Assembly: GCA_963575745.1 (NCBI GenBank) | Contig: CAUYUJ010000305.1 | Span: 62,001-115,635 of the forward strand | Origin: Prorocentrum cordatum | Taxonomy: Eukaryota | DNA: 53,635 nucleotides | Direction of reading: 5' to 3' | Shown: piece by piece, positions 1 to 53,635 of the stretch | Layout: every line of letters begins with the position of its first letter | How positions within the stretch are numbered: the first letter of the stretch is position 1 | The notes under the pieces: generated by a model | What the model was told of the DNA's origin: nothing | Databases searched by the model: none | Seen by the model: only the letters and a program-made list of their open reading frames with translations | Position numbers and translations under genes: made by a program

Positions 1-79
1 CGCGCCATGATATCCACCCCCCGTAGTCATCACCCCCCTCTTTTCCGCCCCCGAGCGAAGGGTCTCTCCTACGCGTGGC

Positions 80-149
80 CGGGCTCGGCGAGCAAGCGGC
101 GGCGCCAGGCGGCGCCGGGCGGCGAGGCGAGCCACCTGCAGAAGCCCTC
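80..149 (-). CDS. Probable exon of histidine acid phosphatase-like gene (EGFCRWLASPPGAAWRRRLLAEP); gene continues beyond the window start
   Basis: AG acceptor (ccgag|gag) in phase 0 with the exon at 3365-3421; the junction shares CGAG|GA with that donor. The 3' boundary (GC donor at 79) is uncertain. Confidence 0.5.
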
Positions 150-184
150 CTCGGAGCATCACTGAACTCCAGGAGCGGGCAGGG

Positions 185-383
185 CCCTACGGCAGCTTCG
201 TGTCGTGCCGACCCCAGCGTTGGTTTTTGACACCGCAGGAATCGTTCAACCTTGAACGATCGGCCGCTGCCGCAACGTCCGGTCGTTCAACATCGATCGA
301 TTCTGGGTCGCCGGCGGCGTTCAACCTTGAACGCCCGCGCTGGGGTCGCCGCTGGTCGACACGACGCAAACCTACCGTATGGG
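185..383. mobile_element. MITE-like element with imperfect ~28-bp terminal inverted repeats and internal palindromes; related copy at ~52590-52785
   Basis: cctacggcagcttcgtgtcgtgccgacc vs ggtcgacacgacgcaaacctaccgtatggg; internal palindrome atcgttcaa-cc-ttgaacgat; the same motifs recur near 52640-52785. Confidence 0.55.
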
Positions 384-3126
384 CTATACGGTCAAAACTG
401 GTTTTAAGGATGCGCGAAAACTAAGCGAGGGCCGTGGACGCGCATGTCAAAGCTTTTCGAGCGGGGCTGGCCATCGAAAAGGGTCAGGGATGGACCGAAG
501 ATGACCGGAAAGGGCACGAATGCAGGGGCACCACCAGACCATACAGTACATTCGCTTGCGTCGGCACGCGCAAAACTTTTTGGCACCGCGCGGGTCGTTC
601 AACCTTGAGCCGGTTGGGGCCCCGTCCGTTCAAGATGTTATTCCGACAAGCCCTGTGGCTTTACCGTGCCACTGGTGCTTCCGCGTCCTTCGATCGTGCG
701 AAACACAACCTTAAACGCCTTCGCGAGCGTCACCGGCGCGCCGTCGCCGCATGAGCCTACCGTATGCCTCGAAAAAGCCCCTGCGGGGGGGAGGCCAGGG
801 TTCCTGGCCGTGGGTCTGGTCTAGAAGACTCTCCTGATTCGGGCGTGGGTCTTGTGTAACGTGGCTCCCTGGGCGGTGCAGTCTGCATGGGGCGGGGAGG
901 TGGGGTGGCGCACAAACTTGCAGAAATGAAGCGAACCAATCAATGAAATCTATTGAACTTTCGCATGCGTTCCATGCATACCCTTTCCTTCTCTTTCTCT
1001 CTCACTCTCTCTCACTCTCTCTTCTTTCGCTAACTCTGCTCGGAACTCTCTGACCCGTGTACTTTTTATTACAATGTACACATCCCAAGCCCAAAAACTC
1101 CACGATGCCATATCGAGGCCCCTTATGCAACTTGCGCCCTGGGCCGAAAAAGGATGTAGCGCCACCCAGCAGGATTCCCCTGAATCAGCCCCGAGGTGGC
1201 TGAAGATTGCCGCTGGCGGGCTCAATGGTAAAGCTGGTCTAAGCTACTTGCAGCAAGGCGTAACCGTCGATTGCGTCGTACACCCTGCGAAATGCTTTAG
1301 AAATCATGGGTTAAGAAATTCATAGTCTCAGAATTGGAATAAAAGCCCAGAACGTCTATCAAAATCTTAGGATCTGCATTGAAACATTAAGAATAATCGA
1401 GACTCTGGCCGAAAACTTTGGTTTTCTTAAGCATCGCCTAGAGTGTAAGTGCGAGCCCTCCGCGCGAATTTCTCGGATCGGCGCTGGAGCCTCGTCCCCT
1501 TGCGCGGGGAGCGTGCCACGGGGCGGCGCCAGAGGCGTCGCCAGGGGAACTCGGCGCCGATCCAAGGAATCCGCGCGGAACTTCGAAGATCTGGGGCGTT
1601 CCAAAAATGGCCTCGCCTTCGAGGATCGGAGGAGTCGTCGTCTCTTCCGCAGCGGAAGGCGTCGGAAGGGCGGCGGAAAGCCAGCGCAATGAAAACGAGG
1701 CCGCCTCTGCCGGCGGAGGCCGGCGGGCGTCGACGAGAGTAAAAGATGCGCACCCAAGAGTGGAGGCGTTTTTGGGATCAGGATTTCCGAAATCGCCCAT
1801 ATGTTTTCTTTTTGGTCAGCGGCCGCAGGCGAGCGCGCCAGCGGCGGGTCCAGTCAAAGCGGGGCACGCAGCGACGAATTGAACTAAAGCGACGGAGGGT
1901 GGCCACACCTACAGCGGCTAACCGGGACCACACGCAGCAGCTCAGCGGCGGACCGGCGAGGGAGGGGGTTGCTGAAACTGAGTCAACCCATATGTTTACG
2001 CAACGCTCTCTCATTTTCGTTTCCCGCCACGGAGCGCGCCCCTGGCCCGAGGTGTTCCCAACCGGCCGCTCAAGGTTTGGAGCCCTGGGCCCTCTGGGCA
2101 TGATGGCGTGCGCTTTAGGCCGTCGGGGTCTCCCTGAAAAATCCGGGGAGACCTTGGTCCAAACTCCCGAGTTTTTGTTTGTTATGTTTTTCCCCTCGCG
2201 CGGAACACCACGGGTGACACAACCACACCGCGATTCGAAAAGGCCGATCGGCAAACCGGGAACACCGCGCAAAGCGACTTGCAGTAGGATAACTTATGCT
2301 ATTGGCCGTGCCCTGAACAACGAATCGACACTGCAGTTGCGACAGGAGGAAGGAGTCGAGAAAGATTTGCACCCACATCCACTGCGTCTTGGACTATCTG
2401 TGAAGGAGCGCCCAGAGGCCGAGGCACAGCGGGTAACTATAGACAAAAATCTATAGAGGGCGGATGTTGATCCATATCCTCTGCGCCTCTGGCTTCTGGG
2501 GAAGGGAGCCCAACAACTACAAAGCGCAGAGTACAGTGATACAAACCTTGTCCGCTTGGGAATCTAACGTTGTGGATGCCACGACAATGGACACCCTAAC
2601 AGTCCGAGCATTGAATTTCACATGTGTTTAACATGTAGGAAAATGTTCTAAACATGTTGAAGACATAATTTATATGCTTTCAAACATGTTTAACACATGA
2701 TTTAGACATCTGGAATTTATTTGGCAACAAGCTTCCTCTCCATTGATCGTCCTCCACAACGCTTAGGAATCTAACGGACGTGGGCCAGGTCCCCGATCAG
2801 CACCGCCAGATCTGGGCTGGGGAAACCGAGCGGCGTTGAGACTGCTGCTCCCTGGATCTCTCCCAGGGGGGCCCTCCAGCCCCAGGAAAACGACAAAACA
2901 GCAGAAACACACAACTGCTGGCACTCCGCGGGGACTCCCTGGATCCGCGCTGGAGGCGCCGCCAGGGGGGGGCCAGCAGGGATCCGAGAGATCCGCACCG
3001 CGAGCCAACCGTGTTTTCCGAAAGATGCAACGCCGTGAAGCGAATCCAGCGGTGGCGCCGAGGGCCGTCGTGGGGGGAGCTGCCGGCGCGGGCCCCAGGC
3101 CGCCGCGGAGGGAGGGGCACGCCCGC

Positions 3127-3302
3127 GACGCCGCCGACGACGCCGACGTCGACGGCGACGGCCACGGCGACGACGACGGCGACGAGAACGCCGACGACGA
3201 CAACGACGACGACGACGGCGACGGCCACGGCGACGACGACGGCGACGACGGCGCCGACGACGACGACGACGACGACGACGACGGCGCCGACGACGACGGC
3301 GA

Positions 3303-3337
<35 letters not shown>

Positions 3338-3363
3338 ACGACGACGACGACGACGACGACGAT
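3127..3363 (+). repeat. (GAC)n/(GACGCC)n microsatellite
   Basis: Directly visible trinucleotide run. Confidence 0.95.
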
Positions 3364-3364
3364 C

Positions 3365-3421
3365 CTCGCCCCTCTCGAGCAGGCCGCCGGCCTCCTCCAG
3401 GGTGGTGCAGCGCCCCCCCGC
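3365..3421 (-). CDS. Exon of histidine acid phosphatase-like gene (AGGRCTTLEEAGGLLERGE)
   Basis: 57 bp, phase 0/0, AG acceptor, GA donor; continues ...LPLPCA from exon 5799-5960. Confidence 0.65.
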
Positions 3422-3794
3422 CTCGGCGGCACGCAGGAGAGGAGGGAGTCCCCCCGGGCAGGAGGGGCCTCTCTGAGGCGCGCGGATTCCTGGGGGGCCG
3501 CGGGGGGAGCCAAGAGCAACGCCACCCAGGCGTGTCACCCTGCGTCGGCGGCGAGCGAGGGGGGGGTGAAAATGGAACAAATGAAGGGGCCCCAGGACAC
3601 ACAAATGAATACACACAAATAAAAATGCTCCCCATATTTTCCCATATTTTCTGGGTTTTTGTCTTCCCCCCCAATTCCCATATTTTCCCATATTTTCTGC
3701 GGAATCGACGATTAATTGTGTCTGTGTGTGTTTTTCCCCTCCTGACAGGCGTACCACCCTGCGTCGGCGGCGAGCGAGGGGGGTGTAAAAATGG

Positions 3795-3854
<60 letters not shown>
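3795..3854 (+). repeat. A60 homopolymer
   Basis: Directly visible. Confidence 0.95.
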
Positions 3855-3855
<1 letters not shown>

Positions 3856-3870
3856 GCCGTACAAACATAC

Positions 3871-3988
3871 ACTTCTGGCGCTCCGCGCGGATGTCTTGGA
3901 TTCGCGCTGGGGTCCCCTGGCGGCGCCTCCGGCGCCGCCCCGAGGGGTCCAGCGCAGATCCACGAAATCCGCGCGGAGCGCCAGAAGT
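3871..3988. mobile_element. ~118-bp fold-back palindrome of a dispersed family (other copies ~1456-1585, ~2919-3007, ~29291-29410, ~31297-31437)
   Basis: Perfect 22-bp arms acttctggcgctccgcgcggat / atccgcgcggagcgccagaagt; central ggcggcgcc-tcc-ggcgccgcc. Confidence 0.75.
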
Positions 3989-4920
3989 TCATGCTTATGG
4001 TTTGTCTCTCCTTCTATTCTCAGAAGGCTCGAAGTCCCCAGGCCCCCCGAGGAGTGATCTGAGCCTTCCCCGAAGACACAGAAAACCTCTCCGAAGGACG
4101 GAGGGCTTCTGAGGAGCCCCGCCGCCTTCTCGGGGGCGCGCGCAAATGGATTAGCGATCCATGGATTTGTCGAGCGTTCGCCAAATCCATGGATCGTGGG
4201 AGGTGCCCTCCCCAAAATGCGGCCGGCACCGTCCCGTTCGGCGGCGGACATGCGCGATTTCCCATGGAAACAGGACCCGTCGCTAATCCACGCCCCCTTG
4301 ATCCATGTTTGCGATCGCCTGTTAGCTTCGCAGAGGGACATGCCCGACTCAATGCTACGTCGGATCTCAGGGTAGCCAAAGCTGGGGACACCCTTGTGGG
4401 CCCTCACAGAAGATCACTCTGTCGAAGGGTCACTCTGACCCGCCAGTCGGAATAGGCAGGTGGAAACATGAAGCTGGACATCGGACAAAGTAGATCGGGT
4501 TCGGCCCCGCCCACAGCATAACAGACATCAGCAAAAGCAGATCGACCTTTGAAGTAGGACGGGGCTGGGAGTAGATTGGGACCTGGATGTGAAACAGACC
4601 TGCTCCCGACGACCGGTGCGCACGTGCGACGGGTGGTAATTCCGGGGTGGCCTGCACGGGGGCCTCAACGGGCCTTTGAGGGCCCCTTTCGGAGCCAGCG
4701 GGGGCCCAAAAGGGGCCCCGAAAGCTTCCCTTCGCGGCCCCTTGTTTCACCCCCCGTCCGGGTCACCCCCCATTTGCGACCTGCGGGCCCACGCCGAAGG
4801 TCACTCTGGCGAAGGGTCACTCGGGAACGTCGGCCGGAAGAAGTGGAACAGAGCGAGGGGGGGCGAACGGTCATTTACTGTCCCTGGGCGCGTGGCTGAA
4901 ATAAGATGATGCGGTCAGGA

Positions 4921-4951
4921 TTGCTGTTGTTGATGTCGTTGCTGTTGATGA

Positions 4952-4995
<44 letters not shown>

Positions 4996-5104
4996 TTGCC
5001 GTTGATGTTGTCGTTGTTGTTGTTGTTGCTGTTGCTATTGGTGTGCTTGCTGTTGCTGTTGGTACAGCTGTGGTTGATGTTGGTGTTGGCGCTGTTGATG
5101 GGGC

Positions 5105-5144
<40 letters not shown>

Positions 5145-5150
5145 GGCGGT
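4921..5150 (+). repeat. (GTT/GCT)n microsatellite
   Basis: Directly visible. Confidence 0.95.
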
Positions 5151-5599
5151 GGTGTTTTTGCTGGGCCCGGGCCCTCCCAGAGAACGACAGAACAAAGCAA
5201 AGCCGTGCCGATTCTCCGATGCTTGATGCAGGAAGGGGCTTGAAGCAGACAAGGATCTGGTGTACACGTCGTTCATGTCTAATCGTGCTCATTTCGAAAA
5301 GTGCGCTCGTTTCTAGTTGTTCCTGGCCCCCTAGTGGCCAGGAAGAGGCCCAGGACAGAACACTGAGAAAGGAAAGGATCTTGGCTCCCAAAAAACCAAA
5401 GAACTTTCGAATAATAAGGCGTAAACAATGTGTACGTGCACACGGCGCACAGATTCAGAATTGCGCCGCCGCGCCATCGCAGGCCAACACGGTGGCAAAA
5501 CCCCAAGGACTTTGCGTAACGCAGTCCTGCTCTTGGGGGGGAACCGATTCCCGGGACAGCTCGGAGTTTGGCCGCTGACCGCCCATGGGGAGCCCGCCA

Positions 5600-5765
5600 A
5601 AGACCACGAAAACGACCACGAGAAGGCCAGCCCAAGAAATACACACCCCCAGAAAGACTACGAGAAGACCGCGACAAGACCACGACAAGACCACGAGAAG
5701 ACCACGCAAAGACCACGCAAAGACCACGCAAAGACCACGAAAAAGCCCACGGAAACGACCACGCA
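5600..5765 (+). repeat. ~11-bp minisatellite (aagaccacgca)
   Basis: Tandem gaccacg-containing units. Confidence 0.8.
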
Positions 5766-5798
5766 GAGAGACTGGCGTGCGCGTGCGGCCGCGACCAC

Positions 5799-5960
5799 CG
5801 CGCAGGGCAGCGGCAGGCTCCGGCACCAGCGGGCCAGCAGGTGGTCGCCGGGGCGCAGCCCGCCCAGCGGCGCGCCCTCGGGCGCCGCCAGGACGTCGGC
5901 GGAGGCGTTCGGCTCCACGGCGAGGCGCAGCTCCGAGCCCTCGCCGAGGGCCGCCAGCGC
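5799..5960 (-). CDS. Exon of histidine acid phosphatase-like gene (ALAALGEGSELRLAVEPNASADVL...GDHLLARWCRSLPLPCA)
   Basis: 162 bp, phase 0/0, AG acceptor, GT donor, strong GC3 bias; DxLxxxxCxxLPLPC resembles the branch-2 histidine phosphatase middle region. Confidence 0.75.
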
Positions 5961-6525
5961 CTCTGAAGGAAGAAGCGGCGGCGTGGCCGAATCCAGGGGG
6001 CAACTACTCTGGGAGGTTTCCGTGGGAAACATGAAGGAGGATGTAAGCACCATTCGGGAGCAGTTACGCCAGAGTGGGCCTCGGATCAAGCGGGATGGAG
6101 CGGGATGAAGCGGGATGAAGCGGGATGAAGCCGGACTTCGGACCAGTGCAGAATCAAAATTTCACCTACCAGGCCGAAGCCGCTGCTGCGATCCGACCAT
6201 CCCGTGCGGCAGCGCGGGGGCGTTACTTCGGAGCCACCGTGCCACCACAGGAGGAGGAGGAGGAGGAGAAGGAGGAGGAGGAGGAGGAAGAGGAGGAAGA
6301 GGAGGAGGGAGGGAGGGAGGGAGGGAGGGAGGGAGGGAGGAGGAGGGCCACGGCGGGCCTGCGCAGGTGGAGGCGTGGGGCTCGGTTTCGGGGGACTCGC
6401 GTGGGGACCCGGCGGGGCCGTCAGGGAGAGGGCGAGGCCCCATCGGAGAGATGGCGCGGGCTCCCGCGGCAGACAGCCCGCGAACACTGCGCCGTCCAGA
6501 TCCACGACTTGGCGGCGCGCACTAG

Positions 6526-6679
6526 GGGGTGGAGGGAGGGGGAAGGGCTTCTTAGAAGGAGGCTGCTTCTTAGAAGGCGCTGGCCTTACACCTATAGAAA
6601 GGGCCCGCGCCTTCTAAGAAGCAGGGGTGCTTCTAAGAAGCCCTCCCCCCTCCTGCCACCCCCCTCTACGCGTGGCTGA
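6526..6679. mobile_element. Palindromic MITE-like element; diverged copy at ~52407-52559
   Basis: gggcttcttagaag..gcttcttagaaggcgc / gcgccttctaagaagc..cttctaagaagccc arms; both copies share ccttacacct..atagaaaagg and end in cgtggctga. Confidence 0.65.
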
Positions 6680-7444
6680 AAGACGGGCTTGTCAAAACTC
6701 GTGGGCAAGCCCGAGGTCCGGAGGACTCGAGTCTTGATTTCCCCAGCTCTAGAAGAACGGACGAATGAGGAGCCGAACTCTATATACACCGACGCTCTTT
6801 CCGGCCCCGCACCGGAACTCGCACAGGAAGGCGGATCCTGGTGTATACGGGGTGTTGGTATATACATGTTTCGTTCCTCCTACGAGAAAACGGGGAATCG
6901 AGTATACTCCACACCACCCCGACGTCGTCGCCGACCCTCAAAATATCTTGGGATTGATGAACAGCCCGCCACTGGTAATGTATATGCTCGAGTGTCCGAG
7001 AAAACAACGTATGAGCATGCGGTCGGGAACGTCTGCGCAGCGTGTGCCGACGCGGCTCTCCCCCCCCGGCCCCGCGAGCGGACAGCAGGTCGCTCCGCTC
7101 CGCGGCGCGCGGGGGGAGACTCGGGACGGCTCGGGACGTGTTTCCCACTCCGAGGTAACCGACAGCGGGTGGAAGCATCGGGCATGAGCACACCAGGAAA
7201 CCTGTCCAAAACATGGGCTCGGCAGACTTTCTCGCCGAACAAAATACTGAAGAAAACATGTGCATTTTCTCCAAAACAGTATCGGGCCAAGATCACGTTG
7301 AATCTCTCGCCCAATCACCCGTTCATTTTTTGGCCATGTTTGGGGCGACGAAGAAATCGGCGCGAACCCATTGTTGGGCCAAGATTTCTGGTTTGTCGGT
7401 TTCAATCCATTCCCCCCGTTCCCGGTTACCTCAGTTCTCACTCC

Positions 7445-7680
7445 GCATGTCGCAGCAGACAAGACATTGGAGGCCTGGAAATGGGCACCAACACCAAGAC
7501 ACCGGACTGCCTCCACAGGGGGGAAATTATCCTAGAATTCGGTGTGGGTGGTAATATCTCCGCCGCCGTAGAGGTCAGAATATTACCACCATTTCCGAGA
7601 CCGGGATCTTCTGCCCTCGGTGGAGGCTCGCCGCCGATCTTGGTGTTGGTGTCAACCTCGAGGCCTGCGACATTCCGCAT
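7445..7680. repeat. Long imperfect inverted repeat (fold-back)
   Basis: caccaacaccaaga/tcttggtgttggtg, gcctccac/gtggaggc and ggtggtaatat/atattaccacc nested symmetrically. Confidence 0.7.
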
Positions 7681-8161
7681 TTCGCAGTCAGCACTGATGG
7701 GCCTGTCTTCCACCACCACCACTAAAGGTTGGAGGGGGGAAGGAGGAGGAGGATGGGGAGGAGGAGGACGAGGAGGAGGAGGAGGATGGGGAGGAGGAGG
7801 AGGAGGAGGAGGTACCCCTCCAACTTATGGTGGTGGTGGAAAACAAGCCGATGCGGATTGCGGATTGCGGATTGCGCTTCGCGCCGAAACGTGGCGGGCC
7901 AGAAGCGGCGGAACGACACGCCATCGCGGAGTTCCAGGCCGTGACCCCCACCAACAATCGATTCCCTGGAATCGATGGGAGGCGGGAGTAAGGTTCGGGC
8001 TTCGCCACGCGTCCCACGAGTTCCGAACCCTCCTCCCGCCGCCCATCACGTTGCCTTAATCGTGGATCGGCGGAGGTGGGGCTCGGAGGTTGCCGCCGAT
8101 CTAAAAAAAGCACGCCGTAAACATAAATATTGGGCGTCCACGAACTTGGGATCTGCGATGT

Positions 8162-8371
8162 TTGGACACCCGAGATGGGCACGGAAAGAATGGGCACTAT
8201 GCCCAACAACAAATGTTGTCCCAAGCCAACAGCGGCCGCTGTTGGGCAGGCGGCCTCCTGTCTCGAACGGACACAGGCCGCGGCGGCGTGGACAGCGAAT
8301 CCGGTTGAAAATGAACAGGAACTGTTGTTGGGCAGTGTACCCCTTCTTTCGGTACCCATGTCGGGCGTCCA
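8162..8371. mobile_element. MITE-like element with ~48-bp imperfect terminal inverted repeats
   Basis: tggacacccgagatgggcacggaaagaa..gcccaacaaca vs tgttgttgggc..ttctttcggtacccatgtcgggcgtcca. Confidence 0.65.
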
Positions 8372-8737
8372 GAGCGACGGGTCCTCCCCCCTGGCGCACC
8401 TCTGGCGCCAGAGGAGCCGCCAGCGGGGCCCCAGCGCCGATCCAAGAGCCAAGAGGAGGAGGAGGAGGAGGAGGAGGAGGAGGAGGAGGAGGAGGAGGAG
8501 GAGGAGCGCAAATTTTATGCTTTATGTAACTGCTCATAGCCTGCCATCGCTCGGGCGTTCCAGCCCCGTGCATTGTGTCGGCTTCGTGCGTGCTCGTCTT
8601 TGGCTCGATGGTCAAAAGGGTGCGCCTCGATGGCCCTCGCCGAGGAACACGTGCACACGTCCGCGCGATGCCAGGATGCTGCTCCTTCTTCTTCTTCCTC
8701 TTCTTCTTCTTCTTCTTCTCCTTTTTCTTCTGCGAGC

Positions 8738-8792
8738 CTCTGGCGTCCCCAGCAGTGACATCAGCAGGCCCACGGCTGACGCCAAGGAGCGC
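8738..8792 (-). CDS. Exon of histidine acid phosphatase-like gene (RSLASAVGLLMSLLGTPE)
   Basis: 55 bp; its first base completes the split AG|G Arg codon from exon 9282-9433, giving VRSLDSRRSLASAVGLL, the RSTxxxRTxxSAxxxL motif; AG acceptor, GC donor. Confidence 0.78.
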
Positions 8793-9281
8793 CTGGAGCA
8801 GGAGGCGGCCGGGGGGGTCTGAGCTGGTCAGCCCCCGAGACGATCGGTCAAGACGGGGAGGTGAAGACATCCGCTCAAAACCGGTCTCCTGGATCCCTCG
8901 CGGGGGTCCACGCGGTGCAATTTGTCTCTCCAGATCCGTCTTCGACGATCCTGGGGCCCGAGACAAGGCCAGGGAGAGCGAAAAAGGCCAACAGAGACAT
9001 TCCTGAACCCAGCACCTCTGAGCATCGTTTTACCGATCCCTGTCCCCGCTCGCGTGGCCTGGGCCCCACTGGCCGGTTTGACCCCCTAGATGGGGATATA
9101 GGCAGTTTCTGTCAGCTTTCGAAGGGTATATCCCAACTGGGGGGATGAGATGGTGGGGGTCTGGATAGGGATGGGGATGGGGATGGGGATCGGTTGAACG
9201 ATACTGAACCTCGAACCTGCCCCCCTCCCTGCTGGCCAGAACCCATGCTGGGCCACCTCAAACCCCCAGCCGATGCCAAGC

Positions 9282-9433
9282 CTGGAGTCCAGGCTCCGGA
9301 CCCGCAGCAGCCGCCAGCCCGCAGCCGCCGCCCGGCCAATATGCCCGTCATACGCCGCCGACAGGTCGCGCCCAAGGCGCGCCATCTGCACGAAGCCCCG
9401 GCCCGTGAGCTGCCCGGGCCCGCAGGCGTAGCC
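9282..9433 (-). CDS. Exon of histidine acid phosphatase-like gene (GYACGPGQLTGRGFVQMARLGRDLSAAY...LRVRSLDS)
   Basis: GQLTxxGxxQxxxLGxxLxxxY is a hallmark of branch-2 histidine phosphatases; AG acceptor, GC donor, 152 bp. Confidence 0.85.
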
Positions 9434-10227
9434 CTGCTTTCGGAAGCAATGTTTGGGAGTCCTTCGAAAGAACCAGTGAATATTCAGGGAAGGGGGACTC
9501 GTTTCAGGGGGCATTGGGCGGGACTATCATTGGATGGAACCAGAGCTGAGCGAGATTATGCCGCATTGCGCCACCAGCGCCGATGCTGAACTAAGGAGCT
9601 CATAAAAGGACGTATGCGCCCATCCACATGCATGAACATGGCCCCCCAGTCCGCGAGACCAGCCGCGTGATAGGAAGGTTCGCGCAATGTGTACTCTTGA
9701 AACCATCGTGGATTCATGTACGTGTGCCTCACGGGGCCCCAGTAACAGCAACGCCGTCTTTCACCCTTCACCATCTGTTGACAATGGAAAGATTGAAACA
9801 TCTGCGACCAAACACGACAAACCAAAACGGCCCCAGGATTGGCACCGGAACCGGAACAAAAACGGCGACGGCACCAGCAAACAATCGGCGACGGAACCGC
9901 AAAAGAAAGAGGCAAGACGGAACCGGTAACGAAGCGGCAAGACAGAACCGGTAAAACAACGGCGACGGCACCACAGCCACTAAAAGACGTGTACGTCCTT
10001 CTTTCGCTCCTTCGGGGCTTGGTAAGCGGGGGTTTAGCTAAACGGGGGTGCAGGCTTTTCCATCTGCCCCCGTTCACTGTACCCCCGTCTACGGCGCCCA
10101 GAGCCCCCTAAACGGGGGCACAGCCAAACGTGGAACTCGCCGCTCTCCGTGCCCCCGCTTGCCGTGCCCCCGTCTCTGGCGCCCTGACTCCTGAGGAAGC
10201 GAAAGCTCCCTCGAGTTGCACCCTGGC

Positions 10228-10332
10228 CTGCGGTCCCAGCTCGGGCGTGAAGGAGCGCTCCAGGGCCCGGCCCTCCGCGGTGGCCACGCGGAAGCGGACG
10301 AGGCCGTTGAGGCGCCAGTAGCGGGGCAGCAC
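10228..10332 (-). CDS. Exon of histidine acid phosphatase-like gene (VLPRYWRLNGLVRFRVATAEGRALERSFTPELGPQ)
   Basis: 105 bp, phase 0/0, AG acceptor, GC donor, GC3-rich codons, in phase with both neighbours. Confidence 0.68.
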
Positions 10333-12086
10333 CTCCCAGAGGAGAGGGCGCAGCCCCCCGCGACCAGGGACCCGTGTGTTCGCCGTTGCCTGGGCGTCCA
10401 TTCCCCCGTGCACGTTTCGGCCTCGTGCCTGCCTCCTGCTTCGGCAGAAGAGGCCTCGACGTTCTTCGCGACGGCACTTGCCGAGAAGCATGCACACGTC
10501 CGAGCGATGCCAAACATGGGTTCGGAAGAGTAGATGGGGTGGGAGGATCGCGCCGCATCGCCGATACATCGACGATGCATCGGCGAGGCAAGTCGGGCTT
10601 CACATCGAGCCGCATGGGCGATGCAACGGCGATGCGGCGCGATCTCCGACCCCATCTAGGATTAGATCGGGCGGGTCCTCCTACAGGCGGATTGTCTTAA
10701 GGAACAGCTTAAGGAGTGAGAAAATGCTCAACAATTGTCAAACAAAGAATCGAAGCATCGCCCACACACTATGTTTCGACTATCGTTGAAGATCCCTCCT
10801 ATTCAGGGACACGCCCGACTTACATCTACGAGGCCAAAGAGTTGTGGATGCCATGACTGGACACTCTAACAACCCTATCATTGAAGTGCATATGTGTTTA
10901 AAATGTGTAAAACATGCTCTGAACATGTTTCAAACGTGTTTTCAACACCTGTAAGGCATATCTGGAACATGGTTTCAGACATCTGAAAATGATTTGGCAG
11001 CATGCTGCCTCTCCATTAGCCGACTCCCACAAGCACAGGAAGGGGGACCGACCCCATGGGCGGTGGCAAGCCCGAGAGCTCCAGTGGCTGGGTGGCGGCT
11101 GGGCGTGCCGCCGCCCAGTGGGGCGGGGCGATGCTTTCACCCGCAGGGTGAGGGCCACCCGCGGGGAGGAGGCGGAGGAGGCGGAGGAGGAGGGGGTGGA
11201 GGAGGAGGAGGAGGAGGAGGAGGAGGAGGAGGAGAGAGGAGAGGAGGAGGGGGGAGGAGGAAGAGGAGGAGGAGGAGGAGGAGGAGGAGAGGAGGAAGGG
11301 AAGAGGAAGGGGGCGAGCCTCCACTGGGGGGATGGTCCCCGGAGAAGCCGCCCCCAGGCACACTGGCCCGTGTGAGCATCCCCTGGGGAAGAGGAAGAAA
11401 CCTCACCCTGGGAATAAGAATCCCCTGGAGATCTAAAGCTTCCAGGGGAAGAGCTTTCCCAGTGGACTTGCCCGGGTACATTCGCCCACTCTCCCGCCCT
11501 GGGGGGGCGCCCCCACCCCGCACCCCACCCCCCCCACCCCCCACCCCGCCCAATCCGACGGGTTCTCGGTGGCGGTGATCCCTCACCCTCTTTCTTCTGG
11601 ACATTCCGCCCTAATCTCCCGCCCCTCTTTCGATGTGATCTCTGTGTGGGCTCCCTCGACTCACGTAAGGCTTCCCCCATGAGGTTCGACGACTTCCTCC
11701 GCCCCTTCCGCGGGGGTCGGAAGGCATGCAAGGTGGAGGTGGCGGTGATCCCTGTTCTCGGCGGCGCGCCCGGAGGGGGGGGGAGCGAGAAGGACAAGGC
11801 CTCCTCAGAAGGCTCGGAAGTCCCTGGACTCGACGCTGAAGCATCTGGGCCTGCCCCTGAAGGCACCGAAACCCTCTTAGAGGGCGCGAGGGCTCCTGAG
11901 AAGCCCCGCCACCTTCCGAGGGGGCCTGCTCCTCCTCCTCCTCCTCCTCCTCCTCCTCCTCCTCCTCCTCCTCCTCCTCCTCCTCCCCCTCCTCCTCCCC
12001 CTCCTCCTCCTCCTCCTCCGAAGCTGTGCGGCCGACGTTCTCCCCTGAGCCTCGGGGGTGCAGTCCCACGACGCGCCCGCGCCCGC

Positions 12087-12182
12087 CTCCCCGGGCCACG
12101 CGGCCTCGGGGCTGCTGTCGCCGTGGCCCGCGATCACCAGGACGCTGTGCAGCCGCAGGCCCTGCTCCTCGCCCTCCCGCTC
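12087..12182 (-). CDS. Exon with the histidine phosphatase active-site segment (EREGEEQGLRLHSVLVIAGHGDSSPEAAWPGE)
   Basis: LxLxxVxVxxRHGDRxP-like context, here GHGDSSP; GC donor at 12086; exon starts at 12182 or alternatively 12198. Confidence 0.78.
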
Positions 12183-12759
12183 CTGGGCGAGGCCCGCGCT
12201 GCGCCCATCGGCCCTCCCCCCCCCGCCAAGGCGAGTCCAAAAGGTATACCTATACGACCACCTCCTCCTCCTCCTCCTCCTGCTCCTCCTCCTGCTGCCT
12301 CCTCCTGCTCCTCCTGCTGCCTCCTCCTCCTCCTCCTCCTGTTGCTGCTGCTGCTGCTCCTCCTCCTCCTCCTGCTCCTCCTGCTCAGCCTCCTCCTCCT
12401 CCTCCTGCCTCCTCCTCCTCCTCCTCCTCCTCCTCCCCCTCCTCCTCCTCCTCCTTCCCCTCCTCCTCCTCCACCTCCTCCCCCTCCTGTTGCTGCTGCT
12501 GCTGCTGCTGCTCCTGCTCCTCCTCGAGGCCGGGGGATTGTGGAACCCATCATTGTTTTCATACGGTGTTTTTTATCGGGTGAAACGCTCTTTCACCCTA
12601 AACTTTGACTGTGTTGTTGTGTCATGTTTCTTTTCGCCGTGATCCCCTCATACTAATATTTTCTCGTTAGATCGTTCTCTAGTGTTTTCTCTCTCTCTCT
12701 CTCGTTGTCTCTCTCTCTCCCTCTCTCTCTATCTCTATTTGTCTGTCTCCTGCACCAGG

Positions 12760-15290
12760 CCAACGCATGCCGATGCGATACAAATCCATCCCCAACCAAC
12801 ACCAATGCCAATGCAATGCCAAAGGGGCAATCCTTTCGTTCGGCGGATTTCAATAAGAATACTTTGTGGATGATGTCGTTACAAATCCTTCTTCGGAGGA
12901 TTTCAATAGCAATGCTTATGTATGGGGTTTCAACAGGGATCCTCATGTGTGGGGTTCCAATAGGAATCCTTCAGGTGGGAGGGTTCAATCGGATTCGTTC
13001 TTGTGGAGGGTTTCAGTAGGAGTCCCTCTGCGGAGGGAGCCATTAGGACTCGCCAGCGCAATGCCAAAACTTTGCCATCGCAATGCCAAACCAATGCCAA
13101 AGCGATCCCAATTCAATGCCAGTGCAATGCCCATGTGGGGTATCCGTTTTGGTAGATTCCAAAACGAATCCTCACTGTGGATTGTTTAGATTGGAATCAT
13201 TCCGTGGGGGTTTTCAGTATGAACCTTGTATGTGGGGGGGTCAACAGGATCCCTTCTTGTGGAAGATAAGGGATCCTTCTGTGGTGGGAGCCATTCGAAC
13301 TCGCCAGCGCAATGCCGAAGCAACGCCAACGCAATGTCAAACCAATGCCAATGCGGGGAATTGTTTGTGGTAGATTTTAATAGCTATCCGTCTAAAAACC
13401 CTTATTCGGGTGATTTCAATAGGAAGCCTTCTATGGAGGGCTTCGCGTGGAACCCTTCTGTTGAGGATTTCAATTTGAATAATTCTTGTGGGTGGGGTTC
13501 AATAGGAACACTTTTTGTGGGGGTGTTCAATAGAAATCCTTCTGTGAAGTGATTGAGTAGGACTCGCCAGCGCAATGTCAACGCAATGCTAACGCACTGC
13601 CATCGCAATGCCAACGCAATGCCAATGCGATGCCAAACCGTTGCCAAACCAACGCCAATGCAATGCCGATGGCGGGACTCCTGTCTTCAAACAGATGTCA
13701 CGGGGAATCCGTATGTGGATGATTTGGTTACGAATCATTCTTCGGAGGATTTCGATAGGAATCCCCCCCCGTGGAGGGTTTCGATTGGACTATTTTTGTG
13801 GGGGTTCCACGTTGGATCCTTCGTGTGGGGGCTGTCAAAAGGATCCCTTCTTGTGCAATGTTTTCGTATGATCCTTCTGTGGGGGGAGCCATTAGAACTC
13901 GCCAGCGCAATGCCAACGCAATACCAACGCAATGCCAAACCAATGCCAAAGCGACCCCAATTCAATGCCAATGCAATGCCAATAGGGGAAATCGTTTGTG
14001 GTCGGGTTCAAGAAGGATCCTTCTATGGAGGGCGTCGAATGGAATCCTTCCGTGGGGCACTTCAATGTGAACCCTTCTTGTTGGGTGCTTCAATCGGAAT
14101 CCTTCTTGTGGGGGGGTCAACAGGAGTCATTATGCGAAGGGAGGTGTTGGAACTCGCCAGCGCAATGTCAGCGCAATGCCAACGTCGTGCCAACGCACTG
14201 CCATCGCAACGCCAATGCGATGCCAATGCGATGCCAAATCAATGCACATGCAATGCCGGTGGCGGAGTTCCTGCCTTCCAACAGATTCCACTAGGAATCC
14301 GTATGTGGATGATTTGGCTACAAAACCTTCTTCGGAGGATTTCGATAAGAATCCTCCCGTTGGGAGTTTCGATTGGGATCGTTCTGTGGGGGATGTCACG
14401 TTGAATCCTCCATATTGGGGCGTTCAAAAGGATCCCTTCTTGTCCAAGGTTTTCATAAGAATCCTTCTGTGGGGGGGGGGGCATTAGAAATCGCCAGCGC
14501 AATGCCAACGCAATACCAACGCAATGCCAAACCAATGCCAAAAACGATCCCAATTCAATGCCAATGGGGGAAATCGTTTGTGGTCGGGTTCAAGAAGAAT
14601 CCTTCTATGGAGGGCTTGGAATGGAATCCTTCCGTGGGGCACTTCAATGTGAACCCGTCTTGTGGGATGCTTCATTCGGAATCCGTCTTGTGGGGGGTCC
14701 CACAGGGATCATTATGCGAAAGGAGGTGTTGGAACTCGCCAGCGCAATGCCAGCGTGCCAACGCAGTGCCATCGCAATGCCACAACAATGCCAACGCGTT
14801 CCCAACCCAATGCCAATGCACTGCCAATGGTGGAAATCCTTTGTGGTAGATTTCAATAGGAATCCTTATGTGGAGGGCTTCGCATGGAATCGTTCTGTGG
14901 AGGGTGCGCGGAGGGTTTCAATAGGAGTCCTTCTTGTAGAATGTTTCGATCGGAGTCCTTCTGTGGTGGGTTCCATTAGGACTCGCCAGCGCAATGCTTG
15001 CGAAATGCAGCCACACTAGCAACGCACTGCCAAGCGCAATGCCAACGCAATGCCAATGCGATGCCAGACCATTGCCAAACCAATGCCAATGCAACGCCAA
15101 CGGGGATTCTTTCTTTCGAAGTATCTCAATATCAGTCCTTCTGCAGGTGATTTCAATGGGGATCCATCTGTGGAGGATTTGAATAGGAATCATTCAGTCG
15201 AGGGTTTCGATAGGAATCCTTCTGTAGAGAATTTCACTGTGAATCCTTCTTGTGGGGGCGTTCGATAGGAATCCTTCTAGGGGGGGGACA
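12760..15290 (+). repeat. Complex diverged satellite: (caatgc)n blocks headed by gaactcgccagcgcaatgcc alternating with ~30-bp gaatccttctgtggagggtttcaatag subunits
   Basis: The ctcgccagcgcaatg motif recurs about every 240-350 bp. Confidence 0.85.
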
Positions 15291-15513
15291 GATGAGGCCA
15301 CGTCACGTTCCTTTTTTCTCGCCGCCGACCCCCCCTAAAAAACATGGGGGCGAGAGGGGCGATATAAAAAAGAGGAGGAGGAGGAGAACGGGGAGGAGGG
15401 AGGAGAGGAGGACGCCACAGGGTACGCACACCACTGAAAGACGCAAGCGCGAACTCAGTGCGAAAGTCTCGCGCGCGCCCTGGATCCCCAAGGGGCTCCA
15501 CAATCCCGCGTTC

Positions 15514-16030
15514 TCTCCTCCTGCTCCTGCTCCTCCTTCTCCTCCTCATCATCCTCCTCCCTCCTCCCTCCTCCCTCCTCCCTCCTCCCTCATCGCTCCT
15601 CCCTCCTCCTCCTCCTCTTCCTCCTCCCTCCTCCCTCCTCCCTCCTCCCTCCTCCCTCCTCCCTCCTCCTCCCTCCTCCCTCCTCCTCCCTCCTCCCTCC
15701 TCCCTCCTTCCTCCGTCCCTCCTTACTCCTCCTCCTCCTCCCTCCTCCACCTCCTCCTCCTTTTTCTTCCTCTTCTTCTGCTCCTCCTCCTCCTCCTCCT
15801 CCGCCTCCTCCTCCTCCTGCTCCTCCTCCTCCGCCTCCTCTCCTCCCCTGCTCCTCCTCCTCCTCCTCCTTCTTCTCCCCTCTGTTGTCCTCCTCCTCCT
15901 CCTCCTCCTCCTCCTCCTCCACCCCTCCTCCTCCTCCCCCCTCCTCCCCCCTTCTCCTCCTCCTCCACCTCCTCCTCCTCCTCTGCCTCCTCCTCCTCCT
16001 TCTCATCCTACTTATCCTCCTCCTCTCCCT
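15514..16030 (+). repeat. (CCT)n-rich microsatellite, one of many CCT/GAG tracts in the window
   Basis: Directly visible. Confidence 0.95.
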
Positions 16031-16206
16031 TCTCCCGCGAGTCCAATAATGTACCTATACGACCGCGTTTCGGTTGATGAGGAGGTCGTTCTCGGGAAGG
16101 GGGGCCAACAGATGACCACTGCGATGGTTGTGACGGCGACGAGGCTGGGTCTGCGCTCGCGGGCAAGTGGCGATGCACGATGGGGATACTTTTCACGATG
16201 CATGCT

Positions 16207-17905
16207 GGACACCATGTGGACATTATTATCGGGACACCGTCGGGACAGAATCGGGACACCATCCGGGCACCATTGGGACACCACCGGGGCAACATCGGGA
16301 CACCATCGAAGCACTGTCGGGACACCATCATGGAACCATGTGGACACCATCGGGAGACCATCGGGACACCATGTGGACACTATCAGGGCACCATGTGGAC
16401 ACCCATCGGAACACCGTCGGGACAGCACGTGGACAACAGTGGGCACCATCGGGCAACATGTGGACACCATCGGAAAACCATGTGGACACCACTTGGACAT
16501 AATCGGGGCACAAGCAGGACATTATCGACACGCCATCGGGAAGAACACCTGAAGAGACTGCGAAGAAACTGGATGGTACAATCGGGACACCGTGTGGACA
16601 CCATGTGGCCACCACCCGGACACCATAAAGACACCCTTGGAACACCATCGGGGCAGCAGCGCGACACTATCGGAACATCATCCGGACACCACTGTGACAC
16701 AATCGGGGCACCCTGGTGGTACAATGTGGGCACCATCGGGACGAAATCGGAACACAATCCGGACACCATGTGGACACACTGTGGACACCATGTGGTCACC
16801 ATCGGGACACCCTCGGGGCACCATCGGAACACCATCGGAACAGCATCGGGACACCATCGAGACACCATCGGGACACCATCGGGACACCGTCGGGACACCA
16901 TCGAGACCCCATCGGGACCCCATGAGGACACCATCGGGGCACTGTCGGGACACCATGTGGACACCATTGGGACACAATGTGGACACCATGTGGACAACAT
17001 CAAAACATCATCGGCGCAGCATCGGGACACCATCGGAACACAATTCGGACACCATTGGGACACAACGGGGACACCACCTGGACACCACTGGGATACCATC
17101 GGGGCACCAATCTGGACACCAATCACCAGTCGGGAAAACACTGGGACACCAGCGGACACCATGGGGACACCATGGCGACACCATCGGAACACAATTCGGG
17201 CACAATCGGGACACCATCGGGGTACTGTGAGGACACCATGTGGACACCATTCGGACACCATGTGGACAACATCGGATCATCATCGGCGCATCATCGGGAC
17301 ACCATCGGGACGCCATTCGGACAGAATCGGGACACAACGGGGAACACCACTGGGACACCCCTGGGACACCATCGGGGCACCAATCGGGACACCTCTCACC
17401 AATCGGGAAGCCACCAGGACACCATCCACAATCAGGACACCATCGGGACACCATCGGGGCACCATGTGGACACCATCGGGACACCCATCGGGACACCATC
17501 GGGACCGCACGTGGACCACGTTTGGACACCATTGGGGCACTATCGGGACACCATGTGAACACCATTGAGATACAATTTGGACACCACCGGCACACCATCA
17601 GGTCGCCCTTGACCAAAATCGGGTCAGCAGCGGGACACTATCGGAACAGCATCGGGGTACCATTGGGACACCACGGGGACACAACTAGAACACCATCGGG
17701 GCACCATTCGCACACCACTGGGACACCATGTGAACACCACAAAGACACCATCGGGACACCACTGGGACACCCTCGGGGCACCAATCAGGACACCAATCAC
17801 CAGTCGGGACACCACTAGGACCCCATCAGGACACCATCGGAACACCATCGGGCCACCCATCGGGACACCACAGGACGTCATAGGACACCACGGTGGGACA
17901 CCCCC
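16207..17905 (+). repeat. Diverged 11-bp minisatellite (ggacaccatcg)n
   Basis: Directly visible tandem units over ~1.7 kb. Confidence 0.92.
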
Positions 17906-18329
17906 AGCAACGGCCCACCAAATGGGCGGGGGGGCGGACTTCTGTCCCGGCGGCGCCCTAGTTAGCAATGGAAGGTGCATTCCATTCGCCAGCCCGCGCA
18001 GGTTCGCCTCGCTCGCGCACGCCAGTCGAAAGCCAAACCGAAACCGACTTCTCGGTGAGGGGGGGCTGTCCGTTCACATTCAATATCGCCGACCCCTTGG
18101 GGTTCATCGGCGTGTGAGATGTTCCCCCTCCCCAAACCCCTCCCCCAGGAGCCCGGTCCAGTCCATTTGGAGGGGGGGGGTCCGGCCGGACGGCCCCGGG
18201 CGGACCGGGCGGGACCAAACGCCCCGGAAGTTTCATCCGCTCCCGAAAAATCGTGCAAAAACATGTGAAAATCGTGTCGGGACGCGTCTGGTGGCCTCGA
18301 AATGGGTTTGGGACGTCAACGAGCGCTCC

Positions 18330-19352
18330 AAGACTCCCAAATTGGCCCGAAGACGGCCCACGAGGCGTCCTCGACGGCAGAAGAGGTCCCCACAAACCCC
18401 CCCCGAGGGCCTCCCAGATGCGTTCCACAAGGGTCCCTAGACGCAAAAATTGGGCCATCTCCTGGGTGAAATGTGCATTTTTCAATAATTCCACTGCTCC
18501 CTTCCGATGCTCCCCGATGCTCCCCGATGCCCCTAAGAGGCTCCCAAACCCGCTCCCAGACGGCCCCAGAAGCTTCGCAGAGGGTCGGTCCCCCACAGAC
18601 CCCTGGAGGGCCCAAAATGGGCCAACAGGCGTCCAAGACGGCCCAAGAGTGGTCCGAAAACGGCCCCGAGAGCGCTCCAGAAGCGCTTCGAGTTGCCTCC
18701 ACAAAGCTCCACATGGTCCCAGACGGTCCAAGAGCGATCAGAAACATCGACGACGACCCCCCGACGGCTCAAAAGGCCTCCCAAGACGCCCCCACAGGCA
18801 TCCAAGATTCCCCCCAAGAGGCCCTCTAGACGCAAAAAATCGCTCGTTTCCTTCGTACAACGTATATTGTTTCACACGTGCGCCTTTGGGGGTCTCCCCC
18901 GCTCCTGGACGGCCCCAGAGCCCCCCAAACCCGCTCCCAGACGGCCCAAGACGTCTCCAAGAGGGTTCCTACACAGCCCTCGAGGGCCCCAAGACGGGCC
19001 AACAGACGTCCAAGACGGCCCAGAAAAAGAGTTCCGACAACGGCCCCGAGAGCGCTCCAGGAGCGGTCCGAGTGGCCTCGAAGAGAGCTCCACATGGTCC
19101 TCGACGGTCCAAAAGCGATCCAAAACGCTGACGACGGTCTCCGAACGGCTGAAGAGGCCCCCAAGACGCCCCAAGAAGCATCCACGATGCGCCTCAAGAG
19201 GGCCTGTAGACGCAACAAATTGCTCGTTTCCTTCGTCAAACGTATAATTTTCCACACGTGCGCCTTGTGGGGTGTCCCCAGCTCCTGGACGGCCCCGGAG
19301 CCACCCAAACCCGCTCCCAGGCGGCCCAAGACGTCTCCAAGACGCCTCCAAG
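18330..19352 (+). repeat. Diverged higher-order repeat rich in agacggccca(ag) units, ~380-400 bp period
   Basis: Recurrent blocks ccaaacccgctcccaga, cggccccgagagcgctccag, gctccacatggtcc and tagacgcaa. Confidence 0.75.
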
Positions 19353-19375
19353 CGGATGATGATGTCGCTGGCGCC

Positions 19376-19437
<62 letters not shown>
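19376..19437 (+). repeat. (CAT)~20 microsatellite between 13-bp direct repeats tgtcgctggcgcc
   Basis: Direct repeats at 19363-19375 and 19441-19453. Confidence 0.85.
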
Positions 19438-19438
<1 letters not shown>

Positions 19439-20019
19439 GCTGTCGCTGGCGCCGAATGAACACACCACGAGCCAATTCTTGAGCCCAAAGACACGCTGTC
19501 GAATGGCACCGCGCAGTGCCACCTCTGTACACACATGCCTGCCCATGTTATGTACGCGTGTGTGTACAATATACGGTTGCATGTACTGTATATATACACA
19601 TATGTGCATGTATATGTGAAATGTATATATATATATATATAATATAATATATATATATATATACGAACATTAATGCACACAAACGTACAAAGTTGCTGGG
19701 GGTGGACCTGATGCGAGGCCGGAGCAAGCAGCGGCAACTTAGCGCGGCGACATGGGGGGGCAGCGCACAAGATAAAGGCCCCGCGCGAGATAGCGAGAGC
19801 CAGGTTGTTAATGCTGCACGACCCCCCCCCCACCCAAGGCCTTCCCAAATATCCCAAGGGGTCGGCGGTGTGGCGTAAGCCCATGAATCACCCCTCAACC
19901 TCCGACGAACACTGCGAGGGCTATTAACCGAACTAGGTCTTTAGAACCCCCCACAAGAGGACAAATATTACCCTTTTCGACACCATTGTTGACGGACTGG
20001 GGTCCCGCCAATAATAAAA

Positions 20020-21935
20020 TTAGCCTGACGAAGGACCCAACCATGTGCAGGTGTGAATACCGCAGTTGACACTACCAATTTCGGTGGGGCTCCCTATAGG
20101 GCCACGAAACGTGTGAAGTGGATGGGCGTGCGGGACGCATGCGGGCGGCAGCACTGGGGCCTTCGGTGGAGCTGGAGCTCCCTATGGGGCCACGAAACGT
20201 GTGAGGGAGTTGACGAAATGGGTGTGGCTGACGCATGCGGGCGCGGGCACTGGGGCCTTCGGTGGAGCTCCCTATGGGACCACGAAACGTTTGAGGGGTG
20301 TGCCGAAATGGGTGTGGCTGACGCATGCGGGCGCGGGCACTGGGGCCTTCGGTGGAGCTCCCTATGGGGCCACGAAACGTGTGAGGGGTGTGCCGAAATG
20401 GGTGTGGTTGACGCATGCGGGCGCGGGCACTGGGGCCTTCGGTGGAGCTCCCTATGGGACCACGAAACGTGTTGAGGGGTGTGCCGAAATGGGTGTGGCT
20501 GACGCATGCGGGCGCGGGCACTGGGGCCTTCGGTGGAGCTCCCTATGGAGCCACGAAACGTGTGAGGGGTGTGCCGAAATGGGTGTGGCTGGCGCATGCG
20601 GGCGCGGGCACTGGGGCCTTCGGTGGAGCTCCCTATGGAGCCACGAAACGTGTGAGGGGTGTGCCGAAATGGGTGTGGGTGACGCATGCGGGCGCGGGCA
20701 CTGGGGCCTTCGGTGGAGCTCCCTATGGAGCCACGAAACGTGTGAGGGGTGTGCCGAAATGGGTGTGGCTGACGCATGCGGGCGCGGGCACTGGGGCCTT
20801 CGGTGGAGCTCCCTATGGAGCCACGAAACGTGTGAGGGGTGTGCCGAAATGGGTGTGGGTGACGCATGCGGGCGCGGGCACTGGGGCCTTCGGTGGAGCT
20901 CCCTATGGAGCCACGAAACGTGTGAGGGGTGTGCCGAAATGGGTGTGGGTGACGCATGCGGGCGCGGGCACTGGGGCCTTCGGTGGAGCTCCCTATGGAG
21001 CCACGAAACGTGTGAGGGGTGTGCCGAAATGGGTGTGGGTGACGCATGCGGGCGCGGGCACTGGGGCCTTCGGTGGAGCTCCCTATGGAGCCACGAAACG
21101 TGTGAGGGGTGTGCCGAAATGGGTGTGGGTGACGCATGCGGGCGCGGGCACTGGGGCCTTCGGTGGAGCTCCCTATGGAGCCACGAAACGTGTGAGGGGT
21201 GTGCCGAAATGGGTGTGGGTGACGCATGCGGGCGCGGGCACTGGGGCCTTCGGTGGAGCTCCCTATGGAGCCACGAAGCGTGTGAGGGGTGTGCCGAAAT
21301 GGGTGTGGGTGTGATGCGTGGCCCTGACTGGGCTTCGGTGGAGCTCCCTCTCGCACGAAACGTGTGAGGGGTGTGCCGACGCATGCGGTGGGGCCTTCGG
21401 TGGAGCTCCCTATGGAGCCACGAAACGTGTGAGGGGTGTGCCGAAATGGGTGTGGGTGACGCATGCGGGCGCGGGCACTGGGGCCTTCGGTGGAGCTCCC
21501 TATGGAGCCACGAAACGTGTGAGGGGTGTGCCGAAATGGGTGTGGGTGACGCATGCGGGCGCGGGCACTGGGGCCTTCGGTGGAGCTCCCTATGGAGCCA
21601 CGAAACGTGTGAGGGGTGTGCCGAAATGGGTGTGGGTGACGCATGCGGGCGCGGGCACTGGGGCCTTCGGTGGAGCTCCCTATGGAGCCACGAAACGTGT
21701 GAGGGGTGTGCCGAAATGGGTGTGGGTGACGCATGCGGGCGCGGGCACTGGGGCCTTCGGTGGAGCTCCCTATGGAGCCACGAAACGGTGTACTGGGTGG
21801 GTGAAGAGGAGAGAGGAGGAGAGGAGAGGAGAGGAGAGGAGAGGAGAGGAGAGGAGAGGAGAGGAGAGGAGAGGAGAGGAACGCGGGGCACCGTCTCTTC
21901 AAAACGAGGACCCAACACCACAGGATGGTTGGGAA
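20020..21935. mobile_element. Non-autonomous minisatellite-carrying element (Helentron/DINE-like architecture)
   Basis: Begins ttagcc; subterminal cccaaccat (20036-20044) is the inverse of atggttggg (21925-21933); terminal hairpin cccaac..gttggg-aa; contains a 90-bp array and (gagga)n. Confidence 0.55.
20080..21787 (+). repeat. 90-bp tandem array, ~19 nearly identical copies
   Basis: Unit ccacgaaacgtgtgaggggtgtgccgaaatgggtgtgggtgacgcatgcgggcgcgggcactggggccttcggtggagctccctatggag. Confidence 0.97.
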
Positions 21936-22588
21936 ATATTCGTTTCTCCGCGGCACCCGTCGCGCAACAACCACGACGGCTACGACTACGGCTACGAATA
22001 CGACCACGATACGACTACGGCTACAGCTACGACTGAGAGGAGGAGCCGACGATGAGGGTGAAGAGGAGCAGGAGCAGGAGGAGGAGGAGGAGGAGGAGGA
22101 GGAGGAGGAAGAGGGGGAGAAGGAAGAGGAGGGCTGGGGGAAGAGGAGCAGGAGGAGGAGGAGGAGGAAGAGCACGAGGAAGAGGAAGAGGAGGAAGCGG
22201 AGGAAAAGGAAGAGGAGGGGTGGAGGAGGAGAGGAGGAGGAGGAGGTCGGTCGGTCGGATCTGCAGAATGACCAAGTCGAAAGTAAAGTCGATTTCGGGC
22301 TGATCGCAGTGCGCATGAGGCTTCAATAGCCTCTCGTCGGAGAAAAAGAAAGGTATCCACCCTCGGGTGGCTTAAAATTGGGGACACCGTGGAAACAATG
22401 TGGAAGCTCTGCAACTCACAAGCAACTCCCAGGGGGGGCCGCGGAGGCGCCCAATAGGGCCGACACAAGACCAGAAGCCGACAAGGTAACCCGAGCCGGG
22501 CTCGAAGGGCAAAAACAAGTTTTTGCCATCTCAAGCCCGGCTCAGGCCCAGGCGCCTTCAAACGTCTCCGCGGGAATGGGGGGAGGGT

Positions 22589-22658
22589 GCGAGCACCAGG
22601 CGTTCTAACGTGCTCCAGATACGCTGTTCCGGAGCACGTTAGAACGCCCGGTGCTCGC
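22589..22658 (-). other. Long stem-loop in the LINE-A 3' UTR
   Basis: 28-bp arms (22589-22616 / 22631-22658) with one A/C mismatch on +, which is G-U in the element's sense RNA. Confidence 0.8.
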
Positions 22659-22704
22659 TGGAAGAAAGGAGAACAAATGTCCCAAGCACGTGGCCTGGAT
22701 CACC

Positions 22705-23760
22705 TCATGCACGTCTGCCGCGTCCGCGGCCGCGTCGAGAGCGTCCGCGACCTCGCGCAGCAGAGGTCGCAGGCTCCCATCGCCCCTGAAACTGAACGTG
22801 CCCACGCTCGCCGAGGGCGAGTGGAAAAGGTGGCGAGACTGCCTCAGAGTCCCGTGCCGGCAAGGCCTGGTCAGAAACTCCCCCAGCTACCTGGCCACTC
22901 CCGCGAACATGAGCGTGCGGATGAAGCACTCCATCACGGGCCCCGCCACGACGATGAGAGCCATCAGCTCGACCACTTGCCTGAGCAGGACTGTGACCTA
23001 CGTTTTCTTCTTGCCCTTTGAAAAGGCGCTGGAGCGAGTTCTGGGTTTTCCTCTCGATGGGCCCCCGAGGGGGCGGACCAATCTTCGCGGTCGCGCCCGC
23101 CGCGAAGAAGAGTTTCGTGATCACCGCGTTCATCGGCGGGACGAGGGAGACCGTGGACAACGGCGCCATCGCAAAGATGAAGTACGCGTGTCGAACTGCG
23201 AACGCCTCGCCCTCCCGCTGGAAGATGAACTTCGCCTTCCAATACTGGACTATCTCGCTGGCCACGTGGACGCTGTCGGCCTTGATCTGGTCGAGCAGGA
23301 CGCGCAATTTCTTCATCTCCGTCGTAACGGCCACGTTCTGCTTGAGCTGCTCGTCGTTGGCGATCGCCGTCAGAACCGCCATCCCCACTGTCAAGCCTGG
23401 GTGTCCATGACCGTGATCCCCTCCTTTGCCCTCCACTGCCGCCTGGTAGTTCGTCGCCGCCGCCACCGCCACCGCGTTCCAGGCGTGGTCGCGGGGGGGG
23501 ATCATGCACGACTGGAGGCGCCCCTCGACGGCGCGGGTCCTCTGCGCGTTTTTGAGGTGTCATGCTGTTCTCGGCATCGTCGTCGGTCGGGTCCTCGTCG
23601 TCCGCCTGCGTCTCGGTGTCCAGCTGAGCCGCCGGGCCCTTGCCCTTGCTCTTTGGGTGCTTGGCGAGCGGCGCGCCGCTGGAGCCAAGCCCGGAGGAGG
23701 CGTTGGCTGAGGTCCTTTTCTTGGCGCAATGCAGGTTCGCTTCCGTCGGGGGCGGGGGCG
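22705..23760 (-). pseudogene. LINE-A downstream ORF of unknown function, overlapping the end of the RT ORF in another frame
   Basis: ...KHPKSKGKG..DDDAENSM, a frameshift near 23560, then LKNAQRTRAVEGRLQSCMIPPRDH...GPPPRGPIERKTQ; GC3-rich codons; start approximate. Confidence 0.6.
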
Positions 23761-26700
23761 CCCGCGACGCCACGGGCGGGGAAGTCAAGAAACGCGCCTG
23801 TCGGCAGGGCAACGTGGCTCTGAATGTGCCTCTGAAAAGCCTCAAACGTCTCTGGGCACTCTCCGCACGCCGGGCATTCAAGCGTAGCACGGGCTTGGAG
23901 GGGATGGTTTATGGGACTCAAGTCAGCGCGACACCGATGACGAATGAACAGATTACGCACGTGCTGCTGTGCTATGGCTCGGGTAGCGAACCGGCTGTTG
24001 CACCGCGCGCACGCATTGGTGACAGTGAGGGTGCTGCTCAGGGCGCGGTGCCCATGCGTGCCGCCACGTGCAAACCGCATCTGCGCCCACCAACCCGCTC
24101 TATCTGCAAATTCCAATCCGCATCTTTGCCGCCCTTCCGTCATCTCCATGCACCGCCATACTTGCTCACGCGGACCCCCTTCAGGATCGAGGTCAGCAGG
24201 AGGAGGGGGAGGAGGAGGAGGAGGTGCGACGCCCATCGGTGCAACTTGAACCGCCCAATACTTGGATCGCAAAGTTGAGAAATCCAACCGACATAAATCT
24301 TCCACAAACTCATCGTCAAAAATGCGCAAGACCTCCCCGCCCATCTGGTCCAGCAGGCTCGCACCATCGTCGAATTGATCAATGCTCAAGATGTCGCGCT
24401 CCACCTGGAATGCCCAGGGATTGCCATGATAAGTGCCGTCCGGATCACGATCAAGTTTTCTGCCGTCGAGGGTGGGGCGCGCGTCGGTGGCCAATGTGCC
24501 GAATAGCGCCGCCCGGACCTGGATGCTCTGATCAGGACGCCGCACAATCGACTGACGCCACTTGAGGCGACGAACTCGTAGTTCCAGCTCCGTCGGGGCC
24601 ATCTTCAACAGAGTCCAGATCTCTGTGGCCGTCTTACAGATGTGTTTGGTAGTTTCATCCGCCTGTGGTATCTTTTTTACCGCATCCCTATGCAAGATCT
24701 GTTTGCCCCAATGGAGGAGAAGAGAATCAATGGTCTCGAAATCTACGGGCAGCAACATATACGCTTCCAGTCCACTGAGGGCTGCAGATTGGACACGGGC
24801 CTCAAAGACTAATAGACGTATTCGACGGGGGACCCCTTTAGCGTGCCAGAAGCGCTCCATGGAGTACCACCCACGCCGCATATTGCTTTTGAGGCGATGG
24901 CGTTGTTTGGCTGTGTTCAGGTTGCCAGTGAATTGAACCCTCAAGTAGGCGGCATCTGCGCTCACTCGACCGGCCACTGGAACGTCTCCGTTGAAGAAGG
25001 CGCGATGACGACCAGCTGCTCCGCGACCCACGAATCTGACCTCAATCTGCTGCTTCGCCAAGTTGTGAGCGCCGCCGACAGAACCAAGAAGCTCATCAAG
25101 CTTGGTGCTCGCTGCCTGGATCCGCGAGAGCAGGACGTCCACAGTAGGCGCAACCAGCTAGCGAGTGATGTCATTTACAAAAACTGAGGTCGACAGATCC
25201 ACGGCCGTGCCAGTGAACGGATCTGTGCACTCAAGACTAGTTCCCCCTGGGAGTTGCTGGAGAAAAACGAACCAAGCGTACCGCACCGTGCGCAACAAAA
25301 TCCAGATGTATTTGAGAGGGGCGCTCTGGTGGCCCTGGAGAACACTCTCCCCAATCTTGAAATGGCACGGGCCGTCAACCGCATCAAGGGTAATATAGCT
25401 CTCGTGATTTGTTTGATAACCAAACGGCTGATCATGCCGGGATAAAAACAGCCGGTCGGTTTCATCAAACGTGTCAAGGCGCAGGCTACCAAACGCGTTG
25501 GTCTGATCATAAAACACTGTGGCGTGACTGATGCAATTTTTTGTGAGTCTCCAACTGCTGATGCGCTGGGCGAGCATGGCGGCCTCGCGCCGCCTATGGC
25601 GAAGACCACCGTGCAAGCAAGCTAGGATGATGCGATCAGGGGCGCTCCGATTGCCCTGCACCGTCAGCCATTTTGAAAATGCTCTGCTAGCAGGGCACAT
25701 GAAATGGATGACTCTGATAGCCTTCATTTTTACCGCAGGGCCAGGCTTGGGTAAACACGCCGCCCAAGGGTGACACCAGTCGACCGGCATCTTGGACACT
25801 CCCCGCACCATCCAAAGCACCCCTCGAAACCGGCGCTGAAAAGATGGAAGATCAGGGGGAGGGGAGCGAAACCCAAGACCTCCCCGGCGAAAGCGGCGCC
25901 GCTCCATGTTGGGGGCCAGGAGCATTCGCAAGATCTCCGTGGGAAGGCTCCACGGGGGGCAGCTCTTTCGGAGAGGTATCCTAACTATGGAGCGCACAAT
26001 GCCGTCTAAATCATCGGTGGCGTCACTCATGTAATTAGGAGGGTAATTTTGGCGCCCTGGGCCCCGGGGTGGCGGGGTCTCAAGAAGGCCAAGAAGATCA
26101 ACACTAACCGCACTTTGGCCTCCTTGAGTCCCCGCCTGTCCGAAGTGCCGCTCCCACTCAGCACGTGCGGGGCGATATTGAACAGGGACATTATAATGTC
26201 GTCGCCCAGGGCCCACGGACGCGGCAGCTATTCGACGGGAAATGCGGCTCACATCTGCGAGGCGTCGGGCCTGCCACGCATCGCGAAACTGATGCACTAA
26301 TTCATCCAGCTTTCGATAGGCGGCGGCACGCTTGAATTGACGGATCCTTTTTGTGAGACAAGAAATCTGCCGAGTCAGGGCGCCAAGGGAAACGAGCTGC
26401 TCGTCATCAAGATCGTCGAGCCGCTGGCGAAGAACAGCACGCTCACGCAAAAGCTCACGAAGACGGACACGATCCTGATCATGCAACTGCTCTCGAGAAC
26501 CGTGCTGATTGGAGTGTCGAAGGGCCACTACGTGGACATCCTGAACAAAAGTACGCCACGCAGCATCCGGGGTCGAGCTGTCATCGTGTCCCACCCACGC
26601 GTGGAAAGTGCGACGACATAGCGTTTCGACCTCTACGAGAAAGTCCTCCTTGCCCTCCCCATCCACAGCGGCAGCTACCAGTTTGCCCAAATTCCAGGAC

Positions 26701-26795
26701 GCAGCTTTGGTGACCGTGACACGCGGGAATTCCAACAAGTACCAGACTACGATCTGCAATGGCCAGTGGTCCCATCGACGGCGCGTAGGCACCAT
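23502..26795 (-). pseudogene. LINE-A reverse transcriptase and C-terminal zinc-finger region (interrupted)
   Basis: LPKPG..IRVI, FYDQTNAFGSL, VLQGHQSAP, VFVNDI (YADD box decayed), stop at ~25158; then CARC..H and CPACGEC...HIQSH C2H2-like fingers. Confidence 0.88.
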
Positions 26796-26849
26796 CTGAA
26801 ATGCCCGACCCTCGCGCGGTAGAATCCTGGAACTCTGAAGTGCAGAGAG

Positions 26850-27513
26850 TCACGAGCGAGGACCACCGAGATAATCGATGCGGGTGTTGGCGTTGTTGCC
26901 ATAGAACGTGTTCTGCCCACCCATAAATGTACTCAGCAGGCACAGGTTGTACTGATCCATGAAATCCCTGAGCTGTGTCATGGCATTGTGCTCCTGGGCG
27001 GGGTAGACGGGGCCTACGGGGCTCGGATCCTGGACTATGGTGTTGGCCATCCAGATGCCCGCGTAGTCATTGATGTCCCCTCCGAAGACGATGGAGGCCC
27101 GAGCTGGTAGTTCAGAGCACGTTTTGTTCAACCAGGCCAGGATCTCCTTAATCGTGCGCTGGTAGGCGGAGAACTTGCGAGCTACTGATGGCCTGGGGGG
27201 GAGGTACACGACGAAGCATGCAAGATGGAATCTCCCACTGCGTAGCATCACTCCTCCGACACGGCCTTGAATCGAAGACGGGGGACTGCACACAGCTGCA
27301 ATGTGACGCAGACAAAATCGACGTTTCAGCATCCGTATCTGAACTCCGCAGCGGGCGCCTGAAAAGGGTGCAGTACTCCAGCCCCAGTTGAGAATATGGC
27401 AGTGCTCATCCATGATCGAAGTGCACTCGCCGTCCGTGGCTCGCCGGCGAAGCCTTGTGCCCGTGATGAACTGGATGTCAGGCCAACAGCTGTACGCGGC
27501 GCTGACCTCCTGC
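26850..27513 (-). pseudogene. LINE-A apurinic/apyrimidinic-type (EEP) endonuclease domain
   Basis: VYLPP, GGDIND, TFYG..TRIDYL; the DH motif (WDHWPL) follows after a frameshift. Confidence 0.85.
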
Positions 27514-27933
27514 AGGAGGAGGAGGAGGAGGAGGAGGAGGAGGCCGCCACTCAATGCAACAGTGGCCCACGCCTCGCGATGCTAGGAACACCTTAGGTAA
27601 CCGCGAAATGCAATCATTATGTAAGAGGGTGGGAAGGGGGGCGGGGGCGATTGGCGGCGCGCACAGGGGGGGCATTCGGAAGGAAGGAGGACTTCTTGAA
27701 AGCAGGGGTGCTTTTTACAATCAACCTGTATGACAAGGACGCACGAGAAAGATGCAAGGGCCTCGCAAGGCCATGCCGACAGTTTGCGACCGGCGCGCGG
27801 TCCGCGAAAGCGGCCAGGGATGGGCCGAAGGGGCAGGATGCAAAGGTAACCTTGGAAAGCCGCTCACCCTTACTATGCGCGTTGACTGTACCCCCCTCGC
27901 CATCGCTCGGACATCCATTCCCCGCACATTCAG

Positions 27934-28115
27934 GTCAGGCATGTCTCCCTACCTACAGGCGGATTTTGAAGGGAAGGATGAAACATAGTTTTCTTCTTCC
28001 AGACCAAAAGAAAACTAAAATTCAACAATGATCGAACGAATAATTGACAAGTCGTCCCCATAATATGTGTGAAAACTAGTTTTGAATATCCCTCCTGTAG
28101 GGGGACATGCCAGAC
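27934..28115. mobile_element. MITE-like element with GC-rich inverted ends and an AT-rich core; relatives at ~10663-10821 and ~32153-32309
   Basis: gtcaggcatgtctccct..cctacagg / cctgtagggggacatgccagac. Confidence 0.6.
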
Positions 28116-28320
28116 GTAGCCGTGCATATCTCGATCTCGTGCGCGATTCGTTTCGCACCGCTGGCCCCAACATTAGGAGGCAACTGCTGGGAGGTTTTCG
28201 TCGGAAAGATTAGGGAAGATTAAACGCAATTTGAGAGCTGTTGCGCCGGAAAGGGCCTCGGACCAAGCAGGATTAAGCCGGATTGCGCGGGATTGAGCGG
28301 GGTTGAGCGGGATTGAACTT

Positions 28321-28446
28321 GCCGTCGCTCGGACGTCCATTTCCCGTGCATTTTTCTGTTTCGTGCGTGTTTTTTTTTTGCTCGATGGTCCAAGGTGGTC
28401 CTCGAGTGTGCTCGCCGAGGAAAAAGGTACACGTCCGAGCGATGCC
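28321..28446. mobile_element. ~125-bp MITE-like family; copies at ~8543-8672, ~10381-10511, ~28810-28933 and ~36628-36751
   Basis: Inverted ends gtcgctcggacgt / acgtccgagcgat with a shared interior (ctcgatgg..ctcgccgag..aaaa). Confidence 0.7.
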
Positions 28447-29541
28447 AAGTAAACTGGATTTAGCCGGATTTCGGACTAGGGCAACATCGGAATTCGACCT
28501 CCCAGGAGCTGCACCCCAACCAGCGCGTGCCCTCTGACGGCCCTCGCCGGGGAAGAAAAGCAACCAAGACTGCACCGCACGACCGAGCGATGTGCCGAGC
28601 CTCGGCGCGTGGCCGAGGCTCGGCAGCGAGTGCGAGGGGGGGGAGGGGGAGGGGGAGGGGGAGGAGGATGCGGATGATGATGAGGAGGAGGAGGAGGAGG
28701 GAGGAGGAGGAGGAGGAGGAGGGAGGAGGAGGAGGAGGATGAGGAGGAGGAGGGAGGAGGAGGGGGAGAGGAGGAGGAGGAGGAGGAGTGGCAGGGAAAG
28801 AAGAACTCCCCGTCGCTCGGAGGTCCATTCCCTGTGTTTTTGCTCGGTTTCGTGCGTGGTCTTTTCGCCAGGTGGTCAAGGATGCTCCTCGAAGGTCCTC
28901 GCCGAGAAAAAATGCACACGTCCGAGCGATGCCAGGGGAATGCCTTCGCGGAAGGGAGCGGGGCTCGTCGGAAGCCCTCCGGCCCTCTGAGAGGTGTTCA
29001 TTATCTTGCGCAGCTGTGTTTTAGATCTCGGACCTCTTTATTATCGCTCGTCGTTCGTCGTTCGTCATCCCCCCTGGCCAGGGAGGAAACTCCTGGAGGA
29101 AGGAGGCGAAGACCTCCTGTCCCTCGCAGCTCCTTGGTGCAAGAGCCAAGGCACGCGTGCCACTTGTTTCTGTGTCTTCGGGGAAGGCTTAGGAAACTTC
29201 TCAGAAGGCCCGGGGGCTTCCAAGCCTTCTGAGAGTATTGAAAAGCTTGCTTCCAAGCCTTCCTCGGCTTCCAAGCGCGCCATGAACACAAACTTTTGGC
29301 GCTCCGCGAGGACTTCTTGGATCTGCGCTGGACCCCCCGGGGCGGCGCCCGAGGCGCCGCCAGGGGGCCCCAGCGCGAATCCAAGGAATCCGCGCGGAAC
29401 GCCACGAGTTTAGGTTATGGCGTTTTCTCTTCTTCGATCCTCACTTCCCCCCCTCGCTCGCCGCCGGGAGACTTTGTCGTGGCACCGCCAGGGGGCCCCG
29501 GCGAGGCACCGCCCGCAGCAGGAGGCCCCCGTCCCCGGGTC

Positions 29542-29682
29542 CTGCTCCAGCTCCTCGCGCCCCCGCGCGCCGCAGTGCTCGGAGAGGCGCGCCACGAGCG
29601 GGTCCTCCCGGAGGCTCAGGTCGTCCAGCTCGCCGGCGAGCTCCCGCGCCCACCACGCGAGCAGGAGCAACGACGAGGCGAC
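29542..29682 (-). CDS. Candidate upstream exon (VASSLLLLAWWARELAGELDDLSLREDPLVARLSEHCGARGREELEQ), possibly the membrane anchor/stem of the phosphatase-like gene
   Basis: AG acceptor and GC3-rich codons. A GA donor (phase 0) fits an exon start at 12182, and the alternative GT donor after 29510 (phase 2) fits 12198. Linkage across 17 kb is inferred. Confidence 0.45.
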
Positions 29683-32671
29683 CTGGGGCCCAGGACCCCC
29701 TCGGGCCCGGAAAAGGAAAGAGCATCGCGACGGGCGGCGTGTCGCTACTGTTTTGGGGGGTGGGAGGCCTCCCGGGGCCCTCGCCGGGGGCCTCGGGACC
29801 GTCCCAGAGCGACTCGGGATGAAAAGGCGGTCCAGGCGAAGGGGTCGACCCTCTGGAAAAACCGTGACATGACATCGGGGGTCTGGGCAGAGGATCCAGG
29901 GAAGGCAGCACAGCCACCGCCCGCGTGAGGAGCTATGGGGGGGGGTCATCCTTGTGGTGTGAGCCCCCCCCCGCTCCTTTTCACCGCTCGGGGGAGGCAC
30001 CGCTGACCTCCTCGCTGGAGGTGGCTCCCCTGGTGGTGGTGGTGTCGCTTGTCTTTCCCCCGCCAGCGACCGCACCGGACGCGCACCCGAGCGGCCTTCA
30101 TGGGGCCAAGCCTACAGTCGGCCCGTATCGTAAGGATGCGAGATAAGGATGCAAGGGCCTTGGAAGGCCATCTCGAGGCTTTCCGAGCGGGGCGCGGCTA
30201 ACGAAAGTGGCCAAGGATGGACCGAGGAGGGAAAGATGCAGGGGTACCCTTGGGAAGGTTGCCCATCCTCACCATGCGGGTTGACTGTAGGCCTCCAAGC
30301 GCAATGAACAAAATGAGGCGGATGTTTCTCTCCGTCTTCGGCCTCTGGGAGCCCTCGCTGGGCACCAAGGACGCCAAAACACGACTCGGAAAGAAAACCA
30401 GACAAGGGGAAAAGAGTCGGTCAGGACTCCTGGGGACCCTGTATGAAAGTGAACCCAGCGCTGACCCCAGGTAGCGGAAAACTTCCTATTGCGGGGGCGC
30501 ACTGCGTGGCGTTGCGTGGCATTGCTTGGCACTGCTTCGCACTGCGCGCTATTGCTTGGATGTGACTTGAACGGCTTGGCACCGACTTGTATGTTGCTTG
30601 ATATATGGCTTGGCATTAGTTGGCATTGCGTGGTATTGGGTGGCATGGCGTGGCTTTGATTGCGATTACGTGGCAGTAGTTGGCATGCGAGGCGAGCCAG
30701 CAAGGAAACAAGACCAAGGGATCAAGAAACTACGACAAAGGAATCGAGGAACCGAGACTAAAGAACCAAAGCCATGACATCAAGGAACCACGACGAAAGA
30801 ACCAAGGAACCACGAGCGGGGAGCCAAGGAAACAAGACCAAGGACTCTGGACAAGGCCTTCTAAGAAAACAAAGCCAATGAACCCCGAGCACATCCGTTG
30901 CAAAGAGACAACGCCGACGAATCAATGGGAACCCCCTGCGCGACCGCGCGACGCCCATCGCTTTCTCCACGAACAAAGCAAAGCCCCTGAGGCAAAGCCG
31001 ACGAATGGGGGAACAGACAATCTGAGGCCTTTTCGTGACTTCTGGGGCACGCAGGCCCCAGAAGTTACGAGAAGGCCCCCCGCGGTCTCCAGAGCACCCC
31101 TTACGAGGCCCAGGGGACCCCAGGGGATGCAAGAACAAGCGAGAACCTGGGGCCGAGGAGCTGAGCACTACACAAAACGGCAAGGGCCAGGGGCCAGGCC
31201 CGGGGAGAGGGGGGCAGGCCGCGCATGGACGAACGACGAACACAAGCACGGCCGAGCTTCGGCACACAGCCGTGCAGGAGAGTCCATCAACATGTCGGAG
31301 CTCCACGCGGACTTCGCGGGTCGGCGCAGGACCCAGGCCCACCCACCCCCTGCGCGCGGAGCGCGCCAGGGGGCGGCGCCGGAGGCGCCCGCCAGGGGAA
31401 CTCATCACCGACCAAGAGATCCGTGCGGAGCTCCGAACGTGGGCGGAGAAAGTAGGTTGGGTTCAGCCCCTCCCAAGGGATAACAAGACGCAGCAGAAGC
31501 AGATCGATTCTTGAAGTAGGAAGGCGCTTGAAGTAGATGGGGATCTTGGAATCCAAAATACCTACTTTCAACGACCGGCGTGCATGTCTGGGCGTCTGTG
31601 TTCTTCTCCCATTGGGGGGCACCCCGGGGCCGGGCCCACACCCTCGGCAACCCCCGAGGCCTGCCGAGCGGCCGAAGCGCACTCAGCACTCCGCGCGGCC
31701 AGCGGGAGTCAGCAAGCCTCATGGTGTGCGGGCGGCACCCGCGACGGGGAGGGGGGGGGGCGTCGGGCGCGGCCAAACCGACCCCTAGCAGGCCATCTCC
31801 TTCCGTGGCATGGCCCTCGCCTTTCGAGCTTCCCTCTGGCCGCATACATGCGTCTTGGGGCGAGGCCAGGGCCACGTCACGGAAGGCGATGGCTCGTCTG
31901 GGGTCGGCTGGGCCGCCCCCGCGGGGTGGTGACGGGGCAGCTCCCAAGAGGAGCGACCAGGGGCCATGACTGCCGACGAGCGGGCCGTTGCGCGGGACTC
32001 GCCCAACTCCAGCCCAAGATGCGGCCGGATCATGTCCGAAACGACGGGGGTTCTGCCCGGTCAGGCCGGTGTTCGACCACGGATCGGCCAGCGCCGCTGC
32101 GGAGTAAAACCTCCCGGGAGCTGCACCCGCCGGGCAGGGGGGGGCAAGGGTTAAGTCGGGCCTGGCCCCCTACAGGGGGATCTTCGAGGAAAAATGACAG
32201 ATACTCAAAACAGATTCCAAAATTGTTAAAACATACTTTTTAAAAATAGTCCCCTGACTGTTATTGACTATTTTTGAACATTCCTCCTGTAGAGGGACGT
32301 GTCCGACTTAGGGCAAGCGGGCAGGCGGTGGCAGGGAGCGGCCGAGCCACTACGCCCGCGGGGAGTGAGAAGCAGGCAGTCGGCCTCCTCCTTCTTCTCC
32401 TCCTCCTCCTCCTCCTCCTCCTCCTCCTCCCCCTCCTCCACCTCCTCCTCCTCCTCGCCCTCCTCCTCCTCTGCCTCCTCCTCCTCCTCCTCCTCCTCTG
32501 CCTCCCCCTGCTCCTGCTCCTGCTCCTGCTCCTCCTCCTCCTCCTTCTCCTCCTCCTCGCGTGAGCGAGCGGCGTCTTGGGCTCCCGCACAAGCTGGCCA
32601 TCTGCGGGACATTCGCGCGCGAACAATGCGTGCCTGTAAGGTCTGGAGCTCAATCATCTTGTGCGAAAGTC

Positions 32672-32899
32672 GAGGCCTCCCAGATGGGGTCGGAGTAGCT
32701 GGGTCGGAGAATCGCTCCGCATCGCCGATACATCGGCGACGCATCGGCGATGCACCGGCGATGCATCGTCGACGTCGGCAATGCATCGGAGCGTCGACGG
32801 GAAGCAAATCGGGCTGCACATCGAGCCGCACTGCCGATGCATCGGCGATGCGGCGCGATCCTCCGACCCCGTCTACTCCGACCCCGTCGAGGAGGCCTG
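32672..32899. mobile_element. gcatcg-rich MITE-like element; relatives at ~10520-10660, ~37251-37490 and ~37621-37836
   Basis: Inverted ends aggcctcc..ggggtcggagtag..gggtcggag / ctccgacccc..ctactccgacccc..ggaggcct. Confidence 0.7.
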
Positions 32900-33349
32900 C
32901 AGAAAGTCAGGGGGTATGTGCCCTGGAAACTCGAACTCACCGTACAGGCATCGGCGGGCCACGTCGACTTGCAAAACTCTTCGAGGCCCCAAACGGGCCC
33001 CGATGAGCCGAGACCCCGGACACTGGGACCCGCCCGTCATTACTGTTCCGTGGCGCTGGAATTTGGGGAGGGCGACGTGTTTTTTTTTTTTATGTGGTAT
33101 GACATCTCTTCGCAGCGTGGTTCTGTAGAAGTGTCATCTAACGTTCGCGCACATGCGAGCCAAACCACATCGAATTGTTAAACGATTCCCAATACACAAT
33201 TTTGAAATACGCTCGAATCTGGGAGATGGAGGATGATCGCATTTCGCGGGCGACTGCGGAGGAGGACATGTTGATAACCATGAACGTGTTCTGAGCGATG
33301 CACCTACCGAGGAAGTCGAGAACTAAGCTACTCTTGAGCTGTTCTTCCC

Positions 33350-34447
33350 TCAAGCGGTAAACGAGGAACTCGGGCTGAGCGTGGAGGAGGCCCAACGGTA
33401 GTCTGAAGCGTAAAGCTCTACGACTCTGTTGTAGATTGTGCGATTCCGATAAAACTGCTTCATCAAGCTTGCGGAGCCGGTGCCATGACCTGCTGCGCTT
33501 TCTGATGGGAATAACTTTCGAGTAAGATCCATGAGCGGGTCCGAATCTTCCATGCCCGCTTCGCGCTTCAGCATGTCTACCACCTGCTCTTGGATGTGCG
33601 CGGGGGGGCCCGACAATTTCCCCACGAAGTCGTATTCTTCTAGACGTCGGCCATCGCAAAATACGTGCTGTGGATCGAAATGGGCGTTGTAAAATCCGAC
33701 TGCGTCCACAAATCCGATGTACTTCGGGAGCAGCTCGACCACAGTCTTCTCAAACAATTCCACCTTCTTGCTTTCCGACATGTTGGTGACCTGGGGACCC
33801 AAGCAATCGATGCCCCCGTACTCCCAAGCGTCGCACTTTGACAACCAAGCGGACAGAAATCGTTCTGCAGGGTCGCGCAGGAATATTGCCATCTTCCAGC
33901 CGTTTGCTTTAGAGATGTTCTTCCTGAAATAACTTCTAATACGCTTATCTTTGGAATCAGAATTTGATGTCCAAAAGGGGTTGTCGTCATGTGGGTCGAA
34001 TCCGTATCCGTTTAGGGCGTTAAAGAGTTTGTTGAACTGCGTGCACGCGTTCTTCTCAATGTAGCAGAAGGCCATCTTCTTGCTGGGCACGATCAGCATT
34101 CGGTTGTCCCAGTGCGTCTTTCGGTTTGGGCCTTGAGGGCCTCTGAAGGGGAAGTCGTCGTGGCGAGTGGCAGGTGCCCATATTCTCGGGTGGCTCTGAT
34201 CCATAGCTAGAGACGTTGGTGACGGGTCGAAGATGGAAGAGTCGTACCGCTCGGGAACGTAGAAATCGTCGAAAACCTCGTCGAACGGACCGATCGAAGA
34301 GACCCTCAGGGATGTCGCCGCAACCGCGTGCGCGTGCAGCGCTGCAGTGGCCAGCACCACAGCTCCCCGCAGTAGCATGGCTAGCGGTGCAAGTGAAGGA
34401 GTGTAGAATACGTGTAAGACGGGCTGGGAGGGCATGTGCTGGGCCAT
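33350..34447 (-). CDS. Sulfotransferase (Sulfotransfer_2 / carbohydrate sulfotransferase-like), intronless retrogene with a signal peptide or anchor
   Basis: 5'-PSB-like FCYIEKNACT, 3'-PB RDPAERFLSAW, HFDPQ..C, YDFVGKL, LYASDY; hydrophobic MLLRGAVVLATAALHAHAVA. First ATG after the SL is at 34447, alternative at 34378; the ORF-track start at 34753 lies outside the retrocopy. Confidence 0.9.
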   Translation of the reverse strand: MAQHMPSQPVLHVFYTPSLAPLAMLLRGAVVLATAALHAHAVAATSLRVSSIGPFDEVFDDFYVPERYDSSIFDPSPTSLAMDQSHPRIWAPATRHDDFPFRGPQGPNRKTHWDNRMLIVPSKKMAFCYIEKNACTQFNKLFNALNGYGFDPHDDNPFWTSNSDSKDKRIRSYFRKNISKANGWKMAIFLRDPAERFLSAWLSKCDAWEYGGIDCLGPQVTNMSESKKVELFEKTVVELLPKYIGFVDAVGFYNAHFDPQHVFCDGRRLEEYDFVGKLSGPPAHIQEQVVDMLKREAGMEDSDPLMDLTRKLFPSESAAGHGTGSASLMKQFYRNRTIYNRVVELYASDYRWASSTLSPSSSFTA

Positions 34448-34455
34448 GCCGGCGC

Positions 34456-34476
34456 CTTGAGATAAATGGCTACGGA
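34456..34476 (-). other. Relict dinoflagellate spliced leader
   Basis: TCCGTAGCCATTTATCTCAAG vs consensus DCCGTAGCCATTTTGGCTCAAG. Confidence 0.9.
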
Positions 34477-35415
34477 ATTCGGGGAGGGCGACGTTGATCG
34501 GTGGTTCAAGGATGGGGTCCTGAGGGGCTGGGGTCCTAAAGACGAGGACAACTGGGGTATCGTTCGCCCAACCGGGGTACAGCCCATCCAACCAGGGCTT
34601 GGACCAACCTGCCCCCCGGGTGCGCGGACGTCGCCCTCTCCCTCCCTGAGGAGGGGGGGGCGGAGAGAGGGGCAAGGAAAGGGGTGGGGGGAGAGAGGGG
34701 CAACGATGGAGTGCGGGATCGGCCGCAAGATCCCCTCGCGAGAAAAACCCCACCCCGAGAACCCGCGCGCGAGGTGCACCCGAGGGGAGCCCCGGAGCAA
34801 CCGGAGCGCAGCAGCTCCTTCAACCGCCGCGGGAAATCACCGCCCAGGGCGCGGAGCGAAGAAACCCCGTGTACTCCAGATTTCGTAAAAAAAGGGAGGG
34901 GGTCTCATTTCGGGGGGGGGGGGGTCTCTTCCAGGCTATCTTCCAGGGCCTGGGGGGTCTGGGGACGATGTTCTGGAGGGTTCTCCCACGGGGGAGGTCT
35001 GAAATGGCTTGTCTTGGAGGGTCCAGACCCCCTCCCTTTTATTACGAAATATGGAGTACCCTGACGAGAAGCACGCGTTTTTTCTTGTGGCGCGACCCCA
35101 CTGTAGGGGGGGGGGGGCCTCGACCTGAGCTCGGCGAGGCGCCCCCGACCGCGAAGTCCGCACGGCCCTGGGCGGGGTGGAGCCATCGGACCCTCCTCGG
35201 CGAGCCACGGGCACTTGTGAAGGGCCCCCAGGACACACAAATAAATACACACAGAAAATTATCCCGGCAAAGCAACCTAACAGCGATGTGTAGGAGCATA
35301 TCTGGAAGCATTCCCCTTAAGATTCAGATGAGAATCCAGTTGTAGAATTGTGCTGTTCTCGCAGTCGTAGTCGCATTCGCGATGACAGTCGCAGTGGCAA
35401 CGGCAGTCACAGACA

Positions 35416-35630
35416 CAGCCTCAGCCTCAGCCTGCCTCAGCCTCAGCCTCAGCCTCAGCCTCAGCCTGCCTCAGCCTCAGCCTCAGCCTGCTTCAGCCTC
35501 AGCCTCAGTCTGCCTTCAGCCTCGGCCTCAGCCTCAGCCTGCCTCAGCCTCAGCCTGCATCAGCCTCAGCCTCAGCCTCAGCCTGCCTCAGCATCAGCCT
35601 GCCTCAGCCTCAGCCTCAGCCTGCCTCAGC
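35416..35630 (+). repeat. (CAGCCT)n microsatellite
   Basis: Directly visible. Confidence 0.93.
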
Positions 35631-36121
35631 ATTCAAAATGTGGCCCGGGAATGGAGTTCTGGGAACTCGAAGAACACGAAGTGGCCTACAGTTGGCTCCG
35701 GGCATTCAAAATCATGCCCAGGAATGGAGTTCTGGGAACTCGAAGACCACGAAGTGGCCTACAGTTGGCTCCGGGCATCCAAAATGTGGCCCGGGAATGG
35801 AGTTCTGGGAACTCGAAGACCACGAAGTGGCCTACAGTTGGCTCCGGGCATCCAAAATGTGGCCCGGGAATGGAGTTCTGGGAACTCGAAGAGCACGAAG
35901 TGGCCTACAGTTGGCTCCGGGCATTCAAAATGTGGCCCGGGAATGGAGTTCTGGGGACTCGAAGACCACGAAGTGGCCTACAGTTGGCTCCGGGCATTCA
36001 AAATGTGGCCCGGGAATGGAGTTCTGGGAAGTCGAAGAGCACGAAGTGGCCTACAGTTGGCTCCGGGCATTCAGAATGTGGCCCGGGAATGGAGTTCTGG
36101 GAGGTCGAAGAGCACGAAGTG
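35629..36121 (+). repeat. 73-bp tandem array, ~6.7 copies
   Basis: Unit gcattcaaaatgtggcccgggaatggagttctgggaactcgaagaccacgaagtggcctacagttggctccgg (e.g. starts at 35921 and 35994). Confidence 0.95.
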
Positions 36122-37860
36122 TGTGACTGTTGGCTTAAAACGACTTCTGCGGCACCCTGTCCGGCACCCGCCCAGACCCCCCTGTGGAGTCATCTGCTGC
36201 TCTCTTTTGACACCACTAGAAACCTATCAGAACAAGCTGTTAGGTAATAAAAAGATTCCCCATATTTTCGCATATTTTCTCGGTTTTTGTCTTCCCCACC
36301 ACTTCCCATATTTTCTTATATTTTCCTGGGAGTCGACGATTAATTGTGTCTGTGTGTTTTTTCCCTCCTGAAATTGGGAGCCCAGGCGTCGTCCTCCCCT
36401 TGGGCCCATTCCCAGGTGGCCTTCGGCTCGAAACCCGGGCCTCCCGCGGCCGCTCGCGACGCTCCGGGCACCCCCCGGGAGCGCTCCCGGTGACTCGCAG
36501 CTGCTGAGAGGCATCCCGGCATCCCGAGGATATGCCGCCGCCGAGCACCGACGAAAACCACCGACCGCCTCGAACCTCGAACCCGAAACGTTCCCCCCAT
36601 CGTGGCCCCCATCCTCCCCCCATCCCTGCCGTCGCTCGCACGTCCCTTTTCCTGTGCACTTTTGCCGGTGTCGTGCGTGCTTTTTGCTCGATGGCCCAGG
36701 ACGGTCCTCCGTGGTTCTCGCCGAGAAAAATGCGCACGTCCGAGCGATGCCAAGCCTCGCTGCCACTGGGAAAGGGGGTCGCACTCTCGCCGGCCCCCGC
36801 CGGCGGAGAACGGGCCAATGCCCAGCGCGCTCTCCGCCGGCGCCGACCCGGGCAACAGAACCAGCGGTGCGGGCTGTGCAGGTCTGCCTCCGCTCGAACT
36901 TGCTCCGACTGCCTTGCGCAGGGACTGCACTGCAGGCGGTGTGCACAGTGGTTTCCTTTGGGTCACGTGTTGAATCATATCTGCATGGCTTTGCACTACG
37001 GTTCTCCTCGCAAGACATATGCACATCATCTCTAGGTCTGGAATCCAAAATTGGTACTGCGTTCTTCTGGCGGACCCGTGGCAGCGATATACGCCAGAAT
37101 AGCACGCAACGCAACACACACACACACAACGAAGCGACAAGGCAAAGCAGACAAAACGACACAGGACACGCCCCTCGGGAGGAACCTCGGGAGGCACCGT
37201 CGGGAGATACCCTCGGAGGCACACAGGAGGCACCCTCGCAGCCCCACATAGAGGCCTCCTAGATGGGGTCCGAGTAGATGGGGTCGGAGGTTCGCGCCGA
37301 ATCGCCGATACATCGGCGACGCATCGGTGATGTATTGGCAATGCACCAGCGACGTATCGTCGACGTCGGCGATGCATCGGCCACGTCGACGTGAAACAAA
37401 TCGAACACCACCTCGAGCCGCATCGCCGATGCATCCGCGATGCGGAGCGATCCTTCGACCCCATATACTCGGACTACACATCAGAGGCCAAGACCACAGC
37501 CGCCCCTCAGGAGGCACCCATCGGAGGACCACAGCTTCTGCGTCGGCGGCCTGGCAGGGTGACTGCGCTGGCGAACGGAGCGAAACAGGGCAACGTTCAA
37601 CGAATTCCGCCACTATGCATAGAGGCCTCCTAGATGCAGTCCGAGTAGATGGGGTCGGAAGATCACACCGCATCGCCAACGCATCGCCGATGCATCGCCG
37701 ATTCATCGCCGATGCATCGGCAATGTCGGCGATGCATCGCCGACGTCGGCGTCGAGACCAAGCCGCGTCGGCGATGCATCGGCGAGGCGGCGCGATCCTC
37801 CGACCCCATCTACTCCGACACCCTCTAGGAGGCCTGGAATTCAGGAGAGGGGGGGGAGCA

Positions 37861-38475
37861 GGACGACGGGGCGACGGCCGAGGCATGGAGGGAGGGAGGG
37901 AGGGAGGGAGGGAGACAGGGAGGAGGGAGGGAGGAGGGAGGAGGGAGGAAGAGGAGGAGCAGGAGGAGGAGGAGGCGGAGGAGGAGGAGGAGGAGGAGGA
38001 GGAGGAGGAGGAGGAGGAGGAGGAGGAGGAGGAGGAGGAGGAGGAGGAGGAGGAGGAGGAGTGGAGGAGGAGGAGGAGGGGGAGGAGGGAGAGGAGGAGG
38101 AGGAGGAGGAGGAGGATGAGGGGGAGGAGGAGGAGGAGGAGGAGGAGGAGGAGGAGGAGGAGGAGGAGGAAGAGGAGGAGAAGGAGGAGGGAGAGGAGGA
38201 GGAGGAGGAGGAGGAGGAGGAGGAGGGGGAGGAGGACGACGGGGCGACGGCCGAGGCATGGAGGGAGGGAGGGAGGGAGGGAGGGAGACAGGGAGGAGGG
38301 AGGGAGGAGGGAGGAGGGAGGAAGAGGAGGAGCAGGAGGAGGAGGAGGCGGAGGAGGAGGAGGGGGAGGAGAAGGAGGAGGAGGAGGAGGAGGAGGAGGA
38401 GGAGGAAGAGGAGGAGAAGGAGGAGGAGAAGGAGGAGGAGGAGGAGGAGGAGGAGGGGGAGGAGGAGGAAGAGAG
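37861..38475 (+). repeat. (GAG)n tract with an internal ~370-bp-period duplication
   Basis: ggacgacggggcgacggccgaggcatggaggg... occurs at 37861 and ~38233. Confidence 0.9.
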
Positions 38476-39099
38476 TTCTATTACATTATACATATATGCG
38501 TGGTGACCTGCTGCAAATCACAGAAACCACCACCAGACTTAGGCGGCAATCGTCTCTTCAGTCTGCTGAACACTTCGTTGCCAACTTTTGTAGGAGGCAA
38601 GCTTTCTGACCTCAAATGTCGCGGGTTCTCAACACAATGGCACGCGCAGGTTTCACAAACCAAAACACCCAGCTTGTGCGAAGCGTGGCACAGCTCAGCC
38701 ACTGGATGATCCAGTCCCCCACCCACTCCCGCCTCCCGAGACCCAAGATCATCAGGAGGAGGAAAAGGCCCCCTGCGAGGAGGGACGGGTGCGCTCCTAG
38801 CAGGGAGGGCATGAATTCGCTGATGTATTTCTGCACGGGGTTTACATATACTTGGCCAGAACTCGCAGAAAAGACCTCGACGACTAAACCAGCGACCAAA
38901 GAGGCTGCACCTGAAAGACACCGAGCGGAATACACATTGATGACCATATTCTCTATGCCTGCACAAACGCTCGCCCATGGAACGCGCAGGCTTACGAGTA
39001 CGGCCGACACGCCGCATTTGTTCACGGTCAGTGTGAAACAAAACTTCTCTCTGCACAGCCAGAAGACGGCCCAGAACCTTGAAAGCCCGCTCATCGGCC

Positions 39100-39640
39100 A
39101 TAAGAGTCTGTCGGGCCTGGTCTTCTGTCACCAGGCCAACTTCTGCAGCCTTTCCCGCGAAAGAAATCAGCAGTTCTATTGAAATAGAACTCAGTGTCAC
39201 TCAAAACCATGTGAAAAGCCTGCACCTGGGTGGGAGGACCTTTCGTCCAACGAACCTTAACCGCGCCGCCCCGAGACCCCATAACCACATGGCAATGTTT
39301 CCAAAGATTGAGCATGGCAGACTTACCTCTAGCACGGAGGGGGCCACGAGCACCCTTGACAACAGCCATGTTATCGCAATAAACTCTCACGGTGCCCGTC
39401 GACCGCCTCACCAACTGAAAGAGAACAAACAGTTCAGCGCGGCCAGCAGACTGCCTTGGTTGGCAGCGTACCACTGGCCACGCCGTCAAAAAGGCCAGCA
39501 AGACCTTGGCGGACGATAGCCCAGCCGCATCGCCGCAGACGCCAATCTTGGTGGTATTTGCCCCCGCTTCCATCGATCGCCCGAACACCCCCGGGCACGC
39601 GGGCCCCCGCACCTAAGGCACCCCATTCCCAAGAGAGCCT
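39100..39640 (-). pseudogene. LINE-B RNase H domain
   Basis: QSAGRAELFVL...VRVYCDNMAVVKG...LWKH...VKVRWTKG...NRTAD. Confidence 0.8.
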
Positions 39641-40512
39641 AAGGGCTCAGGGGGGTGCCCAACACTGGCGGATAAGGGCGGCAACCCACGCATCCAGAAA
39701 CAAGAACTGGGATAACTTAAAGCTTCAGCTTCATAGACATTCGATCGGTCGACCGCACTGCCGGAGATATCATCATTGCACCTGCAGCGCTAAAAGCGAC
39801 GAGCAGCAGATTCGGCCTCGCGGCCGCACTTCGGGCAAACGCCATCCGCGGCCGACTCGCAGCCACCCTGCGCAAGACCTTCCTCGGCCCAAAAGCCAGC
39901 ACTCATCACGTTTCGAAGCATGCCAGCGGCCTCATAAGAGCCGTCTTTTTCAAGCTTCCTCAAAAGCGCCCGCGGGGCCGTAAAATCAACGCCCCCTCCT
40001 GATCCTTCATAGAGTTTGGCAGCCCCGCCGCTCCACGACATGTCCCCGCACACCTGCACGAGCGTGAGCCAGAGGGCATGGGGGGGAGCCTGGTCGCTGA
40101 AGCGGATGTGCACTCCATTGGGAAACAGCCGATAGACAGGACTGTGCGGCAAGACGTTCAGGTCGAGCCAAACCGCCACAGTCGCAGCTAAAGGGCCGCG
40201 GACACATTGCCATAGATGTTTGGTCTTGCGGAACTTCTCAACAATGAGCTCCCAACACCGACCAACATCCAACCGTTTAGTATGGTCAAGAGCTTGCCAA
40301 ACATCAGAGAAACTAGCGAGTTGCTCGTAGCGAAACCTAAACTAGGGGTCATCCCTGGCAGCACTGGTCAGACCCAAGACCGTGGTGGCGCAGGCCCCAG
40401 GGGGCCATCTACCACTACACATGGACGCTTGAGCCCTCGCCGACTGGATTTGCCCGGGAGCGAAGCCCAAAACCCGGTGAGACCACGAACCGACAGCGAG
40501 GGCCCCAGGTTT

Positions 40513-41618
40513 CTAAAGTCGTCGGCCACTACCGACGACGCGAGTGAGGTAGGCAACCTTCTTGGCCTTCTTGGCGGCCTGGCTGCGACGCTGCATCATT
40601 TTCACAGTAGATCTCTGTTGTTCTGCCGTGGTCACGACCCCCAGATCTCGAGCCGCAGCCTGGAGCTTGATTGGCAAACCAGTCTCCCTGAAACGCGCGG
40701 CAAGCTCACGACCAAGCTCCGCACGACTGCACACGAAAGCAGACTTGGACGAGATGGTGCAATCAACTCCTTCAAGCTGGTGGGCCAACAACACAGAAGC
40801 AGGGACTAAAGTGTTCAAGACATCCTTCATATGGCCTGCCTGGAACTGGGCGATGACGCCGACGTAAGCGTTCACATTAGCAGGGCGATACTGGATATGC
40901 GCAAGGGCCACGATATCATGCACATGAATATTAACCCGAGACATGGGTCGCATACACCCTGCTAGTATACCTCGCCCAGGAGGGGCGATATCAGAAACGA
41001 AACCACCAACTTCTAACACCCGGGAAGACTCATGAATCATAATCCCGAGGAAAAGGAGGTGGAGCGGGTAACCCATCTGCACAGCAAGCTCGATCAGCCT
41101 GAGCGGCTGGACCGAATCGAACAATCGCTTTAGATCCCAATGGGTGCCGACCGAGCATGGCCCGAGGATGCGGGCAACTTCGGGACCGATCTCACGAAGT
41201 AAAGAAGCCTGGATCGCACTGGATCCTCTCACAGCAGTGCCCACAAAAATGTACCTCTCAGAAGTCCATCTATCCAGATCAGAATTCCTGGACCTACAAT
41301 ACACTCTGTAAACGTCGGACATTTACAGATAGGGCGGTCACGTTCTATATTTTTGGGAAGTGAAGCAATAACACTCAGATACACCTGAGAGGGCCAGGAC
41401 AGAAGAGCTTCACACTGAGTGAGGAGGTGCGCGTACCCCAAAACAGCATCCCGAAGTATATCCACCAGAGCCCTAGGAGCCCAAGGGCCTACACTAACGG
41501 CAATGGAGGCGGAGAGACAGCGAGCCGCCCTCTGGATATCGACGGGATCCAGAGGGTCCAAGGTCTCGATGGATTCAAGGGCTCGGGGTCTGAGCGCATC
41601 CAGCACTCCAGAAATCAA
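40513..41618 (-). pseudogene. LINE-B reverse transcriptase core
   Basis: LPKNIERDRPI, DLKRLFDSV, GRGILAGC, ISSKS, RDLGV across frameshifted ORFs. Confidence 0.85.
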
Positions 41619-42864
41619 ACTACAACCATCAGGGGGCCCTCAAACCTGGCTCCAGAAAGCATGGTGGTAATCCATAAGGTCCCCGGGGAGCTGACGGACA
41701 CCCTTCGGGGTCAACAAAACTTGGGGGGCATTACCAAGGTCATGCTTAAACCAAGCATGCACTTGTTTAGCACCTTTGGGGGGGGCTTTCAGGGGCCAGT
41801 CTTTCATGCGAGCTCTGGGCGAGTTGCGAGCGGCCTTCCAGGCAGCGCGCGCACCAATAGAAATTGCGCCCGTCAGGGCGTCGAGGTCCTTAACCTCAGT
41901 AGGAAGGGATACGAACTGGGAGCGCCACCGACAGATGCCGCACGCATCGTCGGTATAGATGTATTTGTCCAGCTGTGAAGCTAAACATTGGAGGACGCTA
42001 CCTAAGCTCACGACCATCAATGAAGACTTACGTGCCAGGTGAAGTCAGTACTCGTACATTTTCTGCGAAAGCTAGGCCCCAAAGGCACTTGCAGCTTCTT
42101 GTAACCTCTGGCCTGCAGGGCCTCTCCCACCAATACTAGAGCACCGAAGCACAATAAATTCACATCGTTTTGCCCGGCTTTCTTTCTGGCCAACTGCAAC
42201 CACGCGAGACTCAAACATGGCTTCGGTCGCTCTAGACCAGGTACGATAGAGATGTATAAGCCAGTCGTTCAAACTGTCTTGCACATGCGGAACCAATGCA
42301 TTAAAAATGTACTCGGGGACATCCGGCAAAAACTCCTCACGCGCAACATGTGTAGCCGATGCCGGGAAATGCTGAGTCCAGCGCAAGTCAGGTCCAGGAT
42401 ATTCAAGAAAGGGTAAGGGCTTACAACGCTGCCACGTGCACTGCTCAAGAGGCCCATGTTGCATACACACTTTAAGACACATATGCGTCCTGAACGGGCT
42501 CTGCGTATAAGTACTAACATGTATGAAATCAGCCTAGTCATCGGAGGCAAACACGTAGTCAATGAGAGTGCCACGTCCCTGGGTACAAGTTACCTCTACA
42601 TCATCTGGAACAGGACAGCGGGCACGCGCAAGCTTAGCGAAACCAGACAGGTCCCTGTCTTCCACAGGCACATTGAAATCTCCCATCAACAGCCACGGGA
42701 TGACCAGGGCCCCAAGGAACTCAGAAACGGCACGGATCTGCTCGATGTTTTCCCCGGAAAAACCAAGTCAGAAATTACGCTACCGACGAACCCGACATAC
42801 TTATTGTATGTCACGTGCGTTCACAAACCATGCCACATCTCGCTTCGCCATCCTGACGAGAGAT

Positions 42865-43102
42865 TGACCAGACCAGCCAGATCAGGCAGACCAGCCAGAC
42901 TGACCAGACCAGCCAGATCATTCGTTCCAGCCATAACCAGCCAAAGTAATCAAACCAGCCAGCCAGGCCAATCAAGCAGACCAGCCAGACCAACCATATT
43001 AGTCATGCCAACAACCGCAGCCAGAATCAGCCGGACTAACCACACGAGCCAACAAGGCCAACCAAGCACACCAACTAAACCAGACCAACAAGAACAGACC
43101 AG
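42865..43102 (+). repeat. Diverged (CCAGA/CCAG)n low-complexity repeat
   Basis: Directly visible. Confidence 0.75.
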
Positions 43103-43244
43103 GCCGAGGTGTCTACAGTTAACCTTGCTGAGAATACTTCTGCCGCGTACACGCCTGGGGCACCGGTGCATACTGCCCTAGATATAGACTCCAGTGAATG
43201 TCAAGGCTGCTACGCTACCTACGTACCCTCTCTGCTGTCAAGCC

Positions 43245-44070
43245 CCCTGTGGCGTCGAGGAAATGCCACGCCTGCCACGCCCTGGGAGCCTGCAGCGCAC
43301 AGGGCCCCCACCCCCAGCGCACCCCCTGTGGCGTCGAGGAAATGCCACGCCTGCCACGCCCTGGGAGCTTGCAGCGCACCCCTCCGGTGTCGAGAATGTG
43401 CCACGCCTGCTGGGCCCCGTGACATTGGCGCGTATAGCGACCGCGGTGGGCCCCCACCCCCGGCGCACTCCCTGTGGCGTCGAGAAAATGCCACTCCTGC
43501 TAGGCCCTGCGACATTGGCGCGTGCAGAGACCGCGGTGGGCCCCCACCCCCAGCGCACCCCCTTGTGGCGTCGAGAAAGTGCCACGCCTGCTAGGCCCTG
43601 CGAAATTGGCGCGAAAGAGACCGCGGTGGGCCCCCACCCCCAGCGCAGCCCCTTTGGCGTCGAGGGAATGACACTCCTGCTAGGCCCTGCGACATTGGCG
43701 CGTGCAGAGACCGCGGTGACCCCCCCACCCCCAGCGCACCTCCTGCGGCGTCGAGGAAGTGCCACGCCTGCTAGGCCCTGCGACATTGGCGCGTATAGAG
43801 ACCGCGGTGGGCCCCCACCCCCAGCGCACCCCCTGTGGCGTCGAGAAAGTGCCACGCCTGGTGTCGAGAAAGTGCCACCCCTGCCACGCTCTCCGACCCT
43901 GGCACGCATAGAGACCGTGCTGAGGGAACACCCCCTGCGCACCCTCTCTGGTGTCGAGAAAGTGCCACCCCTGCCACGCTCTCCGACCCTGGCACGCATA
44001 GAGACCGCGCTGAGGGACCACCCCCTGCGCACCCTTTCTGGTGTCGAGGAAGTGCCACCCCTGCTACACT
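43245..44070 (+). repeat. ~90-bp tandem array unrelated to the 20-kb array, followed by (GCTGT)n (44100-44275) and a ccccac/gtgggg-aa terminal hairpin (44353-44373)
   Basis: ggcgtcgag motif at ~43477, 43567, 43656, 43747 and 43837. Confidence 0.9.
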
Positions 44071-44629
44071 CTGCCGTGCCGTGCCCTGCGCGCCAGCCCT
44101 GTGTGCTATGCTATGCTGTGCTGTGCTGTGCTGTGCTGCTGTGCGGTGAGCTGTGCTGTGCTGTGCCGTGCTGCGGTGAGCTGTGCTGTTCTGTGCTGTG
44201 CTGAGTTGAGCTGAGGTGAGCTGTGTTCAGCTGTGCCGTGCTGAGCTGAGCTGAGCTGTGCTGAGCAGTGCTGTGAGGAGGAGGAGGGGGAAGAGTGAGG
44301 TGAGTGTCGCGGGTGCGTCGCGGGTGCGGCGCGGCAGGGAAGAAAACAATAACCCCACGAAGCATGTGGGGAATTAGGTATCTCACACCTGCAGCAATAG
44401 CACATTACTTAGTTTTTAACTCTCAAAAATACAAATTGAGGCCGCTGCCTAAATCATGCAGGCTCGAGTCCGATGCTAAACAACAACGAGAACTCATACC
44501 TTTAGAAACCACAGCTCCTCCATGAGTGCCCCCTCCAGGGGGAGGGGAGGGCTGGTTTCAGATGCGGCCTCCAGCCGATCTGAGAAGCATTGCGTGTGGC
44601 GCGCGAGAGGCCCTCCATAATATGATGCT

Positions 44630-45687
44630 CAGCAATGAAGAGGCCGTCGCACAGGGATCTGCTGCAATAGATCCAAAGCCACCTGGTTCCAAGAAGTAGT
44701 AGTGCATAACATCATATCAATAGTCGACAACCTCTTGCGGATCCTCGACACCTCCATCGCGCCGATCTGGTTAAAGATGAAGTCCACCTGACGCTTGTAG
44801 GGGGGCAAACAAACCTACCTCGCGTTTGACCACCCTCGCTTCCAAAAGATACCAAGCGATGCCAAACTACGGCCTGTACTGGTCAGGCCGCTAGACGAGG
44901 AGGCGCGCGGTATGACTTGGTTTTCCCTGGAAGCGAAAGCGGGGTAGGTCATGCACGCTCTGAGCTTGGCCTCCGCCAGCCTGTGCGCGGTGAACATGGG
45001 CAGCAAGTTAAATATGCTGCAATACCCGGTTGAATGAAGCCACTGCACCTTCACGAGCCGTACGTAAACGTTTGGCGGCCTTGATCTGGGATTGCGTATG
45101 TATGGTTTCTCAATATTATCAAGCTCATCATGGGATAATGCGGAATCGATGCTGCACTTCTTGAATGATTCCAAATATTGACGATGCTGCTCTTCACTAC
45201 CGAGGCCCAAAGGAGCTTCAGAAACCGCACCTTGGTCGAGGTGCGTCTTGAACTCCTGGATCTGCTGCCATATCGAAACTCTGGCGATTGGCGGTGCGCC
45301 ACTCCTGCAGCTCATCCTTAGACATGCCGACGAGGTTGGAAGGCTCGGGGGCAGCACCTCCTGGACCTCCAGCATGCCATTCGCCATCGAGTACACCAGC
45401 AGGGGCAGGTGCACCACGTGGGCGCTCAGCAAGGGCACGCCCATCGTCGACATGCATTTCATCAGCGCTACCTTGATCACAATTCCCAGGGCCAGCAGCG
45501 CCAGCGCCTGGGGCAGGGCCACGCGCATCAGCAGCAGCGCGTCGTTCGCGGTCACGAAGCTCACGTTCGGCTTGCTCATCAGCCAATATTTGTCGTCGGG
45601 ATTCAGCAGGGTCGAATGCATCCACCTCCTCGTACGCAACACGATAGGCCGCAGCGGCTTGCTCCAACTGCCCAACAGCTTCTGCAT
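44630..45687 (-). pseudogene. Degenerate intronless coding fragment of unknown identity, starting at the (CCT)n that ends LINE-C
   Basis: Protein-like charged helical frame EAVGQLEQAAAAYRVAYEEVDAFDPAESRRQILADEQAERELRDRERR..., continuing through frameshifts to QEFKTHLDQG... and YLLEARVVKREVGLFAPYKRQVDFIF. Confidence 0.45.
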
Positions 45688-45849
45688 GAGGAGGAGGAGG
45701 AGGAGGAGGAGGAACTCGCACCGGGGGAAGGCTAAGAATGCGATGGCCTGCGCTCGAAACCTCAAGGGCGCGGTCCTGCCTGTCCAGGAAGGGCGACAGG
45801 AGGCGCGCCCAGGAGCACGGACAGGCCGGCGCGCCTCCGCACAACCTGC

Positions 45850-48800
45850 TGAAAACGGGCCTGTGCGATGGCAGTAACGGGTCGAGAGGCGACAGGCCGA
45901 GAGCGAATGGTATGGACGTGATGAAACACGCATCGACATACATCACAATCGAAATCAGGGCCTGGTCAGGCAGTGGGAAAAAGCTTATAAACCTGACGCC
46001 CAGACAAACCATCGGCGAGACAAAACTGGGCAGGGAGATGGGGCAGGAAGATAATAATACAGTCATGCCAAGGGCACTCGAGAACGTGTTTCAGATGGTC
46101 GGCCTCGGGGAGGCCACACATTGGGCAAGCTAGAGTGGCCGACCGAAAGCGTCCTGAGGTGCACCACGCATTGCACACTGTCTTGAAAAAAGACGACAGG
46201 ACTGAGGGCGGAACTTTTTGAGCGGCCCTCAGGAAGGCCACAATAAAACACTTGATACTCCAGGCAGACATGTGCGGGTCGCATTTTCTAGCACGGGCTA
46301 TATAACACAGGCGGTCACGTCTTGGCGGAGGCGTTGACGGAGAGCCAGCTCAGCCTTTTTTCTGGAGGGGGGAAACATATTGGTGCATACCAGGGATAGC
46401 AGTCATCACGTCATAGTTGTTAATCATGGCCTTCAAGATACTTACTTTCCACCAGGGGTGTTCAGTCCATGCATTGCAGCAGTCTTCGTCTTCTTCGAAG
46501 GCGCTCAGGTCGTTACGAATCTCAAAAAAAGTGGGCGAGTAGAACGCGGCACGGCGCATGGCCGCTCGACTGACGAGCGCAAGCGACCGTGCCTCAAGAG
46601 GAAGCCCGAGCTGTTTGAGGCCCATCATCATCTTTGCAGTAATAGCACTATTAGGGCCCATCGTAAGCTTCTGGGGCCCCGACCTCTCCAGCTTCAGGCA
46701 CCTCTGGGTAATTGGCACAAGCTGGCACAGAAAAGTTAGCACCGAGAAAGCGATCATGTTGTACTGCGCGATAGTTTTGGCGAGCCCAAACCCGGCCGTG
46801 AATAAGGTGGATGCGGCGGACGAACTTCTGGAGGGCGGGTTCCCAGGGCGCGTCGATACTCTCGGGGCCAAGACGAACCCCCAGGTATTTCCCATGAGCC
46901 TCGAACTGAAGACCAGGCACGTTCATCCCGAGGGCCCCCAGCGCGGCCAGGAAATCAGCCTGACTCATACCGTGCAGGACCACGACAGTTTTGTCCAGGT
47001 TGACGCACAATCCAAATCCAGGGCCAGCAAGGGCCCACGCGCTCATGCAAAGGAAGAAGGCTTTGACAATGTCTCCTGGCCCGAGGCCGACTTCGTCTGC
47101 AAAGGCTCCCAGGGAATGGACAGGACGCGGCAGCAGTAGGCAGATCCTGCGTAGCACTGGGTCCACGGCCAGCGCAAGGAGAGAGCCGCTGGCAGGACAT
47201 CCTTGCTTGATGCCGCGGGTGAGCCAATAACCTATGTCCCGATGCATACCACGATGCGAAATAGATACCCAACCCCCTCGATATAGACACTTCAAGGCTT
47301 CGATGAGGAAGGTGGGCACTCCCATGGTATCAAGCGTTGCGAACATAGCTTCGTGCAGCAGACTGGGAAACGCGGCGCGTACATCGTAGAATATGAGGCC
47401 GGCCTTTAAACAGTGTCGTTGCACATGCCAATGGAGCGCGCAATACTCGAGCTCCAGAATATTCTCGTTCATAATCCTCCCACCCACGAACCCCCTCTGC
47501 TGTTTGATGCACGTAGATTGACATATGGTACTCAGGGGCTTGTTGAGAGCTAGCGATATCAGCTTATTCGCGGCCTAGTAGCAGAGGGCTTGCGCATGCA
47601 GAGCTGCTCGTCCCCATCCTCTACCCCTTTGGCTAAAAATATACTATATCCATGGTTGAAGTCTCTGTGGCATTCGCCCTGCTCCAGAATATGTAGATAC
47701 AGACGATATAACGCCGACGTCCCCAGAGTCCCAGAGTTGCTCCGTCCGCTAGGCGGGATCCCGTCGGAGCCAGGGGCGCTGTCGTGAGCCTTACCCATCA
47801 TCTTGAAAAGCTCCTCTTCCTCCAGCCTCCACTGAATATTGCCAGGAATCTGGGGGGCATCTGGGAGCAGCTCGTACATTGCCGTGGGTTCAGCATCCAC
47901 GGCTCCGTGCACTTGCCCCCAGTGTCGGGCGAGTTCTTTCGCTCCTTCACGCGGGTCGAAAATTGGCGTCCCGAGCGGGCCCGCAATCGCCTGCAACGAA
48001 ATACTAGCTCCACGAGCTGTCCAGGCAGATCGGTAGGTGTATAACGTGTTGGTCTTTTGTTGTTTCCATGTTTGGGACATGTCTGGGCCATTCTGGACAA
48101 GCTCGATCTGGCCATCGATCTGCTGCCGCTTGAGCGAGGCCAGCAGGTGATGGAAACCGATAGAGTCCGAGAACCGACAGGACTCAACGTCAAAGAACTG
48201 CAGGAGCCTGGGCACGCCTTCACGGCACGCCTCAAGGCAGACTGAGACCCAGATCTTTCGGCCCGCATAGCAGCCAACGCCCGAGACACGTATTCTGGGA
48301 GCGAATGGGCCCCGCGCTGTTCCAAGATGCCCAATGCCTTCCTTGATGCCGCCTGGGTGCCCTCCCTCACTTCCTCCACCGCCTCCATGGGGTTCTCCGA
48401 GAGCGGGGCAGCCCCTTCCAGAATCTCGCCCACGACCTTCGGGAACAAAGGATGCTTGGTGACCCAGGACTTGACCGCGAGGATCCCGTCGGAGCACTTG
48501 GGGGCCAAAACTACATGCACAGGTACATGATCAGAAAGTGTGCTGGGGTCAGCAGGGCGCCCAAGGACGCCCAGGGATGGCGCGAATCGAGCAACACGCC
48601 AGGAGGGATACTCGTATAAATGCGATCCATACGAGCGAGCGACTTGATGGCCGTGCGGCCCTCGACAAATTCCCCCACCCTGTGGGTAAACTGCGGCTGC
48701 TCAACCTCTGTCAAGAACGGAAACACCTCGATAAAGTGCTTGGCCAGCCGGTGAGATGGATGAACCAAGCGGCCTGATGACTGATCGCTGCCTTCACCAG

Positions 48801-48935
48801 CAGCTGGCCTCCTGGATACACACTATATCGCGTTGTTGAACCAACTTGATAACAAACCTGATCTTTGCTTTGTGGGCGTGCTGGGGGGCGACGATGGCAC
48901 CGAGGAGCGAGCGGGCATTCCACGAGACAATTGAG
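45850..48935 (-). pseudogene. LINE-C ORF2 (APE with apparent internal deletion, RT, C-terminal CxxC..H..C), frameshifted
   Basis: IVSWNARSLL, DIVCIQE, RMDRIY, SDHVPV; SAPGSDGIP, FLAKG, YDVRAAFPSL, RGIKQGCPASG, AFADEV, VNLDKT, KYLGV; CPMCG..HLKHVLEC. Confidence 0.9.
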
Positions 48936-49409
48936 AATCGCTAAGCAGGCAGGAAAGGACGGCACTCAGCAGGCAGCGGTGGCCAACTGCCGCCATGGTG
49001 AGAAGATCCCGACGAAGAGGTGCTGGACGAAGAAGGAGGTAGAACTCGCCGATGATGTGCTGAAAGTACTCGAAGAAGTGGAGCTTGTTGAAGAGGCTGT
49101 TGCTCTCCTGCGTTGACGACGCCGCCGTCGAATTCGACCTGGTAGCGCGTCAACATCTCGATGGGGCCCGACAATGTCCTGGTCCGCCGTCGCCAGAGCG
49201 CCCGCGCTCGGCAGGGCGGCGCTGGCGCCCGCACAGCGCTGGACACCCAATCCAGAGACATGGCCAAGATCGACAGATGCTTCCCCTGCCTCAGGTGGTC
49301 GGTACCCTCTGCTGTCGGCTGCGCCCCGCAGCGCGGACAGTGAGCAGTGCGTGCCACCTGGGCTCTCAGCATGCACGTTGGCGAACGATCGAGATGGCGT
49401 GGCCGTCTC

Positions 49410-50428
49410 CTACAGCAAAATGCCGTCGACGGTGCTGGCGATGACTGCATCTGTGAAGCCAAGCTTCTTGAGCTCAACCGTGTTGGGCATGATGTCCATC
49501 TGCCCGCTGTCTGAACCCTTCACCTCGACTAGTTCGGCCGTCTCGTCACCAGATATCAACCAGAGCTTCCCGCGGAAGCCTTGGGCGCCGAGTTTGTATG
49601 AATCATTCCACTTGTTCGTGCTGCGCGCCACGTCCATCACATTGGACCAGAGTATGCCGAGCACGCGGTTGACCTTCCTGATCTCGGGCGGGGCGTCCAT
49701 GCGAATCTTCAGCTTGATGGTGGCTCGGTTGGTCGGGTCGTCCCATGTCACACCGAGGGTGCGGGCTCTGGTGAGGAAGTCCTTCGCGTTGGAATTCGAA
49801 TCGAAAATGATAATGTACGCGGACTGAAAGTTGTGAACCTTTGGCATTGCAGTGTCTCCGTCTGGCACGCGTCGTTTGATCAAGTCTGTCGCGTACTTAG
49901 TCATGACCGTGCCCATCATCGCACGTGGGAAACCAGCAATCCATATCTTGCAATTATTCGAGTCATTCCCTTGACTTGAGGACGACCCCGCATTCGACCC
50001 CGCATTCGAGGCCCTTGATGACGGTGTTTGAGAACGTAATGCAGCAAGTTCAGCTTTTGCCCTGGCCGTGTCATTCTTCACTTGCTCGATGGAGACTGTA
50101 ATGGCACGTTGCACCTCGGCATTGGCGGCTGCGACAGCTTCGGCATGGCTGGACTGAGCTTTGACCTCCAGGTTTGCAATGCGCTCATTCATGGCAGCGA
50201 GCTGGGTGTCGTGCTCCGCCAGCGAAGTCTTTAACTCCAAAGATATCTTCTTTAGTGGCTAATGCGGCTTGACCATGCTGGATGTTGGTGAGCATATCAA
50301 AGAGCCGTGACATGTCTGAGTTGCCATTCCCACCTTTGCCGTCTCCTTTTCTCCATGGTGCGCGGGAACTTGAGGTCGCGTCCATCAGAGTTCGCAGTCT
50401 CGGTGATCTCCATATCCTCAGACGCCAT
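49410..50428 (-). pseudogene. LINE-C ORF1 (coiled coil plus RRM-like region), with two frameshifts near the N terminus
   Basis: ATG at 50428 (MASEDMEITE..); heptad-like LAEHDTQLAAMNERIANLEVKA; then KIWIAGFP...AYIIIFDS..AKDFL; positioned directly upstream of the APE domain. Confidence 0.78.
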
Positions 50429-50603
50429 CTGTTGCACCGATGGGGCGAAAACAAATACTGCTCACCTGCGGGCGCAGGAGGCAGGCGGCCAGTGGGGCGG
50501 ACCACTGAGCGCAAGAAGGATGTCGAGCGCAAAGGCTCTGGCACTGCCGCGGACTAGCGGTATCCGTGAAGGCCAATGCGGGCTCAGCCCGCCAAAGCAG
50601 ACC

Positions 50604-50625
50604 CTTGAGCCAAAATGGCTACGGA
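50604..50625 (-). other. Complete dinoflagellate spliced leader (22/22)
   Basis: The reverse complement reads TCCGTAGCCATTTTGGCTCAAG. Confidence 0.97.
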
Positions 50626-51807
50626 AGGAGGAGGAAGAGGAGGAGGAGGAGGAGGAGGAGGACAAGGAGGAGGAAAAGGAGAAGGATAAGTAGGAGGAGG
50701 AGGAGGAGGAGGAGGAGGAGGAGGAGGAGGAGGAAAAGGCGGAGGAGGAGGAAGGAAACGGGCCCCTGGAGGCCCACGGGAGGCCCGCGGGAGATCCTGG
50801 GCGGCGGGAGGCTCCCCGCGCGGGCGCGCGCGCGCGCGGCGCGGCGAGGCGCGGCGCCGGCGGCCGCCTGGCAGGGGGCGCGGGAGCCGTCCCAAGGCGC
50901 GCGGCGGGGGCCGCGGCGGCCCCGCGGGCCCAGGCGCGCGCCCGCGGGCGGCGGCGGCCGCGAGCTGAAAGAGCCGCGGGCACCGAGGATCGCGAGGAGG
51001 GCGACGGCGGCAGCGGCGGAGGCGGCCGCGGCCGCGAGCACGGGCCCCTCGGGCGGCGGCGGCGCCGCCGCCGCCGCCGCGGAGCCTGCTGCTGCCCTTG
51101 AGGCGGAGAGCGCTGCTGTTGCCACCGAGGAAACCTGCTCCTTGCGGTCCGCCCCACTATGGTCCTGATCCTCCTCCTCCGCCTCCTCTTCCTCCTCCTC
51201 CTCGTCCTCCTCCTCCTCCTCCTCCTTCTCCTCCTCCTCCTCATCATCATCATCATTCTCCTTGTGCAGCCCTTCTACCTCCTCCACCGATTCGCAACCT
51301 TTCTCCTCAACCTCACCCCCCGTCCTCAGGCTGCTCCGCCTGTCCTTGTGCAATCATCGTTGCTTAGCCCGCTTGTTGCTGTTCCTTCCCCTTCCCCTTT
51401 CCCCTTCTCGTCACCCCTCTCCCGTTCCTCCCAATCTTTCGATGGCAACCCATGGGAGCCTCCCATGCCGTTTCGCTGTCCCTTGCGGATCGACGCCAAC
51501 CGACGCGAATCGACGCTGGTCGACGCAACATCGACGACAAACTGGCGCTAGAGTTGACGCTACATCGGCGCTGCCTCGCCGATTGCCGGACGCTAGCGCA
51601 CGCGGGTGAATTTTAAAGACGGGATTGCGAGGGTATGCGCGGCTCCTACGATTTGCTACCGAACTTTCCTCTCCGAGGAGGAGGGAGGAGGAGGAGGAGG
51701 AGGAGGAGGAGGAGGAGGAGGAGGAGGAGGAGGAGGAGGAGGAGGACGAGGAGGAGGATGAGGAGGAGGCGGGGAAGGGGGAGAAGGGGGAGGAGGGGAT
51801 AAGGAAG

Positions 51808-51839
<32 letters not shown>

Positions 51840-53105
51840 GGAGGAGGAGAGGGAGGAGGGAGGAGGGGAGGGAGGGAGGGAGGAGGAGGAGGAGGAGGAG
51901 GAGAAGGTGGAGGAGGAGGGAGGGAGGGAGAGGAGGAGAAGGGGGGAGGAGGAGGAGAGAGGAGGAGGAGGAGGAGGGAGAGGAGGAGGAGGAGGAGGAG
52001 GAGGAGGAGGAATTCTTTTCTGCCCAGACTTCTTCATAGCCTCATCTGTGTGGGCCCCCGCTGAGACGGGAGGACTCTTGCGGCTCGGCGGGGGGTCCCC
52101 GCTTGCCCAGCGATGCCCAACGGGGCATCGCGCCGCATTGCCGGCGCATCAGCGATACCTCGGCGATACATGATTCTCGTCGTCTAAGACGAAACCAAAA
52201 CGAGAATCACATCAGGTAAATACACATCGAGACTCTGTGAGATCCGGCGGATCTGGAGGATGTCTGGGGCACCGCGGCCTTCTCAGAGCTTTCTGGAGCG
52301 CTCTGGGAGCGTTCCCGAACGCTCTGATCAGAATTCTCCCCGTCCTAAGCGTCAGAACTGGGCGCGTGGGCGGCGGCACTGGGCGGTGCGCAAGATGGGG
52401 CAATTAAGGGGGAAGGGGGGAAGGCTTCTTCACAAAGGAAGCTGCTTTGGAAGGCGCCCGCCTTACACCTCTATAGAAAAGGTCCGCGCGCATTCTAAAA
52501 AGCAGGGGTCCTTCCAAGCAGCCTTCCCCTCCCCCTATTCCCCTCTTTGCGTGGCTGAGCAGAGGCCTCTTGGGTGGGGTCCGAAGCCGCGGGTTCGCGT
52601 CGTGACGACCCCAGTGCTGGCTCCCGATACCGAGAAAATCGTTCAACCTGGAACGATCGGCCGCTTCCTAAACGCCAGATCGCTCAACATCGACCGACTC
52701 TCGGCCGCTGGCGGCGTTCAACGTGGAACGCCACGCCGGCGGCGGGGTCGCCGCTGGTCGACACGACGCGAACCTACCGTAGATGGTGTCGGAGGATCGC
52801 GCCCCCTCTGCCTGCCCCGCGGTCTCCAGCGCCAGGGGGAGGGCCGGCCAGGGGGCGCGGCCTTCCGGGTAACGCCAGGGTTTGCATTTCTCCGCCTCCT
52901 CCTCCTCCTCCTCCTCCTCCTCCTCCTCCTCCTCATTGCGCATCCGCCGCGTCAGGAGAAGTAGGAGGGGGCCCTCCTTTCTCCTCCCTCCTCCCTCCTC
53001 CCTCCTCCCTGCTCCCTCCTCCTCCTCCTCCTCCTCCTCCTCTTCCTCCTCCTCCTCCTCCTCCCTCCTCCGCCTCCTCCGCCTCCTCCTCCCTCCTCCC
53101 TCCTC

Positions 53106-53635
53106 GTCGGCTTCGGCGTGGGCCAGGGGCGCCGAGCGGGGGTGCACCTGTTCAGCTCCTTGATAAGGGCGTTCCTAGAATGCTGCCGCGCGGAGACGCC
53201 GGGGGTTTGTTCGGACAGTTTGGACCTCACCGAGCCGGGGGATGCCGCGATGTCACTCCTGATGGTGCAGCTCGTGGACGACACGTTCGTCCTCCAGCCA
53301 GACGAGGCGGGGCTTGCGCGGGCGAGTGCCGGTTTAACGAAGTTCTGTCATTTCTACAGACACCGCTTCCAAGGAGGCGCAAAGGGCCCAGCGGCCATGG
53401 CAGTGGGCGGCCCCGCCCCTGTCCAAGCGGCCTGCGGCGCTGTGGACGGGACCCCAGTTCGCCCAGCCACACAGCTCGATGTTTTGAGCGTCGTCATCGA
53501 CGACGCGCTGTCGCTGGAGCCGCTGCTGGCCCGCGTGTGCGGCAGGCTGCGCGACGGAACGCGGCGCCTGGTAGCGGCGTTGACGGACCGGGGCCTCGGG
53601 CTGCCCATCCAGTCCGGCCAACTCCCTGCCCGCGT
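53106..53635 (+). mobile_element. LINE-D: 5'-truncated non-LTR reverse transcriptase fragment running off the window (absent from the ORF track)
   Basis: Open frame VGFGVGQGRRAGVHLF...MVQLVDDTFVL...KFCHFYRHRF..KGPAAM...VLSVVIDDALSL, matching the RT GxxQG, xxDD and LGVxID-like motifs; directly preceded by (CCT)n. Confidence 0.85.

Follow-up and report, generated by a model that had tools for sequence, protein, structure and literature searches.

An L1-like LINE of the dinoflagellate Prorocentrum cordatum carries a complete spliced leader (SL) at its 5′ end, as part of the inserted unit and in more than one copy. We found this element on the minus strand of a stretch of 53,635 nucleotides, which we refer to as the window. 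An exact SL at the start of the element suggests that its RNA went through the host's mRNA processing before being copied into DNA. We consider it probable that the template RNA was SL trans-spliced and that target-primed reverse transcription then copied it all the way to its first base. The locus poses the question of whether, where promoters exert little control and transcription reads through over long distances, a LINE can have its 5′ end defined by trans-splicing instead of by an internal promoter (as in L1 and Pr77) or a ribozyme (as in R2 and L1Tc), and whether it can bring its acceptor along.

A sequence-only reading of this DNA had placed an exact 22-nt dinoflagellate SL (DinoSL) between a (CCT)n tract and the 5′ UTR and ORF1 of a LINE, with the SL joined at 50603, and motif searches bear this out. 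The 21-nt SL core, CCGTAGCCATTTTGGCTCAAG, has a single match in the window when up to three mismatches are allowed (50604-50624, minus strand), and no match in 100 dinucleotide-preserving shuffles of the window. T50625 and this core make up the complete 22-nt DinoSL at the junction of flank and 5′ UTR, and 50603 is the first base past it (Table 1). The 5′ end of this copy has one complete SL and no stacked relict SL. Upstream of the SL, AG is missing from about 135-140 nt, and the first AGs encountered further downstream are the SL's own. The SL is followed directly by GG (SL|GGTC). In SL RNA genes, according to the consulted sections of one study, the SL is followed by a GU or GC donor (PMC6616646), and the true SL gene loci that we fetched read SL|GTAC. 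Because this SL-RNA intron donor is absent, the SL at our locus does not belong to an SL RNA gene. An Rfam search of positions 50200-50800 (E ≤ 1) returned no ribozyme or leader family and only a single chance sRNA match, and the fold z-score of the leader is -1.2, a stability not above that of shuffled sequence.

Table 1. Features of the SL-capped LINE copy, its flanks and a neighbouring retrogene, in window coordinates.
Feature	Position	Strand	Basis
Upstream flank, imperfect (CCT)n polypyrimidine tract, 135 nt	50626..50760	-	96% pyrimidine
DinoSL, 22 nt	50604..50625	-	motif match 1, shuffles 0/100
Linker GGTC, 4 nt, SL to conserved leader	50600..50603	-	differs between copies (X1 contigs)
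5′ UTR (leader), 175 nt	50429..50603	-	SL end to ORF1 ATG
ORF1, L1 ORF1p type	49410..50428	-	ATG 50428-50426; AF2, Foldseek, homologue P0002
ORF2 APE-type endonuclease, N-terminal remnant (..SWNARSLL..IVCIQEA)	48806..48937	-	aligns with P0004 residues 1-42
ORF2 endonuclease, C-terminal part (..SDHVPV)	48510..48805	-	P0004 residues 169 onward
Reverse transcriptase domain	46813..47574	-	Pfam RVT_1, E 3.3e-10
ORF2 C-terminal region, CCHC-like motif (CPMCG..H..C)	46023..46796	-	ORF translation, homologue alignment
3′ UTR, ends ..GGTGCGAGTT, without poly(A)	45714..46022	-	sequence
Downstream (CCT)n, 26 nt	45688..45713	-	sequence
Sulfotransferase processed retrogene	33061..34494	-	Sulfotransfer_2, E 5e-17; same strand as LINE

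Judged by its sequence, the element is a two-ORF, L1-like non-LTR retrotransposon of a dinoflagellate with an APE-type endonuclease and a reverse transcriptase (RT), and the copy is dead and 5′-complete. The earlier description of a full-length LINE holds for the 5′ end, but both ORFs are frameshifted and the endonuclease is internally deleted. There are at least six frameshifts, two in ORF1 (near 50348/50328 and 50240/50230) and at least four in ORF2 (~48586/48565, ~48212/48209, ~47574/47571 and ~46813/46796), and a deletion of ~125 aa at ~48806 has removed the middle of the endonuclease domain. At 48807, contigs from other copies run on into ..VCGDFNF coding sequence that is missing here.

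The transcriptome-derived protein P0002 begins at the Met of ORF1 and shows 89-95% protein identity to it across both frameshifts; because P0002 starts at the same ATG, the leader contains the true ORF1 start. The AF2 model of ORF1 (pLDDT 91.9) predicts a coiled coil, an RRM (residues 99-191, Z 9-10) and a C-terminal domain, folded like human L1 ORF1p, and in a Foldseek search with this model human L1 ORF1p accounts for each of the best 10 matches (E about 3e-4). An earlier model from 4 sequences (pLDDT 44) was left out of the fold search. At the sequence level, none of 60 ORF1 relatives matches the Pfam L1 family. The ORF2 homologues, among them the EEP+RVT protein P0004, carry PF03372 and PF00078 and match the RT domains of R2 and L1 ORF2p in the PDB, and the alignment of both endonuclease remnants to these homologues puts an APE/EEP endonuclease N-terminal to the RT. 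Among 125 other ORFs of the window, Pfam matches were a sulfotransferase, discussed below, and a low-complexity CDC45 match.

The sequence-only reading had also remarked that the SL is intact although the ORFs are frameshifted. This is true, but since the ORF1 protein is so similar to its transcript-derived relative, intactness carries little weight: among copies of such age, a sizeable fraction would be expected to keep 22 nt unmutated by chance alone. We dropped the idea that selection keeps the SL intact, as 22 unchanged nucleotides would not be unexpected at this divergence. We also dropped cDNA contamination or a chimeric assembly, since this degenerate copy lies among repeats and its junction is common to paralogous contigs.

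Other copies were compared through contigs of X1, a public sequencing run presumed to be of DNA, which cover part of the stretch (share 0.25); the repeat stretches 45676-45722 and 50621-50761 were excluded from this comparison. One set of three contigs that diverge at 50599 (agreement 0.96) reads the linker ACTGA, then a full SL and CCC; this is the one place where the SL of another copy is explicit, with 3 nt visible upstream of it. Further contigs have 1-nt insertions at 50599-50601. Variation is higher in the 4-5 nt that separate SL and leader than in the surrounding sequence, which simple inheritance does not predict. Another copy (X1 record 8, 50245-50464) spans the leader into ORF1 with 12 differences. 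The worry that the SL might belong to a single chimeric copy is answered by these other copies, which carry the full SL with a different linker. SL capping is a family trait that extends beyond one copy, as shown for a few others. The summed contig depth, which does not equal copy number, is 288-588 in the first 50-100 nt past the SL, 19-27 in the remaining leader (50489 and 50513) and 5-39 in the element body. Given this excess in the first 50-100 nt, a piece consisting of SL plus leader may also occur apart from the LINE.

Searches beyond X1 added little. Contig matches in run X3 were GC-rich, low-complexity pieces outside the element, and run X2 gave no matches. Scans of metagenomes found no match to a 21-nt leader word, and 109 pattern matches to the ORF1 alignment, none of which was confirmed; the corresponding ORF1 scan of viral contigs gave 8 pattern matches, again with none confirmed, and the SL-junction pattern matched one viral contig (L001), related through the SL alone. 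With ORF1, the RT, other ORF2 pieces and 8 homologues, tblastn found no match in 140 loci, the loci from the SL scans comprising 20 genome-contig loci and 119 viral-contig stretches. P0004 had no match in five MAGs with SL-bearing contigs, and a homologue search with P0002 as query returned P0002 itself only.

The observed boundaries support the view that SL and element form one insert bracketed by (CCT)n. The 3′ terminus, ..GCGAGTT, lies at 45714 and is adjoined directly by (CCT)n, with no A-tail in this one copy, and (CCT)n rather than a remainder of an SL gene is found past it. In the same orientation, (CCT)≥4 makes up only 2.0% of the window. The repeats on both sides allow a target-site duplication (TSD) of up to 26 nt, which is indistinguishable from microsatellite identity, and the downstream (CCT)n could be such a duplication or a simple-repeat tail belonging to the element. 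The earlier proposal was that the element RNA had been matured by SL trans-splicing and copied to its first base. It is supported in part, in that the retro-copied unit includes the SL, given the X1 copies, the leader with its ORF1 start, the (CCT)n bracket and the GG after the SL; the copying to the first base we infer. The 22-nt DinoSL would have been added to the element RNA by trans-splicing, as on host mRNAs, target-primed reverse transcription would have reached the first SL base, and the cDNA would have been joined within the (CCT)n tract.

A processed retrogene about 11 kb from the LINE, encoding a sulfotransferase, offers a local comparison. Its SL, which is worn, runs from 34476, its ATG is at 34446 and its A12 tail at 33091-33080, and 18-nt TSDs lie at 34494-34477 and 33078-33061 (two matches, none in shuffles). 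The SL relict, A12 tail and 18-nt TSD together indicate that SL-capped RNAs are retro-copied to the 5′ end, L1-style, in this genome. A LINE with its own 5′ SL and a retrogene with SL, A-tail and 18-nt TSD on the same strand are together signs of target-primed reverse transcription of the LINE type, extending as far as the capped 5′ end.

Several other accounts of the SL must be weighed. The LINE might have inserted site-specifically, in the manner of SLACS, CZAR or NeSL, into an SL RNA gene or an array of SL-like genes to which the SL belongs. In favour of this are the large summed depth next to the SL and the existence of donor-less SL-like genes in Fugacium, according to the sections consulted (PMC6616646). 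However, the SL is whole and uninterrupted, it is followed by GG rather than GU or GC, both flanks are (CCT)n and no remainder of an SL gene follows the 3′ end, the endonuclease is of the APE type and not restriction-like, and the ORF1 ATG lies 175 nt downstream within the same unit. Wrong flanks, the wrong type of endonuclease and the missing donor site largely refute this account, which we regard as very improbable. It is also improbable, though less extremely so, that the SL was captured once: the SL and the first part of the leader, coming from an unrelated SL-capped host mRNA or an abundant SL-leader repeat, would have joined a 5′-truncated LINE when the RT switched template, or through 5′ transduction, and this chimera would later have multiplied, so that the SL would say nothing about how the element normally forms its 5′ end. 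The depth excess just past the SL and the variable linker speak for such a capture. Against it, the loose ends of contigs at 50572 and 50519 look by eye like diverged leader and not like foreign sequence, the middle of the leader and its transition into ORF1 are represented in contigs of other copies, the ORF1 start codon, in agreement with P0002, lies within the leader, and the SL is present on at least two linker variants.

A further alternative accepts trans-splicing but not re-use of the SL. Active source copies would lack an SL in their DNA and have a promoter of their own, with an AG acceptor immediately before the leader, and their transcripts would be freshly trans-spliced every time; all 5′-complete daughters would carry one SL that is never re-used, and there would be no promoter-free cycle. 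We consider these master copies somewhat unlikely, although the data fit them and SL re-use equally well. A single unstacked SL is seen here and in the one other copy that is visible far enough upstream, separate linkers could mark separate masters, and the examined copy is dead. On the other hand, no SL-less copies were seen (though contig data could hardly reveal any), the polypyrimidine-plus-AG anatomy of the insert would permit re-splicing, and dinoflagellate retrogenes are re-expressed after insertion, as sections of two studies report (PMC5585692, PMC7245778).

The anatomy of the insert makes it plausible that the inherited SL might serve as an acceptor again, through its terminal AG as the sequence-only reading proposed, and that a promoter-free cycle might result. 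The SL supplies two AGs right behind a 135-nt, AG-free polypyrimidine tract, so re-splicing at the old SL would be possible if the locus were read through, and a new SL could then be added at the old one. In a promoter-free cycle, SL trans-splicing would cut the element RNA out of read-through transcripts; sense insertion into (CCT)n, perhaps aided by microhomology to the TCC at the 5′ end of the SL or by a simple-repeat 3′ tail, would rebuild a 3′ splice site (pyrimidine tract plus SL AG) before each copy; and the SL with the conserved first 50-100 nt might constitute a portable 5′ hallmark common to several element families. Taken as a whole, with a promoter-free cycle, an SL in every 5′-complete daughter, rebuilding of the splice site by (CCT)n and a portable SL-leader hallmark, we judge this scheme to be rather unlikely. 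In published retrogenes, as far as the sections consulted go, relict patterns point mainly to the SL-internal AG (GTAG|CC) as the re-used acceptor, and they suggest that re-splicing usually leaves a stacked relict SL (PMC12014239, PMC5585692). Re-use of the internal AG would stack a relict, and none is present in this copy.

Even the modest reading, trans-splicing followed by copying, would help annotation, in that an SL relict ahead of an RT gene should be taken as a 5′-complete LINE end and not as a host retrogene. Dinoflagellate genomes are full of SL-tagged retrogenes. As the source of the reverse transcriptase that makes them, a 2018 review, in the part consulted, favoured LTR elements (PMC6050394). 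If the promoter-free reading were true, an L1-like LINE would be the engine behind the mass of these retrogenes.

DinoSL-tagged retrogenes ('recycled processed cDNAs') of dinoflagellates were reportedly described by Slamovits and Keeling in 2008. Our element resembles them in having a DNA-encoded SL at the 5′ end of a retro-copied unit, but here that unit is an autonomous LINE encoding ORF1p, endonuclease and RT, its SL is complete and unstacked, and it lies in a microsatellite without poly(A). The neighbouring sulfotransferase retrogene is a textbook case of the kind, with both a TSD and an A-tail. In the sections consulted, Song et al. (2017) report that genes with SL relicts are enriched for 'RNA-dependent DNA replication' as a GO term, which implies that their gene lists include SL-tagged units coding for RT; they also propose that a TTT(T/G) promoter motif and an AG acceptor are both provided by the relict SL (PMC5585692). 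Our literature search found no paper describing SL-capped LINE copies.

The element is like human LINE-1 in the domain order of ORF1p and in an ORF2 that encodes an APE endonuclease, an RT and a Cys/His motif, and the neighbouring processed retrogene has the TSD and A-tail of human LINE-1 retrocopies. Human L1, however, has an internal promoter in its 5′ UTR and a poly(A) tail, while the 5′ end here is a trans-spliced leader and this copy lacks an A-tail. SLACS and CZAR of trypanosomatids and NeSL-1 of C. elegans are LINEs specific for SL RNA genes; they insert within the SL exon, use the SL gene promoter and have restriction-like endonucleases. Transcription of SLACS begins at +1 of the interrupted SL gene, according to the part consulted (PMC3447711). 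Like these elements, ours is a LINE of a trans-splicing organism whose RNA would begin with SL sequence, but it has a whole SL inside the inserted unit, (CCT)n flanks and an APE-type endonuclease. Target-specific non-LTR lineages mostly have restriction-like endonucleases or are of the R1 type. Non-LTR retrotransposons that target microsatellites do exist (PMC4640811, as far as consulted), and our element is like them in having one microsatellite in one orientation on both sides, with the flanks coming from one copy.

The Pr77 'hallmark' of L1Tc/ingi, with its HDV-like ribozyme, and the 5′ ribozyme of R2 define the 5′ ends of elements under long read-through transcription, and Pr77 is a short 5′ module that recurs across many families of elements and has a wider distribution than any single element. 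The same problem of obtaining a defined 5′ end arises here, where the end is the SL itself and no Rfam ribozyme family matched in 50200-50800, and the over-represented SL-proximal leader recalls Pr77. If the portable hallmark were real, it would do by trans-splicing what the Pr77 promoter/ribozyme module does in trypanosomatid retroposons.

The sequence-only reading had placed an exact spliced leader between a (CCT)n flank and the 5′ UTR and ORF1 of the LINE, and this arrangement was confirmed. The 22-nt DinoSL is exact, and the 21-nt core of the SL has a single match in the window at up to three mismatches, compared with none in 100 shuffles. The 135 nt upstream of the SL are 96% pyrimidine, mainly (CCT)n, and no AG dinucleotide occurs in the 140 nt upstream, so that the tract is followed first by the two AGs of the SL itself, at its positions 6-7 and 21-22. 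No relict SL (CCATTTTGGCTCAAG) is present at the 5′ end of the LINE. At its 3′ end (45714) the element has no poly(A) and is followed by 26 nt of (CCT)n; the SL and the element are thus together enclosed by a single microsatellite. Sense-oriented (CCT)n accounts for 2.0% of the window. We considered whether the locus could be an SL RNA gene, but this identity fails because no splice donor directly follows the SL: the linker reads GGTC, whereas genuine SL genes among the loci we fetched continue from the SL into GTAC, and the introns of published SL RNA genes, in the available part of that description, start with GU or GC after the SL (PMC6616646). The identity of an SL-gene-specific LINE also failed its tests.

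Features of the LINE and of its surroundings in the window
Feature	Position	Strand	Remarks
DinoSL	50625-50604	-	exact, 22 nt
Linker GGTC	50603-50600	-	directly after the SL
5′ UTR	ends at 50429	-	175 nt including GGTC, between SL and ORF1 ATG
ORF1 start codon ATG	50428-50426	-	same Met as the start of P0002, a transcriptome-derived ORF1 relative
ORF1	50428-49410	-	two frameshifts
Endonuclease N-terminal remnant	48937-48806	-	corresponds to homologue residues 1-42
Sulfotransferase retrogene	33061-34494	- (same strand as LINE)	single-exon, Pfam E 5e-17
Tandem arrays	16199-17800, 20056-21943, 35556-36212, 43211-44289		units of 11 nt, 90 nt (18 copies, some 100% identical), 73 nt, 10 nt and ~90 nt

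The window (G+C 59.6%) is gene-poor and dense in tandem arrays. Trinucleotide repeats are frequent in it, with (CCT)n/(AGG)n tracts of at least four units making up 3.3%. Exact DinoSL sequences were also observed in other settings. Contigs of giant-virus metagenome-assembled genomes (MAGs) in IMG/VR (L001, L022-L135; for example GVMAG-M-3300023179-82 and GVMAG-M-3300023174-52), which are very AT-rich (16-25% GC), encode it dozens of times, each time directly after a recurring AT-rich motif and before short UTRs and AT-rich ORFs. Judged from sequence, these look like viral promoters positioned to make transcripts start with a DNA-encoded host leader; among the papers listed by our literature search, none described such an arrangement. 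A further 20 loci (L002-L021) lie in bacterial or archaeal MAG contigs, which are probably dinoflagellate contaminants; several are SL RNA genes, with the SL followed by GTAC, and one (L013) carries an SL and two stacked relicts. In 4 of the 14 GC-rich SL loci examined (10 MAG, 4 IMG/VR), a simple repeat lies immediately 5′ of the SL. All four are in MAG contigs, and their repeats, which are GT-rich, (TCA)n, (AG)n and (GACA)n, recall the (CCT)n before the SL of the LINE.

The leader that follows the SL belongs to ORF1. P0002 (173 aa) is 89-95% identical to the window ORF1 over three pieces in three frames, and the other named ORF1 relatives, at 46-52% identity, are from Prorocentrum cordatum. 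The host is accordingly a dinoflagellate and probably Prorocentrum-like. P0002 comes from EukProt EP00959, labelled as the green alga Pyramimonas sp. CCMP1952; its likeness to a dinoflagellate LINE ORF1 suggests dinoflagellate contamination or mislabelling of that data set. From an alignment of 60 sequences, drawn from 185 representative relatives, AlphaFold gave a confident ORF1 model (pLDDT 91.9) with a long N-terminal helix, an RRM (residues 99-191; VIA Z 9-10) and a C-terminal beta-rich domain. The best ten Foldseek matches of this model in the PDB are all human LINE-1 ORF1p (E ~3e-4), and Pfam gave a real domain match in none of the 60 aligned sequences.

ORF2 was mapped using metagenomic homologues of 1100-1290 aa with EEP and RVT_1 domains. 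The N-terminal remnant is followed by a gap of about 125 aa in the endonuclease and then, in order, by the C-terminus of that domain, the RT (Pfam RVT_1, E 3.3e-10) and a CCHC-like C-terminal region; ORF2 carries at least four frameshifts. The deletion is confirmed by three contigs of other copies in the public sequencing run X1, which run on at 48807 into sequence encoding a GDFN-type endonuclease motif that the window copy has lost. The LINE copy is therefore dead but 5′-complete, and the earlier description of it as full-length holds for its 5′ end. There is no second copy within the window.

Metagenome scans with a 21-nt leader word and with the ORF1 alignment yielded no confirmed match. 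X1, a set of Logan contigs whose kind was guessed to be DNA, contained 0.25 of the sampled words; 300 of its contigs were aligned to the window, 40 of them at least 99% alike, and the alignment omitted 50621-50761, a repeat. Among the loose-end rows listed, one at 50599 (three contigs, agreement 0.96) reads, in element orientation, CCC, the full SL, ACTGA and the leader. The SL is therefore carried by other copies too, via a different linker and with only 3 nt of sequence visible upstream of it. Its confinement to one chimeric copy, which the sequence-only reading had named as counting against it, is thus not what is seen. Further contigs have 1-nt insertions at 50599 (n=4), 50600 (n=1) and 50601 (n=1). 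Contigs from other copies span the middle of the leader, all contigs over 50489 and 50513 differ from the window there, and one contig bridges leader and ORF1 (50245-50464, 12 differences). The SL-leader junction is thus common to other copies, and its linker is more variable than plain inheritance would produce.

Summed contig depth in X1, which is not a copy number, is 288-588 at 50568-50601, 19-27 at 50489 and 50513, and 5-39 in bins of the element body; contigs with no differences to the window have depths of 2.5-4.4. The 50-100 nt that directly follow the SL (50520-50603, minus strand) are clearly over-represented. By eye, the loose-end sequences at 50572 and 50519 resemble diverged forms of this leader, so that a conserved SL-proximal module may be common to many subfamilies whose bodies fall below the 85% cut-off. 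The excess could also come from a separate SL-leader repeat or from a captured host 5′ UTR.

SL-tagged retrogenes are well known, and the sulfotransferase retrogene in the window provides a comparison. The retro-copied unit runs from a worn SL (three changes in 21 nt), which lies 9 nt ahead of the start codon, to an A12 tail, and is exactly enclosed by a target-site duplication, a direct repeat of 18 nt (17/18 identical; two matches in the window, none in shuffles). At its 5′ junction there is a TCC overlap with the target. This gene is a clean L1-style processed retrocopy, and SL-capped RNAs in this genome have therefore been retro-copied to the very 5′ end with L1-style hallmarks.

For the LINE, we infer, as had been proposed from the sequence, that the SL derives from trans-splicing of the element RNA; this is supported by the lack of a donor after the SL, by the leader belonging to ORF1, and by the junction shared with other copies. 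Target-primed reverse transcription would then have run to the first SL base, and joining at the 5′ end may have relied on the TCC common to the SL start and (CCT)n, the same overlap as in the retrogene. That read-through transcripts of such an insert are re-spliced at the old SL is only plausible, in that the flank gives a long AG-free pyrimidine tract, and so is the promoter-free cycle proposed from the sequence. In the available parts of the published retrogene data, it appears to be mainly the internal AG of the SL that is re-used, leaving a 15-nt relict (PMC5585692, PMC12014239, PMC7245778). Since the LINE copy has no relict, re-use of the inserted SL through its terminal AG and fresh trans-splicing of transcripts from SL-less master copies fit the data equally.

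Song et al. (2017), in the accessible part of their paper, reported that RT-related GO terms are enriched among SL-tagged retrogenes, and proposed that a relict SL supplies promoter and acceptor signals (PMC5585692). In the accessible main texts that our literature searches reached, no autonomous LINE family was described as having the SL for its genomic 5′ end. The trypanosomatids are the other large trans-splicing group. As far as the accessible accounts describe them, their L1Tc/ingi elements have the Pr77 promoter/ribozyme and SL-less RNAs, and SLACS is inserted in SL genes and relies on their promoter (PMC3447711). The window LINE differs from both: it behaves like a dinoflagellate retrogene, with an L1-like build.
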